A model generated the notes under the pieces. The model saw only the letters and a list, made by a program, of their open reading frames with translations, was not told the origin of the DNA and searched no databases. A stretch of 64,000 nucleotides of DNA, from the NCBI GenBank assembly GCA_934096945.1, contig CAKOND010000005.1, positions 18,088 to 82,087 of the forward strand, read 5' to 3'. How positions within the stretch are numbered: position 1 is the first letter of the stretch; each line of letters starts with the position of its first letter. Below are positions 1-64,000 of this stretch, in pieces. This DNA comes from an uncultured Bacilli bacterium (GTDB lineage: Bacteria; Bacillota_I; Bacilli_A; RF39; UBA660). The position numbers were made by a program, and so were the translations under genes.

Positions 1-313
1 ATAAAGCTTGAATAACCTCATCAAAACTATGACAATGATTAATCATTGGAGAACATTTAAATTTTTTGTCTTTTACAAATTCAAAGGCATTTGCCTTATA
101 GTGGTATGTAACTCCGGCTCTAGCAATATCTCCGATAGCATAAAGCAAATTTGGTTCAACAATACATTGTTTGTTCGTATACTTAACCCATTCAAATGTA
201 TCTCGCTTACTATCAAAAAACGGATATGGTAAATTGCAATCTTTAAATTTTTTATAGCGTTTATTTTCTTTAAGCTTATAAAAATACAGTTTAATTTTAC
301 TAGATAAATGCAT
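1..313 (-). CDS. hypothetical protein, 5' part (ORF open to left window edge; absent from supplied track)
   Basis: ATG (rc of 311-313) lies 8 nt after GGAG. The frame stays open to nt 1 (MHLSSKIKLYFYKLKENKRYKKFKDCNLPYPFFDSKRDTFEWVKYTNKQCIVEPNLLYAIGDIARAG...). It is more protein-like than track ORFs 8..232 and 73..327. Confidence 0.45.
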   Translation of the reverse strand, partial: MHLSSKIKLYFYKLKENKRYKKFKDCNLPYPFFDSKRDTFEWVKYTNKQCIVEPNLLYAIGDIARAGVTYHYKANAFEFVKDKKFKCSPMINHCHSFDEVIQAL

Positions 314-385
314 TTAAAACACTCCATTCATAAATATTTTGTATATAATAAAACTCGAATATTATATTCGAGTCAAATTTCTAAC

Positions 386-470
386 TGGTGCAGGCGAAGG
401 GACTTGAACCCCCACGGAATATTCCACTAGATCCTAAGTCTAGCGCGTCTACCAGTTCCGCCACGCCTGC
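386..470 (-). tRNA. tRNA-Leu (anticodon UAG)
   Basis: rc reads GCAGGCGTGGCGGAACTGGTAGAC...CTAGA-CTTAGGA-TCTAG...long variable arm...GGTTCAAGTCCCTTCGCCTGCACCA. The anticodon loop is CUUAGGA and CCA is encoded. Confidence 0.9.
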
Positions 471-478
471 AAAATAAA

Positions 479-555
479 TGGTGGACCTCATAGGACTCGA
501 ACCTATGACAACTCGGTTATGAGCCGAGGGCTCTAACCAACTGAGCTAGAGGTCC
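479..555 (-). tRNA. tRNA with CAU anticodon (Met, or Ile2 if lysidine-modified)
   Basis: rc reads GGACCTCTAGCTCAGTTGGTTAGAGC-CTCGG-CTCATAA-CCGAG...TAGGTTCGAGTCCTATGAGGTCCACCA. From memory, the body resembles Firmicute tRNA-Ile(CAU). Confidence 0.85.
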
Positions 556-616
556 ATGACAATATTAATATTACCACATATTTTTATTTATGACAAGTCT
601 TTTTTTCATAAAAATT

Positions 617-652
617 AAAAAACTTAAGCACCCCCCGAAGCTTAAGTTTTTT
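617..652. terminator. bidirectional Rho-independent terminator
   Basis: Stem CTTAAGC (623-629) pairs with GCTTAAG (640-646). It is flanked by an A-run and a T-run. Confidence 0.6.
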
Positions 653-660
653 AAACTAAA

Positions 661-1080
661 TTATTTATCTTGTAACATATTAAGTAAATCAATTTTAAAC
701 ATATCCTTAGATGCGTTAGCTTTAGAAATCATAATGCCTTTATATGTTGTAAGTTCAGATCTATGACCTTCTAAAAGAATATCTGATGGTGTAATAGTTT
801 CTAGAACTACTACTTCATCTTTTTTGTGTACTGTGTAAACTAATTTAACTTCACCATGGATTTGAGCAAACATCTTATCACTTGGTAATTTAAGTTCATA
901 TGTTTCTGTACCATTTTTCTTATTTACAGAAATAAGTTCACCTACAAAATTACCATTTCTAAGTGCTGGATAATAGTCAAAGTTTAATTTCTTAAACGCT
1001 AACATATTATACTTTTTTAAAGCCCTTTCCAATTTTTTAAATTCGTTTTCACAAACGTATTCTAAAACGTATCCTTTCAT
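661..1080 (-). CDS. hypothetical protein (weak RelE/ParE-like core pattern ...KLVYTVHKKDEVVVLETI...)
   Basis: Track ORF 661..1170. I prefer the ATG at 1078-1080 (MKGYVLEY...), preceded by a GGGGG Shine-Dalgarno. A terminator lies downstream. Confidence 0.55.
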   Translation of the reverse strand: MKGYVLEYVCENEFKKLERALKKYNMLAFKKLNFDYYPALRNGNFVGELISVNKKNGTETYELKLPSDKMFAQIHGEVKLVYTVHKKDEVVVLETITPSDILLEGHRSELTTYKGIMISKANASKDMFKIDLLNMLQDK

Positions 1081-1240
1081 TTTTCCATACCCCCTAATTA
1101 CTCGAACAATTATATTATACCACAAACTGCAATTTTTGTCAAATTCGTGTAAATTTATCATATTGTTCATAGTATTTTCACATTGGAGCTAAATTATAAC
1201 ACGTTCGACACCGTTTGTCAAATTTTTTACCTCAAATTAT

Positions 1241-1263
1241 GAAAAAAAGCCCATTTTAGGCTT
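1241..1263 (-). terminator. Rho-independent terminator after smc
   Basis: On the minus strand the sequence is AAGCC-taaaatg-GGCTT followed by TTTTTTT. It overlaps the smc stop codon. Confidence 0.55.
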
Positions 1264-4192
1264 AATTTTCGAGCTTTGCACTAACTATTTTACTAACACC
1301 AGACTCTTGCATTGTAATACCATATAATGAATCCGCATATTCCATCATTCTCTTTTTGTGAGTTATAACTATAAACTGACTTCTAGTCTTTTCTTCACTT
1401 AAATACTTACCAAACATATCAACATTTACTTCATCAAGTGCTGCTTCTGCTTCATCTAAAATGACAAATGGTGATGGCTTAACTTCAAGCATTGCAAATA
1501 GTAAACATATCGCTGTCAAAGCTTTTTCTCCCCCACTTAAGGCAACCGGTGAGTTTATTTTCTTTCCTGGTGGAATAGCTATAATATCAATACCTGTATT
1601 AAGTAGGTCATCTGGGTCACTCAAAGCAAGTTCCCCTCGTCCACCTTTAAACATCATCTTAAATATTTTACTAAATTCTTGTTTGATACTTTCAAATGAT
1701 TTAGCAAACTTTTCAACCATTATATCATCCATTTCCTTAATAATACCTTTAAGCTCCATAGATGCACTTTCCAAATCAAATTTTTGACTGGTTAAAAATT
1801 CATATCTTTTAGAAATTCTTTCATATTCTTCGATTGAACCCAAGTTTACATTACCAAGTTTATTTAATTCTCTTTTTAAATTAGATACATGGTCACGTGC
1901 TATATCAGCATCCATCTCTAAAGTATAACTTGATGATGCAGCTTCATAAGTTAAATTATAATTATTATTTAAATCCCCAAGTAAATTATCAAGTTTAACT
2001 TCTAATTTTCCTGATGAAACTTCCTTACTCTTTAGTTCATTATTTACTATATTATAACTACTACTACTATCTCTAAGTTTTTTATCTAAAATATTAATTT
2101 CATCATTTAAATCATTCTTTTCTTTAGTAATTAACTTAATATCTTTTTCAATTAATTCACGTGTTTTACTTAGATTATTTATTTTTTCCATTAATTTCAT
2201 CAAATGATCATAAAGGTTATTCGACTTCATATCATTTATACCTTCAAGTTCACTTAATACATTCTTATGTTCTTCATTAAGTCTACTTAAATTTGTCTTT
2301 TTATTAAATAATTCATCATTTAATAATATTACATATTTATTTAAGACGTTTTCTCTTTCTTCAAGTTCTTCCATATTATTGGTAATGTCATTAACTTCAT
2401 CAGTTAAATCTTTAATCTTAATATCCATTTTTTGAAGTTCACTCTTAAGTTTATTAAGTTCATTCTTTTCATTTAACATTGTATTTTTCTTACTTGTACC
2501 CCCGGTAATAGAACCACCTACATGAAGTATTTCCCCATCAAGTGATACAACCTTATATTTATAATTAATAAGTTTACCTATAATATTTAAAGTTCTTTCA
2601 TTATCAACTACTACTACTTGGCCAAGTTGGTTTTCTACTATATTTCGGTATTTTGGATCAAAATCTATTAAATCACTTAATATACCAATATAACCATTAA
2701 TATTTTTAATATCATCAATTACTTCATTATTTACATATTTTCCTTTTATAACATTAAGTGGGAAAAATGTAGCTCTACCAAGTTTTCTTTCTTTTAAGAA
2801 ATCTATGGCATTTAATGCAGCATTTTCATCATCAACTACTAAAAAGTTACTGCTTGCACCTAATGCTATATCAGTTGCTACTAAATATTTTTCAGGAATA
2901 TCTATAAGTTTACCAATTGTATTATGAATACCATGAAGTCTTGGATTATTTAAAATATTTCGCACAGATACCGGAGCAGATTCAGCACTTAAAATATTAT
3001 TTTCTAAAATTTGAATTTTATTTTCAAGTAAGAATTTAGCTTTACTTGTATCCATTAAAGTATTACTTGCTGTACTTTTCTTAACCTTTAAAACAAGCAA
3101 ATTATTTTTTACATCTTCTCCCTTGCTTCTTTCTGAATTTATACTATTTTCAATATCTAAAACTTCTCTTTCACAAAGAGTAATATTTTTATTTAATTCA
3201 AGTTCTTTTTCTTTAAGTTTAATTAAATTATTTTCAAGTACATCATTATTTGCTTCATATTTTTGTCTTTCAATAGTAAGTTTCTTTTCACCATTTAAAT
3301 CACTTAAATTTTCTGTTACTTTTAAAAGTTCTTCTTTCTTTTTATTTAATTTTTCTTCAAGTTCTAAACTTCTAAACTTAAGAGCTTCTAATTTACTATC
3401 TTCAGTGTTATCTTTTAAAGTAAGCAATTTTTCTTTTAAGTTCTTAATTTCTTCAGAAATTTTAGTATATTCAAGATTTAAATCTGTTATATCCTTAGCT
3501 ATTAAAGCGATATCTATACTTTCAAGTTCATCTTTTATATTTAAGTATTTTTGTGCCACAACACTTTGTTCTTTTAATGGTTCAACAGTTGTTGATAGCT
3601 CATCAATAACCAGTTTAATACGCATTAAATTTTCTTCAGTTTTTTCAAGTTTTTTAAGTGATTCTTCTTTACGTTTTTTGTATTTTAAAACACCTGCGGC
3701 ACTTTCAAAAATAACTCTTCGATCACTTGATTTTGAATTAACAATATCTGTTACATTTCCTTGACTTATGATATTAAAAGCATTTGTTCCAGCACCAGAA
3801 TCTATAAATAAATCTGTTACATCTTTAAGTCTAACTCTAGCATTATTTATAAAATATTCATTTTCACCAGTTGAATAAACAATTCTTTTTATTTCTACTT
3901 CTTTAAAATCACTATGTAAATAATGATCACTATTATCAAAAACTAAAGCAACCATAGCTCTTTTTTGAGCTTCTCTTGACTCACTTCCACTAAAAATACA
4001 ATCAGTCATATTATTTTGACCACGCAAAGATTTTACAGATTGCTCACCTAAAACCCATCTAACAGCATCAACAATATTACTTTTGCCACTTCCATTTGGT
4101 CCAACAATCCCAGTTATTCCTGGATTTATTTCTAAATCTAATTTATCTGCAAAAGACTTAAAGCCTTGTGCTCTAATACTTTTTAAATACAT
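1262..4192 (-). CDS. smc: chromosome segregation protein SMC
   Basis: 976 aa. Walker [10 protein letters not shown], long coiled coils, signature [11 protein letters not shown], Walker [11 protein letters not shown]. Confidence 0.95.
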
Positions 4193-4843
4193 CTATTTCA
4201 CCGCACTTTTTTTCAAAGCATCTAAAGCTGCATTTTGCTCTGCTTCTTTTTTGCTTTTGCCAATTCCCTTTCCATATACAATATTATCAATTTTTACTGC
4301 CATTTCAAATGTCTTATCATGAGCTTCACCATATTCATTTAATAAAACATATTCAAGTGAGCGTCTTGTTGTTTGTACGGCTTCTTGAAGTATTGTTTTA
4401 TAATCTGTATTAAAATCTCTTTTTTCTTTTATATAAGGAATAATTATATCATCTAAATACTTTTTAACAACATCATAACCTTGATCAAGATAAATAACTG
4501 CTGCAACTGCTTCAAAAACATCAGCTATAATTGTATCATTTAAATTATGAATTTGCCCATGTCCAAGCCTAATACATTTATCAATACCAATATCACGAGA
4601 ATAACACGCTAAAGCTTTTTCACAAACATAATTTGCTCTAATTTTAGTCATTTCTCCTTCTTTATAATCCGTATTTAAATAAAGATATTCACTAGTTACA
4701 GCTTCAAGTATAGCATCTCCTAAATATTCAAGTCTTTCATAATTTTCACAATTATGTTCATTTGAATAACTACTATGCGTAAGGGCTGTCTTTAAAAGTT
4801 CTTCATTATTAATTTTAATGCCCATGTTTTCTAAAAATTTCAT
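4193..4843 (-). CDS. rnc: ribonuclease III
   Basis: [12 protein letters not shown] signature and a C-terminal dsRBD ([16 protein letters not shown]). It lies immediately upstream of smc. Confidence 0.95.
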
Positions 4844-4934
4844 AATATCATATCCATTTCTATACCATTATAACAAATTTTTTCTAATTTGAAAACATTT
4901 ACAAACGAATAATTTTATAGTACAATTTATAAAG

Positions 4935-5168
4935 GTGATGTATTTGAAAAAATTAATCATTTATTTGATACGTGGATATCAAGTTACACCTCTTCATAGC
5001 CATAGTATGTGCCGCTTTACTCCGACTTGTAGTGAGTATATGATTGAAGCACTAGAAGCTTATGGTTTACGAAAAGGCCTACTTCTTGGCATAAAAAGAA
5101 TATTTAAATGTAATCCATTTGGTAAATTTGGTTATGATGAACTTAAAAAGGAAGGAAAAAATTTATGA
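4935..5168 (+). CDS. yidD: membrane protein insertion efficiency factor YidD
   Basis: Contains YQ..PL....[12 protein letters not shown]....G...G..L...R...CNPF. The start is uncertain (GTG 4935, ATG 4938 or TTG 4944). Confidence 0.85.
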
Positions 5169-6019
5169 AAAAAATATTTTTATTAATACTTAGTTTATTT
5201 TTACTAACAGGTTGTAGTTTAAAAAAGGATAATTTAGAAAATACTACAATTTATACTACGATTTATCCAATTAAATACTTAACAGAATTTATGTACAAAG
5301 ATTATTCAACAATTGAAAGTATTTACCCCGCTGGTGCTGATGTTACAACATATGAACTTACTGATAAACAATTAAAAAATTATGCTAAAGGAGATTTATT
5401 TATTTATAATGGTTTAAGTAATGAAAAGACTATAACTAAAAACTTAATCAATAAAAATAGAAATCTTCTTATTATAGACGTTTCAAATGGCCTTTCATAT
5501 ACTTATGGTATTAAAGAATTATGGATGAGTCCAAATAACTATTTAATGCTTGCTAAAAACATTAGAGATTATTTAAAAGAATATTTAGAAAGTAAAATTA
5601 TATCTGAATATGTAGATGAAAAATATAACGATTTATCAGAAATTTTATCAATAAAAGATGCTGACTTAAGGGCAATTGGTAAAGAAGCACAAAGCAAAGG
5701 TACAAATACTTTGGTAGTTAGTGACAATACATTTAAATTTTTAGAAAATTATGGATTTAATATTGTATCTTTAGATGAAGAAACTTTAACTGAAGGAACA
5801 CTTAATTCAATAAAAAATAATTTTAAAAAGGAAACTTATACGACAATATTTGTTTTAGATAATAATTATACTGATAATATTAATTCTATTGTAAATGATT
5901 ATAAAGCAAAAACTATTGATGTTAAGTCAATGATTAATGTAGATAGTAATGATAATGATGATTATTTAACTGTTATGCAAGATTTTATTGATAATATTAG
6001 AAATTTTTGCATTAGATAA
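5165..6019 (+). CDS. ZnuA/TroA-like (cluster A) solute-binding lipoprotein
   Basis: Lipobox LLTGC. The pattern TIYPIKYL...[13 protein letters not shown]...[11 protein letters not shown] resembles metal-binding SBPs, but the usual His ligands are not evident. ATGA overlap with yidD. Confidence 0.65.
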
Positions 6020-6063
6020 TTGACAAGAACCTACTTTTATATTAAAATATAGAAGTAGCTTAT

Positions 6064-6156
6064 GGAGTAGTACTCAAGAGGCTGAAGAGGGATCCCTGCT
6101 AAGGATTTAGGTCGGCGAATGCTGGCGCGGAGGTTCAAATCCTCTCTACTCCGCCA
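6064..6156 (+). tRNA. tRNA-Ser (anticodon GCU)
   Basis: GGAGTAG acceptor, anticodon stem GATCC/GGATT with loop CUGCUAA, long variable arm, GGTTCAAATCC T-loop, encoded CCA. Confidence 0.9.
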
Positions 6157-6166
6157 TTTAAGCAAT

Positions 6167-6198
6167 TAAAAAGCTTCCGATTTTCGGAAGCTTTTTTA
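6167..6198. terminator. Rho-independent terminator after tRNA-Ser
   Basis: AAGCTTCCG-atttt-CGGAAGCTT followed by TTTTT. Confidence 0.8.
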
Positions 6199-6227
6199 TG
6201 ATACATAATAGCAATTAACTTTTTGGC

Positions 6228-6256
6228 TTGACATGTGATAAAAAATTATTTACAAT
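6228..6256 (+). promoter_or_regulatory. sigma-A type promoter (TTGACA-17-TACAAT)
   Basis: TTGACA at 6228-6233, a 17-nt spacer, TACAAT at 6251-6256. No plus-strand CDS lies downstream. Confidence 0.5.
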
Positions 6257-6262
6257 TAAGTC

Positions 6263-6350
6263 AACAAAGGATTTTTACATCCAGTTAATTGATTTAATGG
6301 TCTATACGACCCAGTTAGGATAGTTCTTATATAAGAGCTGTCCTTTTATA
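6263..6350 (+). ncRNA. candidate small RNA (~88 nt) between promoter and intrinsic terminator
   Basis: A ~10-bp hairpin GGATAGTTCT..AGAGCTGTCC (6318-6343) is followed by TTTTAT. It is preceded by the promoter at 6228-6256. Confidence 0.3.
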
Positions 6351-6427
6351 ATGCAATATGTCTATACTTTAGTTTTAATGGTATAACTTAACAATAACTT
6401 TTTCAATTTATATTAAAACTTACAAAT

Positions 6428-6527
6428 AAAAAAATGAGCTTTCCCCCGACTAAAGGAACCCACAAGGCAAGCTTGCTGGTATGTAATTTACATATCCTTT
6501 AGTAACTCGGCGAACTACTAACTCACC
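6428..6527 (-). ncRNA. candidate structured small RNA (~100 nt), unknown family
   Basis: A minus-strand promoter TTGACA-17-TATTAT (6534-6562) lies upstream. In the RNA, CUAAAGGA pairs with UCCUUUAG, UUCGCCGA with UCGGGGGA, and UGAG-UU with AAGCUCA. The RNA ends in a U7 tract. Confidence 0.3.
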
Positions 6528-6533
6528 TAGCTA

Positions 6534-6562
6534 ATAATAACATAAAATTCATTATTTGTCAA
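6534..6562 (-). promoter_or_regulatory. sigma-A type promoter (TTGACA-17-TATTAT)
   Basis: The rc of 6557-6562 is TTGACA and the rc of 6534-6539 is TATTAT. The spacer is 17 nt. Confidence 0.45.
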
Positions 6563-6672
6563 AAAGCAAAAACATCATGGATAATTTATAATTTTTGTGA
6601 TAAATTTTTACCGCCGTTTTACCGCATAATATATGGAAAAAGTGGAAAATATGGAAAATACAGATGGTAACA

Positions 6673-6700
6673 GAAAAAGAAAAAGCCCGTTTTATCGGAC
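6673..6700 (-). terminator. terminator of tRNA-Ile/tRNA-Glu transcription unit
   Basis: On the minus strand: GTCCG-ataaaa-CGGGC followed by TTTTTCTTTTTC. Confidence 0.5.
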
Positions 6701-6714
6701 TTTTGAATACTAAT

Positions 6715-6791
6715 TGGTGACCCGTACGGGATTTGAACCCATGTATGCATGCGTGAAAGGCATGTGTGTTAAACCGCTTCACCAACGGGCC
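6715..6791 (-). tRNA. tRNA-Glu (anticodon UUC)
   Basis: rc reads GGCCCGTTGGTGAAGCGG...CATGC-CTTTCAC-GCATG...GGTTCAAATCCCGTACGGGTCACCA. Confidence 0.9.
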
Positions 6792-6799
6792 ATACTTAA

Positions 6800-6876
<77 letters not shown>

Positions 6877-7052
6877 ACTAACAAAACCTTTTTCATTTTA
6901 CACTATTTTTTTAAGTTTTGCAATAGTTTTTTGAAAATTTCTTTTTAATTTTTTCTTTACATCTTAACGACGTAATAAAATTATACTATATAATTTATGT
7001 CTTGTAAATATAAAAATGATATTTTTGTGAAAATTTGTCAAAAAAAGAATAT

Positions 7053-8858
7053 TTATAGTTTCTTTATAAATATTCTTAAACTGTTTAACACTGATATTAT
7101 AGTTACTCCGACATCTGCAAATACAGCAAGCCATATTGGTGTTATACCTAAAATTGCAAGTACTAACATAATTATTTTAAACATTATGGCAAATATAATA
7201 TTAGACAATACTATTTTCTTTGTTATTTTGCTTATTTTGATAGCATCAGCAAGATTACTTAAATCATCTTTCATTAAAACTATATCACTAGCTTCAATTG
7301 TGGCATCACTACCTATTCCTCCCATAGCTATACCAACATCTGCACATTTTATAACCGGAGCATCATTTATTCCATCACCAACAAAAGCTGTTTTATTTTT
7401 CATTTTATATTCTTCTAAAATATTCACCTTATCTTGAGGAAGTAAATTACCATATGCTTTATCTAAATTTAACTTTTTTGAAATAATATTTACTACTTCT
7501 TCAGCATCACCAGATAACATTATTAAATTATTTATACCATCATTTCTTAGTTTATCTAAACTTTCTTTAGCATTTGTCTTTATTTTATCACTTATTACTA
7601 TATACCCAAGTAACTTTTTGTTTTTAGCAACATATACAATTGTACCTAGTTCTTTATTTTCTTCTACATCCATTTTGTTATATTTTAATAATTTTTTATT
7701 ACCCACTAAAATATTATCTTTACCAATAATGCAGCTTATCCCCGCTCCGCTTATTTCCTTAGCATTAGTTATTTTACTTTTAATTTCCTTTCCATAAGCT
7801 TTTTTAATAGATAAGGCAATTGGATGATTAGAGTTAGCTTCTGCTTCTGCTGCAAGCTTTAATAGCTCAACATCTTTATTATTTGCACTATATATCTTTG
7901 TTACTTCAAACACTCCTTCTGTAATTGTACCAGTTTTATCAAATATAATAGTATGTATATTTACTAAATCATCTAATATGTTACTACCTTTAACAAGTAT
8001 TCCTTCTTTGCTACATTTACCTATGCCAGAAAAATAACCTAAAGGAACTGATATAACTAAAGCACATGGACAAGAAATAACAAGCATTTCTAAAGCTCTA
8101 TATAACCATGTGTTAAAATTGCCCCCTAAAATGGTGGGAATAATTATAATTAAAATGGCAAGAAGGACAACAATTGGAGTATAAACTTTAGAAAATCTAG
8201 TAATAAACTTTTCAGTTTTAGTTTTCTTTTCTTCTGATTTTTCTAAAATTTCTATTATTCTACTAGCTGTACTTGTTTCAAATGTTTTAGTGGCCTTTAC
8301 TTCAAGTACACCTTCTAAATTTATTGTACCACTTAAAACTTCACTATTTTTATAAACTGCACGTGGCACTGTTTCACCTGTTAGGCTTGAAGTATCTAAG
8401 TGACTTTCACCTTTTATTATAATTCCATCAAGAGCAACCTTTTCACCAGGTGTTACTACAAAAATATCTCCAACATTTGCATTATTTACATCTGTAATAC
8501 CAATATCTTTCAAATTTATTTTATCACTTCTTAAATCCATTAATTCCACTATTGCTTTTTTAGAGTTATTTACTGCTAAATCTGATAAATATTCACCAAT
8601 TGAAAATAATAACATGACTAAAACAGCTTCTGGATACTCACCGATATAAAATGCACCTAAAGTTGCAATAATCATAAGAAGGTTTTCATCAAATATTTTC
8701 CCTTCTCTAATATTTTTAAAAGCATTAAAATAAACTTCTTTAGAAATAAAAACATAACTTATTACTAAAAGGTATATATTTTCATTAAAAATCATGCCTA
8801 ATACTAGTAATATAATACTAATTATTATTCTAATTAAATCTTCATTTATCTTTTTCAT
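7053..8858 (-). CDS. heavy-metal translocating P1B-type ATPase (Cd/Zn/Co-type; no N-terminal metal-binding domain)
   Basis: CPC motif (VISCPCALVIS), DKTGTIT phosphorylation site, SNHPIA, GDGINDAP hinge. Overlaps the upstream arsR-family gene. Confidence 0.9.
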   Translation of the reverse strand: MKKINEDLIRIIISIILLVLGMIFNENIYLLVISYVFISKEVYFNAFKNIREGKIFDENLLMIIATLGAFYIGEYPEAVLVMLLFSIGEYLSDLAVNNSKKAIVELMDLRSDKINLKDIGITDVNNANVGDIFVVTPGEKVALDGIIIKGESHLDTSSLTGETVPRAVYKNSEVLSGTINLEGVLEVKATKTFETSTASRIIEILEKSEEKKTKTEKFITRFSKVYTPIVVLLAILIIIIPTILGGNFNTWLYRALEMLVISCPCALVISVPLGYFSGIGKCSKEGILVKGSNILDDLVNIHTIIFDKTGTITEGVFEVTKIYSANNKDVELLKLAAEAEANSNHPIALSIKKAYGKEIKSKITNAKEISGAGISCIIGKDNILVGNKKLLKYNKMDVEENKELGTIVYVAKNKKLLGYIVISDKIKTNAKESLDKLRNDGINNLIMLSGDAEEVVNIISKKLNLDKAYGNLLPQDKVNILEEYKMKNKTAFVGDGINDAPVIKCADVGIAMGGIGSDATIEASDIVLMKDDLSNLADAIKISKITKKIVLSNIIFAIMFKIIMLVLAILGITPIWLAVFADVGVTIISVLNSLRIFIKKL

Positions 8859-9151
8859 AGTTTTATTCCTTCTTTAATGTGTTCAAGTCCACATTCTATT
8901 ATTATTTTAATATGATTATCAGCAATACTATAATATATTACTTGTCCTTCTTTTCTAGTTTTAACTAAATTAGTACTTCTTAAATAGCTTAACTGGTGAG
9001 ATACAGCTGATGCACTTACTTTTATTTTGTTTGATATATCACCAACAGAGGTTTCGTTTTCAAGTAATACTTCAAGTATTCTAAGTCTTGTTGTGTCACT
9101 AAATACTTTAAAGAACTCACTTAATTCATTAATTATTTTAATATCTTCCAT
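8855..9151 (-). CDS. ArsR/SmtB family metalloregulator
   Basis: 98 aa. FKVFSDTTRLRILEVL ... SASAVSHQLSYLR winged-HTH pattern. Confidence 0.9.
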   Translation of the reverse strand: MEDIKIINELSEFFKVFSDTTRLRILEVLLENETSVGDISNKIKVSASAVSHQLSYLRSTNLVKTRKEGQVIYYSIADNHIKIIIECGLEHIKEGIKL

Positions 9152-9161
9152 ATTTTCTCCT

Positions 9162-9188
9162 TATATGAATATCTGTTCATATATTCAT
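9162..9188. promoter_or_regulatory. candidate ArsR-type operator (inverted repeat) overlapping the -10 box
   Basis: ATGAATAT-ctgttcat-ATATTCAT, with an inner imperfect TGAATA-tc-TGTTCA. It lies just upstream of the RBS of the arsR-ATPase operon. A TATAAT (rc of 9187-9192) is adjacent. Confidence 0.45.
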
Positions 9189-9242
9189 TATACTTTTATT
9201 ATAGGATTATCGCAACTAAAAAGAAGTAACTTTACATTACTT

Positions 9243-10265
9243 CTAAACTATTTTTTTAATATATCTACATTTTGGGTAATTATTGCATCCCATGAAAGGG
9301 CCATATTTTCCACTTCTTTTAACCAATGTTCCTCCACATCTTGGACAAACATCATTAGTTTCAAAATCTTCTTTAGTTTTATCATTTTTTCCACTATTAC
9401 ATCTATCACATAAAGTTTGTAAATTACTCATGATAGTCTTTCCACCTTTGGATACTGGAATAATATGATCAACCTCAAGTTTTGCACCATCCTTCGATGT
9501 TATTCCACATTTTTGACAAGTAAAATTATCTCTTTTTAAAACATTGTATCTGATATCATCATTCATAATTTTTCTTTCTTGCCTTTTAGTTACTTCATAC
9601 TTATTACCATTTTCCCATTCTTTATAAAGTTCTAATAATTCGTAATAATTTCTAAATCCGGTTCTTCTCTCATGAACATTACCGCCATTACTTTTATAAT
9701 ATGCGTCTAAATAAATTTTTATTAAAAAATCTTTTTTAGTATAAATTACCTTTTTCAGCACATTTTTTTCTATTCTTTTGTATGTTTTATCAGAATATTT
9801 AGTATTATTTACTGACTCTTGCTCTAAAATTTTCGCTACATTCTTCTCATACTCATCAAGCAAAGAAATATTGTATATTGAATTTTCAATATCTGTTCTA
9901 AGTCCTTTAATATTATTTTCAATATGATATTTAATGATATCATTACCATTAACTCTATCTAAACTTTTTCTAGAATACTCTCTTTGTATAATATCACGTT
10001 TTTTACATCTTATTTTTTTAAAATTTTTATTAAGTTCTTCAATTTGTTTTATTTTTTCACTATTATCTTTAATATTTTTTTCTCTTTTTTGGGATATTGT
10101 GTTTACTGTTATTAAAGAAATAGATATAGAAAGAATTAACGCAAGCATATTCAAATTTTCATGCATTTTATTATCAGTATTAAAATTTGATAATAAAGAA
10201 AATAATATTAAACACAATAAAAAACTAATCCCCGTTACTAATATAACTTTTTCCCATCTATTCAT
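9243..10265 (-). CDS. membrane-anchored HNH endonuclease with C-terminal topoisomerase-type C4 zinc ribbon
   Basis: Two N-terminal hydrophobic helices. HNH motif DHIIPVSKGGKT..SNLQTLCDRCNSGK. C-terminal CPRCGGTLVKRSGKYGPFMGCNNYPKC. Confidence 0.8.
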   Translation of the reverse strand: MNRWEKVILVTGISFLLCLILFSLLSNFNTDNKMHENLNMLALILSISISLITVNTISQKREKNIKDNSEKIKQIEELNKNFKKIRCKKRDIIQREYSRKSLDRVNGNDIIKYHIENNIKGLRTDIENSIYNISLLDEYEKNVAKILEQESVNNTKYSDKTYKRIEKNVLKKVIYTKKDFLIKIYLDAYYKSNGGNVHERRTGFRNYYELLELYKEWENGNKYEVTKRQERKIMNDDIRYNVLKRDNFTCQKCGITSKDGAKLEVDHIIPVSKGGKTIMSNLQTLCDRCNSGKNDKTKEDFETNDVCPRCGGTLVKRSGKYGPFMGCNNYPKCRYIKKIV

Positions 10266-10328
10266 AAATTACACTTCCTCACAATAATTTTAACAAATAT
10301 TTTAAAAAAAGTAAAACCAAATTTAGCT

Positions 10329-11114
10329 TTACTTATTTGTATTGATTATTATACTTCCAATACCACCATCTATCTTGATGTCATTTACACCTTCACCCAC
10401 TGTTGCATCCTTTGAATAGTCTTCTCCATTAATAGTTATGCTACCAAAACCTTTGCTTGCTTTAATAGTATAATCATTACCATTTAAATCAAGTATTAAT
10501 TCTCCAATACCTTGTTCTATTTTATTATTACCATGTAAACTACCACTAAAATAAAATTTTCCAGCTCCCATGTCTAAATCCAAATCTTCTAGTACTGAAC
10601 TCATAATATTAAGCTCACCTGCTCCACCATCAATATCTGTTTTACCAGAAATTAAATTATTGATAATTACTTTACCTGCTCCTTGATCTAAGTTAAATCT
10701 ACTTGTGTTTATATCACTAATTTCGAGCTTTCCAGCATCAACATCAATACTTAAATCTTTTAAATTATTTGGAATAGTAATTATTACTTTACTAATGCTT
10801 TTGTTTCTAAAAACATTTACACTTTTTTCTTTAATTGTTAAAGTATTACTTTCTTCATTTACTTTAAATCTTTTACTTACATTATCTGCAGTTACATTTA
10901 ATGCATCACCTTTTTTAATAACTAAATTGGATGTCCCCATATCAATTTTAATATTCTTTATTTCACTAGAATAGTTTTCATTCATATTTATGTCATTATT
11001 AACTGAAAATATACTTGATGCAAAGTAAACAACAATATTAATTACGCTTACAATTATAAATATTGCTAAACATATCGCAAAAGCTTTAATTAGTTTTTGA
11101 GTTGTTTCATTCAT
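10329..11114 (-). CDS. DUF4097-like beta-strand repeat protein (membrane anchored)
   Basis: N-terminal TM helix. Repeated D.GAG.l.i units (DAGKLEISD, QGAGKVIINN, GGAGELNIMS, MGAGKFYFSG). Confidence 0.6.
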   Translation of the reverse strand: MNETTQKLIKAFAICLAIFIIVSVINIVVYFASSIFSVNNDINMNENYSSEIKNIKIDMGTSNLVIKKGDALNVTADNVSKRFKVNEESNTLTIKEKSVNVFRNKSISKVIITIPNNLKDLSIDVDAGKLEISDINTSRFNLDQGAGKVIINNLISGKTDIDGGAGELNIMSSVLEDLDLDMGAGKFYFSGSLHGNNKIEQGIGELILDLNGNDYTIKASKGFGSITINGEDYSKDATVGEGVNDIKIDGGIGSIIINTNK

Positions 11115-11800
11115 TTTATTTCAATGCCTCCGAATAAGGCGAAACCATCTACATAAATTGTTTTCTTCGCATTCTTATTTGCTTTTTCATCCATACTTTC
11201 ACTTGTTACTCCGCCGAATATTGGTGTAGATTTAATCTTTACTTCTACATCTTTTGGAACGAGAATTGTTATACCTGCAAAGATAGCACTTGCTTTAATA
11301 TATGTTTCATTTTTTAAATCAGCATCTCTTAAGTCTAATTTAATAGAACCAAAAACAGCATCTAAATTAGCTTTTTCAAATTTTTCTTCAGATTTATTAA
11401 TATTTTGTTCTCCGAATGTCGCAGTTATTACTTCAACATTTGAAAAATCAGCATTATCTATTTTTTCTTTAACATCTGCTTTAATCTTATTTCCAAATAT
11501 TAAAGAAAGACCTATGATAACCACTATAGCTGGTAACAAAATTTCCCATAGAATGTCAAAATCAAATACATCTAAACTACCTAAAAGAAGAAAAATACCA
11601 ATTACTAAACATATCGCAGATGATACTTTTCCATTATTTTTAGGGTTAACTAAAGATATAGCACTTGGCACAATAATAAATAAAGTCCACCAACCATCAA
11701 AGAATATGTTAATGTCTGTTACTCCGGTTCTGTTTAAACCCCAGATAACACCAATAACTATCAAAACAACTCCCCATAAAATACGACTTAAATTTTTCAT
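11111..11800 (-). CDS. LiaF-like cell-wall-active-antibiotic response protein
   Basis: Multi-TM N-terminus and a LiaF/DUF2154-like C-terminus (VFGSIKLDLRDADL...GITILVPKDVEV...FGGIEIK). Overlaps the downstream gene by 4 nt. Confidence 0.6.
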   Translation of the reverse strand: MKNLSRILWGVVLIVIGVIWGLNRTGVTDINIFFDGWWTLFIIVPSAISLVNPKNNGKVSSAICLVIGIFLLLGSLDVFDFDILWEILLPAIVVIIGLSLIFGNKIKADVKEKIDNADFSNVEVITATFGEQNINKSEEKFEKANLDAVFGSIKLDLRDADLKNETYIKASAIFAGITILVPKDVEVKIKSTPIFGGVTSESMDEKANKNAKKTIYVDGFALFGGIEIK

Positions 11801-11823
11801 CTAAACTCACCCTTTCTTAAGTC

Positions 11824-14010
11824 TTAAATATTAATTGGATTAAAATCTATTTCTAATCTAATATCCTTATTCATTATAAACAAATTATCTAGTTCTTTCA
11901 AGTATTTTCTTAAATTATCACATTTTTTATATTTTAATATTATTTGCATTCGGTATTCATTATTAAATTTAAATACTTGCGCAGTTGTTGGTCCTAGAAC
12001 AATTACATCATTTAAATTTTTATCTAAGTAAGTTTTAACTTTCTTGCTGGTTTCTATTGTATTTTGATAATCTTTACCTATTACTTTTAAACTCACTAAA
12101 TAAAAATATGGCGGATATTTAAGTTTTTGCCTAAAGTTCATTTCATGAAGATAAAACTTATCATAACTATTTTCTTGGACACATTTTATCACATAATTAT
12201 CGGGATTAAATGTTTGAATAATAACCTCACCAGGTGATGTGCTTCTACCACTTCGGCCCGCGACTTGATGAAGAAGAGAAAATGTATTTTCACTTGCCTT
12301 AAAATTAGGGATATTTAGTGTAGTATCAGCATTAATAACTCCAACTAGGGTTACTTTAGGAAAATCTAATCCTTTACTAATCATTTGTGTTCCTAGTAAA
12401 ATATTATATTTTTCATTTTTAAAATCTTCAATTATTTTTTCATGAGTGCCTTTATTTCTTGTTGTATCTTGATCCATTCGAACAATACTTGCACTAGGCA
12501 TTAACTCTTTTAATTTTTCTTCCAGTTTTTCGGTTCCAAGTCCATAATAATTTAAAGCCTTTTCATGACACTTTGGACATACATCTTCACAGCGCTTTTG
12601 ATAACCACAATAATGACATATTAAATTATTAGTACTTTTATGATATGTTAGGGTTATATCACACGATGGGCATTTATATGTAAAACCACAATTACTACAT
12701 GTAATAAAGGTTGAAAAGCCTCTTCGATTTAGAAGTAAAATAATTTGTTCATTTTTAGATATTTTTTCTTTCATTTTAGAAATAAGTAGATCACTAAAAA
12801 TCATATTTTTTTTCTTCATTTCATCTTCCATATTTACTACATATATCTTAGGTAAAATGGCACTGCCCACTCTATTTTTTAAAGTAAGTAACGTATAAAC
12901 GCCTTTATCTGCTCTAGCTTTACTATCTAATGATGGCGTTGCACTTGCAAGCACAACAGGAATATTATTATATTTTCCACGGTATATTGCTATATCTCTG
13001 GCATGATATCTTGGATTATTATCTTGTTTATAGCTACTTGCATCTTCTTCATCAATAATTATAATACCTAAATTTTGAAGGGGAGCAAATATAGCACTTC
13101 TGGTGCCTACCACAACATGAACTTCCCCGCGATATATTTTTAAATACTCATCATATTTTTCACCTTCAGATAAAGAACTATGTAAAATAGCAACATCACT
13201 TCCAAAGGCTTCATAAAATCTTTTGGCAATTTGATGTGTCAGGCTAATCTCAGGAACTAACACAATTCCTGTTTTACCTCGATTTATAACTTCTTCGATT
13301 AGCTTTATGTAAACTTCAGTTTTTCCAGAACCAGTTATACCATAAAGTAAGAAAGGTTCATACTTTTCAAAGGAGTCCTTAACTTTTAAAAACACTTTAT
13401 TCTGATCATCAGTAAGTTTTTTTCTTATATTACTCCTTTCTTTATTAATTCGATATTTTTGTACCTTTTCAATATCTAGCACACCATTTCCAAGTAGTGT
13501 TTTAACTAAGGCTAGACTATAATTTTTCTTTAGGACTTTACCTTTTTCTAATAATTCATCTATTATTTTTATTTGACTCTTTCTTTTATTTTGGTAAAGA
13601 TTTTTATATTCTAATGCTTTTTCTTTATCTTTAATAAATATATATTCATCATATAAATCATAATTAGATTTTTGCTTTTTTACTTTTAAACTAGAAGGAA
13701 GCATTGTTTGATAGGCAGTAATTAATGTACATAATGTATTTTCAGATAAATACTTACCTAAATCCATCAGTTCTTTATTTAAAACTAATTTTTCATCCAC
13801 AATGCTTGATATGTACTTAATTTCATATGATACATCTTCTTTTAAAGTATTTAAAATGTCAGTTATGAAACCCACGACTTCTTGATAACCAAACGGAACC
13901 ATTACTTTCATTCCCACTTTAAGATTATCCCATAGAGCATTTGGAATCATGTATATAAATTCTTTATCTAATTTTTTGATGCTATATTCTATAATAACTT
14001 TTGCGTACAT
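11824..14010 (-). CDS. priA: primosomal protein N' (replication restart helicase PriA)
   Basis: GITGSGKTEVY Walker A, IIDEED box, Cys-rich zinc cluster CSNCGF..CPSCD..CHYCGY..CPKC. I prefer the start MYAKVIIEY (GGAGG SD) over the track start at 14064. Confidence 0.9.
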   Translation of the reverse strand: MYAKVIIEYSIKKLDKEFIYMIPNALWDNLKVGMKVMVPFGYQEVVGFITDILNTLKEDVSYEIKYISSIVDEKLVLNKELMDLGKYLSENTLCTLITAYQTMLPSSLKVKKQKSNYDLYDEYIFIKDKEKALEYKNLYQNKRKSQIKIIDELLEKGKVLKKNYSLALVKTLLGNGVLDIEKVQKYRINKERSNIRKKLTDDQNKVFLKVKDSFEKYEPFLLYGITGSGKTEVYIKLIEEVINRGKTGIVLVPEISLTHQIAKRFYEAFGSDVAILHSSLSEGEKYDEYLKIYRGEVHVVVGTRSAIFAPLQNLGIIIIDEEDASSYKQDNNPRYHARDIAIYRGKYNNIPVVLASATPSLDSKARADKGVYTLLTLKNRVGSAILPKIYVVNMEDEMKKKNMIFSDLLISKMKEKISKNEQIILLLNRRGFSTFITCSNCGFTYKCPSCDITLTYHKSTNNLICHYCGYQKRCEDVCPKCHEKALNYYGLGTEKLEEKLKELMPSASIVRMDQDTTRNKGTHEKIIEDFKNEKYNILLGTQMISKGLDFPKVTLVGVINADTTLNIPNFKASENTFSLLHQVAGRSGRSTSPGEVIIQTFNPDNYVIKCVQENSYDKFYLHEMNFRQKLKYPPYFYLVSLKVIGKDYQNTIETSKKVKTYLDKNLNDVIVLGPTTAQVFKFNNEYRMQIILKYKKCDNLRKYLKELDNLFIMNKDIRLEIDFNPINI

Positions 14011-14088
14011 TAAAGCCTCCATGTAATAATATTTTATCATGAGCCACAAATAAAACTCAAGCATTTTTCTACTTGAGCTTGTATTTTT

Positions 14089-14721
14089 TTAACATGATTT
14101 TTTTAATTTTTCTATTTGTTTTTCAAAATCTTTTGACATACAGATAAATGAACCAGAAATTACTCCATCAGCATCTAATACTTTCTTTATTGTTTTATCA
14201 TTGATGCCACCATCTATATAAATCTCAAAGTTATTTTCATCTTTATAAGATAGTAATTCTTTAAGACGGTCTTCTGTTTCTTCTAAAAATTTTTGACCAC
14301 CTTTACCTGGTACAACACTCATTAAAAGAACTCTGTCTACATAAGGAAAGTAATGGGAAAAATCTTTAATACTTTCATCAGGATTTATAGCAATTCCTCT
14401 TTTTACTTCGTGATAAGATAATTCGTTTAATATTCCAAGTGCTCCCGGTTCAGTTTTGGGATGAATATATACACACTCTGGATATAATAAAAGAATTTTA
14501 TCTAGGTATTTACTGGGTCTATTTACCATCATATGAATATCCACTGGCTTGGTATTATCTTTAAATAGTTCTTGTAAATAATCTATATCAAAATTTTTTG
14601 TTCCAGCATAAATGCCATCCATCAAATCAACGTGCACACTATCTGCACTTGTTTCATTAATTAAATCTATTGTTTTTTTTACATCGTATATACTATTTAT
14701 ATAACTTACGGTTATTTTCAT
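14089..14721 (-). CDS. rpe: ribulose-phosphate 3-epimerase family protein
   Basis: VHVDLMDG, DIHMMV, MSVVPGKGGQKF, IDGGIND. Confidence 0.8.
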   Translation of the reverse strand: MKITVSYINSIYDVKKTIDLINETSADSVHVDLMDGIYAGTKNFDIDYLQELFKDNTKPVDIHMMVNRPSKYLDKILLLYPECVYIHPKTEPGALGILNELSYHEVKRGIAINPDESIKDFSHYFPYVDRVLLMSVVPGKGGQKFLEETEDRLKELLSYKDENNFEIYIDGGINDKTIKKVLDADGVISGSFICMSKDFEKQIEKLKKSC

Positions 14722-15547
14722 GGCACTCCTTTATAAATCTGGTATAATTAATGTATCTTGAAGGTAGTATTTCTTCCTTAGTTACTCCATCAATTACTTT
14801 GCACCCTTTTTCTTTTAAATGATTACAATCTTTAAAATCACAACTGTATTTATTAAATTCTAAAAAACTTTTTTTTAATTTTTCACCATCTATATTTTTC
14901 AAGTCTAGAGCTGAAAATCCTGGTGTGTCAACAAAATATATTTTCCCAATTTTGTATATTTCTGTATGTCTGGTAGTATGCACACCACGATTTAAAGCAT
15001 CACTTATTGGTTTAGTTTCTAAATTTAGCTTTTTATCTAATTTGTTAAGTAAACTTGATTTCCCCGCTCCGGTTTGACCAGTTAAAACCACTAGTTTATT
15101 TTTAAGTAATTTCTTTAATTTACTTAAATGTTTATTATCAGTTACTTCAATACCTATTTTTTTATAATATTTTATTAAGTTTTTTAATTCACTCATTTCT
15201 TTTTTATTTAGTAAATCAAGTTTAGTTAAACATATAACTGGTTTAATATTATTTGCTATAATAACACATAATTCTTTATCAAGTAAACTAAGTGATAAAT
15301 CAGGCTTTTTTACACTTGTTACAATTAAGGCTATATCAACATTACTTACAACTGGCCTGTCAAGTTCATTTTTTCGTGGAAGTATTTCTTCAATAGTTAG
15401 AGTTTTCTCATCTATTTTTACTATATCACCCACCAAAGGGGAAAGCCCTAAATTTCTGAACTTTCCCCTGGGGCTACAAATATAATTTCCTTCTTTAGCT
15501 GTAACTGTATACTGGTTACTTATTTGTTTTGTTATTCTACCTTCCAT
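14693..15547 (-). CDS. rsgA: ribosome small-subunit biogenesis GTPase RsgA
   Basis: Start MEGRITKQISNQYTV, G1 motif GQTGAGKSSLLNKL, zinc motif CDFKDCNHLKEKGC. The track start at 15598 would overlap prkC by 62 nt. Confidence 0.9.
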   Translation of the reverse strand: MEGRITKQISNQYTVTAKEGNYICSPRGKFRNLGLSPLVGDIVKIDEKTLTIEEILPRKNELDRPVVSNVDIALIVTSVKKPDLSLSLLDKELCVIIANNIKPVICLTKLDLLNKKEMSELKNLIKYYKKIGIEVTDNKHLSKLKKLLKNKLVVLTGQTGAGKSSLLNKLDKKLNLETKPISDALNRGVHTTRHTEIYKIGKIYFVDTPGFSALDLKNIDGEKLKKSFLEFNKYSCDFKDCNHLKEKGCKVIDGVTKEEILPSRYINYTRFIKECHENNRKLYK

Positions 15548-17297
15548 CGAGTTCACCATCGTCGGGATTTTCTGTATTTCCACTTGGTTCTTTAGCAATT
15601 TTTATTGTAAGTTTTGCTCCACTTACTACGGTTGAACCAGCAGTTCTACTTTGGTAAATAACCGTTCCAACGGCATATTCGGTTGTTTCAACTTCTTTTT
15701 TGGTTAAAACTACTCCATATTCTTCACAAAAATCTTCAACTTCTGATACACTATAATTATCCGCAACAAAATCTGGGTATTTATTGTCAAGTTTTGGAAT
15801 ATATAAAGTTATTGAACTTCCCTCAGAAACTTTTTCACCAGCAGCAACTGATTGCTCAATTATAATTCCTTCTTTGTAGTCATTAGCTTCGTCACTATTT
15901 ATTTCTTTTTTGCTTATAATAACTTGCAACTTTAAGGCTTCAAGTTTGCCTTTAATTTCATTTGCATTTTTTCCTGTATAGTCTTCAATTGTAACTTTAA
16001 CATCACCAAGAGAACGATAGATGATTACTTCTGTTCCTTCTTTTCTTATGCTTCCTATAGCTGGTGACGTTCTTGATACTTTTCCTTCTTCAATATTTTC
16101 ATTGGCTTCTTCTCTTTGTTCATCAGAAACGACAAATCCAGCATCTTGCAAAGCTTTAATGGCATCGGTTACTGTATAATTAGAGACATCTGGTATTGCT
16201 GTTTGTCTAGCTGATGTCATTTTGGGAATAAGTACAACAATGGTGGTTATTATTACTACTAGACCCACAAAAACACTTGCAAGAGTAATAAGCAATTTAT
16301 TTTGGCCATCATTTGCTTCTTTAGTTTTCTTTGCCACTACAACTTCACCACCTTTTTCTTTACTAACATCTTTTTTCTTTTCTGGTTTTATAGTTTTTAA
16401 AAGTTTTGTATCATCATAATCATTTTCAGGATATTTAAATGTTATCTTAAGCTCATTAGCTCTGGATTCATCTAAACAAGTTTTTAAGTCTTCATGCATT
16501 TCTCTAGCATCACTATATCTATTCTTAGGATTTTTTGCTGTTGCTTTTAGAATAATATTTTCAACACTTTGAGGTATATCAGGTATTTCATCTCTGATAC
16601 TTGGCATTGGTTCTTTCAAATGCTTAAGTGCTATTTCTACGGCATTATCTCCGCGGAATGGAAGTTTACCTGTTAAAAGTTCATACATTAAAATGCCAAT
16701 TGAGTATATATCACTTTGAAGTGTTGCACCTTTGCCACTTGCTTGTTCTGGGGGAAGATAATGAACACTTCCCATTACAGAGTTTGTTTGCGTAAGCTGA
16801 GTTGCATTCATTGCTACTGCGATACCAAAGTCTGTTATTTTAATCATTCCATTTTCAAGTATAAGGATATTCTGAGGTTTTATATCTCTATGGATAATGT
16901 AAGAGTCATGAGCAACACTAAGACCATTTGTTATTTGCAGTGTTATATCAATTACTTCAGGAACGGTAAGCTTACCACGTTTTTTAAGAAGGGCTTTTAA
17001 ATGCTTGCCTTCAACGTATTCCATAACGATATAATATTCACCATTATCTTCACCAACATCATAAACTTCCACGATATTGGGATTAGATAGGCTACTTGCT
17101 GATAAAGCTTCTCTTTGGAAACGCCTTACAAATTTTTCATCATTTGCTAAATCGCCACGGAGAACTTTAACTGCTACATTTCGATCTAAAATAGTGTCGT
17201 ATGCTAAATAAACATTTGCCATGCCACCTTCGCCGATGGATTTGATTATTTGGTATCTATCACTAATTTTTTGCCCCTTCATAATCATGCTAATCAT
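15537..17297 (-). CDS. prkC: Ser/Thr protein kinase with PASTA repeats (PrkC/PknB type)
   Basis: GEGGMANVY, VAVKVL, HRDIKPQNIL, DFGIA, a TM segment, and three PASTA-like repeats. Confidence 0.92.
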   Translation of the reverse strand: MISMIMKGQKISDRYQIIKSIGEGGMANVYLAYDTILDRNVAVKVLRGDLANDEKFVRRFQREALSASSLSNPNIVEVYDVGEDNGEYYIVMEYVEGKHLKALLKKRGKLTVPEVIDITLQITNGLSVAHDSYIIHRDIKPQNILILENGMIKITDFGIAVAMNATQLTQTNSVMGSVHYLPPEQASGKGATLQSDIYSIGILMYELLTGKLPFRGDNAVEIALKHLKEPMPSIRDEIPDIPQSVENIILKATAKNPKNRYSDAREMHEDLKTCLDESRANELKITFKYPENDYDDTKLLKTIKPEKKKDVSKEKGGEVVVAKKTKEANDGQNKLLITLASVFVGLVVIITTIVVLIPKMTSARQTAIPDVSNYTVTDAIKALQDAGFVVSDEQREEANENIEEGKVSRTSPAIGSIRKEGTEVIIYRSLGDVKVTIEDYTGKNANEIKGKLEALKLQVIISKKEINSDEANDYKEGIIIEQSVAAGEKVSEGSSITLYIPKLDNKYPDFVADNYSVSEVEDFCEEYGVVLTKKEVETTEYAVGTVIYQSRTAGSTVVSGAKLTIKIAKEPSGNTENPDDGELDGR

Positions 17298-18030
17298 TCC
17301 TTTCTCTAACTAGATATGCAATTGATATATTATCATTTCCCCCTCTTGCATTACATTTTTTTATTAATTTTACTACTTTTTCTTGTACACTTAAGTCATC
17401 TTCGTTTAATACTTTTTCAATTTGTTCATCACTTAGCATTCCTGTTAGGCCATCACTACATAAAAATACTGCGCTACTACCATTATCGACGTCAAAAATG
17501 TCTGGTTCACATTTTTCAGCGGCACCTAAAGCTTTCATTAAAACGTTTTTCTTTGGATGATTTAAAGCCTCTTCAGGGGTTAAATCTCCAGCATCTACCA
17601 GTAAATTAACTAGTGTATGTGGTTTTGTTACTCTATGTAATTTTTTGTTTTTCATAACATAACCAGATGAATCACCAATACTCGCAAATATTAGAAAATC
17701 TTTAGTTACAATGGCGGCTACAACTGTTGTTCCAAGTCCTTTGGAATTTTCATTTTCTTCGCCATAATTAAGAATTTCTTTATTGATTTCTGCAATATTA
17801 TCAGAAAGCCAATTAACAGCATCTATTTTAGTACCTACTTTTGCACTTTCTGTAAATCTTTTACCTAAATGGGCAACAGTTAAGGCACTAGCTACTTCAC
17901 CTTTTCTGTGTCCTCCCATACCATCTGCAACAACGCATAAGTATTCACCACTTATATTTTTTAAAATTGTTACACTATCTTCATTATGTTCTCTAACTCT
18001 TCCCGTATCGGTTAAATAAAACGCTTTCAC
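17290..18030 (-). CDS. stp: PP2C-family Ser/Thr phosphatase (Stp/PrpC)
   Basis: REHNEDS, ADGMGGH, CSDGLTG, GGNDNIS. Confidence 0.9.
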   Translation of the reverse strand: MKAFYLTDTGRVREHNEDSVTILKNISGEYLCVVADGMGGHRKGEVASALTVAHLGKRFTESAKVGTKIDAVNWLSDNIAEINKEILNYGEENENSKGLGTTVVAAIVTKDFLIFASIGDSSGYVMKNKKLHRVTKPHTLVNLLVDAGDLTPEEALNHPKKNVLMKALGAAEKCEPDIFDVDNGSSAVFLCSDGLTGMLSDEQIEKVLNEDDLSVQEKVVKLIKKCNARGGNDNISIAYLVRERND

Positions 18031-18032
18031 TT

Positions 18033-19049
18033 TTAATCACTCTCGCTTCTTAACTGCCCACATGCAGCTTTAATGTTTCCGCCAAACTCACGTCTAACAG
18101 TTACATTTATACCACTTTGTTTAAGTGTTTCATAAAATATATCTATTCTTTTTTTATCGCTTTTGGCAAAATCTATATTATTTGTTTCATTATATGGTAT
18201 CAAATTTACATATACATTCATTCCACGTAATAATTTTGCAAGCTCTATGGCATCTTCTTTTTTATCATTAACCATATTAAGCATAACATATTCTATAGTC
18301 ACTCGTCTATTAGTTTTTGCAATATAGTCCTTAAGAGCATGTATAACTGTGTCAACATTATACGCTTTATTAATAGGCATAATCTTATTTCTAATTTCAT
18401 CAGATGGGGCATGAAGTGATAAAGCTAAGTTAACTTGTAAATCTAAATCACTAAATTCTTTAATTTTTGGCACTAATCCACAGGTAGATACCGTAATATG
18501 TCTTGCTCCAATAGCTAGGCCTTTAGCATCATTTATGATTTTAATAAATTTAATAATATTATCATAATTATCAAAAGGCTCACCAATACCCATCATTACG
18601 ACACTATCAATTCTTTTACCAATGTATTGTTCGATAAGTAAAATTTGTTCTACGATTTCATAAGTTTCTAAGTTTCTCACCTTTTTAAGTCTTCCAGACT
18701 CACAAAAACGGCATCCCATATTACAACCAACTTGACTTGAAACACAAACTGATAAACCATAATCATGTTCCATCAAAACTGCTTCAATCTTTTCATCATC
18801 TAAAAGCCTAAATAAAAACTTTTTTACTAAAGGTCCTTCTTCTACAACTTCTATTTTAATAAAATCTGTATTAAAATCTTCACTTAATTTATTTTGAATA
18901 TCTTTTTTTATATTACTAAACTCATTTATATTCCACTTTTTTTGAATATATAACCATTCAAAAACTTGAGTTGCTTTAAATTTTTTCTCACCTATACTTA
19001 GAAAATACTCTTCTAAATCTTCGCGTGTTAAATCAAATATATTTTTCAT
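18033..19049 (-). CDS. rlmN: 23S rRNA/tRNA A2503/A37 methyltransferase RlmN (radical SAM)
   Basis: GCNMGCRFCESG (CxxxCxxC), MGIGEP, C-terminal ACGQL. Confidence 0.9.
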   Translation of the reverse strand: MKNIFDLTREDLEEYFLSIGEKKFKATQVFEWLYIQKKWNINEFSNIKKDIQNKLSEDFNTDFIKIEVVEEGPLVKKFLFRLLDDEKIEAVLMEHDYGLSVCVSSQVGCNMGCRFCESGRLKKVRNLETYEIVEQILLIEQYIGKRIDSVVMMGIGEPFDNYDNIIKFIKIINDAKGLAIGARHITVSTCGLVPKIKEFSDLDLQVNLALSLHAPSDEIRNKIMPINKAYNVDTVIHALKDYIAKTNRRVTIEYVMLNMVNDKKEDAIELAKLLRGMNVYVNLIPYNETNNIDFAKSDKKRIDIFYETLKQSGINVTVRREFGGNIKAACGQLRSESD

Positions 19050-19053
19050 ATTA

Positions 19054-19797
19054 TCACCTATTTTTCTTAGATAACGTTCTAACTAATTTTAAATTACCAT
19101 AATCTTTATATTTTTCATAATATTCATGTTCAAACATTATTTTCTTAAATGAAACATTACTTATTTCTTCTTCTACTTTCTTTTCTTCCTCTTCTTTTGT
19201 CTTTATAAATTCTGGTGTCATTTTTTTATTTTCATCAGAATATTCTTTTACATAACTACCTAAAGTTAATATTTCACTTAATACAAGAGGAATAAACAAA
19301 ACACTAAATAACTTTATCTCATTTAATTCATTCATTTTAATTGCTAAACTTGTTCCTAAATAATTTAAAAATGTTTTGTCTACTAGAAGGTATGATAAAG
19401 AAATAACGATGCCAGCAACCCACATTTTTACCTTTCCAAGCATGTTCGACTTAATGTTCATCCCTTTGTTATATTTAACACTTTGGACATAAGCAATACC
19501 TAGTTCAAAAATAATAGGAATAATTGCAAGCGGGGAGATTTTCATAAGTAGAATCATATTTATAACTAGAAATGCTTTGTCACTTAAAGCATCAAATAAA
19601 CTACCAAAAAAGGTAGAAGATTTTAATTCACGAGCCATTAAACCATCAATACAATCAGTTAGAAAACAACTGGCAGAAAGCATAAATGTTGTAAATCCCC
19701 CATAGATTTTATAAACTGGAATAAGAGCAAAAATTCCAATTACTCTTAGTAATGTTACAAAATTCGTAATTAAAAAGTTAAATTTTTTCTTATTCAT
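19054..19797 (-). CDS. CDP-alcohol phosphatidyltransferase family protein
   Basis: DCIDGLMARELKSSTFFGSLFDALSDK matches D..DG..AR...G...D...D. Multi-TM. Confidence 0.8.
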   Translation of the reverse strand: MNKKKFNFLITNFVTLLRVIGIFALIPVYKIYGGFTTFMLSASCFLTDCIDGLMARELKSSTFFGSLFDALSDKAFLVINMILLMKISPLAIIPIIFELGIAYVQSVKYNKGMNIKSNMLGKVKMWVAGIVISLSYLLVDKTFLNYLGTSLAIKMNELNEIKLFSVLFIPLVLSEILTLGSYVKEYSDENKKMTPEFIKTKEEEEKKVEEEISNVSFKKIMFEHEYYEKYKDYGNLKLVRTLSKKNR

Positions 19798-19814
19798 AGA
19801 CTTTCCTCACAAAT

Positions 19815-20417
19815 CTAAATTTCAAGATTTATCTTATCACAAATTCCTATTTTTGTAAATTGCATTTCATAACGAATGCTATCTTTAATAACTAAAATAT
19901 TAGTGATATTTTCTAAATTAGTTTTAATAGTTACTTCTAAAGTGCCTAGGCTATATTTTATACTTCTTTCTAAATCATTTTTATCCTCAGTATAACTATA
20001 TTCATTTAATGTATTAAATAAATTACTTAAATTTGTTTCTTCTTCAAAATATTCTTCTTTTTCATTTAAATTTAGTTTATAAGTTTTTTCATTTTCTTTT
20101 ATATACTTGGTTATTCCTTCACTATTTTCTTTATACCAAAGTTCTTTTTGATTACATCTTATGCCTTCATAAATAATAATATTTTCATTATCATTTACTT
20201 TATATTTATATGTTAAATTATCTACCAGTAACGCTTTTTCCATATCAGATATGTTTTTAAAACTTTTAACACTTGGCTTTTCTTCTGAAGGTTCATTATT
20301 TTGGCTAGGACTTTCATTTTTAGAAAATGCAAGTAATAATACTGCAACAAATATTATCCAAAAAATAAGTTTTAAAAGAGCATTTCCCTCTTTAGTTTGT
20401 AAAAATTTATTTTTCAT
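19815..20417 (-). CDS. hypothetical membrane-anchored protein
   Basis: One N-terminal TM helix. Overlaps the fmt stop by 4 nt. No recognisable motif. Confidence 0.5.
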   Translation of the reverse strand: MKNKFLQTKEGNALLKLIFWIIFVAVLLLAFSKNESPSQNNEPSEEKPSVKSFKNISDMEKALLVDNLTYKYKVNDNENIIIYEGIRCNQKELWYKENSEGITKYIKENEKTYKLNLNEKEEYFEEETNLSNLFNTLNEYSYTEDKNDLERSIKYSLGTLEVTIKTNLENITNILVIKDSIRYEMQFTKIGICDKINLEI

Positions 20418-21337
20418 AATTCTACCTCTTTATATTTTTCTTTATCAATTCCGTTTATAAAACTTTCTATATTCATTACTTTTTTGCCACTTGGTTTTAT
20501 AATATTTAAATAAATTATGCCATCTTGGCATGTAATGCCCATTTTCTTTTTATCTATGATAATTTTACCTATTTCTGTGCTCTTTCTTTTTACGAATTCG
20601 GCATCAATAACTTTAATTTCATGACCTTGAACTAATATATTGGCAAGGGGCCATGGGTTCATTCCTTTAATTTTGCCTATAATTTTATCACCAGTTAAAT
20701 TAAAATTTAGTCTTTCATCTTCTCTTTTAATCATTGGTGCTAATGTAAAGTCATTACCTTGTTTTTCTCTTTTTACGTTATTGCTAAATATTTTGGGTAA
20801 AATATTTTCTAGAGTTTGTGCCCCTAAAAATGATAATTTATCGTGAAGAGTTCCAACATTATCACTATCTAAAATATTTATCTTATCTTTTTTTATAATA
20901 TCTCCAGTATCCATTCCTTCATCCATATACATTATTGTTACCCCGGTTTCTTTATCACCATTAAATAGTGCCCACTGAATTGGAGCAGAGCCGCGATATT
21001 TAGGTAAAAGTGAAGCATGAACGTTTATACAAGCAAACTTTGGCAAATCAAGGACTTCTTTAGGAAGTATTTGACCATATGCACAAGTTACAATTAAATC
21101 TATGTTTAATTTCTTTAAAATCTCATAATCATTTTTTATTCTAGATGGTTGAAAAACAGGGATATTATTTTCTATTGCTTTTCTTTTAACGGGGCTCATA
21201 ACAATTTCTTTTTTTCGACCTACTTCTTTGTCTGGTTGTGTAACTACCATTATAACATTTACATTTTTGATAAGCATCTCAAGTACTGGGACAGAAAAAT
21301 CTGGAGTTCCCATAAAAACAACATTTTTATCTTTCAT
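20414..21337 (-). CDS. fmt: methionyl-tRNA formyltransferase
   Basis: FMGTPDFSVPVL, HASLLPKYRGSAPIQWAL. Confidence 0.95.
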   Translation of the reverse strand: MKDKNVVFMGTPDFSVPVLEMLIKNVNVIMVVTQPDKEVGRKKEIVMSPVKRKAIENNIPVFQPSRIKNDYEILKKLNIDLIVTCAYGQILPKEVLDLPKFACINVHASLLPKYRGSAPIQWALFNGDKETGVTIMYMDEGMDTGDIIKKDKINILDSDNVGTLHDKLSFLGAQTLENILPKIFSNNVKREKQGNDFTLAPMIKREDERLNFNLTGDKIIGKIKGMNPWPLANILVQGHEIKVIDAEFVKRKSTEIGKIIIDKKKMGITCQDGIIYLNIIKPSGKKVMNIESFINGIDKEKYKEVEL

Positions 21338-22239
21338 TATTTCACCTTTTCTTTATAATATTCGTTTACATCATTTGCAAGACTTTCATTAAATGCTTTA
21401 TTTTTAATCATTTCAATTTCAAACTTATATGGTGGATTTCCATCTATATATGGAGTTTCTAGTATCTTAGGTATATTTTTAAAAATATCCATATAACAAA
21501 CATTTATTAGGGTTTCAAAACCTATCGTACCATATCCTAAATTTTCATGTCTATCTTTATGACTACCAATTGTATTCTTACTATCATTTAAATGTATACA
21601 TTTAACTTTTCCTAGTCCAATTACTTTATCAAATTCTTCTAAATATTCATTAAATTTTGAAATATCTATACCTGAGTCATTTAAATGACATGTATCTAAA
21701 CAAATTCCAACTTTTTCTTTTAAATTTATTCTATCTAAAATAAATTTAAGTTCATTTATATTTATTCCACATTCAGTTCCTTTACCTGCCATAGTTTCAA
21801 GTAAAATCATCGGTTTAGTATTTTCATCTATTATTAAATTAATAGCACTTGCAATATTATCTAAAGCAATATTTCTATCCATTTTCAAACTATTTCCAGG
21901 ATGCACTACAATATATTTAACATTCATCTGTGTTATTCTAGATATTTCTTGCTTTAAAAATGAACATGAAAATTTCCAAGATGTTATATTTTCTCTATTA
22001 GCTAAATTAATAATATAAGGTGCATGACATACCACGTTATCTATATCTATATCATTTTCTTTCATATATTTAAGTGCTTCAAGTGTTAAATTATCATCTA
22101 TTTCTTTTCTGATAGTATTTTGAGGTGCTCCGGTATAAAACATAAAAGTGGTGGCACCAAAGCTAACTGCTTGCTTAGCACTACCAAGTAATTGGTTAGC
22201 ACCAAAACTTACATGTGAACCTATTATCATTTTTATCAA
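21337..22239 (-). CDS. nfo: deoxyribonuclease IV (endonuclease IV)
   Basis: GSHVS, HAPYIINLA, VVHPG, LETMAGKG, CLDTCH, HLNDS. Confidence 0.9.
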   Translation of the reverse strand: MIKMIIGSHVSFGANQLLGSAKQAVSFGATTFMFYTGAPQNTIRKEIDDNLTLEALKYMKENDIDIDNVVCHAPYIINLANRENITSWKFSCSFLKQEISRITQMNVKYIVVHPGNSLKMDRNIALDNIASAINLIIDENTKPMILLETMAGKGTECGININELKFILDRINLKEKVGICLDTCHLNDSGIDISKFNEYLEEFDKVIGLGKVKCIHLNDSKNTIGSHKDRHENLGYGTIGFETLINVCYMDIFKNIPKILETPYIDGNPPYKFEIEMIKNKAFNESLANDVNEYYKEKVK

Positions 22240-22526
22240 CTTCTTTCTTAAATTTTACCTAATCCATTTTTATGAGAACTTTTATTTTTGTTCCCCACTT
22301 TTTGTTTATTTAATTATAACATATTTTTTGTCTATTTTATAATTTTTTTTGTGCTATCACCAGATAAATAACTTACAGAAGTCTCTAAATAAAAAGTGGG
22401 TCTAATACTATGATTACTATAAAACTTCAATTGATTATCTTATCGGAAGAACTAATGAAAAAAAGCCATATGATAAAAATTAATATATTGATAGCAAATT
22501 AAAAAAGCAAATAGTAAAATTTTAAA

Positions 22527-23126
22527 CTATTTGCTTTTATTTTCTAGTGATTCTTCCATTAAATTCTTAACAGTATCATAAAGTAATTTATTCGCTTCTT
22601 CTAGCTTTATATCTGTTACTTTAAATGGTTTACCATATTTAATAATTAAATTTTTGCTTCTAAAGACATAATCCCCAGTTATACCAAATGGCACTAGATA
22701 TGCATCTGTTTTCTTAGCCATAGAAACAGCTCCAAATTTAAATGGCAACAAGAACTCTTTGGTTTTATTTCTTGTCCCTTCGGGAAAGAGTCCAATTGCT
22801 CCACCATTTTTAAGGGTCTCAATTGCTTTTTCTTTAGCTTCTTTATCATGAATACTGCGATTCACAGAGATACATCCAACAGATTTAAAGAACCATCTGG
22901 TTTTTTTATTATCAAAATATTCTTTTTTAGCCATATATTTTATGAATCTTTTGGTTGAGATAATTGATAAACATTGATCATATAAGTGTTTGTGATTACC
23001 GACGATTAATATCGCACCTTTTTTTGGTATATTTTCCTTTCCAATTATAGTAGGATTATAATACCATTTAAAAAATGGCCCTAAAATAATTCTTCCTACT
23101 TTATATAAAATTGGCATTTTATTCAT
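22527..23126 (-). CDS. 1-acyl-sn-glycerol-3-phosphate acyltransferase family (PlsC-like)
   Basis: NHKHLYD (HX4D) and FPEGTRNK. The start MNKMPILYK overlaps the ligase stop; the track start at 23210 is an upstream extension. Confidence 0.8.
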   Translation of the reverse strand: MNKMPILYKVGRIILGPFFKWYYNPTIIGKENIPKKGAILIVGNHKHLYDQCLSIISTKRFIKYMAKKEYFDNKKTRWFFKSVGCISVNRSIHDKEAKEKAIETLKNGGAIGLFPEGTRNKTKEFLLPFKFGAVSMAKKTDAYLVPFGITGDYVFRSKNLIIKYGKPFKVTDIKLEEANKLLYDTVKNLMEESLENKSK

Positions 23127-24852
23127 CACAATCACCTCTTGTATCTTTTTGTAAACTTTTAAAATCAACTTTACCAAGCTTTGTCTTAGGTAGTCTTTTT
23201 CTAAAAACAAATTCTGCTGGAATCATATATTTAGATAATTTTTTCTTGCAATATGCTTTAATATCTTCTTTTATAAACATTGCTACATATCCTTCTTTTA
23301 AAACAATGAAGGCTTTAGGAACTTCTTGTTTATAAGGATGTGGGACACCCACCACTGTACATTGTAAAACAGCTGGATGAGATTCTATTACTTCTTCAAT
23401 ATGAGATGGGTATACGTTGTAGCCACTTGAAATTATCATTCTCTTAAGCCTTCCTTTGTAAAAAACAAATCCATCTTCATCCATGTATCCTAAATCGCCG
23501 GTATGAAGCCAGATGTGTCCATCTTTGTGAACTTGAAGTGCTGTGTTAGTTTCACTTTCATCATTTAAATATCCTTGCATAAATGCTTTAGAATGAACAC
23601 ATATTTCACCAACAACACCATATTTTAAAGTCTCTCTTGTAGCAGGATCGATTATTTTGACTTGATTTCCAGCAAGCGGAATTCCTACTGATCCAGATTT
23701 ATTTACATCATCACATGCTAAGCATACTGCTGCTAAGGCTTCTGACAAACCATAACCTTGAGTAATTTTGCCTGGAGAATTATGTTTTTTTAAATATTCA
23801 TTCATTTTATTTTCAAGACTCTTTGGCAAAATATCTCCGCCTGAAACAATATATTTTAATTTAGATAAATCTAAGTTTTTTACATTATTATTACTCATTA
23901 GCGCTTCATATAAAGTTGGGACACCTAATACGCAAGAAGGCTTTTTCTTGGCAAATATAATATCAAATTTTTTGGAATTAAACTGAGGTATTAAAATTGT
24001 ATAGCATCCAAGTGCTAAAGGAGTATGCATTAATACACTCAAACCAAACCCATGAAAATTGGGCATTATAGCAAGGCAACAATCACCAGCATGCAAATTT
24101 TTCATTGATATCTTTTCTTGAAGAGCCCCAAGGATAAAAGCTCTATTTTGAATAACAACATTTTTAGGAGTTCCACTTGTTCCTCCACTGTGAATTATAA
24201 CCGCTGGGGTATCTTTACCAAACTTAGGAAACTTAATATAATCGTCGTTATAATATTTTTTGTAAAAGCTTTTCCAACTTAAGTAAATATTTTTTTTAGG
24301 GTGCTTTTTATACTTACCTATTTGACTTAGATTATATCCCACTTTAAGAAAGAAAGGCATGTAATCCGATGCACTTGCAAATATGACTTCTTTTACTTCT
24401 GTTTTATCAATAATGTTCTCAATTTTTTCATAGAATGTATTTAGCATTATTAAATATTTACTCTTTGTTGATGTTAAACTAAATAGTATTTCTTCTTCAC
24501 TTGATAACGGATGAACCATATTAGCAATAGCACCAATTTTATTTAATGCGTATAAACTTACTAAAACATTAGGGATATTAGGCAGCATAATTGTTACAAT
24601 ATCTCCATGTTTAACCCCAGCTTTAGTAAATACCTTCGCATACTCATTTATTTCGTTAATAAATTTTTTATAACTACTTTTGTAGCCCATATATTCGTAA
24701 GCAATGTAATCTGGGTATAAGTAACTACTTTTTTTAACTTGGTCATACATACTTATATCAGGTATTTTTAAATTAAGTTCTTCCTTAGTATAATATTTTG
24801 CCCATGGCTCAGGTATGGGTTTTCTTCTTCTTAAAAATGCAAATAAATTCAC
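23119..24852 (-). CDS. AMP-dependent long-chain fatty-acid-CoA ligase family
   Basis: IIHSGGTSGTPKNV, GYGLSE, TGDLGYMDEDGF, C-terminal LPKTKLGKV. Confidence 0.85.
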   Translation of the reverse strand: MNLFAFLRRRKPIPEPWAKYYTKEELNLKIPDISMYDQVKKSSYLYPDYIAYEYMGYKSSYKKFINEINEYAKVFTKAGVKHGDIVTIMLPNIPNVLVSLYALNKIGAIANMVHPLSSEEEILFSLTSTKSKYLIMLNTFYEKIENIIDKTEVKEVIFASASDYMPFFLKVGYNLSQIGKYKKHPKKNIYLSWKSFYKKYYNDDYIKFPKFGKDTPAVIIHSGGTSGTPKNVVIQNRAFILGALQEKISMKNLHAGDCCLAIMPNFHGFGLSVLMHTPLALGCYTILIPQFNSKKFDIIFAKKKPSCVLGVPTLYEALMSNNNVKNLDLSKLKYIVSGGDILPKSLENKMNEYLKKHNSPGKITQGYGLSEALAAVCLACDDVNKSGSVGIPLAGNQVKIIDPATRETLKYGVVGEICVHSKAFMQGYLNDESETNTALQVHKDGHIWLHTGDLGYMDEDGFVFYKGRLKRMIISSGYNVYPSHIEEVIESHPAVLQCTVVGVPHPYKQEVPKAFIVLKEGYVAMFIKEDIKAYCKKKLSKYMIPAEFVFRKRLPKTKLGKVDFKSLQKDTRGDCDE

Positions 24853-25421
24853 TTTTGATTCTCCCTTTCCTTTTTAATTATATTCATTAATCTTTCAGTT
24901 TCTTCCTTTATATTGTTACTGCATTTAATTGGTTCTAAAAATTTGATAGTTAAATTTTTGGAAAATAGCTTGTATTTGCCAGTTATTACAAAAGGAACTA
25001 TTAGACTATTAGTGTCAATTGCCATTTTAACAGCTCCCTTTTTAAATTTTAACATTTCACCTGTTTTTTCTGTTGTTCCTTCAGGAAATATTCCAATAAG
25101 TTTTTCTTTTTTTAAATATCTTTCCGCCATGATTAATGCGTTTCCATCTTTATTTTTTCTGTCAACGGGAATAAGTCCAAGATGCCCAAAAATAATTTTT
25201 TTGGGTCCGTCCCAAAGTTCTTTCTTAGCTAAAAAATGGACGTTTCTTTTGGTAGAACTAATTAAAAGAGGAGCATCAAAAATACTCGTATGATTGCCAG
25301 CTAAAACAACTCTTCCGCTTTTGGGAATATTTTCTGTGCCAATTATTTTGGGTGCGAAAAAAACTTTATAAAAACCAGTAATTAAAGGTCTTAATATTTT
25401 ATATAATGTTGCATCTTTCAT
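24849..25421 (-). CDS. 1-acyl-sn-glycerol-3-phosphate acyltransferase family (PlsC-like)
   Basis: GNHTSIFD (HX4D) and FPEGTTEK. Confidence 0.8.
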   Translation of the reverse strand: MKDATLYKILRPLITGFYKVFFAPKIIGTENIPKSGRVVLAGNHTSIFDAPLLISSTKRNVHFLAKKELWDGPKKIIFGHLGLIPVDRKNKDGNALIMAERYLKKEKLIGIFPEGTTEKTGEMLKFKKGAVKMAIDTNSLIVPFVITGKYKLFSKNLTIKFLEPIKCSNNIKEETERLMNIIKKERENQK

Positions 25422-25519
25422 ATATCTTTCCTCGTATAATATTTTACCAAATTTCTTTTATTTTGTAAATTTTAAATACGAATAATATTTTAAATAATGC
25501 TTTTTCTTTTTAAATTTAT

Positions 25520-25807
25520 CTACTTTTTTTGTTTGCTTATTTCATAAGCTTTTTCTATTTCAGCTTTTGATAATCCAGTGTAATTACTTATTTTGGCAAT
25601 ACTTTCATTTTCACGTATCATTTTCTTTGCAACAGCCATTTTTCCCTCATTTATTCCTTCATTTATACCAAGTGCCTTGCCTTTTTTCATGCCACGAGCT
25701 TCACTTTTTTCTTTTATTAAATATTCTCTAGCATTTTGCATCATTATATTTTCCTTTTCTGGTGTTAGATTCCAAAATGATTTAATTGAATTTTCATTTA
25801 ATAACAT
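25520..25807 (-). pseudogene. 3' fragment of a second Rpn-type nuclease gene (tandem partial copy)
   Basis: It encodes MLLNENSIKSFWNLTPEKENIMMQNAREYLIKEKSEARG..., identical to residues ~223-260 of the upstream full-length gene, then a divergent tail. It has no N-terminal nuclease domain. Confidence 0.6.
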
Positions 25808-25828
25808 AAGTTTATTTGCACACTCCTT
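25657..25828. repeat. 172-bp near-identical direct repeat, copy 1 (period 284 bp)
   Basis: By hand alignment it matches 25941-26112 with only a few mismatches. Confidence 0.85.
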
Positions 25829-25833
25829 ATTTT

Positions 25834-26757
25834 TTATTTCATAAGCTTTTCTATTTCAGCTCTTGATAATCCGGTTGCACTTTTAATAATATCTGCACAA
25901 ATATTCATTTTAACTAAATTCTTTGCAACATCTATCTTTCCTTCATTTATGCCAAGTGCCTTGCCTTTTTTTATGCCACGAGCTTCACTTTTTTCTTTTA
26001 TTAAATATTCTCTAGCATTTTGCATCATTATATTTTCCTTTTCTGGTGTTAGATTCCAAAATGATTTAATTGAATTTTCATTTAATAACATAAGTTTATT
26101 TGCACACTCCTTCACTTCTGGGTCATCTACACTATCTGCATATATAATTATGTCATCTTTATTTCTTAATGAAATTAGTGTTAATAGCGACCCTTTCATA
26201 TTTTCTTTAGCAACATTATCATACCATACTTTTTTATAATTATCAAGATTTACATGCATAAATCTCAAATTAAGTAATATCTTTTTATACTCTTCTGGCA
26301 TATTTTCACTATCTATTATTAATCCTCTTTCTAATCCCATATTATAGTTTAAAGAGATATGAACAAATTTTGTTATTGTATCAAATCTTTCACCAACTTT
26401 TGTAAACTGTGAATAAAAACTAAAGAAAAAGCAATTATTTCTTACTATTGTTTCTTCACCCCATGATGTATTAAGTTCCATATGAATCATTTGCCCATTT
26501 GATTCTACGAGTAAATCTAATCTTTTAGTCCTTTCCTCAGTATTTTGTACTGCTAGTTCTGGTGACATTATTTTTATTACTTTAGTCTTTTCTTTAGTTA
26601 CTTCACTTATGAGTCTTTCTAAAAGATGATAATCCTCATTTTTAACTACTTCTTCACTACAAAAAATAGCTTTAAATACCCTATCATAGTAAAAGGCATA
26701 AAATTCTTGTTCTTCATTTTTATATTTCACTTTTTTAATTGTTGCAACGTTTTGCAT
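25834..26757 (-). CDS. Rpn family recombination-promoting nuclease / PD-(D/E)XK putative transposase
   Basis: YDRVFKAIF..., RLDLLVESNGQMIHMELN (D...D/E.K-like core) and a C-terminal helical tail typical of YhgA/Rpn-like proteins. Confidence 0.7.
   Translation of the reverse strand: MQNVATIKKVKYKNEEQEFYAFYYDRVFKAIFCSEEVVKNEDYHLLERLISEVTKEKTKVIKIMSPELAVQNTEERTKRLDLLVESNGQMIHMELNTSWGEETIVRNNCFFFSFYSQFTKVGERFDTITKFVHISLNYNMGLERGLIIDSENMPEEYKKILLNLRFMHVNLDNYKKVWYDNVAKENMKGSLLTLISLRNKDDIIIYADSVDDPEVKECANKLMLLNENSIKSFWNLTPEKENIMMQNAREYLIKEKSEARGIKKGKALGINEGKIDVAKNLVKMNICADIIKSATGLSRAEIEKLMK
25941..26112. repeat. 172-bp near-identical direct repeat, copy 2
   Basis: See copy 1. Confidence 0.85.
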
Positions 26758-26984
26758 GTTTTCACCTCATTTTTGAAAAGTTTATATAATTTGTCCCTTC
26801 ACTATATATATTTCCTAAAGTGACTCATTTTTTACCCTTTTTTTGAAAAGATTTTTCATATGCAACAACTAACAGCTAAAAATTTTGAATATATTAGCCA
26901 AAAACACGGCAAAAAAAATTTATTTTTTCTCATAAAAATATGTGTCAAAAAGTATAAAGTTTGTCAAAATTCGATTAAAAATGA

Positions 26985-27026
26985 CAAAAAAGACTATTAG
27001 ATGTATTAATTGTTTTTCTAATAGTC
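26985..27026 (-). terminator. Rho-independent terminator after valS
   Basis: On the minus strand: GACTATTAG-(17 nt)-CTAATAGTC followed by TTTTTT. Confidence 0.7.
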
Positions 27027-27032
27027 AATATC

Positions 27033-29552
27033 TTATTCGTTTTTTAATTTTGCTAATTTTTCTTCTTCAGATCTTAAAGTAAGTCTTTCCTTTTCTACAA
27101 GCTCTTTTGGCGCCTTAGCAACATAGTTTTCATTGCTTAGAAGTTTTTTTCTTCTTTCGATAGAATTTTCAAGTTCAGTAATTTGTTTATTTAAAAGCAT
27201 CATATCTTCTTCAGTAACTTCTTTTTCGTAATAAATATCTAAGTTATAATTTTTATAAATTACACTATATTTAGTACCTTTTATTTCTTTATGTTCATCT
27301 AAATCTATACGAAGAAGCTTCATTATTAAACCATAATCTTCTTTATTATTTATCTTTATGCCAAAATCCTTGCCAATTTTATTTTCAAGTTTTATATTTC
27401 TAAATACTTTGATAAATTCGATAATATTTGTAAATTCTTCATATTCTTTATCAAATACTTCAGACTTATTATATTTTGGATACCTTGATAAAATTATATT
27501 TTCTTCATGCAATGGCAGATTACTATAAAGTTCATCAGTAACATAAGGCATAAATGGATGAAGCATTTTAAGTATACAGCTAAGTACGTAACAAAGTACA
27601 GATTTAGTTGTTACATCATTTAAACTAAACTTAGCAAATTCAATATAATTATCACAAAAATCATTCCATACAAAACTATAAATTTCTGTTCCAACGTTAT
27701 TAAAATCATATTTTTCCATATTCTTAGTTACGCTTTTAATGGTATTATTTAAACTTGTTAAAATCCATTTATCTTCCATTTTTAAATTATCAAAATTTAA
27801 AGTATCTAAGTCTTCAATATTCATTAGAACAAAACGTGATGCATTCCATAGTTTATTGATAAAATTCCAGCTTGCTTTTACCTTTTCTTCATCGTATCTA
27901 AGATCAGTTCCTGCAGCAGAAGATGTTGTTAAGAAAAATCTTAAAGCATCAGCACCATAGGCATCTATAACATCCATTGGATCTACGCCATTACCTAAAG
28001 ATTTACTCATTTTTCTACCCTCTTTATCACGAATAAGCCCATGAATTAAACAATCTTTAAATGGTCTTTTTCCTGTAAAATGAAGTCCCTCAAAAGTCAT
28101 ACGATTAACCCAGAATGGAATAATATCATAGCCAGTGACTAAAACATTATTTGGATAAAATTTCTTAAAATCTTCAGTTTCATCTGGCCAGCCAAGTGTT
28201 GAAAATGGCCATAAAGCACTTGAGAACCATGTATCTAAAACATCATTATCTTGAACCCAACCATCACCAACGGGTGCAACTTCACCTACGTAAACTTCAT
28301 CACCTTTATACCAAGCAGGGATTCTATGTCCCCACCAAAGCTGACGAGAAATACACCAGTCATAAGTTATTTCCATCCAGTGATTCATAATTTTTTCATA
28401 TCTAGTTGGTACAAAATTTACTTTAGTATCTTTATTTTTTTGATTTTCCAATACTCTATCTGCAAGTGGACGCATTTTAACAAACCATTGTTTAGAAAGA
28501 TATGGTTCAACCATTACTCCACTTCTCTCACTATGTCCAACATTATGCATTATTTCTTCTACACTTATTAGTAAATCATTTTCTTTTAGGTATTCTACCA
28601 ACTTTTCACGAGCAACAAACCTATCAAGTCCAGCAAACTCTCCAGCATTTTCATTCATTGTTCCATCAGGATTTATACAAACAATTCTCTCTAAGTTATG
28701 TCTATTTCCAACTTCAAAGTCATTAGGATCATGAGCTGGAGTAATCTTAACAATACCAGTACCAAATAGAGGATCAGCATGCTTATCACCTACAATTGGA
28801 ATAAGTTTTCCAACTACTGGTAAAATGACGTTTTTACCAATTAAATCTTTATATCTTTCATCATCTGGATTAACCGCAACTGCTGTATCTCCAAATAATG
28901 TTTCAGGTCTAGTTGTGGCAACTTCTAAATACTCATCACTATTTTCTAAATAATATTTAATATGATAGAAAGCGCCTTTTACTTCCTTATATATAACTTC
29001 TTCATTAGAAAGGGCTGTCATTTGGGCAGGATCCCAATTTATAATTCTTTCTCCACGATAAATTAAGCCTTCATCGAAAAGTGTTTTAAATACATGATTA
29101 ACAGCTCTATTTAAGCCTTCATCAAGAGTAAATCTTTCTTTTGAATAACATAAAGCAAGTCCTAGTTTTGCCCATTGTTTATGAATATTTTCAGCATATT
29201 CATTTTTCCAATCCCATGCATATTTAAGCCATTCTTTACGAGTTATTCCACGAGGGTTAATTCCCATATCCCTTAATTTAGCATCGATTTTTGCTTGGGT
29301 TGCTATACCTGCATGATCCATTCCTGGAACCCATACTGCATTAAATCCTTGCATTTTTTTAAAGCGAATAATAATATCTTGAAGTGCTGTATCCCAAGCA
29401 TGACCTAAGTGTAGTTTACCTGTGACATTAGGTGGGGGAATAACTATAGCATAAGGTTTTCCTCCTTCTTTTTCTTCAAAATAACCATTCTTAACCCAGT
29501 TTTCATATTTACCATTTTCAACTTCTAAATGATTATACTTTTTTTCTAACAT
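27033..29552 (-). CDS. valS: valine--tRNA ligase
   Basis: PPPNVTGKLHLGH (HIGH), KMSKS, C-terminal coiled coil. The true start is MLEKKYNHLEVENGKY; the track N-terminus (to 29666) reads through the T-box leader. Confidence 0.95.
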   Translation of the reverse strand: MLEKKYNHLEVENGKYENWVKNGYFEEKEGGKPYAIVIPPPNVTGKLHLGHAWDTALQDIIIRFKKMQGFNAVWVPGMDHAGIATQAKIDAKLRDMGINPRGITRKEWLKYAWDWKNEYAENIHKQWAKLGLALCYSKERFTLDEGLNRAVNHVFKTLFDEGLIYRGERIINWDPAQMTALSNEEVIYKEVKGAFYHIKYYLENSDEYLEVATTRPETLFGDTAVAVNPDDERYKDLIGKNVILPVVGKLIPIVGDKHADPLFGTGIVKITPAHDPNDFEVGNRHNLERIVCINPDGTMNENAGEFAGLDRFVAREKLVEYLKENDLLISVEEIMHNVGHSERSGVMVEPYLSKQWFVKMRPLADRVLENQKNKDTKVNFVPTRYEKIMNHWMEITYDWCISRQLWWGHRIPAWYKGDEVYVGEVAPVGDGWVQDNDVLDTWFSSALWPFSTLGWPDETEDFKKFYPNNVLVTGYDIIPFWVNRMTFEGLHFTGKRPFKDCLIHGLIRDKEGRKMSKSLGNGVDPMDVIDAYGADALRFFLTTSSAAGTDLRYDEEKVKASWNFINKLWNASRFVLMNIEDLDTLNFDNLKMEDKWILTSLNNTIKSVTKNMEKYDFNNVGTEIYSFVWNDFCDNYIEFAKFSLNDVTTKSVLCYVLSCILKMLHPFMPYVTDELYSNLPLHEENIILSRYPKYNKSEVFDKEYEEFTNIIEFIKVFRNIKLENKIGKDFGIKINNKEDYGLIMKLLRIDLDEHKEIKGTKYSVIYKNYNLDIYYEKEVTEEDMMLLNKQITELENSIERRKKLLSNENYVAKAPKELVEKERLTLRSEEEKLAKLKNE

Positions 29553-29725
29553 AAAATACCCTTCTTTCCAAAAAAAAGAATGATACCTAAAGGAGTCAAC
29601 AAGTGACGGTACCATCCTTTTATTTAACTTATTTGATTTTATTGCATCTCTGCATTTATTTTTCATTTTGCAACCTTCATATACATTCTTTATTAGCTTC
29701 CACCAAATGCTAACTCTCTTTAAAA
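29553..29725 (-). promoter_or_regulatory. T-box leader (tRNA-sensing riboswitch) of valS
   Basis: The minus strand has AGAGAGTTAGCATTTGGTGGAAGC (stem I-like). The T-box sequence AAAGGATGGTACCGTCAC (rc of ~29603-29621) is followed by a terminator with a U-run before the RBS. A GUU triplet in ...GAAGGUUGC... is a candidate Val specifier. Confidence 0.7.
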
Positions 29726-29782
29726 GTAATATATATTACTCCTCAAAAATCACTAAAATATGACTATATTTTAACAAATTAT

Positions 29783-30697
29783 TTAGCTAAGTTCAAGTGT
29801 TTCCGTAATATTTCCATCAATTATAATATTAATACCTTTTTCTTCAAGTGAAAAATATAAGTCTTTATAATCTGGAAGAGTTACAAATTTAACTATTGAT
29901 CCCTTAGCATCTTTATATATAAATAGTTGCTTATCATTTATAATAAATAAATAATTTCCTACCCCATAGACATTAGTTTTAGGAATAGCACTTAAGTATT
30001 CAATACCATTATAATCAAATATATGGTAAGTATTATTATCATAAGTTATGTAATAATTATCATTAAAATCAACTATTTCATTAGCTATGGCATTAATTAA
30101 AGGTGTACCATCATCTTTTAAAATAAACCATAAGTTATTTTGCTTAACTATAAATTTAGATGTATCAAGCTTTTGACCTATAAAATGAGATGGGATAGCT
30201 ATATAATCATAAGTACTTTGGATGGCGGTTTTACCTATTTCAAAAAAGGTTATTCCCCATCCACTTTTTTTATGGTTTATAATAAAATTACTAACAGCAT
30301 CAACGTTATAATTCTTTATTTCTTCATATTCATCAACTATGCTCTTACCCACAATATTATATAAGATGTAGCTATTATCCTTTTTAAAGATACTAAAGAA
30401 TTCATTTATGGGGGCATCTAAAATTTTATTTCCATTTTTGTATGAATTAGTATGATATTGGTTATCATCTATTACAGTATCTGCTATAGCACAATTGTTA
30501 CATTCATAAGTACTAATAAGTTTTTCACCCACAAAGAAATATACTTTGTTATTTAAAATAAATTCTTTATTTGGATTATTTAGGGATTCATCAATTTTCT
30601 TAGGGCCTTTGAAATGTTCTATAGTTCCTAAAATGCCAAGAGGAAGCATTATTATAAGTAAAATTATAATTGTTATTAATGTATTTTTATCCTTCAT
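29783..30697 (-). CDS. hypothetical membrane-anchored protein
   Basis: N-terminal TM helix and an extracytoplasmic Y/N/I-rich domain. Overlaps the upstream gene by 11 nt. Confidence 0.55.
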   Translation of the reverse strand: MKDKNTLITIIILLIIMLPLGILGTIEHFKGPKKIDESLNNPNKEFILNNKVYFFVGEKLISTYECNNCAIADTVIDDNQYHTNSYKNGNKILDAPINEFFSIFKKDNSYILYNIVGKSIVDEYEEIKNYNVDAVSNFIINHKKSGWGITFFEIGKTAIQSTYDYIAIPSHFIGQKLDTSKFIVKQNNLWFILKDDGTPLINAIANEIVDFNDNYYITYDNNTYHIFDYNGIEYLSAIPKTNVYGVGNYLFIINDKQLFIYKDAKGSIVKFVTLPDYKDLYFSLEEKGINIIIDGNITETLELS

Positions 30698-32777
30698 TTA
30701 AAATACCTACATTTACTTCTGCAGTTTTAGTGCTTCCGTCTTCGACATATGTTAAATAAACTATATCACCTTTAATTTTATAACTTAAGTTTTTGCTTAC
30801 ATCGCCTTCATCAAGTTTTATTTCAAGTTCAGCTGCAATATCTGTTTTATTATTGTAATTATATACTCCGACCATATTATCTTTATTAATTGTTATATAA
30901 AACTTATTTTCCATAATTATATTTTCAAATTCATTACTTACTATTTTACCAGTTTTATCATATATTAGATATTTATCATTATTTTTAACCTTTACATATC
31001 CATCCATGTATTTAACAATTTCATATTTTGTTGTTATATTTTTGGTAAGTTCTGTTCCTTTGTCATCGTATAAGTGATATGTTTCATTGTCTTCTTTAAA
31101 TAAATAATAATTATCAAGCATTTTAAAGGCAACATTTGTGGATACTACATTTCCATTTTCATCTTTTTTTCTAAATGGTACTAAAATATTTACATCACTA
31201 CTTATAATATTTATTATGCCATACAAATCATTTGTATTTTTGGCTAAAACATGGGTTCCTGCAGTATCAACAAAACTAATATTTTCAGTAATGTCATGGA
31301 AAGCAGCATCAACAGATTTATAAGTTGCTAGTTTCTTCTTAGATTTTAGATCCCAAAGAATTATATTGTCATTTGTATTCGGAGCTTTAGTATCACTTAT
31401 AAATACATATCTTTTGTTAAATATAGGTAAGTAACCATTATCTACTTTTTCTCCACTTCTTAAAATATTACTTTCTTTAGCTATAAAACAGTTTCCTAAA
31501 GCCTCATCACCTTCAGATATAGAATTTGCATAACTACATACGTAACTACCTAAAAGATCTGTTTTTTCACTATCACTATATATATATAGTTTACCTTCAA
31601 AATAATTAATATACTCTAGTTTTTTATTAAACTTACCTTCATTTAAATTAATTCTTGCTGAATCTTCACCATATTCTATGCGCATTGAATCGTTAGTAAT
31701 TGTGGCAGTAAATGCTTCTTCTTTACCTATTTGCCTTAAATTATCATTAAATATTAATTTGGTATTGTAACTATTACTATTTATTCTAATTCCATCCATA
31801 TTCATTGGACTACCTTCTTTATCATAAACATAAAGTTTTTTACCATCAGCCACTATTGCATAATTACTTACAAATCTTACATAATCATAAGAACTATCCA
31901 CTATTACTTTTCCATCATAACCATATACATAGTAATTGCTTCCAACCTTGACACTTAGCATATTACTATCAAAGGCTTTGATCGCACCGGGAACACTTTT
32001 AGATTGTTCCTTTCCATCAAAATCTATTAAAGAATAATTACTATTTTTAGAGACTACTAATTTATCAGTATCTTCAATATATCCCATGTAATCGTATGAA
32101 TTTTTGATTCTTTCTTTTACTTCTTTATCTGTTATTTCAATTAAACCATATTTATTATCTTTTTTAAATATTATATTATTATCTTTTACTTCTTTAACTA
32201 GGTTATAGGTATCTAATACTTTTTCTTTGTTTATATCATAAAGTATTACATCACCATTTTCTTTTTTCATGTTATCATATATAAAGACATAATTATCAAG
32301 TATTATATCAGTTCTATTATTTATAGGTAAACCATTTTCATATACTCTTTTAAATGAATCAAAATCATCTTCATTACTAAAATTTGCTACATAACATAAA
32401 TTTTCGCTTTTATTTTCACAAGTGTAACCACCTAGTTCTTTCTTGTCTTTATCTATAAATATTAGTTTACCATCTACATATTTATAATTGTCTTTTTCTA
32501 AGACTACAACTGGGTCTTTTGGCTTATCTTGATTATTATCTTTATTAAATACTAAAAAGTATAATAAAACACCTGCGATAATTAATATTACTAGTACTAT
32601 ACTAATTATTATAATTATTTTCTTCTTATCCATTTTACTTGGCTTTTTTTCTTTTTTGCCTTTAGGCACACTTACTTGCTCCATATCATATTGAGTATTA
32701 CTTATTTCTTCATTTTCATCAATCTCAATTATTTCATTAGCATTATTATTAATTTCTTCTAAAATTTCTTCTTCCAT
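30687..32777 (-). CDS. hypothetical membrane-anchored protein with WG/KWG-like repeats
   Basis: Acidic N-terminus, one TM helix, and repeated ..KYGLIE../..LYGIIN../..VGVYNY.. beta-repeat-like units. Confidence 0.55.
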   Translation of the reverse strand: MEEEILEEINNNANEIIEIDENEEISNTQYDMEQVSVPKGKKEKKPSKMDKKKIIIIISIVLVILIIAGVLLYFLVFNKDNNQDKPKDPVVVLEKDNYKYVDGKLIFIDKDKKELGGYTCENKSENLCYVANFSNEDDFDSFKRVYENGLPINNRTDIILDNYVFIYDNMKKENGDVILYDINKEKVLDTYNLVKEVKDNNIIFKKDNKYGLIEITDKEVKERIKNSYDYMGYIEDTDKLVVSKNSNYSLIDFDGKEQSKSVPGAIKAFDSNMLSVKVGSNYYVYGYDGKVIVDSSYDYVRFVSNYAIVADGKKLYVYDKEGSPMNMDGIRINSNSYNTKLIFNDNLRQIGKEEAFTATITNDSMRIEYGEDSARINLNEGKFNKKLEYINYFEGKLYIYSDSEKTDLLGSYVCSYANSISEGDEALGNCFIAKESNILRSGEKVDNGYLPIFNKRYVFISDTKAPNTNDNIILWDLKSKKKLATYKSVDAAFHDITENISFVDTAGTHVLAKNTNDLYGIINIISSDVNILVPFRKKDENGNVVSTNVAFKMLDNYYLFKEDNETYHLYDDKGTELTKNITTKYEIVKYMDGYVKVKNNDKYLIYDKTGKIVSNEFENIIMENKFYITINKDNMVGVYNYNNKTDIAAELEIKLDEGDVSKNLSYKIKGDIVYLTYVEDGSTKTAEVNVGILNEG

Positions 32778-32830
32778 AAATATTTATCTCCTTTATAAAT
32801 TTTATTTTAATAATTTTTTACTATGTCAGT

Positions 32831-34618
32831 CTAATTTATTATGATTGGGTCTTCAGCTGTACCTTGGCCTGATTTATATGCCGTTGAAGATGAGAGACTG
32901 AAGGACGGGCGCACTCCATAGATGCCGTCCACACCGTCGTAGTTCACGAAACCATCGTAGTACACACCGAACGCATGGTACGAACCGCCCGCAGCACGGG
33001 AAATAGTCCATTCCAAGACTCCTCCATATAACCAATTTTCTCCCTTCGAAAATCTATAATCCTTTGTTGCATCAGTATTATTAAATCCAACCAATGTCCA
33101 CGCTCTTGGTCCTGCCGCATAATAATAATCACTTACATACATCAATCCTATTTTTGCTCTATATTCTGCTTTTCCATCTGTTGTATTTGTTGTTACTGCA
33201 TTTGTTATTTCATTTTGATATGCTACTGATGGTGTTTTTGAAGCTATATTTTCAAATGTATTTCCTCCAACTTTCCAGGTTGTTGTTGCTATTTTTTTTG
33301 CCCATTCTGTTCCAATGTTATTTAAAAAATTTGTATTTAAATTTACTTTATTTAAATTACTTTCACTCCATGTATTTTTTGCTGCAATATTCCAGAAATA
33401 TAATGAATTACTTGCTGGACTTTCTCCTTGTTCTCCACTAAAGTAAGATGAATATTCTTGTGAAAAAACTCCATCTGTTCCTAGTAAACTTGATTTTGCG
33501 TAATCCCATTTGATTAGTTTTACATTATTTCCAAATACTCCAATTATTCTATATAAATTTTCTGTTGGACATGGACTTGATGTCGAGCCAAAACATACAA
33601 AGTTATTTACATTATCTTTTGTCAAATATCCTTTTTCTACTGCTTTATTTAATGTTTCTTTATATGTTTGATACTGTGTTGTATCTCCCTTTATTAAATA
33701 ATAATGTGCTTGTGATGCATCGCATTCATAACCTACATATTGTTTCGTTCCATTACAATAAAAATCTATTAATGCTGTTGTTACTGTATTATTATATCCT
33801 ATCATCATTGTTGCTCCGGTTGCTTTTCCTGTTTCCGTTAAGACATAATCTCCGCCTGCATATCTGTAACTATTGTCACCTGCTCCGTTTGTGAGACTAC
33901 TATCATGATAATAGATATTATTAGCTCCTTGAGTTCCTGTATATAGTGATTTTACATGATCAGCTAATAAGTTTATCTTTTCCTTTTGTATCATCACTTT
34001 TGCACTCATACTTTTTCCTGCATTACCATTTTGATTAGCATCATAGTTTACAAATGTTAATTTTATATTCCACTTTTCTTCTTTACTTGGACTTGCTGTT
34101 ATTTCTCTATTATTAAATAGTGTTATAAGTCCATTCTTATTTGTTATATCATATCCTGATACTAATGCTCCACTTCCATCTGTTACTGATGTATGTGTTA
34201 ATCCTGATATATCTGTTACTTCTGTTCCTGCACTATTTGTAACTGTTAATATTAATTCTGGTGTACTTTCATTTATTGAATATGTAAATGAATTATTAGA
34301 AATATTTAAATATACATAATAATGTTCCGTCGCAGTATTTGTCTTATTATTTGCTGTAAGAGTTGCTTTTGCAAAAGTGCTTCCAACTGCATTACCTTTG
34401 CCACTTGCAAATGAACTTTGATCAGCATAGATACCTATATCATCACCTGTTGTAAAAGTAAATACATCTGTTGTATATGTTGTTACATTTAAGTTTGCTG
34501 ATGTTGGTTCTCCACCTTGGGCAGTAAAATATGCATATGTTGCTCCGATTAATAACAACATAAATGTTGTTATTGCTATTACACTTAATATTATTGGTTT
34601 ATTTTTATTATTTTCCAT
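32831..34618 (-). CDS. secreted/surface protein, paralog A; C-terminal lectin-like module with hypervariable cassette (putative DGR target)
   Basis: 595 aa. The N-terminal hydrophobic segment + GATYAYFTAQ resembles SipW-type (TasA/camelysin-class) signal peptides. The N-terminal ~215 aa and the C-terminal module are homologous to ORF 60697..62100. The C-terminus reads EWTISR...GVRPSFSL. Confidence 0.75.
   Translation of the reverse strand: MENNKNKPIILSVIAITTFMLLLIGATYAYFTAQGGEPTSANLNVTTYTTDVFTFTTGDDIGIYADQSSFASGKGNAVGSTFAKATLTANNKTNTATEHYYVYLNISNNSFTYSINESTPELILTVTNSAGTEVTDISGLTHTSVTDGSGALVSGYDITNKNGLITLFNNREITASPSKEEKWNIKLTFVNYDANQNGNAGKSMSAKVMIQKEKINLLADHVKSLYTGTQGANNIYYHDSSLTNGAGDNSYRYAGGDYVLTETGKATGATMMIGYNNTVTTALIDFYCNGTKQYVGYECDASQAHYYLIKGDTTQYQTYKETLNKAVEKGYLTKDNVNNFVCFGSTSSPCPTENLYRIIGVFGNNVKLIKWDYAKSSLLGTDGVFSQEYSSYFSGEQGESPASNSLYFWNIAAKNTWSESNLNKVNLNTNFLNNIGTEWAKKIATTTWKVGGNTFENIASKTPSVAYQNEITNAVTTNTTDGKAEYRAKIGLMYVSDYYYAAGPRAWTLVGFNNTDATKDYRFSKGENWLYGGVLEWTISRAAGGSYHAFGVYYDGFVNYDGVDGIYGVRPSFSLSSSTAYKSGQGTAEDPIIIN
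32900..33010 (-). repeat. putative DGR variable region VR-A (GC-rich, adenine-depleted cassette)
   Basis: See findings. It aligns gap-free with 60766-60876, and differences are almost exclusively at codon positions 1-2. Confidence 0.65.
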
Positions 34619-34829
34619 GTTATGACTTCCTTTTTTATCCTAAATTAATGATAACAAATATTTTATTATTTGTAAATAGTATACAGAAAAAAAAAGCTAC
34701 TACAAAATAATATAGTAACTTATAAATCTAAACTATTTTCATTTAACAAAAATTCAGTTTCTATTGAATTTAAAACTAATATATCCTCCATTACGAATTT
34801 TTTCCGTTTACGTACTTTTTTCGTAATGA

Positions 34830-35492
34830 TTATTTACTACTTTTAAAATTTTGATACCAATCATTTAGTTTATCTTTAGTACTTGAAAATAGTATTGATC
34901 CTGAATTTTTCACTAAATTAAAAGTACTTTCACTGAACTTCGCAAGTTCATCTTTAGCATATATAATTGAATTATAATTTTCTTCCCCTAGTTTTTCTTT
35001 AGCAAATTCATTTAAATTATTTGCTCCATTTGCAATAATTTCACTAGCTTTTTTATAAGCATTACTGGTTTTACTAGATATTTCTTCTTTATATCCTGGG
35101 GCTTTATTTTCAAGATGCATATCTATTTTACTAGCAAGTTCTAAAATTTTTTCTTTACCACTTGTTGTAAGCTTATCAAAAGTAACATTTTTTATGGTAC
35201 CATTAAAAAACAAAAAATCTACGATTGTTATAAATGTTTCTTTGGCTTTATCACTAAAATTAGGCAAATTTGCTTCTTTTTCTATACTATCTAAAGTATT
35301 ATTTAGCTCATTTATTACTAATAAATCATTATCACTATATGATGTACTTTCTTCTTTAGGCATTATTCTTTCTGTCTTTTCTTCATTACTTTTAAATATT
35401 ACATCTTTTTTAGTATAAACAATGCCTATTAAAATACCCATGATTAGAAATGTAATACCCACTCCTACAGTTATTAATGTGCTTTTTTTCAT
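34830..35492 (-). CDS. hypothetical membrane-anchored protein
   Basis: N-terminal TM helix and a helical K/E-rich ectodomain. Confidence 0.5.
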   Translation of the reverse strand: MKKSTLITVGVGITFLIMGILIGIVYTKKDVIFKSNEEKTERIMPKEESTSYSDNDLLVINELNNTLDSIEKEANLPNFSDKAKETFITIVDFLFFNGTIKNVTFDKLTTSGKEKILELASKIDMHLENKAPGYKEEISSKTSNAYKKASEIIANGANNLNEFAKEKLGEENYNSIIYAKDELAKFSESTFNLVKNSGSILFSSTKDKLNDWYQNFKSSK

Positions 35493-35504
35493 ATATTTAC
35501 CTTT

Positions 35505-36647
35505 CTATAATAAATTGTCATCAGTTTTTTCTTCATTAATATATTTTTTAGTTAAATTTCTATTTAAAATACTCATTAAATAATATCTATTAGTATGTAA
35601 ATTTGTTAAAAAGTCATAAATATCTCTTTCTTCATTTAAAATATATACTCGATCTTTAATAAATACTTTTTCGTCTACTTTTACATATAATTTGTCTATA
35701 TCATCTGAAAGTATTTCTCTTTTGTACTTGTTTATTCCCACGAACTTTATTGATTTTGTTATTCCATCTTTATGCCCGATTGGTACCAAAGCTACATACA
35801 TATCCTCTTTAGCTACATAACTTCGCCCTATTATTTTACCTTTAGGTACTTTTTTTATTTCCATTACTTCACTTGTAATATTAAATATTAATTCTAAGTC
35901 TATATTAGGAAACTCTAATACGCCATATTCTTTTTCTATTTTCCTAATCCTTCCTTTTGTAAATATATCATCATTTACATTCTCTTCAATACCTAAGATG
36001 GATAAATCAAATCTAATACCATTTACATATTTAATTTTGTTATGATACATGATTGGTTCATTTAAATGAATAATTAAATCATCATTTGCAAAAGATTTAA
36101 CTATTTTTAGAAAATTATTAACCTGTTCATAATAATATGCATCTTCAATACCAAAAGTAGTTATATCAGAATATAATCCTACTAATTTTAAATGCTTAGT
36201 TTCATTTATTTTATTAATAATGTATTCTAAATCACTTTTTTTATTTATTCCTTGTAAATTAGAGCCATTATCAATTAATACTTCAACATTTAAGTCATCT
36301 TTTAATTCTAAATTACATAATATATCAATATATTTTTTGTTATAAATTGTAATGGTTATATTATTATTTATACAATCATATATTTCATCCATTGTTACAT
36401 AATAACTTGCTAAAATACCAACATCTTTATTAAGTTTTCTTACCTTTAGAGCTTCTTTTAAAGATCCTACAAGTAAATAATTTATGCCATATTTAGCGAG
36501 TGTATTTACAATACCAAATCCCATGCCATGGGCATTATCTTTTAAATCTACTATTTTATATTTATAATCATCATAACTTTTAACAATTTTTTTGATATTT
36601 TCTTTTAATTTTTTTAAATCTATTTCTAAAATCGTTTCATACTTCAT
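35505..36647 (-). CDS. alr: alanine racemase family protein (divergent)
   Basis: VDLKDNAHGMG (cf. VKANAYGHG, PLP Lys), GRSYVA, VPIGHKDG (cf. PIGYADG). Confidence 0.7.
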   Translation of the reverse strand: MKYETILEIDLKKLKENIKKIVKSYDDYKYKIVDLKDNAHGMGFGIVNTLAKYGINYLLVGSLKEALKVRKLNKDVGILASYYVTMDEIYDCINNNITITIYNKKYIDILCNLELKDDLNVEVLIDNGSNLQGINKKSDLEYIINKINETKHLKLVGLYSDITTFGIEDAYYYEQVNNFLKIVKSFANDDLIIHLNEPIMYHNKIKYVNGIRFDLSILGIEENVNDDIFTKGRIRKIEKEYGVLEFPNIDLELIFNITSEVMEIKKVPKGKIIGRSYVAKEDMYVALVPIGHKDGITKSIKFVGINKYKREILSDDIDKLYVKVDEKVFIKDRVYILNEERDIYDFLTNLHTNRYYLMSILNRNLTKKYINEEKTDDNLL

Positions 36648-36731
36648 ATTTTTTACCTCGTAAAATTATTATAAAGTATAGACTAAAATTTTGCAATATG
36701 ATAAAATTATTTTACCAAGAGAATAAAATGG

Positions 36732-38084
36732 ATGAAACCAGATGAATTTCAATTAAAAGCTATAAAATGTGATAATAATGTTTTACTTATTGCAGGTGCG
36801 GGAGCAGGTAAAACCTATACAATTACGGAAAAAATAAAATATTTAGTTCAAGAAAAGAACTTAAAAGAAGATGAAATTTTAGTAATTTCATTTACAAATA
36901 AAAGTGTAAATGATCTAGTGAAGAAAATAAATTATAATGTAAATATTATGACTTTCCATAAACTGGCAATGAGTATCTTAGATGAATTTAAGGTAAATTA
37001 TAAATTAGTAAGTGATTCTTATTTAGAATTTGTTACTAATGAATATTTTAAATCACTACAAAATAAAGAAAACATTGATGAAATACTTAAATATTTTAAA
37101 AAATATAATTATGATGATTTTTTAAATAGTTATGATTATAAAGAACTAAAGATGCTTATAATAAATTTAATTAAAATATTTAAAACTAATAATAAAACTA
37201 AAGATGATTTTAAAAAATTATTTAAAATTGATTCTTTTTTAAGTAAATATACTTATATTATTAAATGTTTTTATGAAAATGATTTAGCATCTAGTAACTC
37301 TTTTGATTTTGATGATTTAATAATAAAAGCAACTCATGTTTTAAATAAGACTACTAAATATAAATATATTATTGTAGATGAATTTCAAGATACATCAAAT
37401 ATAAGATTTAATCTAATAAATAAAATTAGAGTTTTAAATAATGCTACTTTATTTTGTGTTGGAGATGATTATCAATCTATATATCACTTTTCTGGTTGTA
37501 ATTTAAATATTTTCTTAAATTTTACTAAATTAATTCCAAACTCTGTTATTTTAAAACTAAAGTACACTTACCGTAATAGTATAGAGCTTATAAGTGTTAG
37601 TTCAAGATTTGTTATGAAAAATAATTCCCAGATAAAAAAAGAATTATTAAGTAATAAACATTTAGATAGACCTGTAGAATTTATTTATTATTTAAACCCT
37701 AAAAGAGCATTTATAAAGATTTATAATAAACTTAAAATGAAGGGAGAATTACTTGTTTTAGGTAGAAATAATTTTGATATAAAAACTTTTAGCCAGGAAG
37801 AAATACCAGAGTTTATGAGTGTTCATTCTTCAAAAGGCTTAGAAAGTGATAATGTGATACTTTTAAATATGACTGATGGTATGTATGGGTTTCCTAATAA
37901 AATAATTAATTCTAAATTACTTGAAGAATTGCACCCATCTGATAAAAGTTTTTTATATGCAGAAGAACGTAGACTTTTTTATGTTGCTTTAACTAGGACT
38001 AAAAACAAAGTTTATATTTTAGTTCCAATTTTTAAAAAGTCGTCTTTTATAAAAGAACTTAAAAATTTGACAAAAGCCATATAA
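36732..38084 (+). CDS. compact UvrD/REP-type SF1 helicase (450 aa)
   Basis: AGAGAGKT (I), ISFTNKSVNDL (Ia), VDEFQDTS (II), VGDDYQSIYHFSG (III), YTYRNS (IV), VHSSKGLESDNV (V), FYVALTRTKNKVYIL (VI). It is much shorter than UvrD/PcrA, so the 1B/2B inserts appear reduced. Confidence 0.85.
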   Translation: MKPDEFQLKAIKCDNNVLLIAGAGAGKTYTITEKIKYLVQEKNLKEDEILVISFTNKSVNDLVKKINYNVNIMTFHKLAMSILDEFKVNYKLVSDSYLEFVTNEYFKSLQNKENIDEILKYFKKYNYDDFLNSYDYKELKMLIINLIKIFKTNNKTKDDFKKLFKIDSFLSKYTYIIKCFYENDLASSNSFDFDDLIIKATHVLNKTTKYKYIIVDEFQDTSNIRFNLINKIRVLNNATLFCVGDDYQSIYHFSGCNLNIFLNFTKLIPNSVILKLKYTYRNSIELISVSSRFVMKNNSQIKKELLSNKHLDRPVEFIYYLNPKRAFIKIYNKLKMKGELLVLGRNNFDIKTFSQEEIPEFMSVHSSKGLESDNVILLNMTDGMYGFPNKIINSKLLEELHPSDKSFLYAEERRLFYVALTRTKNKVYILVPIFKKSSFIKELKNLTKAI

Positions 38085-38123
38085 TAGCGTATAATAACTC
38101 ATACACAAAGGGGTGTTTTGGTC

Positions 38124-38780
38124 ATGTATTTTATTGGGTGTACTAAAGATAGTTTTACGCCAGAAATCGTTTTGGGTTCTGGGTGTGAAGGAAAAGTTTA
38201 TTATAATCAAAAAACTCAAGAAGCAGTTAAGATACATTATGATAATATAGGTAAAGAATCATTAAGTGAAGAGGATGCTTTAAAGTTATGTGATATTTCT
38301 ACTTCAAATATTTTACTTCCTAGAAGACTTATTTATGATGAAAATGGTGTTTTTTTAGGTTATACAACTAATTTTGTACCAAAATATAAACATGTTGAAG
38401 AACTAGATGTAGAGCATTATACTGTAGATTATTTAATTAATATTTTATCTAAGCTATACAAAGATGCACAATTAATGAGTGAAAAGGGCTTAGTTTTAAG
38501 TGATCTACTATCAGATGGAAATTATATATTTAATGGTAGTTATTATTTAACTGATCCAGGATTTTATCATTTTGTTGAAAAAGATATGAAGACAATTTTA
38601 ATAGAAAATATAAGAAAATTAAATGCGTTTTTGGATGCTACAGTTTTTTGGTGTAGGATAAACAATTTGCAGGAAGAACTTTTAAGAAGAAATGCTACTT
38701 ATACTATTTGTGATTATTTAAAAGATGAAGGCCAAAAAGATGAGACTTTAAATAGTTTGGTTAGAAGAAAGGTTTTATAA
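38124..38780 (+). CDS. minimal protein-kinase-fold protein, paralog 1
   Basis: G-loop-like GSGCEGKVYY, Lys motif EAVKIH, catalytic-loop-like LSDLLSDGNYIF, DFG-like LTDPGFY. ATG at 38124 after a GGGGTG SD (the track start at 38118 is TTG). Confidence 0.55.
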   Translation: MYFIGCTKDSFTPEIVLGSGCEGKVYYNQKTQEAVKIHYDNIGKESLSEEDALKLCDISTSNILLPRRLIYDENGVFLGYTTNFVPKYKHVEELDVEHYTVDYLINILSKLYKDAQLMSEKGLVLSDLLSDGNYIFNGSYYLTDPGFYHFVEKDMKTILIENIRKLNAFLDATVFWCRINNLQEELLRRNATYTICDYLKDEGQKDETLNSLVRRKVL

Positions 38781-39439
38781 TGACATATTATGTTGGCTTA
38801 GAAAAGGAAGAATTTATACCTAATATTTATATTGGGGCTGGAAGTGAAGGAATAGTTTATTATAATCCAAAAACTCAGGAAGCAATCAAGATATTTTATC
38901 TTTTTAATGGATATGATGCAAACATGGATGAAATGGAAGCTTTAAAAATGAGTAAGATAGAAACAAAATATATTTTACTTCCAAGAAGGTTAGTATATGA
39001 TGAACGTGGCATTTTTATGGGGTACACTACTCCTTTTATAAGAAAATCTTGGAATATGAAAGAAGAAGCTTTACTTAATTATCCTAGTGTATTATTAAGA
39101 TATTTGTTGGCAAAACTATATAAAGACACTGAAATAATAAGTAAGCACAAATTAATTATTAATGATATATTAAATAAACCGGACAATTATATTTTTAATG
39201 GATCATTTTATTTAGTTGATCCGGGATATTATTACTTTTGTGGTAATTCTGAAGAAATTGTTAAAATAACAAATTTTAAAAGAATAAATAATTTTCTTTG
39301 CGAAACTGTTTTAAATTCTATAATTCCTGATTTATCCAAAGAATTAAGTGAAAGAGGTTTAACTTATACTTTATGTGATTACTTAAAAGATGAAGTAAGA
39401 CCTAATGAAACATTGATGAATTTAGTAAGAAGAAAGTAA
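38780..39439 (+). CDS. minimal protein-kinase-fold protein, paralog 2
   Basis: GAGSEGIVYY, EAIKIF, INDILNKPDNYIF (cf. D-L-K-P-x-N), LVDPGYY. TAATG stop/start overlap with paralog 1. Confidence 0.55.
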   Translation: MTYYVGLEKEEFIPNIYIGAGSEGIVYYNPKTQEAIKIFYLFNGYDANMDEMEALKMSKIETKYILLPRRLVYDERGIFMGYTTPFIRKSWNMKEEALLNYPSVLLRYLLAKLYKDTEIISKHKLIINDILNKPDNYIFNGSFYLVDPGYYYFCGNSEEIVKITNFKRINNFLCETVLNSIIPDLSKELSERGLTYTLCDYLKDEVRPNETLMNLVRRK

Positions 39440-39454
39440 TAAAACTATACATTA

Positions 39455-39480
39455 AAAAGCATGATTAAGATGCTTTTTTG
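39455..39480 (+). terminator. terminator of helicase/kinase-like operon
   Basis: AAGCAT-gattaag-ATGCTT followed by TTTTT. Confidence 0.65.
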
Positions 39481-39502
39481 TTTTATTTAAGCAAGAATTA
39501 AG

Positions 39503-39546
39503 CAAAATGAAAAGAACTCACATGAGCAAGTTCTTTTCATTTTTTA
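39503..39546 (-). terminator. terminator after pnp (bidirectional hairpin)
   Basis: GAAAAGAAC-(12 nt)-GTTCTTTTC flanked by A- and T-runs. Confidence 0.65.
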
Positions 39547-39552
39547 TAAAAA

Positions 39553-41721
39553 TTAGTCTTTATTTTTAGAATTTTCTTTCTTTTCTGGTTGGGGTAAACA
39601 TTCTTTACGAGATAGATTTAATCTTCCTCGATTGTCGTATCCAAGTGATTTAACCATAATTTCATCACCAACAGATACAATATCTTTTGGTTTATCTACT
39701 CTTTCCCAAGCAAGTTGAGATACGTGTACTAAACCTTCACATCCTGGCCAAAGTTCTACGAAGCAACCAAAGTCTTCAACTTTTGTGACTTTACCAGTAT
39801 ATACTTTTCCTTCTTCAACTTCACGAATAACATCAAGTATCATTTGTTTAGTTTTAGCAATTATATCTTTATCAGTATGGTAAATTATTACTCTTCCATC
39901 ATCTTCAAGATCAACTTTTACAGCATCTTTATCATTAACTGTGGCAACATTTGAAGCTTCAAGAATAATTTTGGTAATCATTTCTCCACCTTTACCAATA
40001 ATATCTCTAATCTTTTCTGGATCAACATTAAATGTTTCTATCTTAGGTGCATACTTACTTACTTCTTTACGTGGCTCAGGAATTGTATTTTCCATAACAT
40101 CTAAAATTTCCATACGAGCTTTTTTTGCTTGAGCTAGAGCTTCACCAAGAATTTCTTTTGTTACACCCTTAATTTTAATATCCATTTGAAGGGCTGTAAT
40201 GCCTTCGCGAGTACCTGCAACTTTAAAGTCCATATCTCCCATATGATCTTCAAGACCTTGAATATCAGTAAGAATTGTATATTTACTTCCATCTGGACTA
40301 GTAATAAGTCCCATAGCAATACCTGCAACTGGAGCTTTAATTGGTACACCTGCAGCCATTAAGCTTAAGCATCCAGAACAAATTGTTGCTTGGCTAGATG
40401 ATCCATTACTTTCTAAAACTTCACTAACAACACGAATTGTGTAAGGAAATTCTTCTTCAGATGGTATAACTTGAGCAAGTGCTCTTTCACCTAAAGCACC
40501 ATGGCCAATTTCTCTTCTTCCCGGAGATCCATATCTTCCAACTTCACCAACAGAAAATTGTGGGAAGTTATAATGAAGCATGAATCTTTTTGTATCTTCA
40601 ATACCAAGACCATCAAGTATTTGATGTTCACCTAAAGCACCAAGTGTTGTTGTTGCAAGTACTTGAGTTTCTCCTCTTGAGAATAGGGCTGAACCATGAG
40701 TTCTTGCAAGTAAATCAACGCCTGCATAAAGTGGTCTAATTTCATCCATGCCTCTACCATCTGGTCTAATATGTTCATCAGTAATAAGGCGACGAACTTC
40801 TCCACCTTCAATTAAATGAAGTACTTTAGATACTTGTGCCATCTTATTATTTTTATTCTCATCTTCAGCATAAACTTCTTCAAAATGAGCCATTGTATTT
40901 TCTTTAACTTCATCTATTTTAGCATATTTTTCTAACTTATCTTTAATTTGAATAGCTGCAAGCATATCTGCTGTTGCAAAGTCCCTAACTGCACTTTCAA
41001 TTTCTGAATCTATTTCAGCTTTAGGTAGTTCTACCTTTTCTACACCTATTTCATCAATAATACTTTGTTCAAATTCACATAATTTTTTTATATTTTCATG
41101 AGCAAACATTAAGGCATCAAGCATTAATTCTTCACTAACTTCTTTAGAACCAGCTTCAACCATGCATATTGCATCTTTAGTACCCGCAACTGTTAAATGT
41201 AGTGTGCTTACTTCATTTTGTTCAGCTGTTGGATTAATAACAAATTTACCATCAATTAAACCAACGATAACACCTGCAACAGGTCCATCAAATGGAATAT
41301 TTGATATACCTAAACATAAAGATGAACCAAGAAGTGCAGCCATTTCTGGTGAATTATCTTGATCAACAGATAGAACTGTATTAATAACTTGAATTTCATT
41401 TCTTAAATTTTCATCAAACATCGGTCTAATTGGTCTATCAATAAGTCTTGCCGCAAGTGTTGCAGCATCACTAGGTCTTCCTTCTCTTTTAATAAATCCT
41501 CCAGGAATTTTACCTACTGAATATAATCTTTCTTGATATAAAACTTGAAGCGGAAAGAAATCTTGTGAAACTGGTGTTTTTCCCATTACACAAACAGATA
41601 ATACTGCTGTATCCCCATATCTTACTAGTACTGCTCCATTTGTTTGTTTAGCTAGTTCTCCAGCTTCTACTACAAGTTCTCTTCCATCAAAATCTAATTT
41701 AAATACTTTCTTCATATACAT
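39553..41721 (-). CDS. pnp: polyribonucleotide nucleotidyltransferase (PNPase)
   Basis: Two RNase PH domains, then KH ([10 protein letters not shown]) and S1 ([15 protein letters not shown]) domains. Confidence 0.95.
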
Positions 41722-41764
41722 CCTTTCTAAAAATAAAAAGACACTAAAAACAAGTGCCCTTTAA

Positions 41765-42034
41765 TTATTTTCTTAAATTTAATTTCTTAATTACTTCTCT
41801 ATAACTTACTACATCATTTTTCTTTAAGTAGTCAAGTAATTTTTTACGACGACCAACTTTCATAAGTAGACCTCTTTTTGAATGATAATCATGCTTATGT
41901 TCTTTTAAATGTTCAGTTAAGTTATTAATTTCATTTGTAAGAATTGCTATTTGTACTTCTGCACTACCACAATCATTTTCAGATTTAGCAAATTCTTTAA
42001 TGATTTTTGCTTTTTCTTCTTTCATTAAAGCCAT
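41765..42034 (-). CDS. rpsO: 30S ribosomal protein S15
   Basis: [15 protein letters not shown]...[40 protein letters not shown]. The track start at 42073 is an upstream extension. Confidence 0.95.
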
Positions 42035-42152
42035 AATATTTTTTCCTCCCACTTTCTTAATTGGTTTAATCATAGTATTGATTTGGAGATATCAAAACCA
42101 AGAATAAACTTCATATATTTATTATAATTTAAAACTCACTCTTTTGCAAGCA

Positions 42153-42704
42153 CTATTTTAAAGATGCAAGTAATTCATCTTTTTTCATTGTTGAAAAGCC
42201 TTTTACTCCTTTATCTTTAGCAAGTGCTTTTAATTCTGCTAAAGTTTTTGAACTTAAATCTTCAGAAGTTTCTTTTTTCACTTCTTTCTTTTCAGTTTTT
42301 ACTTCTTTAGTTTCTGCTTTAACTTCTTTTTTTAAAGCCTTTACTTCACCATTTAAAGCTTTTTTAGCTGTTTCAACTAATGCTGTAAATGATTTAGGAT
42401 CATCAATTGCCATTTCTGATAACATTTTTCTATTAATTTCAATACCAGCTTTTGCAAGTCCATTTATAAATTTAGAATAACTAATTTCATTTTCACGACA
42501 TGCAGCATTGATTCTTGTAATCCATAATTTTCTGAAATTTCTCTTATTTTGTCTTCTGTCTCTGAATGCATAAGCACCACTATGGAATACTTGTTCTTGA
42601 GCAGTTTTGTAAAGTCTATGTTTACTTCCAAAATAACCTTTTGCTTCTTTTAAAACTTTTCTTCTTCTATTTTTAGAAACGTTTCCGCCTTTAACTCTTG
42701 CCAT
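42153..42704 (-). CDS. rplT: 50S ribosomal protein L20 with ~65-aa C-terminal extension
   Basis: The canonical L20 core runs from [29 protein letters not shown] through [10 protein letters not shown]. It is followed by KEVK repeats and [34 protein letters not shown]. Confidence 0.95.
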
Positions 42705-42723
42705 TACTTATTCACCTCCATGA

Positions 42724-42918
42724 TTAGATAACAGATTTTAATCTGCTACTATCTCCTTTTGCTAGTGTTCCTTTATTTCTTCTTTGTCTTACTGCTTTTG
42801 CTGTATCTTTTCCAGTCTTATGGTTACTTCCTGATTTCATATAAGTTAAAGTACCATTTTTCTTTTTGCTAAACACTTTAGAACTAGACTTATGTGTTTT
42901 TTGTTTACTTTTTGCCAT
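42724..42918 (-). CDS. rpmI: 50S ribosomal protein L35
   Basis: 64 aa, basic: MAKSKQKTHKSSSKVFSKKKNGTL... Confidence 0.95.
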   Translation of the reverse strand: MAKSKQKTHKSSSKVFSKKKNGTLTYMKSGSNHKTGKDTAKAVRQRRNKGTLAKGDSSRLKSVI

Positions 42919-42919
42919 A

Positions 42920-43462
42920 CTAATTTCCTTCTTTCTTTTTTGGTGCTAAAATCATTGCAATTTGTCTTCCTTCTTGTTTTGGTTCAGTTTCAATTACTGA
43001 AACATCACTTAAGGCATCTGCAAATTTTAGAAGTACATCTCTACCAAGTTCTGGTCTTGCCATTTGACGACCTTTAAAACGGATAAATGCTCTAATTTTA
43101 TGTCCTTTTTCAAGATAATCTTTGGCATTTTTTCTTCTGGTTTCAAAGTCTCCAACATCGATAGTTACTGATAAACGATATTCTTTCATCTCTTTATTTG
43201 CTTCTCTTGCTTTCTTTTGACTTTCTTTTAGCTTTTTTTGTTTTTCATAACGGTATTTGTTATAATCCATTATTTTAGCAACAGCAGGAACGCCATTACC
43301 ATTCATTAAAACTAAATCAAGTCCAGCATACCCTGCAAGTGTAAGAGCATCTTTACGTTTTTTTAGTCCCATCTTTTCGCCATTTGGCCCAATTACCATC
43401 AATTCATCAACTTTAATATTTTCATTGATTGGCAGTTCATTACTATCTATCTTTGCTATAAT
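42920..43462 (-). CDS. infC: translation initiation factor IF-3 (AUU start)
   Basis: The IF-3 core reads IIAKIDSNELPINENIKVDELMVIGPNGEKMG... GGAGGTG precedes an ATT codon (rc of 43460-43462). The track ATG at 43525 lies inside the attenuator hairpin. Confidence 0.9.
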   Translation of the reverse strand: MIAKIDSNELPINENIKVDELMVIGPNGEKMGLKKRKDALTLAGYAGLDLVLMNGNGVPAVAKIMDYNKYRYEKQKKLKESQKKAREANKEMKEYRLSVTIDVGDFETRRKNAKDYLEKGHKIRAFIRFKGRQMARPELGRDVLLKFADALSDVSVIETEPKQEGRQIAMILAPKKKEGN

Positions 43463-43645
43463 AAGCACCTCCAACGTCATTAAAAAATGGATACATTTAG
43501 TATCCATTCTCCAAAAGTATATCAAAGTAATTTTAAATACTTAACTGGCATTTACCTATCGCTATTTGCAATCAGGTGGATACTAAATCTCTTTCCTTTT
43601 TTCAAGTAACAATGTTATTTTACACCATTATTGTATGTTTGTCAA
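43463..43645 (-). promoter_or_regulatory. infC-rpmI-rplT promoter and ~150-nt leader with intrinsic terminator (L20-type attenuation leader)
   Basis: TTGACA (rc of 43640-43645), 17-nt spacer, TAAAAT (rc of 43617-43622). In the leader, hairpin AATGGATAC-taaat-GTATCCATT + TTTTT (43486-43508) sits just before the RBS. Confidence 0.55.
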
Positions 43646-43745
43646 ATATTTTTTATCACTTTTATGGCAATCGTGTGAATAATTTTTGAAAATGTCAGTA
43701 TATTATTTAAAATACTTTCCTGTATTCAAGGAGGTTTTTTTTATG

Positions 43746-44033
43746 TTAAACGAATGCGAATTTAAAAAAATTGATATCAAAAGAAATTACAATAAAAGAA
43801 GTTATGGAGGCTCTAAGTTTTTCTGGTAAAACTAATTCCTCTATTTCGGGTAAGTCTATGCTATCCAAAAGAGCATGAATAGTAAATAATTTATTACTAA
43901 AATAGCTACCACTTGTGCTTCTTATCATTTTGATGACTTTATCATCATTTAAAATAATATCTCCTTCAGATGTTGTCCCGCATATGCAAGGCAAATTCAG
44001 TATTTCTTCTTGGGTAAAATTTCTTACTTGCAT
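43746..44033 (-). pseudogene. truncated third copy of the minimal kinase-fold family (N-terminal ~80 aa only)
   Basis: ...CGTTSEGDIILNDDKVIKMI...ELVLPEKL aligns with GAGSEGIVYYNPKTQEAIKIF...ILLPRRL of ORFs 38124/38780. The frame then degenerates and stops before the infC promoter. Confidence 0.35.
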
Positions 44034-44042
44034 AAATACCTC

Positions 44043-44939
44043 CTACGCCTTTTTCCTCGCTAAAGCATATGCTTGTTCTATTAGATTTCCATTTTTTATT
44101 TTTTGGATTTGGTCACTTAATACCGCTTTTGTATAAAATACTGCTTCGCTAAGTTCTACGCCTTTATCAACAAATTGATACTTTTCTCTCATAAGTTGCC
44201 ATAATTCTTCATGCCTTTTAACAAATTCCTTATTTAAAAAAGCTGCACTTACTTCATTTAAATTCATTTTATACATAAGAAGCATAGTTTCAAAATATAA
44301 AGCAAATTTATCTGAATCATAATCTTTACCAAAAAGCATATAAATATCATAAAAGTCTTTAACTCTCGTATTTAAAACATCTTCTTTGGTATTATGGGCA
44401 ATAATGTAAAGTTTTTCTGCAATATGTTCTTCAAAAGATGGTGTATTTATATAAAATTTTTCATCACCTGTAAATAATGGTTCTACTGCTTTAAATTGAG
44501 TTTCAAAAATAACACGATTATTTTCTTTGTAATCAATTGGAACAGGTACTACCATTTCTTTACTACCTTCATACTTCACTTTAGCAATAACTGGTATTTT
44601 ATATACACCATTTTTTGTTTGTCTTGGTAAACTAGAAAGATCAAAAGATACGGTGTTACTATACATATCATAAATTGCTGCAAATAAAAGGTTAAGTGGT
44701 ATTTCATGTGATTTAATTGATGATAAATCTATATCTAGTACTGGTCTTGATAAGTTTCCTAAATGAACATACTGACTAAAACTTCCCTTAACTACTAGGT
44801 CACCATTATTTATTAAAGCAAGTTTAGAAAGTAATAATCTTGCATAATATGTGGTATAGGCAGCCATATATGAAATACCTAATCTATTAGCCTCTTTTTT
44901 CATATAAGCCTTTTCTTGATCCAAGTTATTAAATTTCAT
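44043..44939 (-). CDS. AbiEii/AbiGii-type nucleotidyltransferase (DUF1814) family protein
   Basis: LVVKGSFSQYVHLGNLSRPVLDIDLSS matches the vlKGG.a......R.t.DiDl NTase motif. ~300 aa. Confidence 0.65.
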   Translation of the reverse strand: MKFNNLDQEKAYMKKEANRLGISYMAAYTTYYARLLLSKLALINNGDLVVKGSFSQYVHLGNLSRPVLDIDLSSIKSHEIPLNLLFAAIYDMYSNTVSFDLSSLPRQTKNGVYKIPVIAKVKYEGSKEMVVPVPIDYKENNRVIFETQFKAVEPLFTGDEKFYINTPSFEEHIAEKLYIIAHNTKEDVLNTRVKDFYDIYMLFGKDYDSDKFALYFETMLLMYKMNLNEVSAAFLNKEFVKRHEELWQLMREKYQFVDKGVELSEAVFYTKAVLSDQIQKIKNGNLIEQAYALARKKA

Positions 44940-45040
44940 AGTTTTTCCCCCTTAAACTGGCTACATTATATCACATATTAATTGAAAATGCAAATTTATA
45001 GATCAAAAAAAGAGAATAAAACTTTATTCTACTTTTAATT

Positions 45041-46453
45041 TTAATATTGTCTACCAATATATAATCTAGTTTTAGCTTCTTTTTTACATACAACACATGA
45101 ACCACTTACTTCTTCATTTTCAATTAAGCATCTTGACTTAATACCAAAATCATCTTTTATTTTGTTTTCACATTCAACGTTACCACACCAATTAATTTTC
45201 ATAAATCCACCATCTTTAGTTGTAGCTAATGTTTTTAGTTCATCATAAGTTTTAACATCATATATCATACTATCACGTCTTGCTTTAGCTCTTTCAAACA
45301 TATCTTTTTGAATAATATCAAGAAGTTCATTTAATTTAGGAACTACTTCTTCAAAAGTAACTTCTATTTTTTCTAAAGTATCTCTTCTAACTAATGTAAC
45401 TTGATTTTTTTCTAAATCTCTTTTACCCAGTTCTATTCTAACTGGATATCCTTTTACTTCAGCTTCAGCAAATTTAAATCCTGGAGTTTTATCTCTTTCA
45501 TCAACTTTAAATGTAATATTATTATTTTTTAAATTATTTTTTAATTCTTCAAGTTTTTCTGAAACATCCCCGATAGGAATAATAATTGTCTTAAATGGTG
45601 CAATTTTAGGGGGAAGAACAAGTCCATGATCATCACCATGAGTCATTATGATAGCCCCAATCATTCTAGTTGATACTCCCCAACTAGTTTGATATGGAGT
45701 TTTTTGGGTATTATCTTTATCTGTAAATTTAATACCAAAAGCTTTAGCAAAATGATTACCAAAATAGTGGCTTGTACCATTTTGAAGAGCATAACCATTG
45801 TACATCATAGCTTCTAAAGTATAAGTTTCTTCAGCACCAGCAAATTTTTCTTTTTCAGTTTTTTTACCTGTTATAACTGGAAGTGCTAAATATTCTTCTT
45901 GAAATGTTTTATAAACATTAAACATTCTAAGTGTTTCTTCTCTAGCTTCTTCAGCGGTTGCATGCATTGTATGACCTTCTTGCCACAAAATTTCTCTGCT
46001 TCTAAGAAATGGTCTAGTAGTTTTTTCCCATCTAACAATTGTACACCATTGATTATAAAGAATTGGTAAATCTCTATAAGTATTAATTATTTTTTTATAA
46101 TGATCACAAAATAACACTTCACTAGTTGGTCTTACACACATTCTTTCTTCAAGTTTTTCTTTACCACCATAAGTAACCCAAGCAACTTCAGGAGCAAATC
46201 CTTTAACATGTTCTTTTTCAATGTTTAAAAGTGACTCAGGAATAAACATTGGCATTTGGACATTTTCATGACCTGTTTCTTTAAACATTCTATCAAGCAC
46301 TTTTTGTATTTCTTCCCAGATAGCATAACCAAGTGGCCTTATAATCATGCTACCCTTGACGCTTGAATAATCTACTAAATCAGCTTTTTTACATACATCT
46401 GTATACCATTTAGCAAAGTCTATATCTCTATTTGTTATATCTTTTACTTCCAT
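45041..46453 (-). CDS. proS: proline--tRNA ligase (archaeal/eukaryote-like short form)
   Basis: 470 aa with no bacterial INS editing domain. It has class II motifs and a C-terminal Cys-rich domain ending ...IGRQY (terminal Tyr typical of this ProRS type). Confidence 0.93.
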   Translation of the reverse strand: MEVKDITNRDIDFAKWYTDVCKKADLVDYSSVKGSMIIRPLGYAIWEEIQKVLDRMFKETGHENVQMPMFIPESLLNIEKEHVKGFAPEVAWVTYGGKEKLEERMCVRPTSEVLFCDHYKKIINTYRDLPILYNQWCTIVRWEKTTRPFLRSREILWQEGHTMHATAEEAREETLRMFNVYKTFQEEYLALPVITGKKTEKEKFAGAEETYTLEAMMYNGYALQNGTSHYFGNHFAKAFGIKFTDKDNTQKTPYQTSWGVSTRMIGAIIMTHGDDHGLVLPPKIAPFKTIIIPIGDVSEKLEELKNNLKNNNITFKVDERDKTPGFKFAEAEVKGYPVRIELGKRDLEKNQVTLVRRDTLEKIEVTFEEVVPKLNELLDIIQKDMFERAKARRDSMIYDVKTYDELKTLATTKDGGFMKINWCGNVECENKIKDDFGIKSRCLIENEEVSGSCVVCKKEAKTRLYIGRQY

Positions 46454-46461
46454 AACCTCAC

Positions 46462-46680
46462 CTATTCTGTTTTAAATTCTTTTAATTCATTATCTTCAGT
46501 TAAAATTTTATTTACTTTTTGTGTAGCATCATTTAATTTTTCACCACAATATTTAGCTAATTTCATAGCTTCAGTATATTTATTGATAGCATCATCTAAA
46601 TTAACATTGCCACTTTCTAATTCTTTAACTATAGTTTCAAGTTCCCCTAGTGAACTTTCAAAATTTTTATTTTCTTCCAT
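46462..46680 (-). CDS. xseB: exodeoxyribonuclease VII small subunit
   Basis: 72 aa: FESSLGELETIVKELESGNVNLDDAINKYTEAMKLAKYC. Confidence 0.9.
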   Translation of the reverse strand: MEENKNFESSLGELETIVKELESGNVNLDDAINKYTEAMKLAKYCGEKLNDATQKVNKILTEDNELKEFKTE

Positions 46681-46711
46681 ATTATTTTTCCTTTCTTTTT
46701 TATTATATCAA

Positions 46712-47344
46712 TTATTTTAATAATTTACTATTACTAGTTATTATATTTTTATTTTCTTTTTCTAATACTTTTAAACTCTTTTCTGGAGTTGGAAAATCTT
46801 CAGGCATTGTTCCTCCTAATTCTTTTATAGTATTTCTTATTTTTTTACCTACTTCAAAGTGCACATCATTTGCATTTACTTCTCCCTTTACATTATCTCT
46901 TTTTAATTTTTGTTCTGTTTGAGAAATTCTAAAAAGATTTGCTATTAATTCATCACTACCCATATTATCTAAGATATCTTCTCTATATCTTAATCCTTTT
47001 CTTTTGGCAATATCATTAGCAGTCTCACCATTGTATAAGCCTTTATAACCAGCATTATGAAATTTATCAAAGTTCTTTACTCCCGCATCTTTAGCTGCTT
47101 GGTTCAAAGAATAATTACCTTTTTTAGTTAAATTTCTTTGATAAAATCTTTTTTCATCTTCTGTTAAACTAGAATATTCTCTTTCTGAAATTTCTTGTTT
47201 TCTAGTTTGAACAGCAAAATAAGTTTGAGCAAGTGCAACAGTTTTTTTTCCACTATCACCATTCTGAGCAATTAAGTAACATGCATAACGGGATAATTTA
47301 TAATCTTCAATTTCTCTTTTTGTTTTAGAACCAATATCGACCAT
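46712..47344 (-). CDS. DinD-like (DNA-damage-inducible protein D family) protein lacking the N-terminal third
   Basis: MVDIGSKTKREIEDYKLSRYACYLIAQNGDSGKKTVALAQTYFAVQTRKQE matches the conserved DinD core. The track start at 47377 is a GTG overlapping the xseA stop; the ATG is at 47344. Confidence 0.65.
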   Translation of the reverse strand: MVDIGSKTKREIEDYKLSRYACYLIAQNGDSGKKTVALAQTYFAVQTRKQEISEREYSSLTEDEKRFYQRNLTKKGNYSLNQAAKDAGVKNFDKFHNAGYKGLYNGETANDIAKRKGLRYREDILDNMGSDELIANLFRISQTEQKLKRDNVKGEVNANDVHFEVGKKIRNTIKELGGTMPEDFPTPEKSLKVLEKENKNIITSNSKLLK

Positions 47345-47376
47345 TTTTCCCACTAGGGAAAAATGGTATAACAACA

Positions 47377-48636
47377 CTATTTTTCTACAACTTTAGCTTT
47401 AATAGCCCCTTCATGTAATTTAACACTAATTAAATCACCAATACTCACATCATTACTAGATTTAATTACTTTATCATTAATTGTTGCAAGTGAATAACCT
47501 TTTTCTAAAATACCTAAAGGATTAACAAGTTTTAAAGTATTAATAAGTAGATTATATTCATTTTTCTTCTTATCAATTAAACTCATTGGATTTTGAAGTG
47601 CAACAGACATTTTAACTTTATTAAGTTTTACTTCATTATTTTGAATTATTACTTTAATATCTTTATTTAAATTATCAATTAAAGTATCTAGTTTTTGTTC
47701 TTTCATTTCATACATTGTCATTGGATTTTTTAAAATGAAACTATTTTTTAAACTTCTCCATTTAATAAATTTAGTATTAACCATATTTTTAATGTTCTTA
47801 TTAAGTCTAATTTTATAATTATTAAGTAAAGTATTAATATCTAACACAGTTGGCACTGCCATTTCTGCTGCCCCAGTCGGTGTTGGAGCTCTAAGATCTG
47901 CTACAAAGTCGGCAATTGTCCAATCAATTTCATGACCAACAGCACTTATAATCGGTGTTTTACATTCATAAATAGCATGAGCAACAATTTCTTCATTAAA
48001 AGCCCATAAGTCTTCAATTGAACCTCCACCACGGCCAACAATAATGGTATCAACACCAAATTCATCTGCTCTTTTAATTTGTCTTACAATATCTGGTGCT
48101 GCATCTTTTCCTTGAACTAAACATGGGAAAAGTATTGCTTCACAAACTGGATATCTTCTTCTTATGGTACTCATGATATCCCTTACAGCTGCTCCAGTTG
48201 ATGCGGTAATAACGCCAATTTTCTCAGGAAACTTTGGTATAGCTTTTTTATGCATAGCATCAAATAATCCCTCAAGAGCAAGTTTTTTCTTTAATTTTTC
48301 ATACTCTATATATAAAGCTCCTAGACCATCAGGTTCCATTTTTTCAATATAAATTTGGTAAGACCCCTGCGCAGGATATGCACTAATTCTTCCTTCTACT
48401 AAAACATTCATTCCATCTTCCGGTGTAAATGTAAGTTTTACTGCACTACTTTGAAACATAACAGCACTAAGTCTTGATGTATCATCTTTTAAAGTAAAAT
48501 AAAGGTGTCCTCTGGTATGATTTTTAAAATTACTAATTTCCCCTTTTAAATATACTTTATTTAAAAATATATTATCATCTAAAATATTTTTTATATAATT
48601 ATTTAAATCACTTATTTTAATGTATTCTTTGTCCAT
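47377..48636 (-). CDS. xseA: exodeoxyribonuclease VII large subunit
   Basis: OB-fold N-terminus (VYLKGEISNFKNHTRGHLYFTLKD), catalytic core (GRGGGSIEDLWAFNEE) and a coiled C-terminus. Confidence 0.95.
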   Translation of the reverse strand: MDKEYIKISDLNNYIKNILDDNIFLNKVYLKGEISNFKNHTRGHLYFTLKDDTSRLSAVMFQSSAVKLTFTPEDGMNVLVEGRISAYPAQGSYQIYIEKMEPDGLGALYIEYEKLKKKLALEGLFDAMHKKAIPKFPEKIGVITASTGAAVRDIMSTIRRRYPVCEAILFPCLVQGKDAAPDIVRQIKRADEFGVDTIIVGRGGGSIEDLWAFNEEIVAHAIYECKTPIISAVGHEIDWTIADFVADLRAPTPTGAAEMAVPTVLDINTLLNNYKIRLNKNIKNMVNTKFIKWRSLKNSFILKNPMTMYEMKEQKLDTLIDNLNKDIKVIIQNNEVKLNKVKMSVALQNPMSLIDKKKNEYNLLINTLKLVNPLGILEKGYSLATINDKVIKSSNDVSIGDLISVKLHEGAIKAKVVEK

Positions 48637-49432
48637 TTATAAGTCCCCTTTCTATAAGTAAATCTCCAATTAATCGGTAATTTTCTTTGTATAACTTCAT
48701 ATCATATTCCTTATCTTCAATTATAATATTTTCGTTTTGCTCAATTTCTATAAATGTGCTTCCCACGACCTCTGGAGTTAGTTTATGATAAAATTTTACG
48801 ACTAAATCATTAAATTCTTTTGATGATGTTGCTAAAAAATATTCAAGTGATTTTATATTTTTTTCCATACTTAAGGTAGTATATTGTCCTAAATCTATTT
48901 CACTATATTTTTTTAGTTCATCTTTAGAACTAAGCCTTGAATCAATTAATGCTTTAAATGCTGCTTCAAAAACATTGTCATTATCATAAATATATAAACT
49001 ATGTTTTCCATTTTCATTTAAGACTACAAAATTGCCTATATGTCTGTCACCATTAAGTAAAAATATGTCAAATATAAAAACTTTTACTAAATCAAACATG
49101 AGTTTTTGGCATTCATGAGGATAATCTTTTTCAAAAACATTCCATAAATCATACATACTATTAGAAAAAAACATTTTGTTAATCATTAAGTCAGATCCTC
49201 TTTTAAAGTCTCCGATATTATAAAAACTATAACTTAAATAATATAACTCGTCATTTATATTTACTATATAATCTTTAGAACAATTAATACCTACAATCCC
49301 TGCCAGTTTATTAGCAACAAGTTCTATGCCACCGCCTTCTGCATATTTACAAAAATACTCTACGCCATCCAAATTTATAAACTGGTGTTCACTATCTAAA
49401 ATAAGATTTTCTTCTTTTTTAGTTAATTTCAT
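48617..49432 (-). CDS. PI3K/PI4K- or HipA-like kinase-fold protein
   Basis: LLNGDRHIGNFVVL (GDRHxxN catalytic-loop signature) followed by LYIYDNDNVF (DFG-equivalent). Confidence 0.5.
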   Translation of the reverse strand: MKLTKKEENLILDSEHQFINLDGVEYFCKYAEGGGIELVANKLAGIVGINCSKDYIVNINDELYYLSYSFYNIGDFKRGSDLMINKMFFSNSMYDLWNVFEKDYPHECQKLMFDLVKVFIFDIFLLNGDRHIGNFVVLNENGKHSLYIYDNDNVFEAAFKALIDSRLSSKDELKKYSEIDLGQYTTLSMEKNIKSLEYFLATSSKEFNDLVVKFYHKLTPEVVGSTFIEIEQNENIIIEDKEYDMKLYKENYRLIGDLLIERGLINGQRIH

Positions 49433-49434
49433 AA

Positions 49435-49830
49435 TTATGCTTTCATGTACTTATCAAGGACTGCATTAATAATTTTTCTAACAGCATCATCACAATATTT
49501 TTTAGAAAGTTCTATAGCCTCATTAATAACTACTATCTCAGGTGTGTCAGTAAATTTTAGTTCATATAAACCTATTCTAAGAATGGCTGCACCTGTTTTA
49601 TCAATTCTATCTATAGTCCATCCATCAATGTATTTATTAGCTATTTTATCAAGTTCATCTTTGTAGGTAGTTACTCCATAAACAATATTTTTAACAAATT
49701 CATTATCAACTTCTAGATTTGCTTTAATTACTTCATCTATTTCAAACGGGACTTTTCTATCTTCATAAATGTCTATTTGATATAGAATAATCATTGCTAT
49801 ATTTCTTAATTCACTTCTAGTTTTTGCCAT
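49435..49830 (-). CDS. nusB: transcription antitermination factor NusB
   Basis: 131 aa: R...R..A...LYQ.D..., ILRIGLYEL. Confidence 0.9.
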   Translation of the reverse strand: MAKTRSELRNIAMIILYQIDIYEDRKVPFEIDEVIKANLEVDNEFVKNIVYGVTTYKDELDKIANKYIDGWTIDRIDKTGAAILRIGLYELKFTDTPEIVVINEAIELSKKYCDDAVRKIINAVLDKYMKA

Positions 49831-49930
49831 AACTACCGCCTCTTTAAAGATTATAACAAATTTTTATATAAATTCATAGTTATTTTTGAAAAGAATGCAA
49901 CTTTTTTGTTACATTCTAATGATATTTTAG

Positions 49931-50407
49931 CTAAGTGCCACTATCTATTTTTAATTTTGCTTCAATTATTAATTGATTTCCTTTTACTATTTGGTCACAG
50001 GTAGTAAGTATTAACTTATTTTCTTCTTTTTTAATTTTTATTTTACCATTTTTCTTTACACTTTTTATATTTTTTACTTCATATTCAAGAGCTTTATCAG
50101 CAAACTTTAGGTATATTTTATCTTTATTTTTTATATATTTTAGATCATTAAAATAAGCAAGATGTCCGGTGCCAGAATGAGCTGCTAAAATGTATGTATT
50201 TGGAATGCCTGAATCAATAAATGTTACATTTTTATCTACATCATTTAATGAATTTCCAATATTGAAAAAACCATATGTCATATCTATACTTGGTATTATT
50301 AAATAACCGTAGTATTTTTCATAATCTAAAGATACTTCATTTTTTATTATATCTTTTTGGCATCCAGTTAAGAAAAGTAATAATATAACAATTATTATTT
50401 TTTTCAT
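49931..50407 (-). CDS. sortase family transpeptidase (small)
   Basis: Lipobox-like LTGC. AAHSGTG (His) and LILTTCD (TLxTC Cys); an Arg may lie near the C-terminus. Confidence 0.75.
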   Translation of the reverse strand: MKKIIIVILLLFLTGCQKDIIKNEVSLDYEKYYGYLIIPSIDMTYGFFNIGNSLNDVDKNVTFIDSGIPNTYILAAHSGTGHLAYFNDLKYIKNKDKIYLKFADKALEYEVKNIKSVKKNGKIKIKKEENKLILTTCDQIVKGNQLIIEAKLKIDSGT

Positions 50408-51774
50408 AAATTTTCTTTAAAGTAATACTTATTTTTAAAATATATTATGTTTTGAGTATTTATTTCAGTATTTGGAACATCAATTAATATTTCTTCATCA
50501 ATTGTTATATTTTCATCTTTTTTAAAATCTTTATTTGCATCATCATTTTCAAATTTTTCGTTTTCACCTAAAGTAGTATTGCCAGCGGATTCTATGCCAT
50601 CACTTGATTCGTTATTATCATTTGTAAGATTTGAAATTTCTTTTTCATTATTTCTTTTAACTGATGGTACATTATTTTCCTTGTCGAAAGAATTATCTTT
50701 ATCGTTTGGGCCTTGGTTATCATCCTCATTATTTAAAGAATCATTTTCATCATTTGAATTATTTTCCTTATCTAAATTTCCTTCATTATTTTCTTTGTTT
50801 TCATTATTTGAGCCTTGATCCTCTTCATTATTTTCTTCATCACCTGGTTTATTTTCATCGTTTAAATTTTCATCACCACTTGACTCATTTTCTCGGTTTT
50901 CAAAAGTTTCTTTATCATTTTCACCTTTTTCGGTTTCATCATTTTTGTTACCAGAATCTTCATTTTTTTCCCCATTTTTGTCATCATCATTAATAACCTC
51001 ATCTTTCTTACTATATTTGTAAAAGATACCTTCTAAAAATATATAGTAATATTTTGATTTATCACCCATGTCATATTCTTCACCATTTATAGTTATATAA
51101 TCTTCTGGAAAAACTGGATCATTAAAATAATAAAGTTTTCCTTTTCTAGTTACATTTTCTAAGTCTAATTCTTCTTCACTATATATGCCATCTATATAAT
51201 ACCTTGATAGATAAACAGTTGTCTCATTTAAAACGTTTTGTCTTGTGGTAAATCCGAATTTATTATCTTTGAAAAAATAAGTTCCTGGCAAAAGTGATAT
51301 TAGACAATCACCACCAATTTTGCAAGCAAATACTTGATTAAAATTTTCATCATAAATAGTTACATCAGTGTATCCATCTACAACTTCTATGTATTTTGCA
51401 TAACCTCTGTAAATGGTTTTGATAGTTACTTTTTTATATCTAAGTATTCTTTCAACTGTTATGATTTTACTTTCATCATAGACAATTATGTCATCTAATG
51501 GTTCATAAGCACTATTATACGTGTCTTCAACAAACCTAATATTTAAACCTTTGGCATACTTGTATTTCATATCACCAGTATTTAAATAAATTTTTTCCAA
51601 AAAGTCTCCGGTGTCCTCATTATAAACTTTAAAGGATATTCCGTTATAGGTGGTGTCAATATTAAACTCAGTGGTATTTAGATTATCACCAAAATAATAC
51701 TCCTTTGTTTCTTGGGCATAACAATTCATTATGCCAATTAGCATTAAAGCTAAAAATACTATAATTTTTTTCAT
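50404..51774 (-). CDS. secreted protein with long acidic N/E/D/K low-complexity C-terminal region
   Basis: Signal peptide MKKIIVFLALMLIGIMNCYA. A structured N-terminal half, then ~190 aa of DENKG-rich low complexity. 4-nt overlap with the sortase gene. Confidence 0.6.
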   Translation of the reverse strand: MKKIIVFLALMLIGIMNCYAQETKEYYFGDNLNTTEFNIDTTYNGISFKVYNEDTGDFLEKIYLNTGDMKYKYAKGLNIRFVEDTYNSAYEPLDDIIVYDESKIITVERILRYKKVTIKTIYRGYAKYIEVVDGYTDVTIYDENFNQVFACKIGGDCLISLLPGTYFFKDNKFGFTTRQNVLNETTVYLSRYYIDGIYSEEELDLENVTRKGKLYYFNDPVFPEDYITINGEEYDMGDKSKYYYIFLEGIFYKYSKKDEVINDDDKNGEKNEDSGNKNDETEKGENDKETFENRENESSGDENLNDENKPGDEENNEEDQGSNNENKENNEGNLDKENNSNDENDSLNNEDDNQGPNDKDNSFDKENNVPSVKRNNEKEISNLTNDNNESSDGIESAGNTTLGENEKFENDDANKDFKKDENITIDEEILIDVPNTEINTQNIIYFKNKYYFKENL

Positions 51775-51890
51775 AAATTTTCATCTCCTCGAAAATTAAT
51801 TTAACACTAAAATTTCTAAAAGTATATAGGAGATTTTGTCAAAAAAAGAAGGATTTTCATCCTTCATGTCGACTTTTGTCAAATTATATA

Positions 51891-52001
51891 CTATTTGCTT
51901 TTCTTTTTAGTATTTTTGTTGATTAATCTTACCTTTACACCTTTATATAAAGCAAATTGTTTTTTAACGCCTTCAGGTAAATTTTTCTTAAATGTTTTCA
52001 T
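51891..52001 (-). CDS. candidate 36-aa lysine-rich small protein
   Basis: GAGGTG SD 5 nt before the ATG. MKTFKKNLPEGVKKQFALYKGVKVRLINKNTKKKSK. A terminator hairpin GAAGGA-tgaaaa-TCCTTC + T-run follows (51848-51867). It is below the track's size cut-off. Confidence 0.4.
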   Translation of the reverse strand: MKTFKKNLPEGVKKQFALYKGVKVRLINKNTKKKSK

Positions 52002-52249
52002 AAACGCACCTCGCTTCTTTTCTTATAGATTATAACATATTATTTATTTAAATATCAATAAATTTAGCATAAATTTTGCTTAAGTTTTTGTATTCTAACC
52101 CATAGCCCTTGGCATAAAGCATTAATTCTACTATCTGACATATCTGTTTTACTTTGATATTTTTTAACATTTTTTCATAATCAAGTGGTAAATCATTTAA
52201 TAAATCTATATTTATATTTTATCACGCTATAACTTAATGTGTATATCAT

Positions 52250-53809
52250 TTATTTATTTTTGTATCTTTTATATATACTTTCAAATACTTTTATGCCATC
52301 CATAGCGCTTGTTGTAATACCACCAGCATATCCAGCTCCTTCGCCACATGGATAAATACCTTTAACGCTTGAATTAAAATCTTCATCACGGACAATACGA
52401 ACAGGACTACTAGTTCTAGCTTCGGGTGCTGCAATAACTGAAGTATCACCATTAAAACCATTGATTTTATTATTAAAATAGTCTATTCCTTCTTTTAAAC
52501 TTTCATTTAAGTACGCTGGAAAAATATCATTTATATTTGCTAAATGAGTTTTACCTTTAAAAGCATCTATATCAATATTTTCTGAAATAGTATTATTTTT
52601 ATAATCAACATACCTTTGAATAGGAATAACACCCTTTCCAATATTATATGCTTTTTGTTCTAAACATTCTTGAAAACTTATTCCATCTAAAGGATTATTA
52701 CCATAATCTTCAGGTGATACAGTTACAACAATGGCACTATTAGCAAAACCTGAATCTCTTTTATAATTACTCATTCCATTTACACAAATGCCATCTGGGG
52801 TACTTCTACTATTTACAACATAACCACCTGGACACATACAAAAACTATAAACACCACGTCCACTTTTACTTTTATATGTAAGTTTATATGATGCTGATGG
52901 CAAAAATGGATAATTTATTGGATACTGATTTTCATTAATCATTTCTTGAGGATGAATTATTCTAACGCCAACTGCAAAAGGTTTAGCTTCCATATAAATT
53001 TTTTTACTTTTTAGCATTTTAAAGGTATCACGAGCTGAGTGACCAATAGCGAGTATTAATACATCAGTTTCATAATACTTATCACCTACTTTAATAGATT
53101 TTATTTTATCATTTTCTACTATAATATCTTCCATACAAGAATTATAATGAATTTTCCCTCCCATAGCTATTATTTTTTCTCTTAAATTTATAACTACTTT
53201 TCTTAAAATGTCAGTACCGATGTGAGGTTTACTATCATAAAGTATTTCTTCCGGAGCTCCGCACTCAACAAAAATCTTAAATACTTCCCGCATTCTACCA
53301 GCTTTATCTTTAACTAAAGTATTAAGCTTTCCATCACTAAATGTACCTGCTCCGCCTTCACCAAATTGAACATTACTATTTGATACAAAATTATTATTTT
53401 GCCATAAGTCTTCAACTGTTTTAACTCTTTGTTCTATTTTTTCACCACGTTCAAAAAGTATCGGCTTATATCCGTTTTTAGCAAGGCAAAAGGTGCAAAA
53501 CAAACCTGCTGGACCTGCCCCAATAACTATTGGCCTTTTATTTAATGTTTCTTTTCCCATCTGAGGTAACACATAATCTTCATTTTCCACTTTAGTTATG
53601 TTTTCTTTCAAGAAACTATTTTCATTATCTATTTCAACATCTAAATCAAATACATAAGAAAACATATGCTTACTTCGAGCATCAATCGCCTTTTTATGAA
53701 TAATTACTTTTTTTAAATATTCTTTATTTACTTTTAGCTTTTTACTTGCAAGCTCATAAATATCAATATTTTCTTTAATTTCAGTTTTAATATTTTTAAT
53801 TCTAATCAT
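52250..53809 (-). CDS. FAD-dependent oxidoreductase (COG2509-like)
   Basis: IGAGPAGLFC dinucleotide-binding motif ~90 aa in. C-terminal GEGAGYAGGI. Confidence 0.75.
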   Translation of the reverse strand: MIRIKNIKTEIKENIDIYELASKKLKVNKEYLKKVIIHKKAIDARSKHMFSYVFDLDVEIDNENSFLKENITKVENEDYVLPQMGKETLNKRPIVIGAGPAGLFCTFCLAKNGYKPILFERGEKIEQRVKTVEDLWQNNNFVSNSNVQFGEGGAGTFSDGKLNTLVKDKAGRMREVFKIFVECGAPEEILYDSKPHIGTDILRKVVINLREKIIAMGGKIHYNSCMEDIIVENDKIKSIKVGDKYYETDVLILAIGHSARDTFKMLKSKKIYMEAKPFAVGVRIIHPQEMINENQYPINYPFLPSASYKLTYKSKSGRGVYSFCMCPGGYVVNSRSTPDGICVNGMSNYKRDSGFANSAIVVTVSPEDYGNNPLDGISFQECLEQKAYNIGKGVIPIQRYVDYKNNTISENIDIDAFKGKTHLANINDIFPAYLNESLKEGIDYFNNKINGFNGDTSVIAAPEARTSSPVRIVRDEDFNSSVKGIYPCGEGAGYAGGITTSAMDGIKVFESIYKRYKNK

Positions 53810-54968
53810 GATTATCACCTGCAACTAGTCCAGTTATAAAACTTATAGTTAAGTTATAGCCTCCACAATCGCCATCTAAATCAAGTACTTCTCCAGCAAA
53901 ATAAAGATTTTTAACAAGTTTAGACTCCATTGTTTCTAAATTTATTTCTTCTAAAGATACACCACCACTAGTTACCTGCGCATCTAAATAACCTTTAGTA
54001 TCTATAATTTTAACTTTAAAATTAGTTAAAGTCTCGATAAATTTATTCTTTTCATCTATTTTTAATTCACACCATTTTTTATCTTTAATTTTTAAATATT
54101 TAAGAAACAAATTAGTTAATTTATAATCTAAAAATCCATCACATATATTGGTTAAATATTTATCTTTATTTTCTTCCATGTATTTGCTTAAATCATCTGT
54201 CCATGGGCAAAAGTTAAGTTTTACTTCACATGTTTTTTCTTCGTTTAAAGCAAGTCTTATATCACGACTTAAATTAAAAATACAAATACCACTTAAACCA
54301 AAACTAGTAAGTTGTAGTTCACCATGTTCTTCTTTTACTTTTGCTTTATCAATATAACTTGAAACATTTACCTCGCATCTTGTGCCAGTCCACTCTTTTT
54401 CTAAACCGGTATTTGTTTCTAGTGCCATTAAAGATGGATTTAAATTAGTTACTTTATGGCCAAAAGCTTTAGCTAATGAAAAGCCTTCACCAGTACTTCC
54501 AGTCTTCGGATAACTAAGACCACCGGTTGTAATAATTACTTTATCAAAAACTTCACCATTAATAATAAATTTATCATCTTTTCTTTTTATATTCTCTATA
54601 TAAGTATTAAATCTCAAATCTACATCTAAAGAATTCTTTAGACATGATAAAACACTAGATGATTTTTCACTATATGGATAAAGATAGCCATTTTTATCTT
54701 TTAAAACTAAACCTATTTCTTTGAAAAAGTTATTTACTTTATCTAAATTTTTATCATTTATTATCTTTTTTATAAGTTCTTTATTACTTGAATGATACTT
54801 ACTTAAATCATTATTAGTATTACCAATATTACATCTTCCACTTCCAGTTAAAAGGAGCTTTTTACCAGCATCACTATTTTTCTCAAATACCACAACATCA
54901 TGCATCTTTGACATGATTTTAGCTGCTGCTAAACCTGCTGGGCCTGCCCCAATAATTGCCACTTTCAT
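53802..54968 (-). CDS. NAD(P)/FAD-dependent oxidoreductase, HI0933/BaiN-like
   Basis: IIGAGPAGLAAA, GSGRCNIGN, C-terminal GGYNL. Confidence 0.8.
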   Translation of the reverse strand: MKVAIIGAGPAGLAAAKIMSKMHDVVVFEKNSDAGKKLLLTGSGRCNIGNTNNDLSKYHSSNKELIKKIINDKNLDKVNNFFKEIGLVLKDKNGYLYPYSEKSSSVLSCLKNSLDVDLRFNTYIENIKRKDDKFIINGEVFDKVIITTGGLSYPKTGSTGEGFSLAKAFGHKVTNLNPSLMALETNTGLEKEWTGTRCEVNVSSYIDKAKVKEEHGELQLTSFGLSGICIFNLSRDIRLALNEEKTCEVKLNFCPWTDDLSKYMEENKDKYLTNICDGFLDYKLTNLFLKYLKIKDKKWCELKIDEKNKFIETLTNFKVKIIDTKGYLDAQVTSGGVSLEEINLETMESKLVKNLYFAGEVLDLDGDCGGYNLTISFITGLVAGDNHD

Positions 54969-57900
54969 GCCATCACCTCTATTTCTTTTACTTTGTTATC
55001 TAGTATTGAATATAAATATAAGTAAACTTCTTTATCACTTATACTTTTTACATAATCATAATATATACTTAATTGTTTAATATAGTTTTCATCATCTATA
55101 TTTTTAAGTTTGTAATCTATAATAAATATTTTGTCACTATACTCTAACATTAAATCTATAATACCATGATATTTAATATCATCTTTTTCAAACATAAACT
55201 CTAGTTCTTGATAAACTTCTGCATTTTTAAAATCAAAATTTTCTAATAATTTAGTTATATACTTATTATCAGTTTTGACAGTTTTAAAATCAGTTAATTC
55301 AAATATTTCATGCATTTGAGTACCAAATTCTAAAGTCTTAGCTTCTTCTTTAGTTAAAATGTTCTTTATTGTTTTAGATGCATGTTTCTTTTCTATTTCT
55401 TCATACAAAACTTCATCATCATATATGACCATTTCTTCTTTTGAGCTTTCTAAATTTCTGCTTATTGCTTTACTAAATTCATATTCTTTAGATAGACCAA
55501 TATTATTTAAATTAATACTTGTTACATATTTTGCTATATTACCATATATACTTTCTAAAAAATTATAAAATGACCTAAAATTTAAACCTTCCAGAAAATC
55601 CACTTCCTCGCAATGTCTAGTTTTATCTTTTACTTCAGGCATCACCATGATAATCTTTTCTTTAGCTCTGGTTAAAGCTACATAAAATAGTCTTATTTTT
55701 TCTGCTACTTCATTTAAATAATATTCATTTTTAACAAGTTGTTTAATAAACACTTCACCAATACCATCTTTATAATATGGCGATATAATTCCATACTTAT
55801 TATCAAACATAAATTTATTTTTTAAATCACTTAAATTAAATGTTTTGGGAAAACCTGTAAAATAACATATTGGAAATTCAAGTCCTTTTGATTTATGAAT
55901 ATTCATCATTTTAACAGATACACTACTTGATTTAGCTTCTTTATATTTTATTTCACTACCAGAAGCTGCTAAGTCTTCGAGATACTTACTAAAGTCTTCA
56001 CTTGTAAAACCTAAGCTTTCCACATTTTCAGCTAACCCTAGCAAATAATTCATTCTCTTTATACCAGCATCAACATTACCCACTAAAATAAATTTTTCAT
56101 AAAAATTAAAATCTTCAATAATTTTCTTTAAAAGCATACTAGGTGTTAGTTCATCTATAATCTCACTTATTTCTTTACAGATTTTAAATACTTCACTTCT
56201 AAATATGCCATGATTTTCTAAATCATTAAATATTTCAGCATCATTTAAGCCACCAATATAGCTTCTAGCAACACTAGTAAAATAATATCTAAACTTTTTA
56301 TCATAAACTTCATTTTTAATAGAAAAACATAAATTAATAATATTTTTAATAATATAAATATCATTTTCTTCCATTAGATTACTATCTTTATATATTTCCA
56401 TTGGTATATTAAAGTACTCAAATACTTTCTTAAATAAATTCATTTTACTACCACGATCAAGTATAATACAAAAATCATTATAAGTAGCTTTTCGATTTTT
56501 TTCTAAGTCAAAATCATATACTTCATAATCCTCAGTAATTTTCTTCTTAATATCATTTGCTATTATAAAAGCTTCAATTTCATCATTTGAATACTTCTTA
56601 TCATCATTATTATATGTATAAATATCCATATAATTATTGTTATTATTAGCCCCAAGAGTAACATAAGCCTTGTTACCAAATATCATAGCATGACTTTCTT
56701 TATAATTTATACCCCCGAGTTCTTTAGTCATAAGGCGAGCAAATATTTCATTAATATTAAATAAAACTTCTTCTCTTGACCTAAAATTTTTAAGTAAATC
56801 TATTTTTATACCACCATCATGATTACTATATTTATCATATTTATTTTTAAAAATTAAAGGATTAGCATTTCTAAATCTATATATAGATTGTTTTATATCT
56901 CCGACCATATAAACATTATTATTTTCTATATATTTAATAAAGTTTTCTTGTAAATCACTTGTATCTTGATATTCATCAATCATTATTTCATTAAATTTAT
57001 TTTTAAGCTCTTCTCTGATACTTTCGTTTTCTTCAACTATTTTAATAGCCATTTTAGCTATATCTGTAAATTCATAAGCATCAAATTCTTTCTTAAAAGC
57101 ATTTATTTTATCATCAAGTTTATGAATAATTTCTATAATTATTTCAGCATAATCTCTAGTACTTAAATATGCACTTTTTAATTCTTCTTCACTATAAAAT
57201 ATTAAGTCACTTAATGTTTTAAATGTATCTTGAATATTTTCTTTTAAAGCCTTACCTTCTTCATCTAATTTAGTAAACTTTTCTAAAGTACAATCTTTAT
57301 ACTTATATAAATCATTAAAGTTATGCGGAGAAAAAAGATTAGAAACACTATCATATAATTTTTGATAAGATGTACTATCCATAAACTCACCTATTTCAAG
57401 TACCATATTTTCTAAAGATTCAGCTAAAGATTTAACATATTTAAAGTATTCATCAAAACATTTATTTACATATTCATCACTATAAAAGTTATTTACATAA
57501 TTACCTAAATAATTCTCTTTATCATATTTTAAATCAAGTAATCTATTAATACTTAAAACTGAATCCTTTATTAATGCATCATCTCTGTTAGTAAAATCTT
57601 CAATTAATTTTAAAAATCTATCGTCTTTTTCTTCATAAAATTCTTCGAATATTTCTTCTAAAAATTCTTTTCTTTTTAAATTAATAATTGATGCATCAAT
57701 TATACTAATATCTTTGCTCATATTAAGAACATAATGATACTTTTTAACTAAATTTAAAGCAAATGCATCAAATGTGGTAATATATGCTTGATCTAAATAT
57801 TCAAGTTGGTCTTTTAAACCTGCTTTTTTTATTTTTTTTCTAATTCTATCAGCCATTTCTCCGGCAGCTTCATTAGTAAATGTTAGCATTAAAATATTTC

Positions 57901-58048
57901 TAATATCTATGCCATCTTTAAGTTTTCTTATCACTCTTTCTGATAATACTGCAGTTTTACCAGAACCAGCACCCGCAGATACTATAATATTTTTACCTTC
58001 TAAGTTAACTGCCTCATTTTGTTCAAAAGTTAAATTCATCTTTTCCAC
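54965..58048 (-). CDS. addA: helicase-nuclease AddA (ATP-dependent DNA helicase/nuclease subunit A)
   Basis: GAGSGKT, IDEYQDTS, VGDIKQSIYRFRNA, FYVALTRAKEK, C-terminal RecB-type nuclease (GIIDLM...IIDYKLK). Confidence 0.9.
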   Translation of the reverse strand: MEKMNLTFEQNEAVNLEGKNIIVSAGAGSGKTAVLSERVIRKLKDGIDIRNILMLTFTNEAAGEMADRIRKKIKKAGLKDQLEYLDQAYITTFDAFALNLVKKYHYVLNMSKDISIIDASIINLKRKEFLEEIFEEFYEEKDDRFLKLIEDFTNRDDALIKDSVLSINRLLDLKYDKENYLGNYVNNFYSDEYVNKCFDEYFKYVKSLAESLENMVLEIGEFMDSTSYQKLYDSVSNLFSPHNFNDLYKYKDCTLEKFTKLDEEGKALKENIQDTFKTLSDLIFYSEEELKSAYLSTRDYAEIIIEIIHKLDDKINAFKKEFDAYEFTDIAKMAIKIVEENESIREELKNKFNEIMIDEYQDTSDLQENFIKYIENNNVYMVGDIKQSIYRFRNANPLIFKNKYDKYSNHDGGIKIDLLKNFRSREEVLFNINEIFARLMTKELGGINYKESHAMIFGNKAYVTLGANNNNNYMDIYTYNNDDKKYSNDEIEAFIIANDIKKKITEDYEVYDFDLEKNRKATYNDFCIILDRGSKMNLFKKVFEYFNIPMEIYKDSNLMEENDIYIIKNIINLCFSIKNEVYDKKFRYYFTSVARSYIGGLNDAEIFNDLENHGIFRSEVFKICKEISEIIDELTPSMLLKKIIEDFNFYEKFILVGNVDAGIKRMNYLLGLAENVESLGFTSEDFSKYLEDLAASGSEIKYKEAKSSSVSVKMMNIHKSKGLEFPICYFTGFPKTFNLSDLKNKFMFDNKYGIISPYYKDGIGEVFIKQLVKNEYYLNEVAEKIRLFYVALTRAKEKIIMVMPEVKDKTRHCEEVDFLEGLNFRSFYNFLESIYGNIAKYVTSINLNNIGLSKEYEFSKAISRNLESSKEEMVIYDDEVLYEEIEKKHASKTIKNILTKEEAKTLEFGTQMHEIFELTDFKTVKTDNKYITKLLENFDFKNAEVYQELEFMFEKDDIKYHGIIDLMLEYSDKIFIIDYKLKNIDDENYIKQLSIYYDYVKSISDKEVYLYLYSILDNKVKEIEVMA

Positions 58049-58116
58049 CTCTTTTAATATCGCACATTAAATTTTGTTCATTCATACGGATATTTTATAA
58101 TTTATCCGTATCATCG

Positions 58117-60438
58117 TCAATTGGTTTTGCTATCTTCAAGTATTACTTCATCATCTTTTGTTTTAAAACATATATCTTTAAATTTACAATAAGTACATGC
58201 TATATTTTTACCACCAAGTACCTTGGGATTAATATTAAAATTACCTTCCACAATATTCTTTATAACATCATCTATAATCTCATTTACTTTAATTATTAAA
58301 TTATCCATCTCTTCATTAGATAACACTTTACTAGTACTATAAAAAGAACCATCTTTCTTAAATCTTAAACCTTTTATCATTTTACTATCTTTATAGTTAC
58401 TATCAAGAAGACTCATTATAGTTTCATTACTATTGGTATAGCCAGATAGTCTTAAGTTTTCTTTCTTTAAAGTTTCTAAAGACTTAACTTTATCTCTATT
58501 TAAAACATTATTAAGTACTCTTTCTATATAAAAACCTGCAATAATAGAGTCTTTAAATCTATCACTTGTTTTAAGTAAATATAAATATATTGGAAGTTGC
58601 ATATTAAGACCATATTCTAAAGTATCAAGTTTTATATTCTTATCCCCAGTTTTATAATCTACTACTGCTATTACTTCTTTATCATTATATTTAGTGGTCA
58701 TAACTTTATCTATAAAACCTTTAAAGTTCACCTTTACTCCATTATACTTTTTTTCCACATTAAGTTCTGTTTCAAATAAATAATCATTTAAACTACTTGT
58801 CTTTCTTTGTTCTTTTAAATATTTAAGTAAAAAGTCTATTTCTTTAGCAAGAATATGAATATAAAATAGTTCTCTTTCTTTAAATTCAAAATCTAATTCT
58901 TTAATAAATAAACTTATCTCTTTTTCAATATCTATTTCTTTATTTATACCAATCTCTAATATATGATGCACAATCTGTCCAATTATAGTTTTAAATGTTT
59001 CTTCAAAAACATCAAGATTTAATACTTTAGATAAATAATATCTAAAACTACATTCATTAAAATTTTCAAGACTTGTATATGAAAGTGTTACTCCTTCTTC
59101 AAGTCTTTCTTTAAGTAAAGTATTATCTACACTAGTAAATTTATTATTATATTCTCTATATGGAATATTTAGATTATTTTGATATATTTTTAAATACTTA
59201 CTTTCATCATTATATTTATATAAATTATCTAAATCCATAGCATACTCAAGTTCACTATATTTTTTGCTGAAAGACACTTTTTTATCTATATCTATTTTCT
59301 TTACCTCAAGTCCTAAATCTTCAATTAAGCTTGATGGATATAAAGCTCCATTATCGCCATGCATAGAATAACTTATACTTAAACTTGGAATATTATATAT
59401 TAAATTTATAACATTATCTTTATTTATCTTATTTATTTCTAAAGATGTATCAAGTCCTAATTTATTCTTTATATTATCACTTAAAAAGTCATCATCTTTT
59501 TCTACTTTAGGATAACTACCTATATTAAAGCCAAGTAAAAACACATAGTCACTTTCACTATAAACCTCTTCAAGAGAATGTAACTCTATAGCATTTTTAT
59601 ATATAGTATTACTAACTTTAGCTTGTTTTAAATCCCTTTTAATAAACTCTTTTCTTATATTTTTATTCTTTACTTGTACAGACTTATTTATAATAGTAAT
59701 AAGTTCATTTACATTACTATACTTACCACTTAAATATTCTATTACTTCATCTATTTCTTTATTATCATAAAATTTCAAAAATTCTTTAGAAATACTTAAA
59801 CTTAAAAAAGATGTACTACTTTCTATATTAATTGGTACTTTAAATAATTTAAAATAGTATTCTAAATGTTTATAATATTCTTTACTTGCAATTAGTTTGA
59901 TATTATTAATATTTATCCCTTTTTTAAGTAATTTCTTTATTTCAATAATTACATGCTCTACTTCTTCACATATATCTTTTGCTTCATATACACATGGCTT
60001 ATAACTATTTTTTTCTAATTTTTCTAATTTATAGTTAATACCATCTAAAATTAATTTTTCTTCTTTAGTTAATACATCTTTACCATAGATGGTAACTTTT
60101 TGATTAAGCATATATTTTCTAAATTTATCATCATATATAAGTAAATTTTGTTCATCTAATTCTTTTCTTAATTCATTTAAAAACTTTACTTTTTCATCAT
60201 CAATATCTTTTAAAAAGTATAAATTATCTAAATAAATCTTAGCTATATTAATATTTACATTATATTTATTTATAATATATTCTAAAGCTCTATCATCATA
60301 ATCAAAGAATAACTTTTTTTTAAGTTCTTTAAACCCTAAAAATTTATTATTATTAAATTTCTTTTCCATATTTATTTTCTTCAATAATTCTATTTTATTA
60401 AATTCATTAGTTATTACTACATTCATAATATACCTCAT
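58117..60438 (-). CDS. addB: AddB/RexB-like nuclease subunit (short, 773 aa)
   Basis: C-terminal PD-(D/E)XK + Fe-S pattern: CSFRYYL ... VDYKTGDK ... CTYCKFKDIC. It has no Walker A and is shorter than Bacillus AddB. The start could be the ATG at 60426. Confidence 0.8.
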   Translation of the reverse strand: MRYIMNVVITNEFNKIELLKKINMEKKFNNNKFLGFKELKKKLFFDYDDRALEYIINKYNVNINIAKIYLDNLYFLKDIDDEKVKFLNELRKELDEQNLLIYDDKFRKYMLNQKVTIYGKDVLTKEEKLILDGINYKLEKLEKNSYKPCVYEAKDICEEVEHVIIEIKKLLKKGININNIKLIASKEYYKHLEYYFKLFKVPINIESSTSFLSLSISKEFLKFYDNKEIDEVIEYLSGKYSNVNELITIINKSVQVKNKNIRKEFIKRDLKQAKVSNTIYKNAIELHSLEEVYSESDYVFLLGFNIGSYPKVEKDDDFLSDNIKNKLGLDTSLEINKINKDNVINLIYNIPSLSISYSMHGDNGALYPSSLIEDLGLEVKKIDIDKKVSFSKKYSELEYAMDLDNLYKYNDESKYLKIYQNNLNIPYREYNNKFTSVDNTLLKERLEEGVTLSYTSLENFNECSFRYYLSKVLNLDVFEETFKTIIGQIVHHILEIGINKEIDIEKEISLFIKELDFEFKERELFYIHILAKEIDFLLKYLKEQRKTSSLNDYLFETELNVEKKYNGVKVNFKGFIDKVMTTKYNDKEVIAVVDYKTGDKNIKLDTLEYGLNMQLPIYLYLLKTSDRFKDSIIAGFYIERVLNNVLNRDKVKSLETLKKENLRLSGYTNSNETIMSLLDSNYKDSKMIKGLRFKKDGSFYSTSKVLSNEEMDNLIIKVNEIIDDVIKNIVEGNFNINPKVLGGKNIACTYCKFKDICFKTKDDEVILEDSKTN

Positions 60439-60466
60439 TAATTAATACATTAATATTATATCATTA
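60421..60466. repeat. 46-bp direct repeat DR1 (addB start codon + leader)
   Basis: ATTCATAATATACCTCATTAATTAATACATTAATATTATATCATTA matches 62891-62936 at 44/46 positions. Weaker homology continues to ~60528 / ~62970. Confidence 0.9.
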
Positions 60467-60473
60467 AGCTACT

Positions 60474-60503
60474 TAAAAAGATAATGTTTTTTGCATTATC
60501 TTT
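60474..60503 (-). terminator. Rho-independent terminator of paralog-B transcript
   Basis: On the minus strand: AGATAATG-caaaaaa-CATTATCT followed by TTTTT. This lies in the 31-nt stretch that is absent from DR2. Confidence 0.7.
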
Positions 60504-60544
60504 GAAATTTTGAAACTCTACGTAATTATAATGGGGTTACTTAT

Positions 60545-60696
60545 AAGTATGTTGATAACTCGGCGCCGCTGCCTCACCTCGCACAAACCGCGAGACTCGG
60601 CAGTTGGGTCTTCCACCACGCCAATCTCTTCACTTCGCATTATTTTGCACCCGGCCTGACCTAGCACGCGGACGCGCTAGACAGGCATGTCCGATC
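60545..60696 (-). other. GC-rich (~60% by hand count) structured non-coding element 3' of paralog B, unknown function
   Basis: Hairpins CTAGC(A)CG-cgga-CG(C)GCTAG (60661-60680) and CTGCC-tcac-CTCGC-acaaacc-GCGAG-actc-GGCAG (60569-60603). There is no long ORF and no similarity to the VR. Confidence 0.5.
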
Positions 60697-62100
60697 CTAG
60701 TTTACCACAATCGGATCAGCGGCTGTGCCGCTTCCCGATGCATAGTTCACGGAAGATGAAAGATTGAAGGACGGCCGCACCGCAGTGCTGCTGTACACAA
60801 AGTTGTTGTACACGTAACCACCGAAGTACACAAAGAACGCACTGATCGAAATGTCCGCACTACGGGAAATAGTCCATTCTGTAGCACCTATATACATCCA
60901 ATTTGCACTTTTGATGTCTGTTCCATCATAATCATAAAAATTTGTTATCCATGCACTTGGGGCTGCTGCAAATCCATAATCACTTGCATACATTAAGCCT
61001 ATTTTTTTATTTACACTTGGTGATGAATTAATTTCATTTTGATATACTGCTTTGGCTGGTTGGCTAATGCTAATATTATTAAATCCTCCAACCTTCCATG
61101 TTGTTTCTGCTATATTACCTTTTGTTGTTTCATCAAATGCATTTAAAAAATCATTATTTAAATATGTATTTAGACTTGATGTTGACCATGTATTATTACC
61201 ATTACCATCCCAGGCTTTTCCTCCTACAGATGTTGATTTGATTAATTTTACTTGGTTTCCAAATACTCCTATTATTCTGTACAAATTATCTGTTGGACAT
61301 GGTGTTGTACTTCCAAAACATACAAAGTTATTTACACTTTCACTTGCTCCGGCATATCTATAACTATTGTCACCTGCTCCATTTGTTAGTGTACTAGTAT
61401 GATGATAAATATTATTTGCCCCTTGAGTTCCTGTAAATTTACTTATAACATAACCTGCTAATAATTGTTTTTTTTGTATCATCACTTTTGCACTCATGCT
61501 CTTACCAGCATTAGCACTTTGACTTGCATCATAGTTTACAAATGTTACTTTAATATTCCATTTTTCTTCTTTACTTGGGTTTGCAGTTATTTCTCTATTA
61601 TTAAAGAGTGTTATAAGTCCTGATTTATTTGTTATATCATAACCTGATACTTGAGTTCCATTTGCTCCAGTTACGATAACATGATTAAGTGTACTTATAT
61701 TGGTTACTTCATTACCACTACTATCTGTTACTGTCATTATTATTTCTGGTGTATTTTCATTTATTGAATATGTAAATGTATTACTTTCTATATTCAAATA
61801 CAAGTAATAATGTTCTGTTGCTGTATTTGTTTTATTATTTGCTGTGAGCATTGCACTTGCATATGTACTTCCTGTTTGATTTCCTTTTCCACTTGCAAAA
61901 TTATCTTGATTTATACTAAATGATATTGCACTACCACTTGAGAATGTAAATGTATCCACAGTATTTGCATTAACTTTGATGTCCGCTACTGCTGGATCCC
62001 CTACTTGAGCTTGAAAATATGCATATGTTGCAGTTACTACTGTGAGCGCTAATGCTACTATTGCTACTATACTTATTATTTTTGCCTTTTTATTTTCCAT
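60697..62100 (-). CDS. secreted/surface protein, paralog B; C-terminal lectin-like module with hypervariable cassette (putative DGR target)
   Basis: 467 aa. The signal segment + TATYAYFQAQ and residues ~70-215 are near-identical to paralog A. It lacks A's ~130-aa central insert. The C-terminus reads EWTISR...AVRPSFNL. Confidence 0.75.
   Translation of the reverse strand: MENKKAKIISIVAIVALALTVVTATYAYFQAQVGDPAVADIKVNANTVDTFTFSSGSAISFSINQDNFASGKGNQTGSTYASAMLTANNKTNTATEHYYLYLNIESNTFTYSINENTPEIIMTVTDSSGNEVTNISTLNHVIVTGANGTQVSGYDITNKSGLITLFNNREITANPSKEEKWNIKVTFVNYDASQSANAGKSMSAKVMIQKKQLLAGYVISKFTGTQGANNIYHHTSTLTNGAGDNSYRYAGASESVNNFVCFGSTTPCPTDNLYRIIGVFGNQVKLIKSTSVGGKAWDGNGNNTWSTSSLNTYLNNDFLNAFDETTKGNIAETTWKVGGFNNISISQPAKAVYQNEINSSPSVNKKIGLMYASDYGFAAAPSAWITNFYDYDGTDIKSANWMYIGATEWTISRSADISISAFFVYFGGYVYNNFVYSSTAVRPSFNLSSSVNYASGSGTAADPIVVN
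60766..60876 (-). repeat. putative DGR variable region VR-B
   Basis: Gap-free codon alignment with 32900-33010; see findings. Confidence 0.65.
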
Positions 62101-62259
62101 AATTTACTTATCCATCCTTTAACAATATCACACTGGATATTCTCTTTACTATATACTATATTTTAAACAACAAAAAAATAAAAAAAAACATCATATTAAC
62201 GCAAAATTAAAATTTGGCCTAAATATCTTTTCTATAATATTATCATATAAACAATATAC

Positions 62260-62892
62260 TTATAAATTTTCAATTAAAAATACCAACACCTGCAAATAAA
62301 CTTTAAAAGTATTTTCATCTACAAATCCAAGTAATGTTTTTTCTGATAATTTAACAAAGAAAATTCTTTTGATTTTGCATTAGGTTCAATCACAGAATAT
62401 TGAAATTTTTTTGATGCATTTTGAAGTTGCAAAGATAATGAATTATATATTTTTCTAATTTTTAAAGTTTCTAAAGAATTGTTAACATGATTGTTCATAC
62501 CATTTAAAAAAAGTTAAGTCATGCAATAATTCAGAAACACTATCAGGCATACCACCAGAAAGTAAATATTCTTTATAATATGATAAAGCTTTATCATGTA
62601 TAAGCCCCATAGCTTTATTTTTATCAAAACATTCTTTAATTCTATCAAGTAATGCATCTTGATTAAAAGTCATTAAGAATTCTTCAAAATCTATGGGATA
62701 CATATCAATTCTAGAAACTTTACCTACTGGAAAAGGTCTATTTAATCTTGATAATTTAACCCCGAGTAAAGAACCAGCACATATAATTCTTACATTACTA
62801 TGTTTTTCATTGAAAAATTTCAGTTCTGAAATTAATTCTTCATATTTAAAATTATTTTTTATAATATTTAAATTCATTTTTACAAAATTCAT
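62260..62892 (-). pseudogene. decayed AAA-ATPase/DUF4143-family gene (no P-loop N-terminus; frameshifted C-terminal part)
   Basis: ORF 62482..62892 holds the middle region (..ICAGSLLGVKL...FPVGKVSRIDMYPIDFEEFL...GGMP). Downstream, other frames still read ..SKKFQYSVIEPNAKSKEFS.. and ..FKVYLQVLVF.. . Confidence 0.55.
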
Positions 62893-62936
62893 TCATAATA
62901 TACCTCATTAATTAATACATAAATATTATGTCATTA
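62891..62936. repeat. 46-bp direct repeat DR2 (second copy of addB start/leader)
   Basis: See DR1. It includes a second ATGAGGTATATTATGAAT that opens only a short ORF. Confidence 0.9.
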
Positions 62937-63085
62937 TCTTTAAAATTTTATTTCTTTGCTTCTACGATTACCTGAAAGCATACCATTTGCAAAATAATTA
63001 TTATATTTTTCTGTAAATAAATTTTAAGTGGTGTTGAAGATCTTAAATTTTAGCAAAAAAAGATAGAAAACTTAATTCCTATCAT

Positions 63086-64000
63086 TTATTTTTCACTTTT
63101 GTTTTTAAATTGTAACATTATAGGTGTTCCATCAAAGTCAATATTATTTCTAATTTGATTTTCTAAATATCTTTCATAACTAAAATGAACTAATCCTTTA
63201 TTATTTACTGAGAATGTAAATTTTGGTGGACATGTTCCAGTTTGACTTACAAAATATATTTTAAGTCTTTTGCCTTTATATGATGGGGGTTCATGCATGC
63301 TTACTGCTTCCATTATAATGTTATTTAAAACTGATGTTTTTACTTCTTTTCTGTTATTATTATAAGCATTTATTACCTCAGGCATAAGTCCCGATAATCT
63401 TTTTTTAGTCTTAGCACTTAAAAATACAGTGTGAGCATAAGGTATGAATTGGAATTCATTTTTTATATTCTCTTTCCATTTTCTTATATCACTATCTGGA
63501 TTATTTATTGTATCCCACTTATTTACACATATAACTATACCTTTTCCAGCATCTAAAGCATAAGATGCAATATGTTTATCGTGCTCAATAATACCAGTTG
63601 ATGCATCAATTACTAAAACACATACATCACTTCTATCAATTGCTTTAAGACTTCTAATTAAACTATATTTTTCAACACTTTCATAAATTTTACCTTTTTT
63701 ACGCATTCCAGCAGTATCAATTACCGTTATATCTTCATGATTATATTTAAATTTAGTATCAATTGCATCTCTAGTTGTACCCGCTACATCACTTACAATA
63801 GCTCTTTCTTCATTTAATATAGCATTAATTAAACTACTTTTTCCTACATTTGGTCTACCTATTATACAAAATTTAAGAGAACTATCTTCTATTTTTACTT
63901 CTTCTGATAAATCACTAGTAATTGTATTTAATAGGGTATCAAAACCTATGTTGTGAGATGCACTGACTGCCATTAGATCACTAAATCCAAGTTCGTAGTA
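63086..64000 (-). CDS. der: ribosome-associated GTPase Der/EngA (3' two-thirds; continues beyond right edge)
   Basis: Second G domain GRPNVGKSSL, DTAGMRKK, NKWD, and a KH-like C-terminus. The frame is open past the track Met at 63973 (..ELGFSDLMAVSASH..). Confidence 0.9.
   Translation of the reverse strand, partial: YYELGFSDLMAVSASHNIGFDTLLNTITSDLSEEVKIEDSSLKFCIIGRPNVGKSSLINAILNEERAIVSDVAGTTRDAIDTKFKYNHEDITVIDTAGMRKKGKIYESVEKYSLIRSLKAIDRSDVCVLVIDASTGIIEHDKHIASYALDAGKGIVICVNKWDTINNPDSDIRKWKENIKNEFQFIPYAHTVFLSAKTKKRLSGLMPEVINAYNNNRKEVKTSVLNNIIMEAVSMHEPPSYKGKRLKIYFVSQTGTCPPKFTFSVNNKGLVHFSYERYLENQIRNNIDFDGTPIMLQFKNKSEK

Follow-up and report, generated by a model that had tools for sequence, protein, structure and literature searches.

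The question raised by this locus is whether two paralogous genes, here called A and B, are the targets of a working DGR or carry what such a system left behind. In the window, by which we mean the whole 64,000-nt stretch of DNA that was analysed, both genes end in a stretch with the same scaffold of invariant codons and different residues at the NNY codons in between, and the original prediction took this as one template serving two targets. The C-terminal stretches of A and B were clearly produced by a DGR, and we consider it probable that the cassette, of the MutS-like (MSL) type, has been lost from the region and that the VRs have since become fixed in the species, which would make A and B relic targets.

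Gene B begins with an N-terminal hydrophobic anchor or signal, continues with a beta-rich middle and ends in a DUF6273 domain that bears VR-B (PF19789, E=4.7e-8, residues 295-448); about 8000 homologues of the gene are present in gut metagenomes. Gene A is related to it through the paralogy blocks D1, D2, D4, D9 and D12, and its DUF6273 match is weak and under the Pfam cutoff (E=0.0035). An NCBIfam search with both proteins gave nothing useful. The amino-acid strings quoted in the original prediction are the translations of these two ORFs. A third paralogue, gene C (523 aa), was seen about 5 kb past the window end on L001, which reaches 8.1 kb beyond that end and brings the DNA covered to about 72 kb. 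Its VR has the same scaffold as A and B (FADNSNGAFNVYYIGRVINYGVYSRCGVRPSF), its tail is GC-rich, and a DDE transposase gene lies after it. The neighbourhood of A and B includes the housekeeping genes valS, addAB and der, with no phage genes nearby. The coordinates of the features discussed here are given in Table 1.

Table 1. Positions in the window of genes A and B, their VRs and the DNA following gene B
Feature	Position	Strand	Basis
Gene A, 595 aa, paralogue of B with a longer middle; VR-A in the C-terminal domain	32831..34618	minus	ORF list
VR-A, scaffold as in VR-B	32905..33004	minus	TR comparison, GC
Gene B, 467 aa	60697..62100	minus	ORF list
VR-B, template-repeat homologue (ATTTCC + 94 nt ending ...CCGT)	60771..60870	minus	TR comparison
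GC-rich 3′ end of VR-B, GCGGTGCGGCCGT, IMH-like border	60771..60783	minus	codon-by-codon VR/TR listing
Last 23 codons and stop of gene B, GC-rich cassette-type tail	60697..60770	minus	GC 0.50
Hairpin after the stop codon, GCCTGTCTAGCGCG-TCCG-CGTGCTAGGTCAGGC, 4-nt loop	60654..60686	minus	conserved in cassettes
GC-rich leader remnant; in intact cassettes joins target to TR	60550..60696	minus	GC 0.59

DUF6273 has been modelled as C-type-lectin-like (PMC10743442), and in the targets of Faecalibacterium prophages the VR maps to the C-terminal end of this domain (PMC11792537). Taken with the published models, the Pfam match of gene B supports a lectin-like fold indirectly. The AlphaFold2 models obtained here were of low confidence, both for full-length protein B (59 homologues, pLDDT 50.2) and for the C-terminal 241 aa (61 rows, pLDDT 47.4), and a profile search of PDB sequences returned no match.

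The 15-mer GAAGGACGGNCGCAC occurs in the window at 32900 and 60766 only, with 0.01 matches expected by chance. The distance between the two sites is 27,866 nt. Over the 94 aligned nucleotides that run from CGT to CCGT, A and B differ at 27 sites, which are distributed over the first, second and third codon positions as 12, 13 and 2, respectively. The corresponding numbers are 25, 34 and 67 in five ungapped blocks from other parts of these genes, and 6, 6 and 14 in the 23-codon tail. GC amounts to 51% in VR-B and 58% in VR-A, compared with about 31% in the gene bodies, and in the window as a whole it is mostly 0.2-0.35 per 500 nt.

By placing A at every site that differs between A and B, the original prediction had arrived at a complete template. 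The first 33 nt of this template, AATGCGGACAATTCGAACAATGCGTTCAATGTG, were searched in one genome per species of bacteria and archaea and were found exactly in four related genomes, those of Clostridium sp. CAG:609, Firmicutes bacterium CAG:460 and two uncultured Bacilli MAGs. In three of the four, the template is located 3′ of a DUF6273-type target gene and 5′ of four ORFs, which code for a protein with a match to MutS domain I (MutS_I, 124-145 aa), an Avd-like protein (bAvd-like, 114-122 aa), a reverse transcriptase (RVT_1, 359-363 aa) with the IGNMTSQ motif typical of DGR RTs and, after the RT, a small protein of the orf79 type (79-84 aa). The cassette order in these relatives is target, hairpin, GC-rich leader, TR, MutS-like gene, Avd, RT and small ORF, and intact cassettes were seen before Tex (CAG:609 type) and between an HTH gene and an amidase gene (HGM10828 type). 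L006, the fourth genome, shows decay, in that the first half of the TR has become joined to the tail of a different target gene and there is no RT behind it. The search with the inferred TR thus found its match in related genomes, but the 64-kb window holds just the two VR copies, with neither a third copy of the scaffold nor a TR, and TRs were found only in other genomes.

As the reference we used the TR of L019-L024, the most widespread cassette (the collection contains 457 blocks with its RT, P0163); this TR comes from a related genome and not from the genome of the window. The full predicted template agrees with it at 87 of 94 bases. Four of the seven misses are sites where both VRs share one mutated base (TAC three times, and AGC), and the other three are at the 3′ end, where GAA and CGA had been guessed. 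Compared with the same TR, VR-B is changed at 18 of the 34 adenine sites and at 0 of the 60 other sites (Fisher p=2e-10), VR-A at 22 of 34 and 3 of 60 (Fisher p=5e-10), and VR-C at 20 of 34 and 4 of 60 (Fisher p=5e-8). The three non-adenine changes of VR-A, at positions 83, 84 and 90, all fall within its last 12 nt.

Ordinary paralogue divergence, gene conversion or selection on a surface loop, with no retroelement involved, could be put forward for such a pattern on the grounds that paralogues exchange segments, that the B and C alleles differ sharply between strains and that the C-terminus of gene C in L010 is AT-rich. The first two of these processes had been judged a poor explanation in the original prediction, and none of the three fares better here, since the changes are limited to adenines of the template (p about 1e-8 to 1e-10) and to codon positions 1-2, the A-filled sequence turns up next to RTs as an actual TR, and the VRs are GC islands whose borders match those of the homology with the TR. 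We give this alternative next to no weight, and it is effectively refuted. At the level of sequence, the DGR origin of VR-A and VR-B is confirmed, and the best explanation for the C-terminal ~100 nt of A, B and C is that they are the product of adenine-mutagenic retrohoming. One template for two targets is plausible as history, given the non-adenine mismatches of 0/60 in VR-B and 3/60 in VR-A; a working system, on the other hand, is not supported by what follows.

The 3′ border of the VRs, which had been proposed to be IMH-like, was correctly placed, as the identity between VR and TR stops at GCGGTGCGGCCGT. Past this point VR-B and the TR diverge at once, VR-B continuing with CCTTCAAT and the TR with AGACCTTT; VR-A reads GGAGTGCGCCCGT at the corresponding border, and the 3′ end of the TR is GCGGTGCGGCCGTAGACC. 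The tail of gene B is GC-enriched, unlike that of gene A (50% and 41%, respectively), as had been remarked. The remark was an understatement, since the GC-rich stretch of B extends 147 nt beyond the stop codon at 59% GC. In gene A, the GC island stops where the homology with the TR stops; its tail and downstream DNA (GC 0.13 downstream) are AT-rich as in the host, and neither hairpin nor leader follows on the 3′ side.

The hairpin located after the stop codon of gene B was found 3′ of the target gene in every cassette type, and was absent after both A and C. Its outer stem shows compensatory changes, with CCTG/CAGG in the window, CTTG/CAAG in L008 and TTTG/CAAA in L009. The hairpin belongs to the MFE fold, and the RNA fold of tail plus leader has z = -3.8, with three distinct sequence types available for covariation. 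A terminator scan of positions 60300-62300 found none, which means that the hairpin does not qualify as a classical intrinsic terminator. Rfam has no family that matches the GC-rich leader, whether the whole window is searched at gathering thresholds or positions 60400-60900 at E<=10.

Aligned over 220 nt with the corresponding sequence of the intact CAG:609-type cassettes L011-L017 (target tail plus leader), the tail and leader of gene B show 92.8% identity, and the alignment of the leader with L007 and L011-L017 ends exactly at 60550. The break is therefore located between 60550 and 60549, just beyond which lies unrelated DNA of 20% GC, and then addB. In the intact cassette of L012, the TR begins about 80 nt beyond the end of the homology (8927 to 9008). 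Strain L010, with flanks 96-98% identical, has the same leader junction as the window, and three distinct deletion junctions were seen in all: that of the window and L010, that of L025-L027 and that of L033/L034. A scan of JGI metagenomes for the deletion junction of the B locus gave 0 matches, and the neighbouring AAA_14 fragment, used as a probe for strains carrying this locus, retrieved only short contigs that break inside gene B. When the cassette flanks of L009, L011, L012, L019 and L020 were compared with the window for synteny, the target genes alone matched, so no 'empty site' can be read from them. That a cassette formerly lay exactly between B and addB could not be shown; intact cassettes occupy other contexts.

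The genes for the machinery itself were searched for in the window, L001 and L010. Using tblastn, the RT, Avd, MSL and orf79 proteins of two cassette types gave nothing in these sequences (best E 0.19), and neither Avd nor MSL had a match below E=0.19. The RTs of three relatives reached a best E-value of 1.1 in the same sequences, and a Pfam scan of 10 window ORFs detected no RVT_1. The absence of TR, Avd and RT from the window and the adjoining 8 kb, the truncated leader and the fixation of the VRs across strains, described below, together argue against the working DGR of the original prediction.

The comparison of strains, in which different NNY codons on identical scaffolds had been expected, also came out against that prediction, the variable residues of VR-A and VR-C being identical between strains. 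The protein A variants P0121 (window), P0122 (contig of L010) and P0123 (contig of L001) differ at 1-2% of their residues, none of which lie in the VR; four strain lineages, L003-L005 among them, share one and the same VR-A. L003 and L004 differ from the window at 24 positions over the 7 kb that surround gene A, and the gene itself has no mismatch. For protein C, the variants P0124-P0127 are 98% identical overall, and VR-C is identical in all four. These identities are those of metagenome assemblies, which give the majority sequence and in which low-level VR heterogeneity is invisible.

Related cassettes that are active served as controls. In L011-L016, the RT and TR are 100% identical, and all five members that include the target gene (5/5) have distinct VRs, which differ at A sites only; between L012 and L015, the VRs differ and the 6-kb flank has 0 mismatches. 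In L019-L024, each VR carries 12-19 A-site changes and zero non-A changes. In contrast to these active relatives, VR-A and VR-C are frozen.

A cassette elsewhere in the genome, with its own TR and RT, might still diversify A, B and C in trans, one template acting on several remote targets. It is established that DGRs can act on remote targets and on more than one target (Wu et al. 2018, PMC5758913), VR-B retains the hairpin and the IMH-like end, and its non-A sites match the common TR perfectly. Diversification in trans of a target beside a decayed cassette is, in addition, what we see in the sister species L025-L027, whose DNA around valS is 83.5% identical to that of the window. Where the window has gene A, this species has a B-like target, and after it come the hairpin, the complete leader and no more than the first 19 nt of the TR, with a junction common to three strains that are about 99% identical to each other. 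The VRs of these strains differ at 22-25 sites, all of them A sites of the L019 TR, and the rest of the gene at 1-6 sites. Since these VRs still differ, the loss of the neighbouring cassette alone does not stop diversification, and this target is presumably rewritten by a cassette elsewhere in the genome. This case also shows that the truncated leader of gene B is by itself no proof; the argument for inactivity comes from the fixed VRs. For the species of the window, we regard continued diversification of all three genes in trans as quite unlikely. VR-A has stayed the same in the four strain lineages, and VR-C in the four protein variants, while other parts of the proteins changed; active relatives differ in every sample; the 72 kb covered contain no RT or TR; and A and C have neither the hairpin nor the leader.

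For gene B, the protein is a single sequence across three contigs with 100% identical flanks, a thin strain sample in which at least two strains are represented, since scaffold_611 of ERZ28613651 carries P0123. The gene B of L010, the one divergent strain in this sample, is a different allele, with 80% amino-acid identity to that of the window and a different VR; it also differs in the tail and at the non-A sites 7, 66 and 88 of the VR, and the DNA past the stop codon is near-identical. Considering that the whole gene, the tail and the non-A sites of the VR all differ, the sequences indicate that the difference between L001 and L010 at this locus is an allele replacement and not in-place mutagenesis. 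In L010, gene C has an ordinary AT-rich C-terminus without the scaffold. At both loci, B and C, the strains differ by the swapping of alleles and not through the action of a DGR.

These observations bear on a mixed state, in which a trans cassette would still act on VR-B, by means of its hairpin and partial leader, and VR-A and VR-C would be unrecognised and frozen. Such a state would agree with the hairpin being conserved in B only and with a B locus that differs, VR included, between L001 and L010, and also with evidence of freezing that is weak for B and at its strongest for A and C. We nevertheless find it unlikely, as the difference between L001 and L010 is the replacement of a whole allele and two strains with differing A genes have the same VR-B. 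VR-B is probably frozen as well.

Under the preferred reading, in which A and B are relic targets of a lost cassette, A, B and C would be DUF6273-type secreted or surface proteins, and the ancestral template would have been identical or near-identical to the TR still present in sister gut Bacilli. Gene B would descend from a cassette-proximal target, since its tail is of the cassette type and is still followed by the hairpin and by the initial 147 nt of the leader. The rest of its cassette may have been lost by in-place deletion, or the 3′ end of B may have arrived already truncated through paralogue recombination. Gene A would have been a remote target, overwritten by template cDNA, because its cassette-like GC is confined to the template-homologous stretch. 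The VRs would then be fossils of the last round of diversification, now fixed in the species. We infer the loss of the DGR across the whole genome, as well as the order of these events; it is possible that an intact or active cassette with its RT lies elsewhere in the genome, of which about 72 kb was seen.

A broader picture, which we offer as a tentative conjecture with some, if modest, chance of being right, is that of a hub-and-spoke DGR economy in this genus of small AT-rich gut Bacilli. In such an economy, paralogue recombination would shuffle the 3′ ends of targets together with their hairpin and leader, neighbouring cassettes would decay by nested deletions, and one surviving cassette would rewrite some of the orphaned targets in trans. 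The species of the window would be one in which the last cassette has just been lost, or one in which a distant cassette acts on VR-B only.

The DGR signature in a target gene, that is, an A-free scaffold, scrambled NNY codons and a GC island, can outlast the retroelement, and calling DGR activity from VR-like sequence alone leads to over-calling. Filling every variable site with A recovered a real template in other genomes, which makes it a way to tie orphan VRs to a cassette family. The sister species form a small natural series, from an intact and active cassette, through a decayed cassette whose target is diversified in trans, to a fully frozen state, and this series could help to define the cis elements that a remote target requires. 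Knowledge of the DGR mechanism is unchanged by these findings, which concern probable relics of a known type of system.

In the DGR of Bordetella phage BPP-1, the VR of Mtd is followed by the IMH and a hairpin, and the remaining elements are ordered avd-TR-brt. The position of the VR at the C-terminus of the target, the GC-rich IMH and the GC-rich hairpin with a 4-nt loop 3′ of the VR are shared with gene B. The hairpin of gene B is located about 85 nt past the end of the VR, after the 23-codon tail, whereas that of BPP-1 directly follows the IMH; the gene order is different as well, and the window has no RT.

MSL-containing DGRs have been described as 'Architecture D', which includes the DGR of Legionella pneumophila (Wu et al. 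2018, PMC5758913). The cassette of the relatives resembles this architecture in that the genes for a small protein like MutS domain I, an Avd-like protein and a DGR-type RT all lie 3′ of the target on a single strand, in its adenine-only substitutions and in a VR that ends in a GC-rich, IMH-like run. It departs from it in the order TR-MSL-Avd-RT, with a structured GC-rich leader of about 200 nt between target and TR, and in the extra ORF of 79-84 aa after the RT; in the window, only the target side is kept, and the TR, MSL, Avd and RT are absent.

In the Treponema denticola DGR (TvpA and its paralogues), as in the present case, a single TR has matches in several paralogous genes, located on the chromosome at distances of tens of kb, and the remote targets are recognised through differences of the A-to-N type only. 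The Treponema system has its RT and TR, and its targets are taken as live, whereas the VRs of A and C do not change from strain to strain and the 72 kb covered yielded neither RT nor TR. DUF6273 targets of DGRs are also known from gut phages, as tentaclins (PMC10743442) and in Faecalibacterium prophages (PMC11792537). Those targets are phage tail or receptor-binding proteins within prophage DGR cassettes, whereas A and B are chromosomal paralogues with an N-terminal anchor, located among valS, addAB and der.

In three sister-species loci (L025-L027; L025:11325-11790, the same locus in L026 and L027), the gene A position is occupied by a B-like target, downstream of which we found the conserved hairpin, then the GC-rich leader, and then a template repeat (TR) shortened to 19 nt. 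The variable region (VR) of this target remains hypervariable among strains that are ~99% identical; hypervariability despite a TR of only 19 nt implies that diversification occurs in trans. At two other sister-species loci, L033 and L034, the leader that follows the B-like target at the gene A position ends 20 nt beyond the junction of the window.

A related genome, MAG CAKORG01 (L006:2740-2960, minus strand), has the initial ~45 nt of the TR joined to a different target gene, of which the 3′ part and the tail are present; downstream of this fusion there is no reverse transcriptase. The arrangement is another route of cassette decay, through recombination of the TR with a downstream VR.

Based on the comparison of VR-B (60771-60870) with the L033 VR (L033:9330-9430), the same mutated bases are present at several template-adenine codons (TTT, TAC, GGT, TAC and TAC), and the tails of the two genes are identical. 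Together, these shared bases and tails suggest that both VRs descend from one previously mutated VR rather than from separate homing events.

Gene B lies in a 2.4-kb segment flanked by both copies of a 69-nt direct repeat, which span the 5′ UTR and initial codons of addB and of an ORF carrying an AAA_14 fragment. This repeat may be the footprint of an insertion of the gene B segment. The AAA_14 ORF, which adjoins gene B, resembles a truncated ATPase gene, judging from its profile match. Coordinates are listed in the table, together with those of other features of the window and of L001, the contig that runs past its end.

Features of the window and of contig L001
Feature	Position	Strand	Description
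69-nt direct repeat	60398-60466 and 62868-62936		86% identical
136-aa ORF	62482-62892	-	Pfam AAA_14 profile, C-terminal part only (positions 73-129 of 129)
Gene C	L001:3508-5079, ~5 kb past window position 64000		523 aa; third paralogue
Transposase gene	L001:5309-6499		DDE_Tnp_1; next after gene C
DUF3800-VII RNA	6428-6527	-	Rfam match, 61 bits (gathering score 36.2)
AbiEii-family toxin gene	44043-44939	-	adjoins infC, rpmI and rplT
340-aa protein	9243-10265	-	HNH endonuclease domain and topoisomerase-type zinc ribbon

Elsewhere in the window, the DUF3800-VII RNA match is flanked by a tRNA-Ser gene (6064-6156) and by tRNA-Glu/Ile genes (6715-6876). At 25654-26112, a 175-nt sequence occurs twice with a distance of 284 nt between the copies, which share 99% identity, and the break and overlap in the BLAST alignment indicate apparently one copy in strains L003 and L004. 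The pair looks like a recent tandem duplication, located 5′ of an uncharacterised 307-aa ORF.

The VR of gene C is built on the same scaffold as VR-A and VR-B, and the gene has a GC-rich tail but lacks the hairpin. The neighbouring transposase gene is missing in strain L010. Finally, the gene B homologues P0003-P0041 (478 aa) share a single fixed, non-scaffold C-terminal sequence, FTVNSIGAFEVGTSGYVAGLGSIVTDAHGVRPVF, in ~40 separate 90%-identity clusters. These proteins are an allele class of the gene B family without diversification, and this class is common among gut metagenomes.
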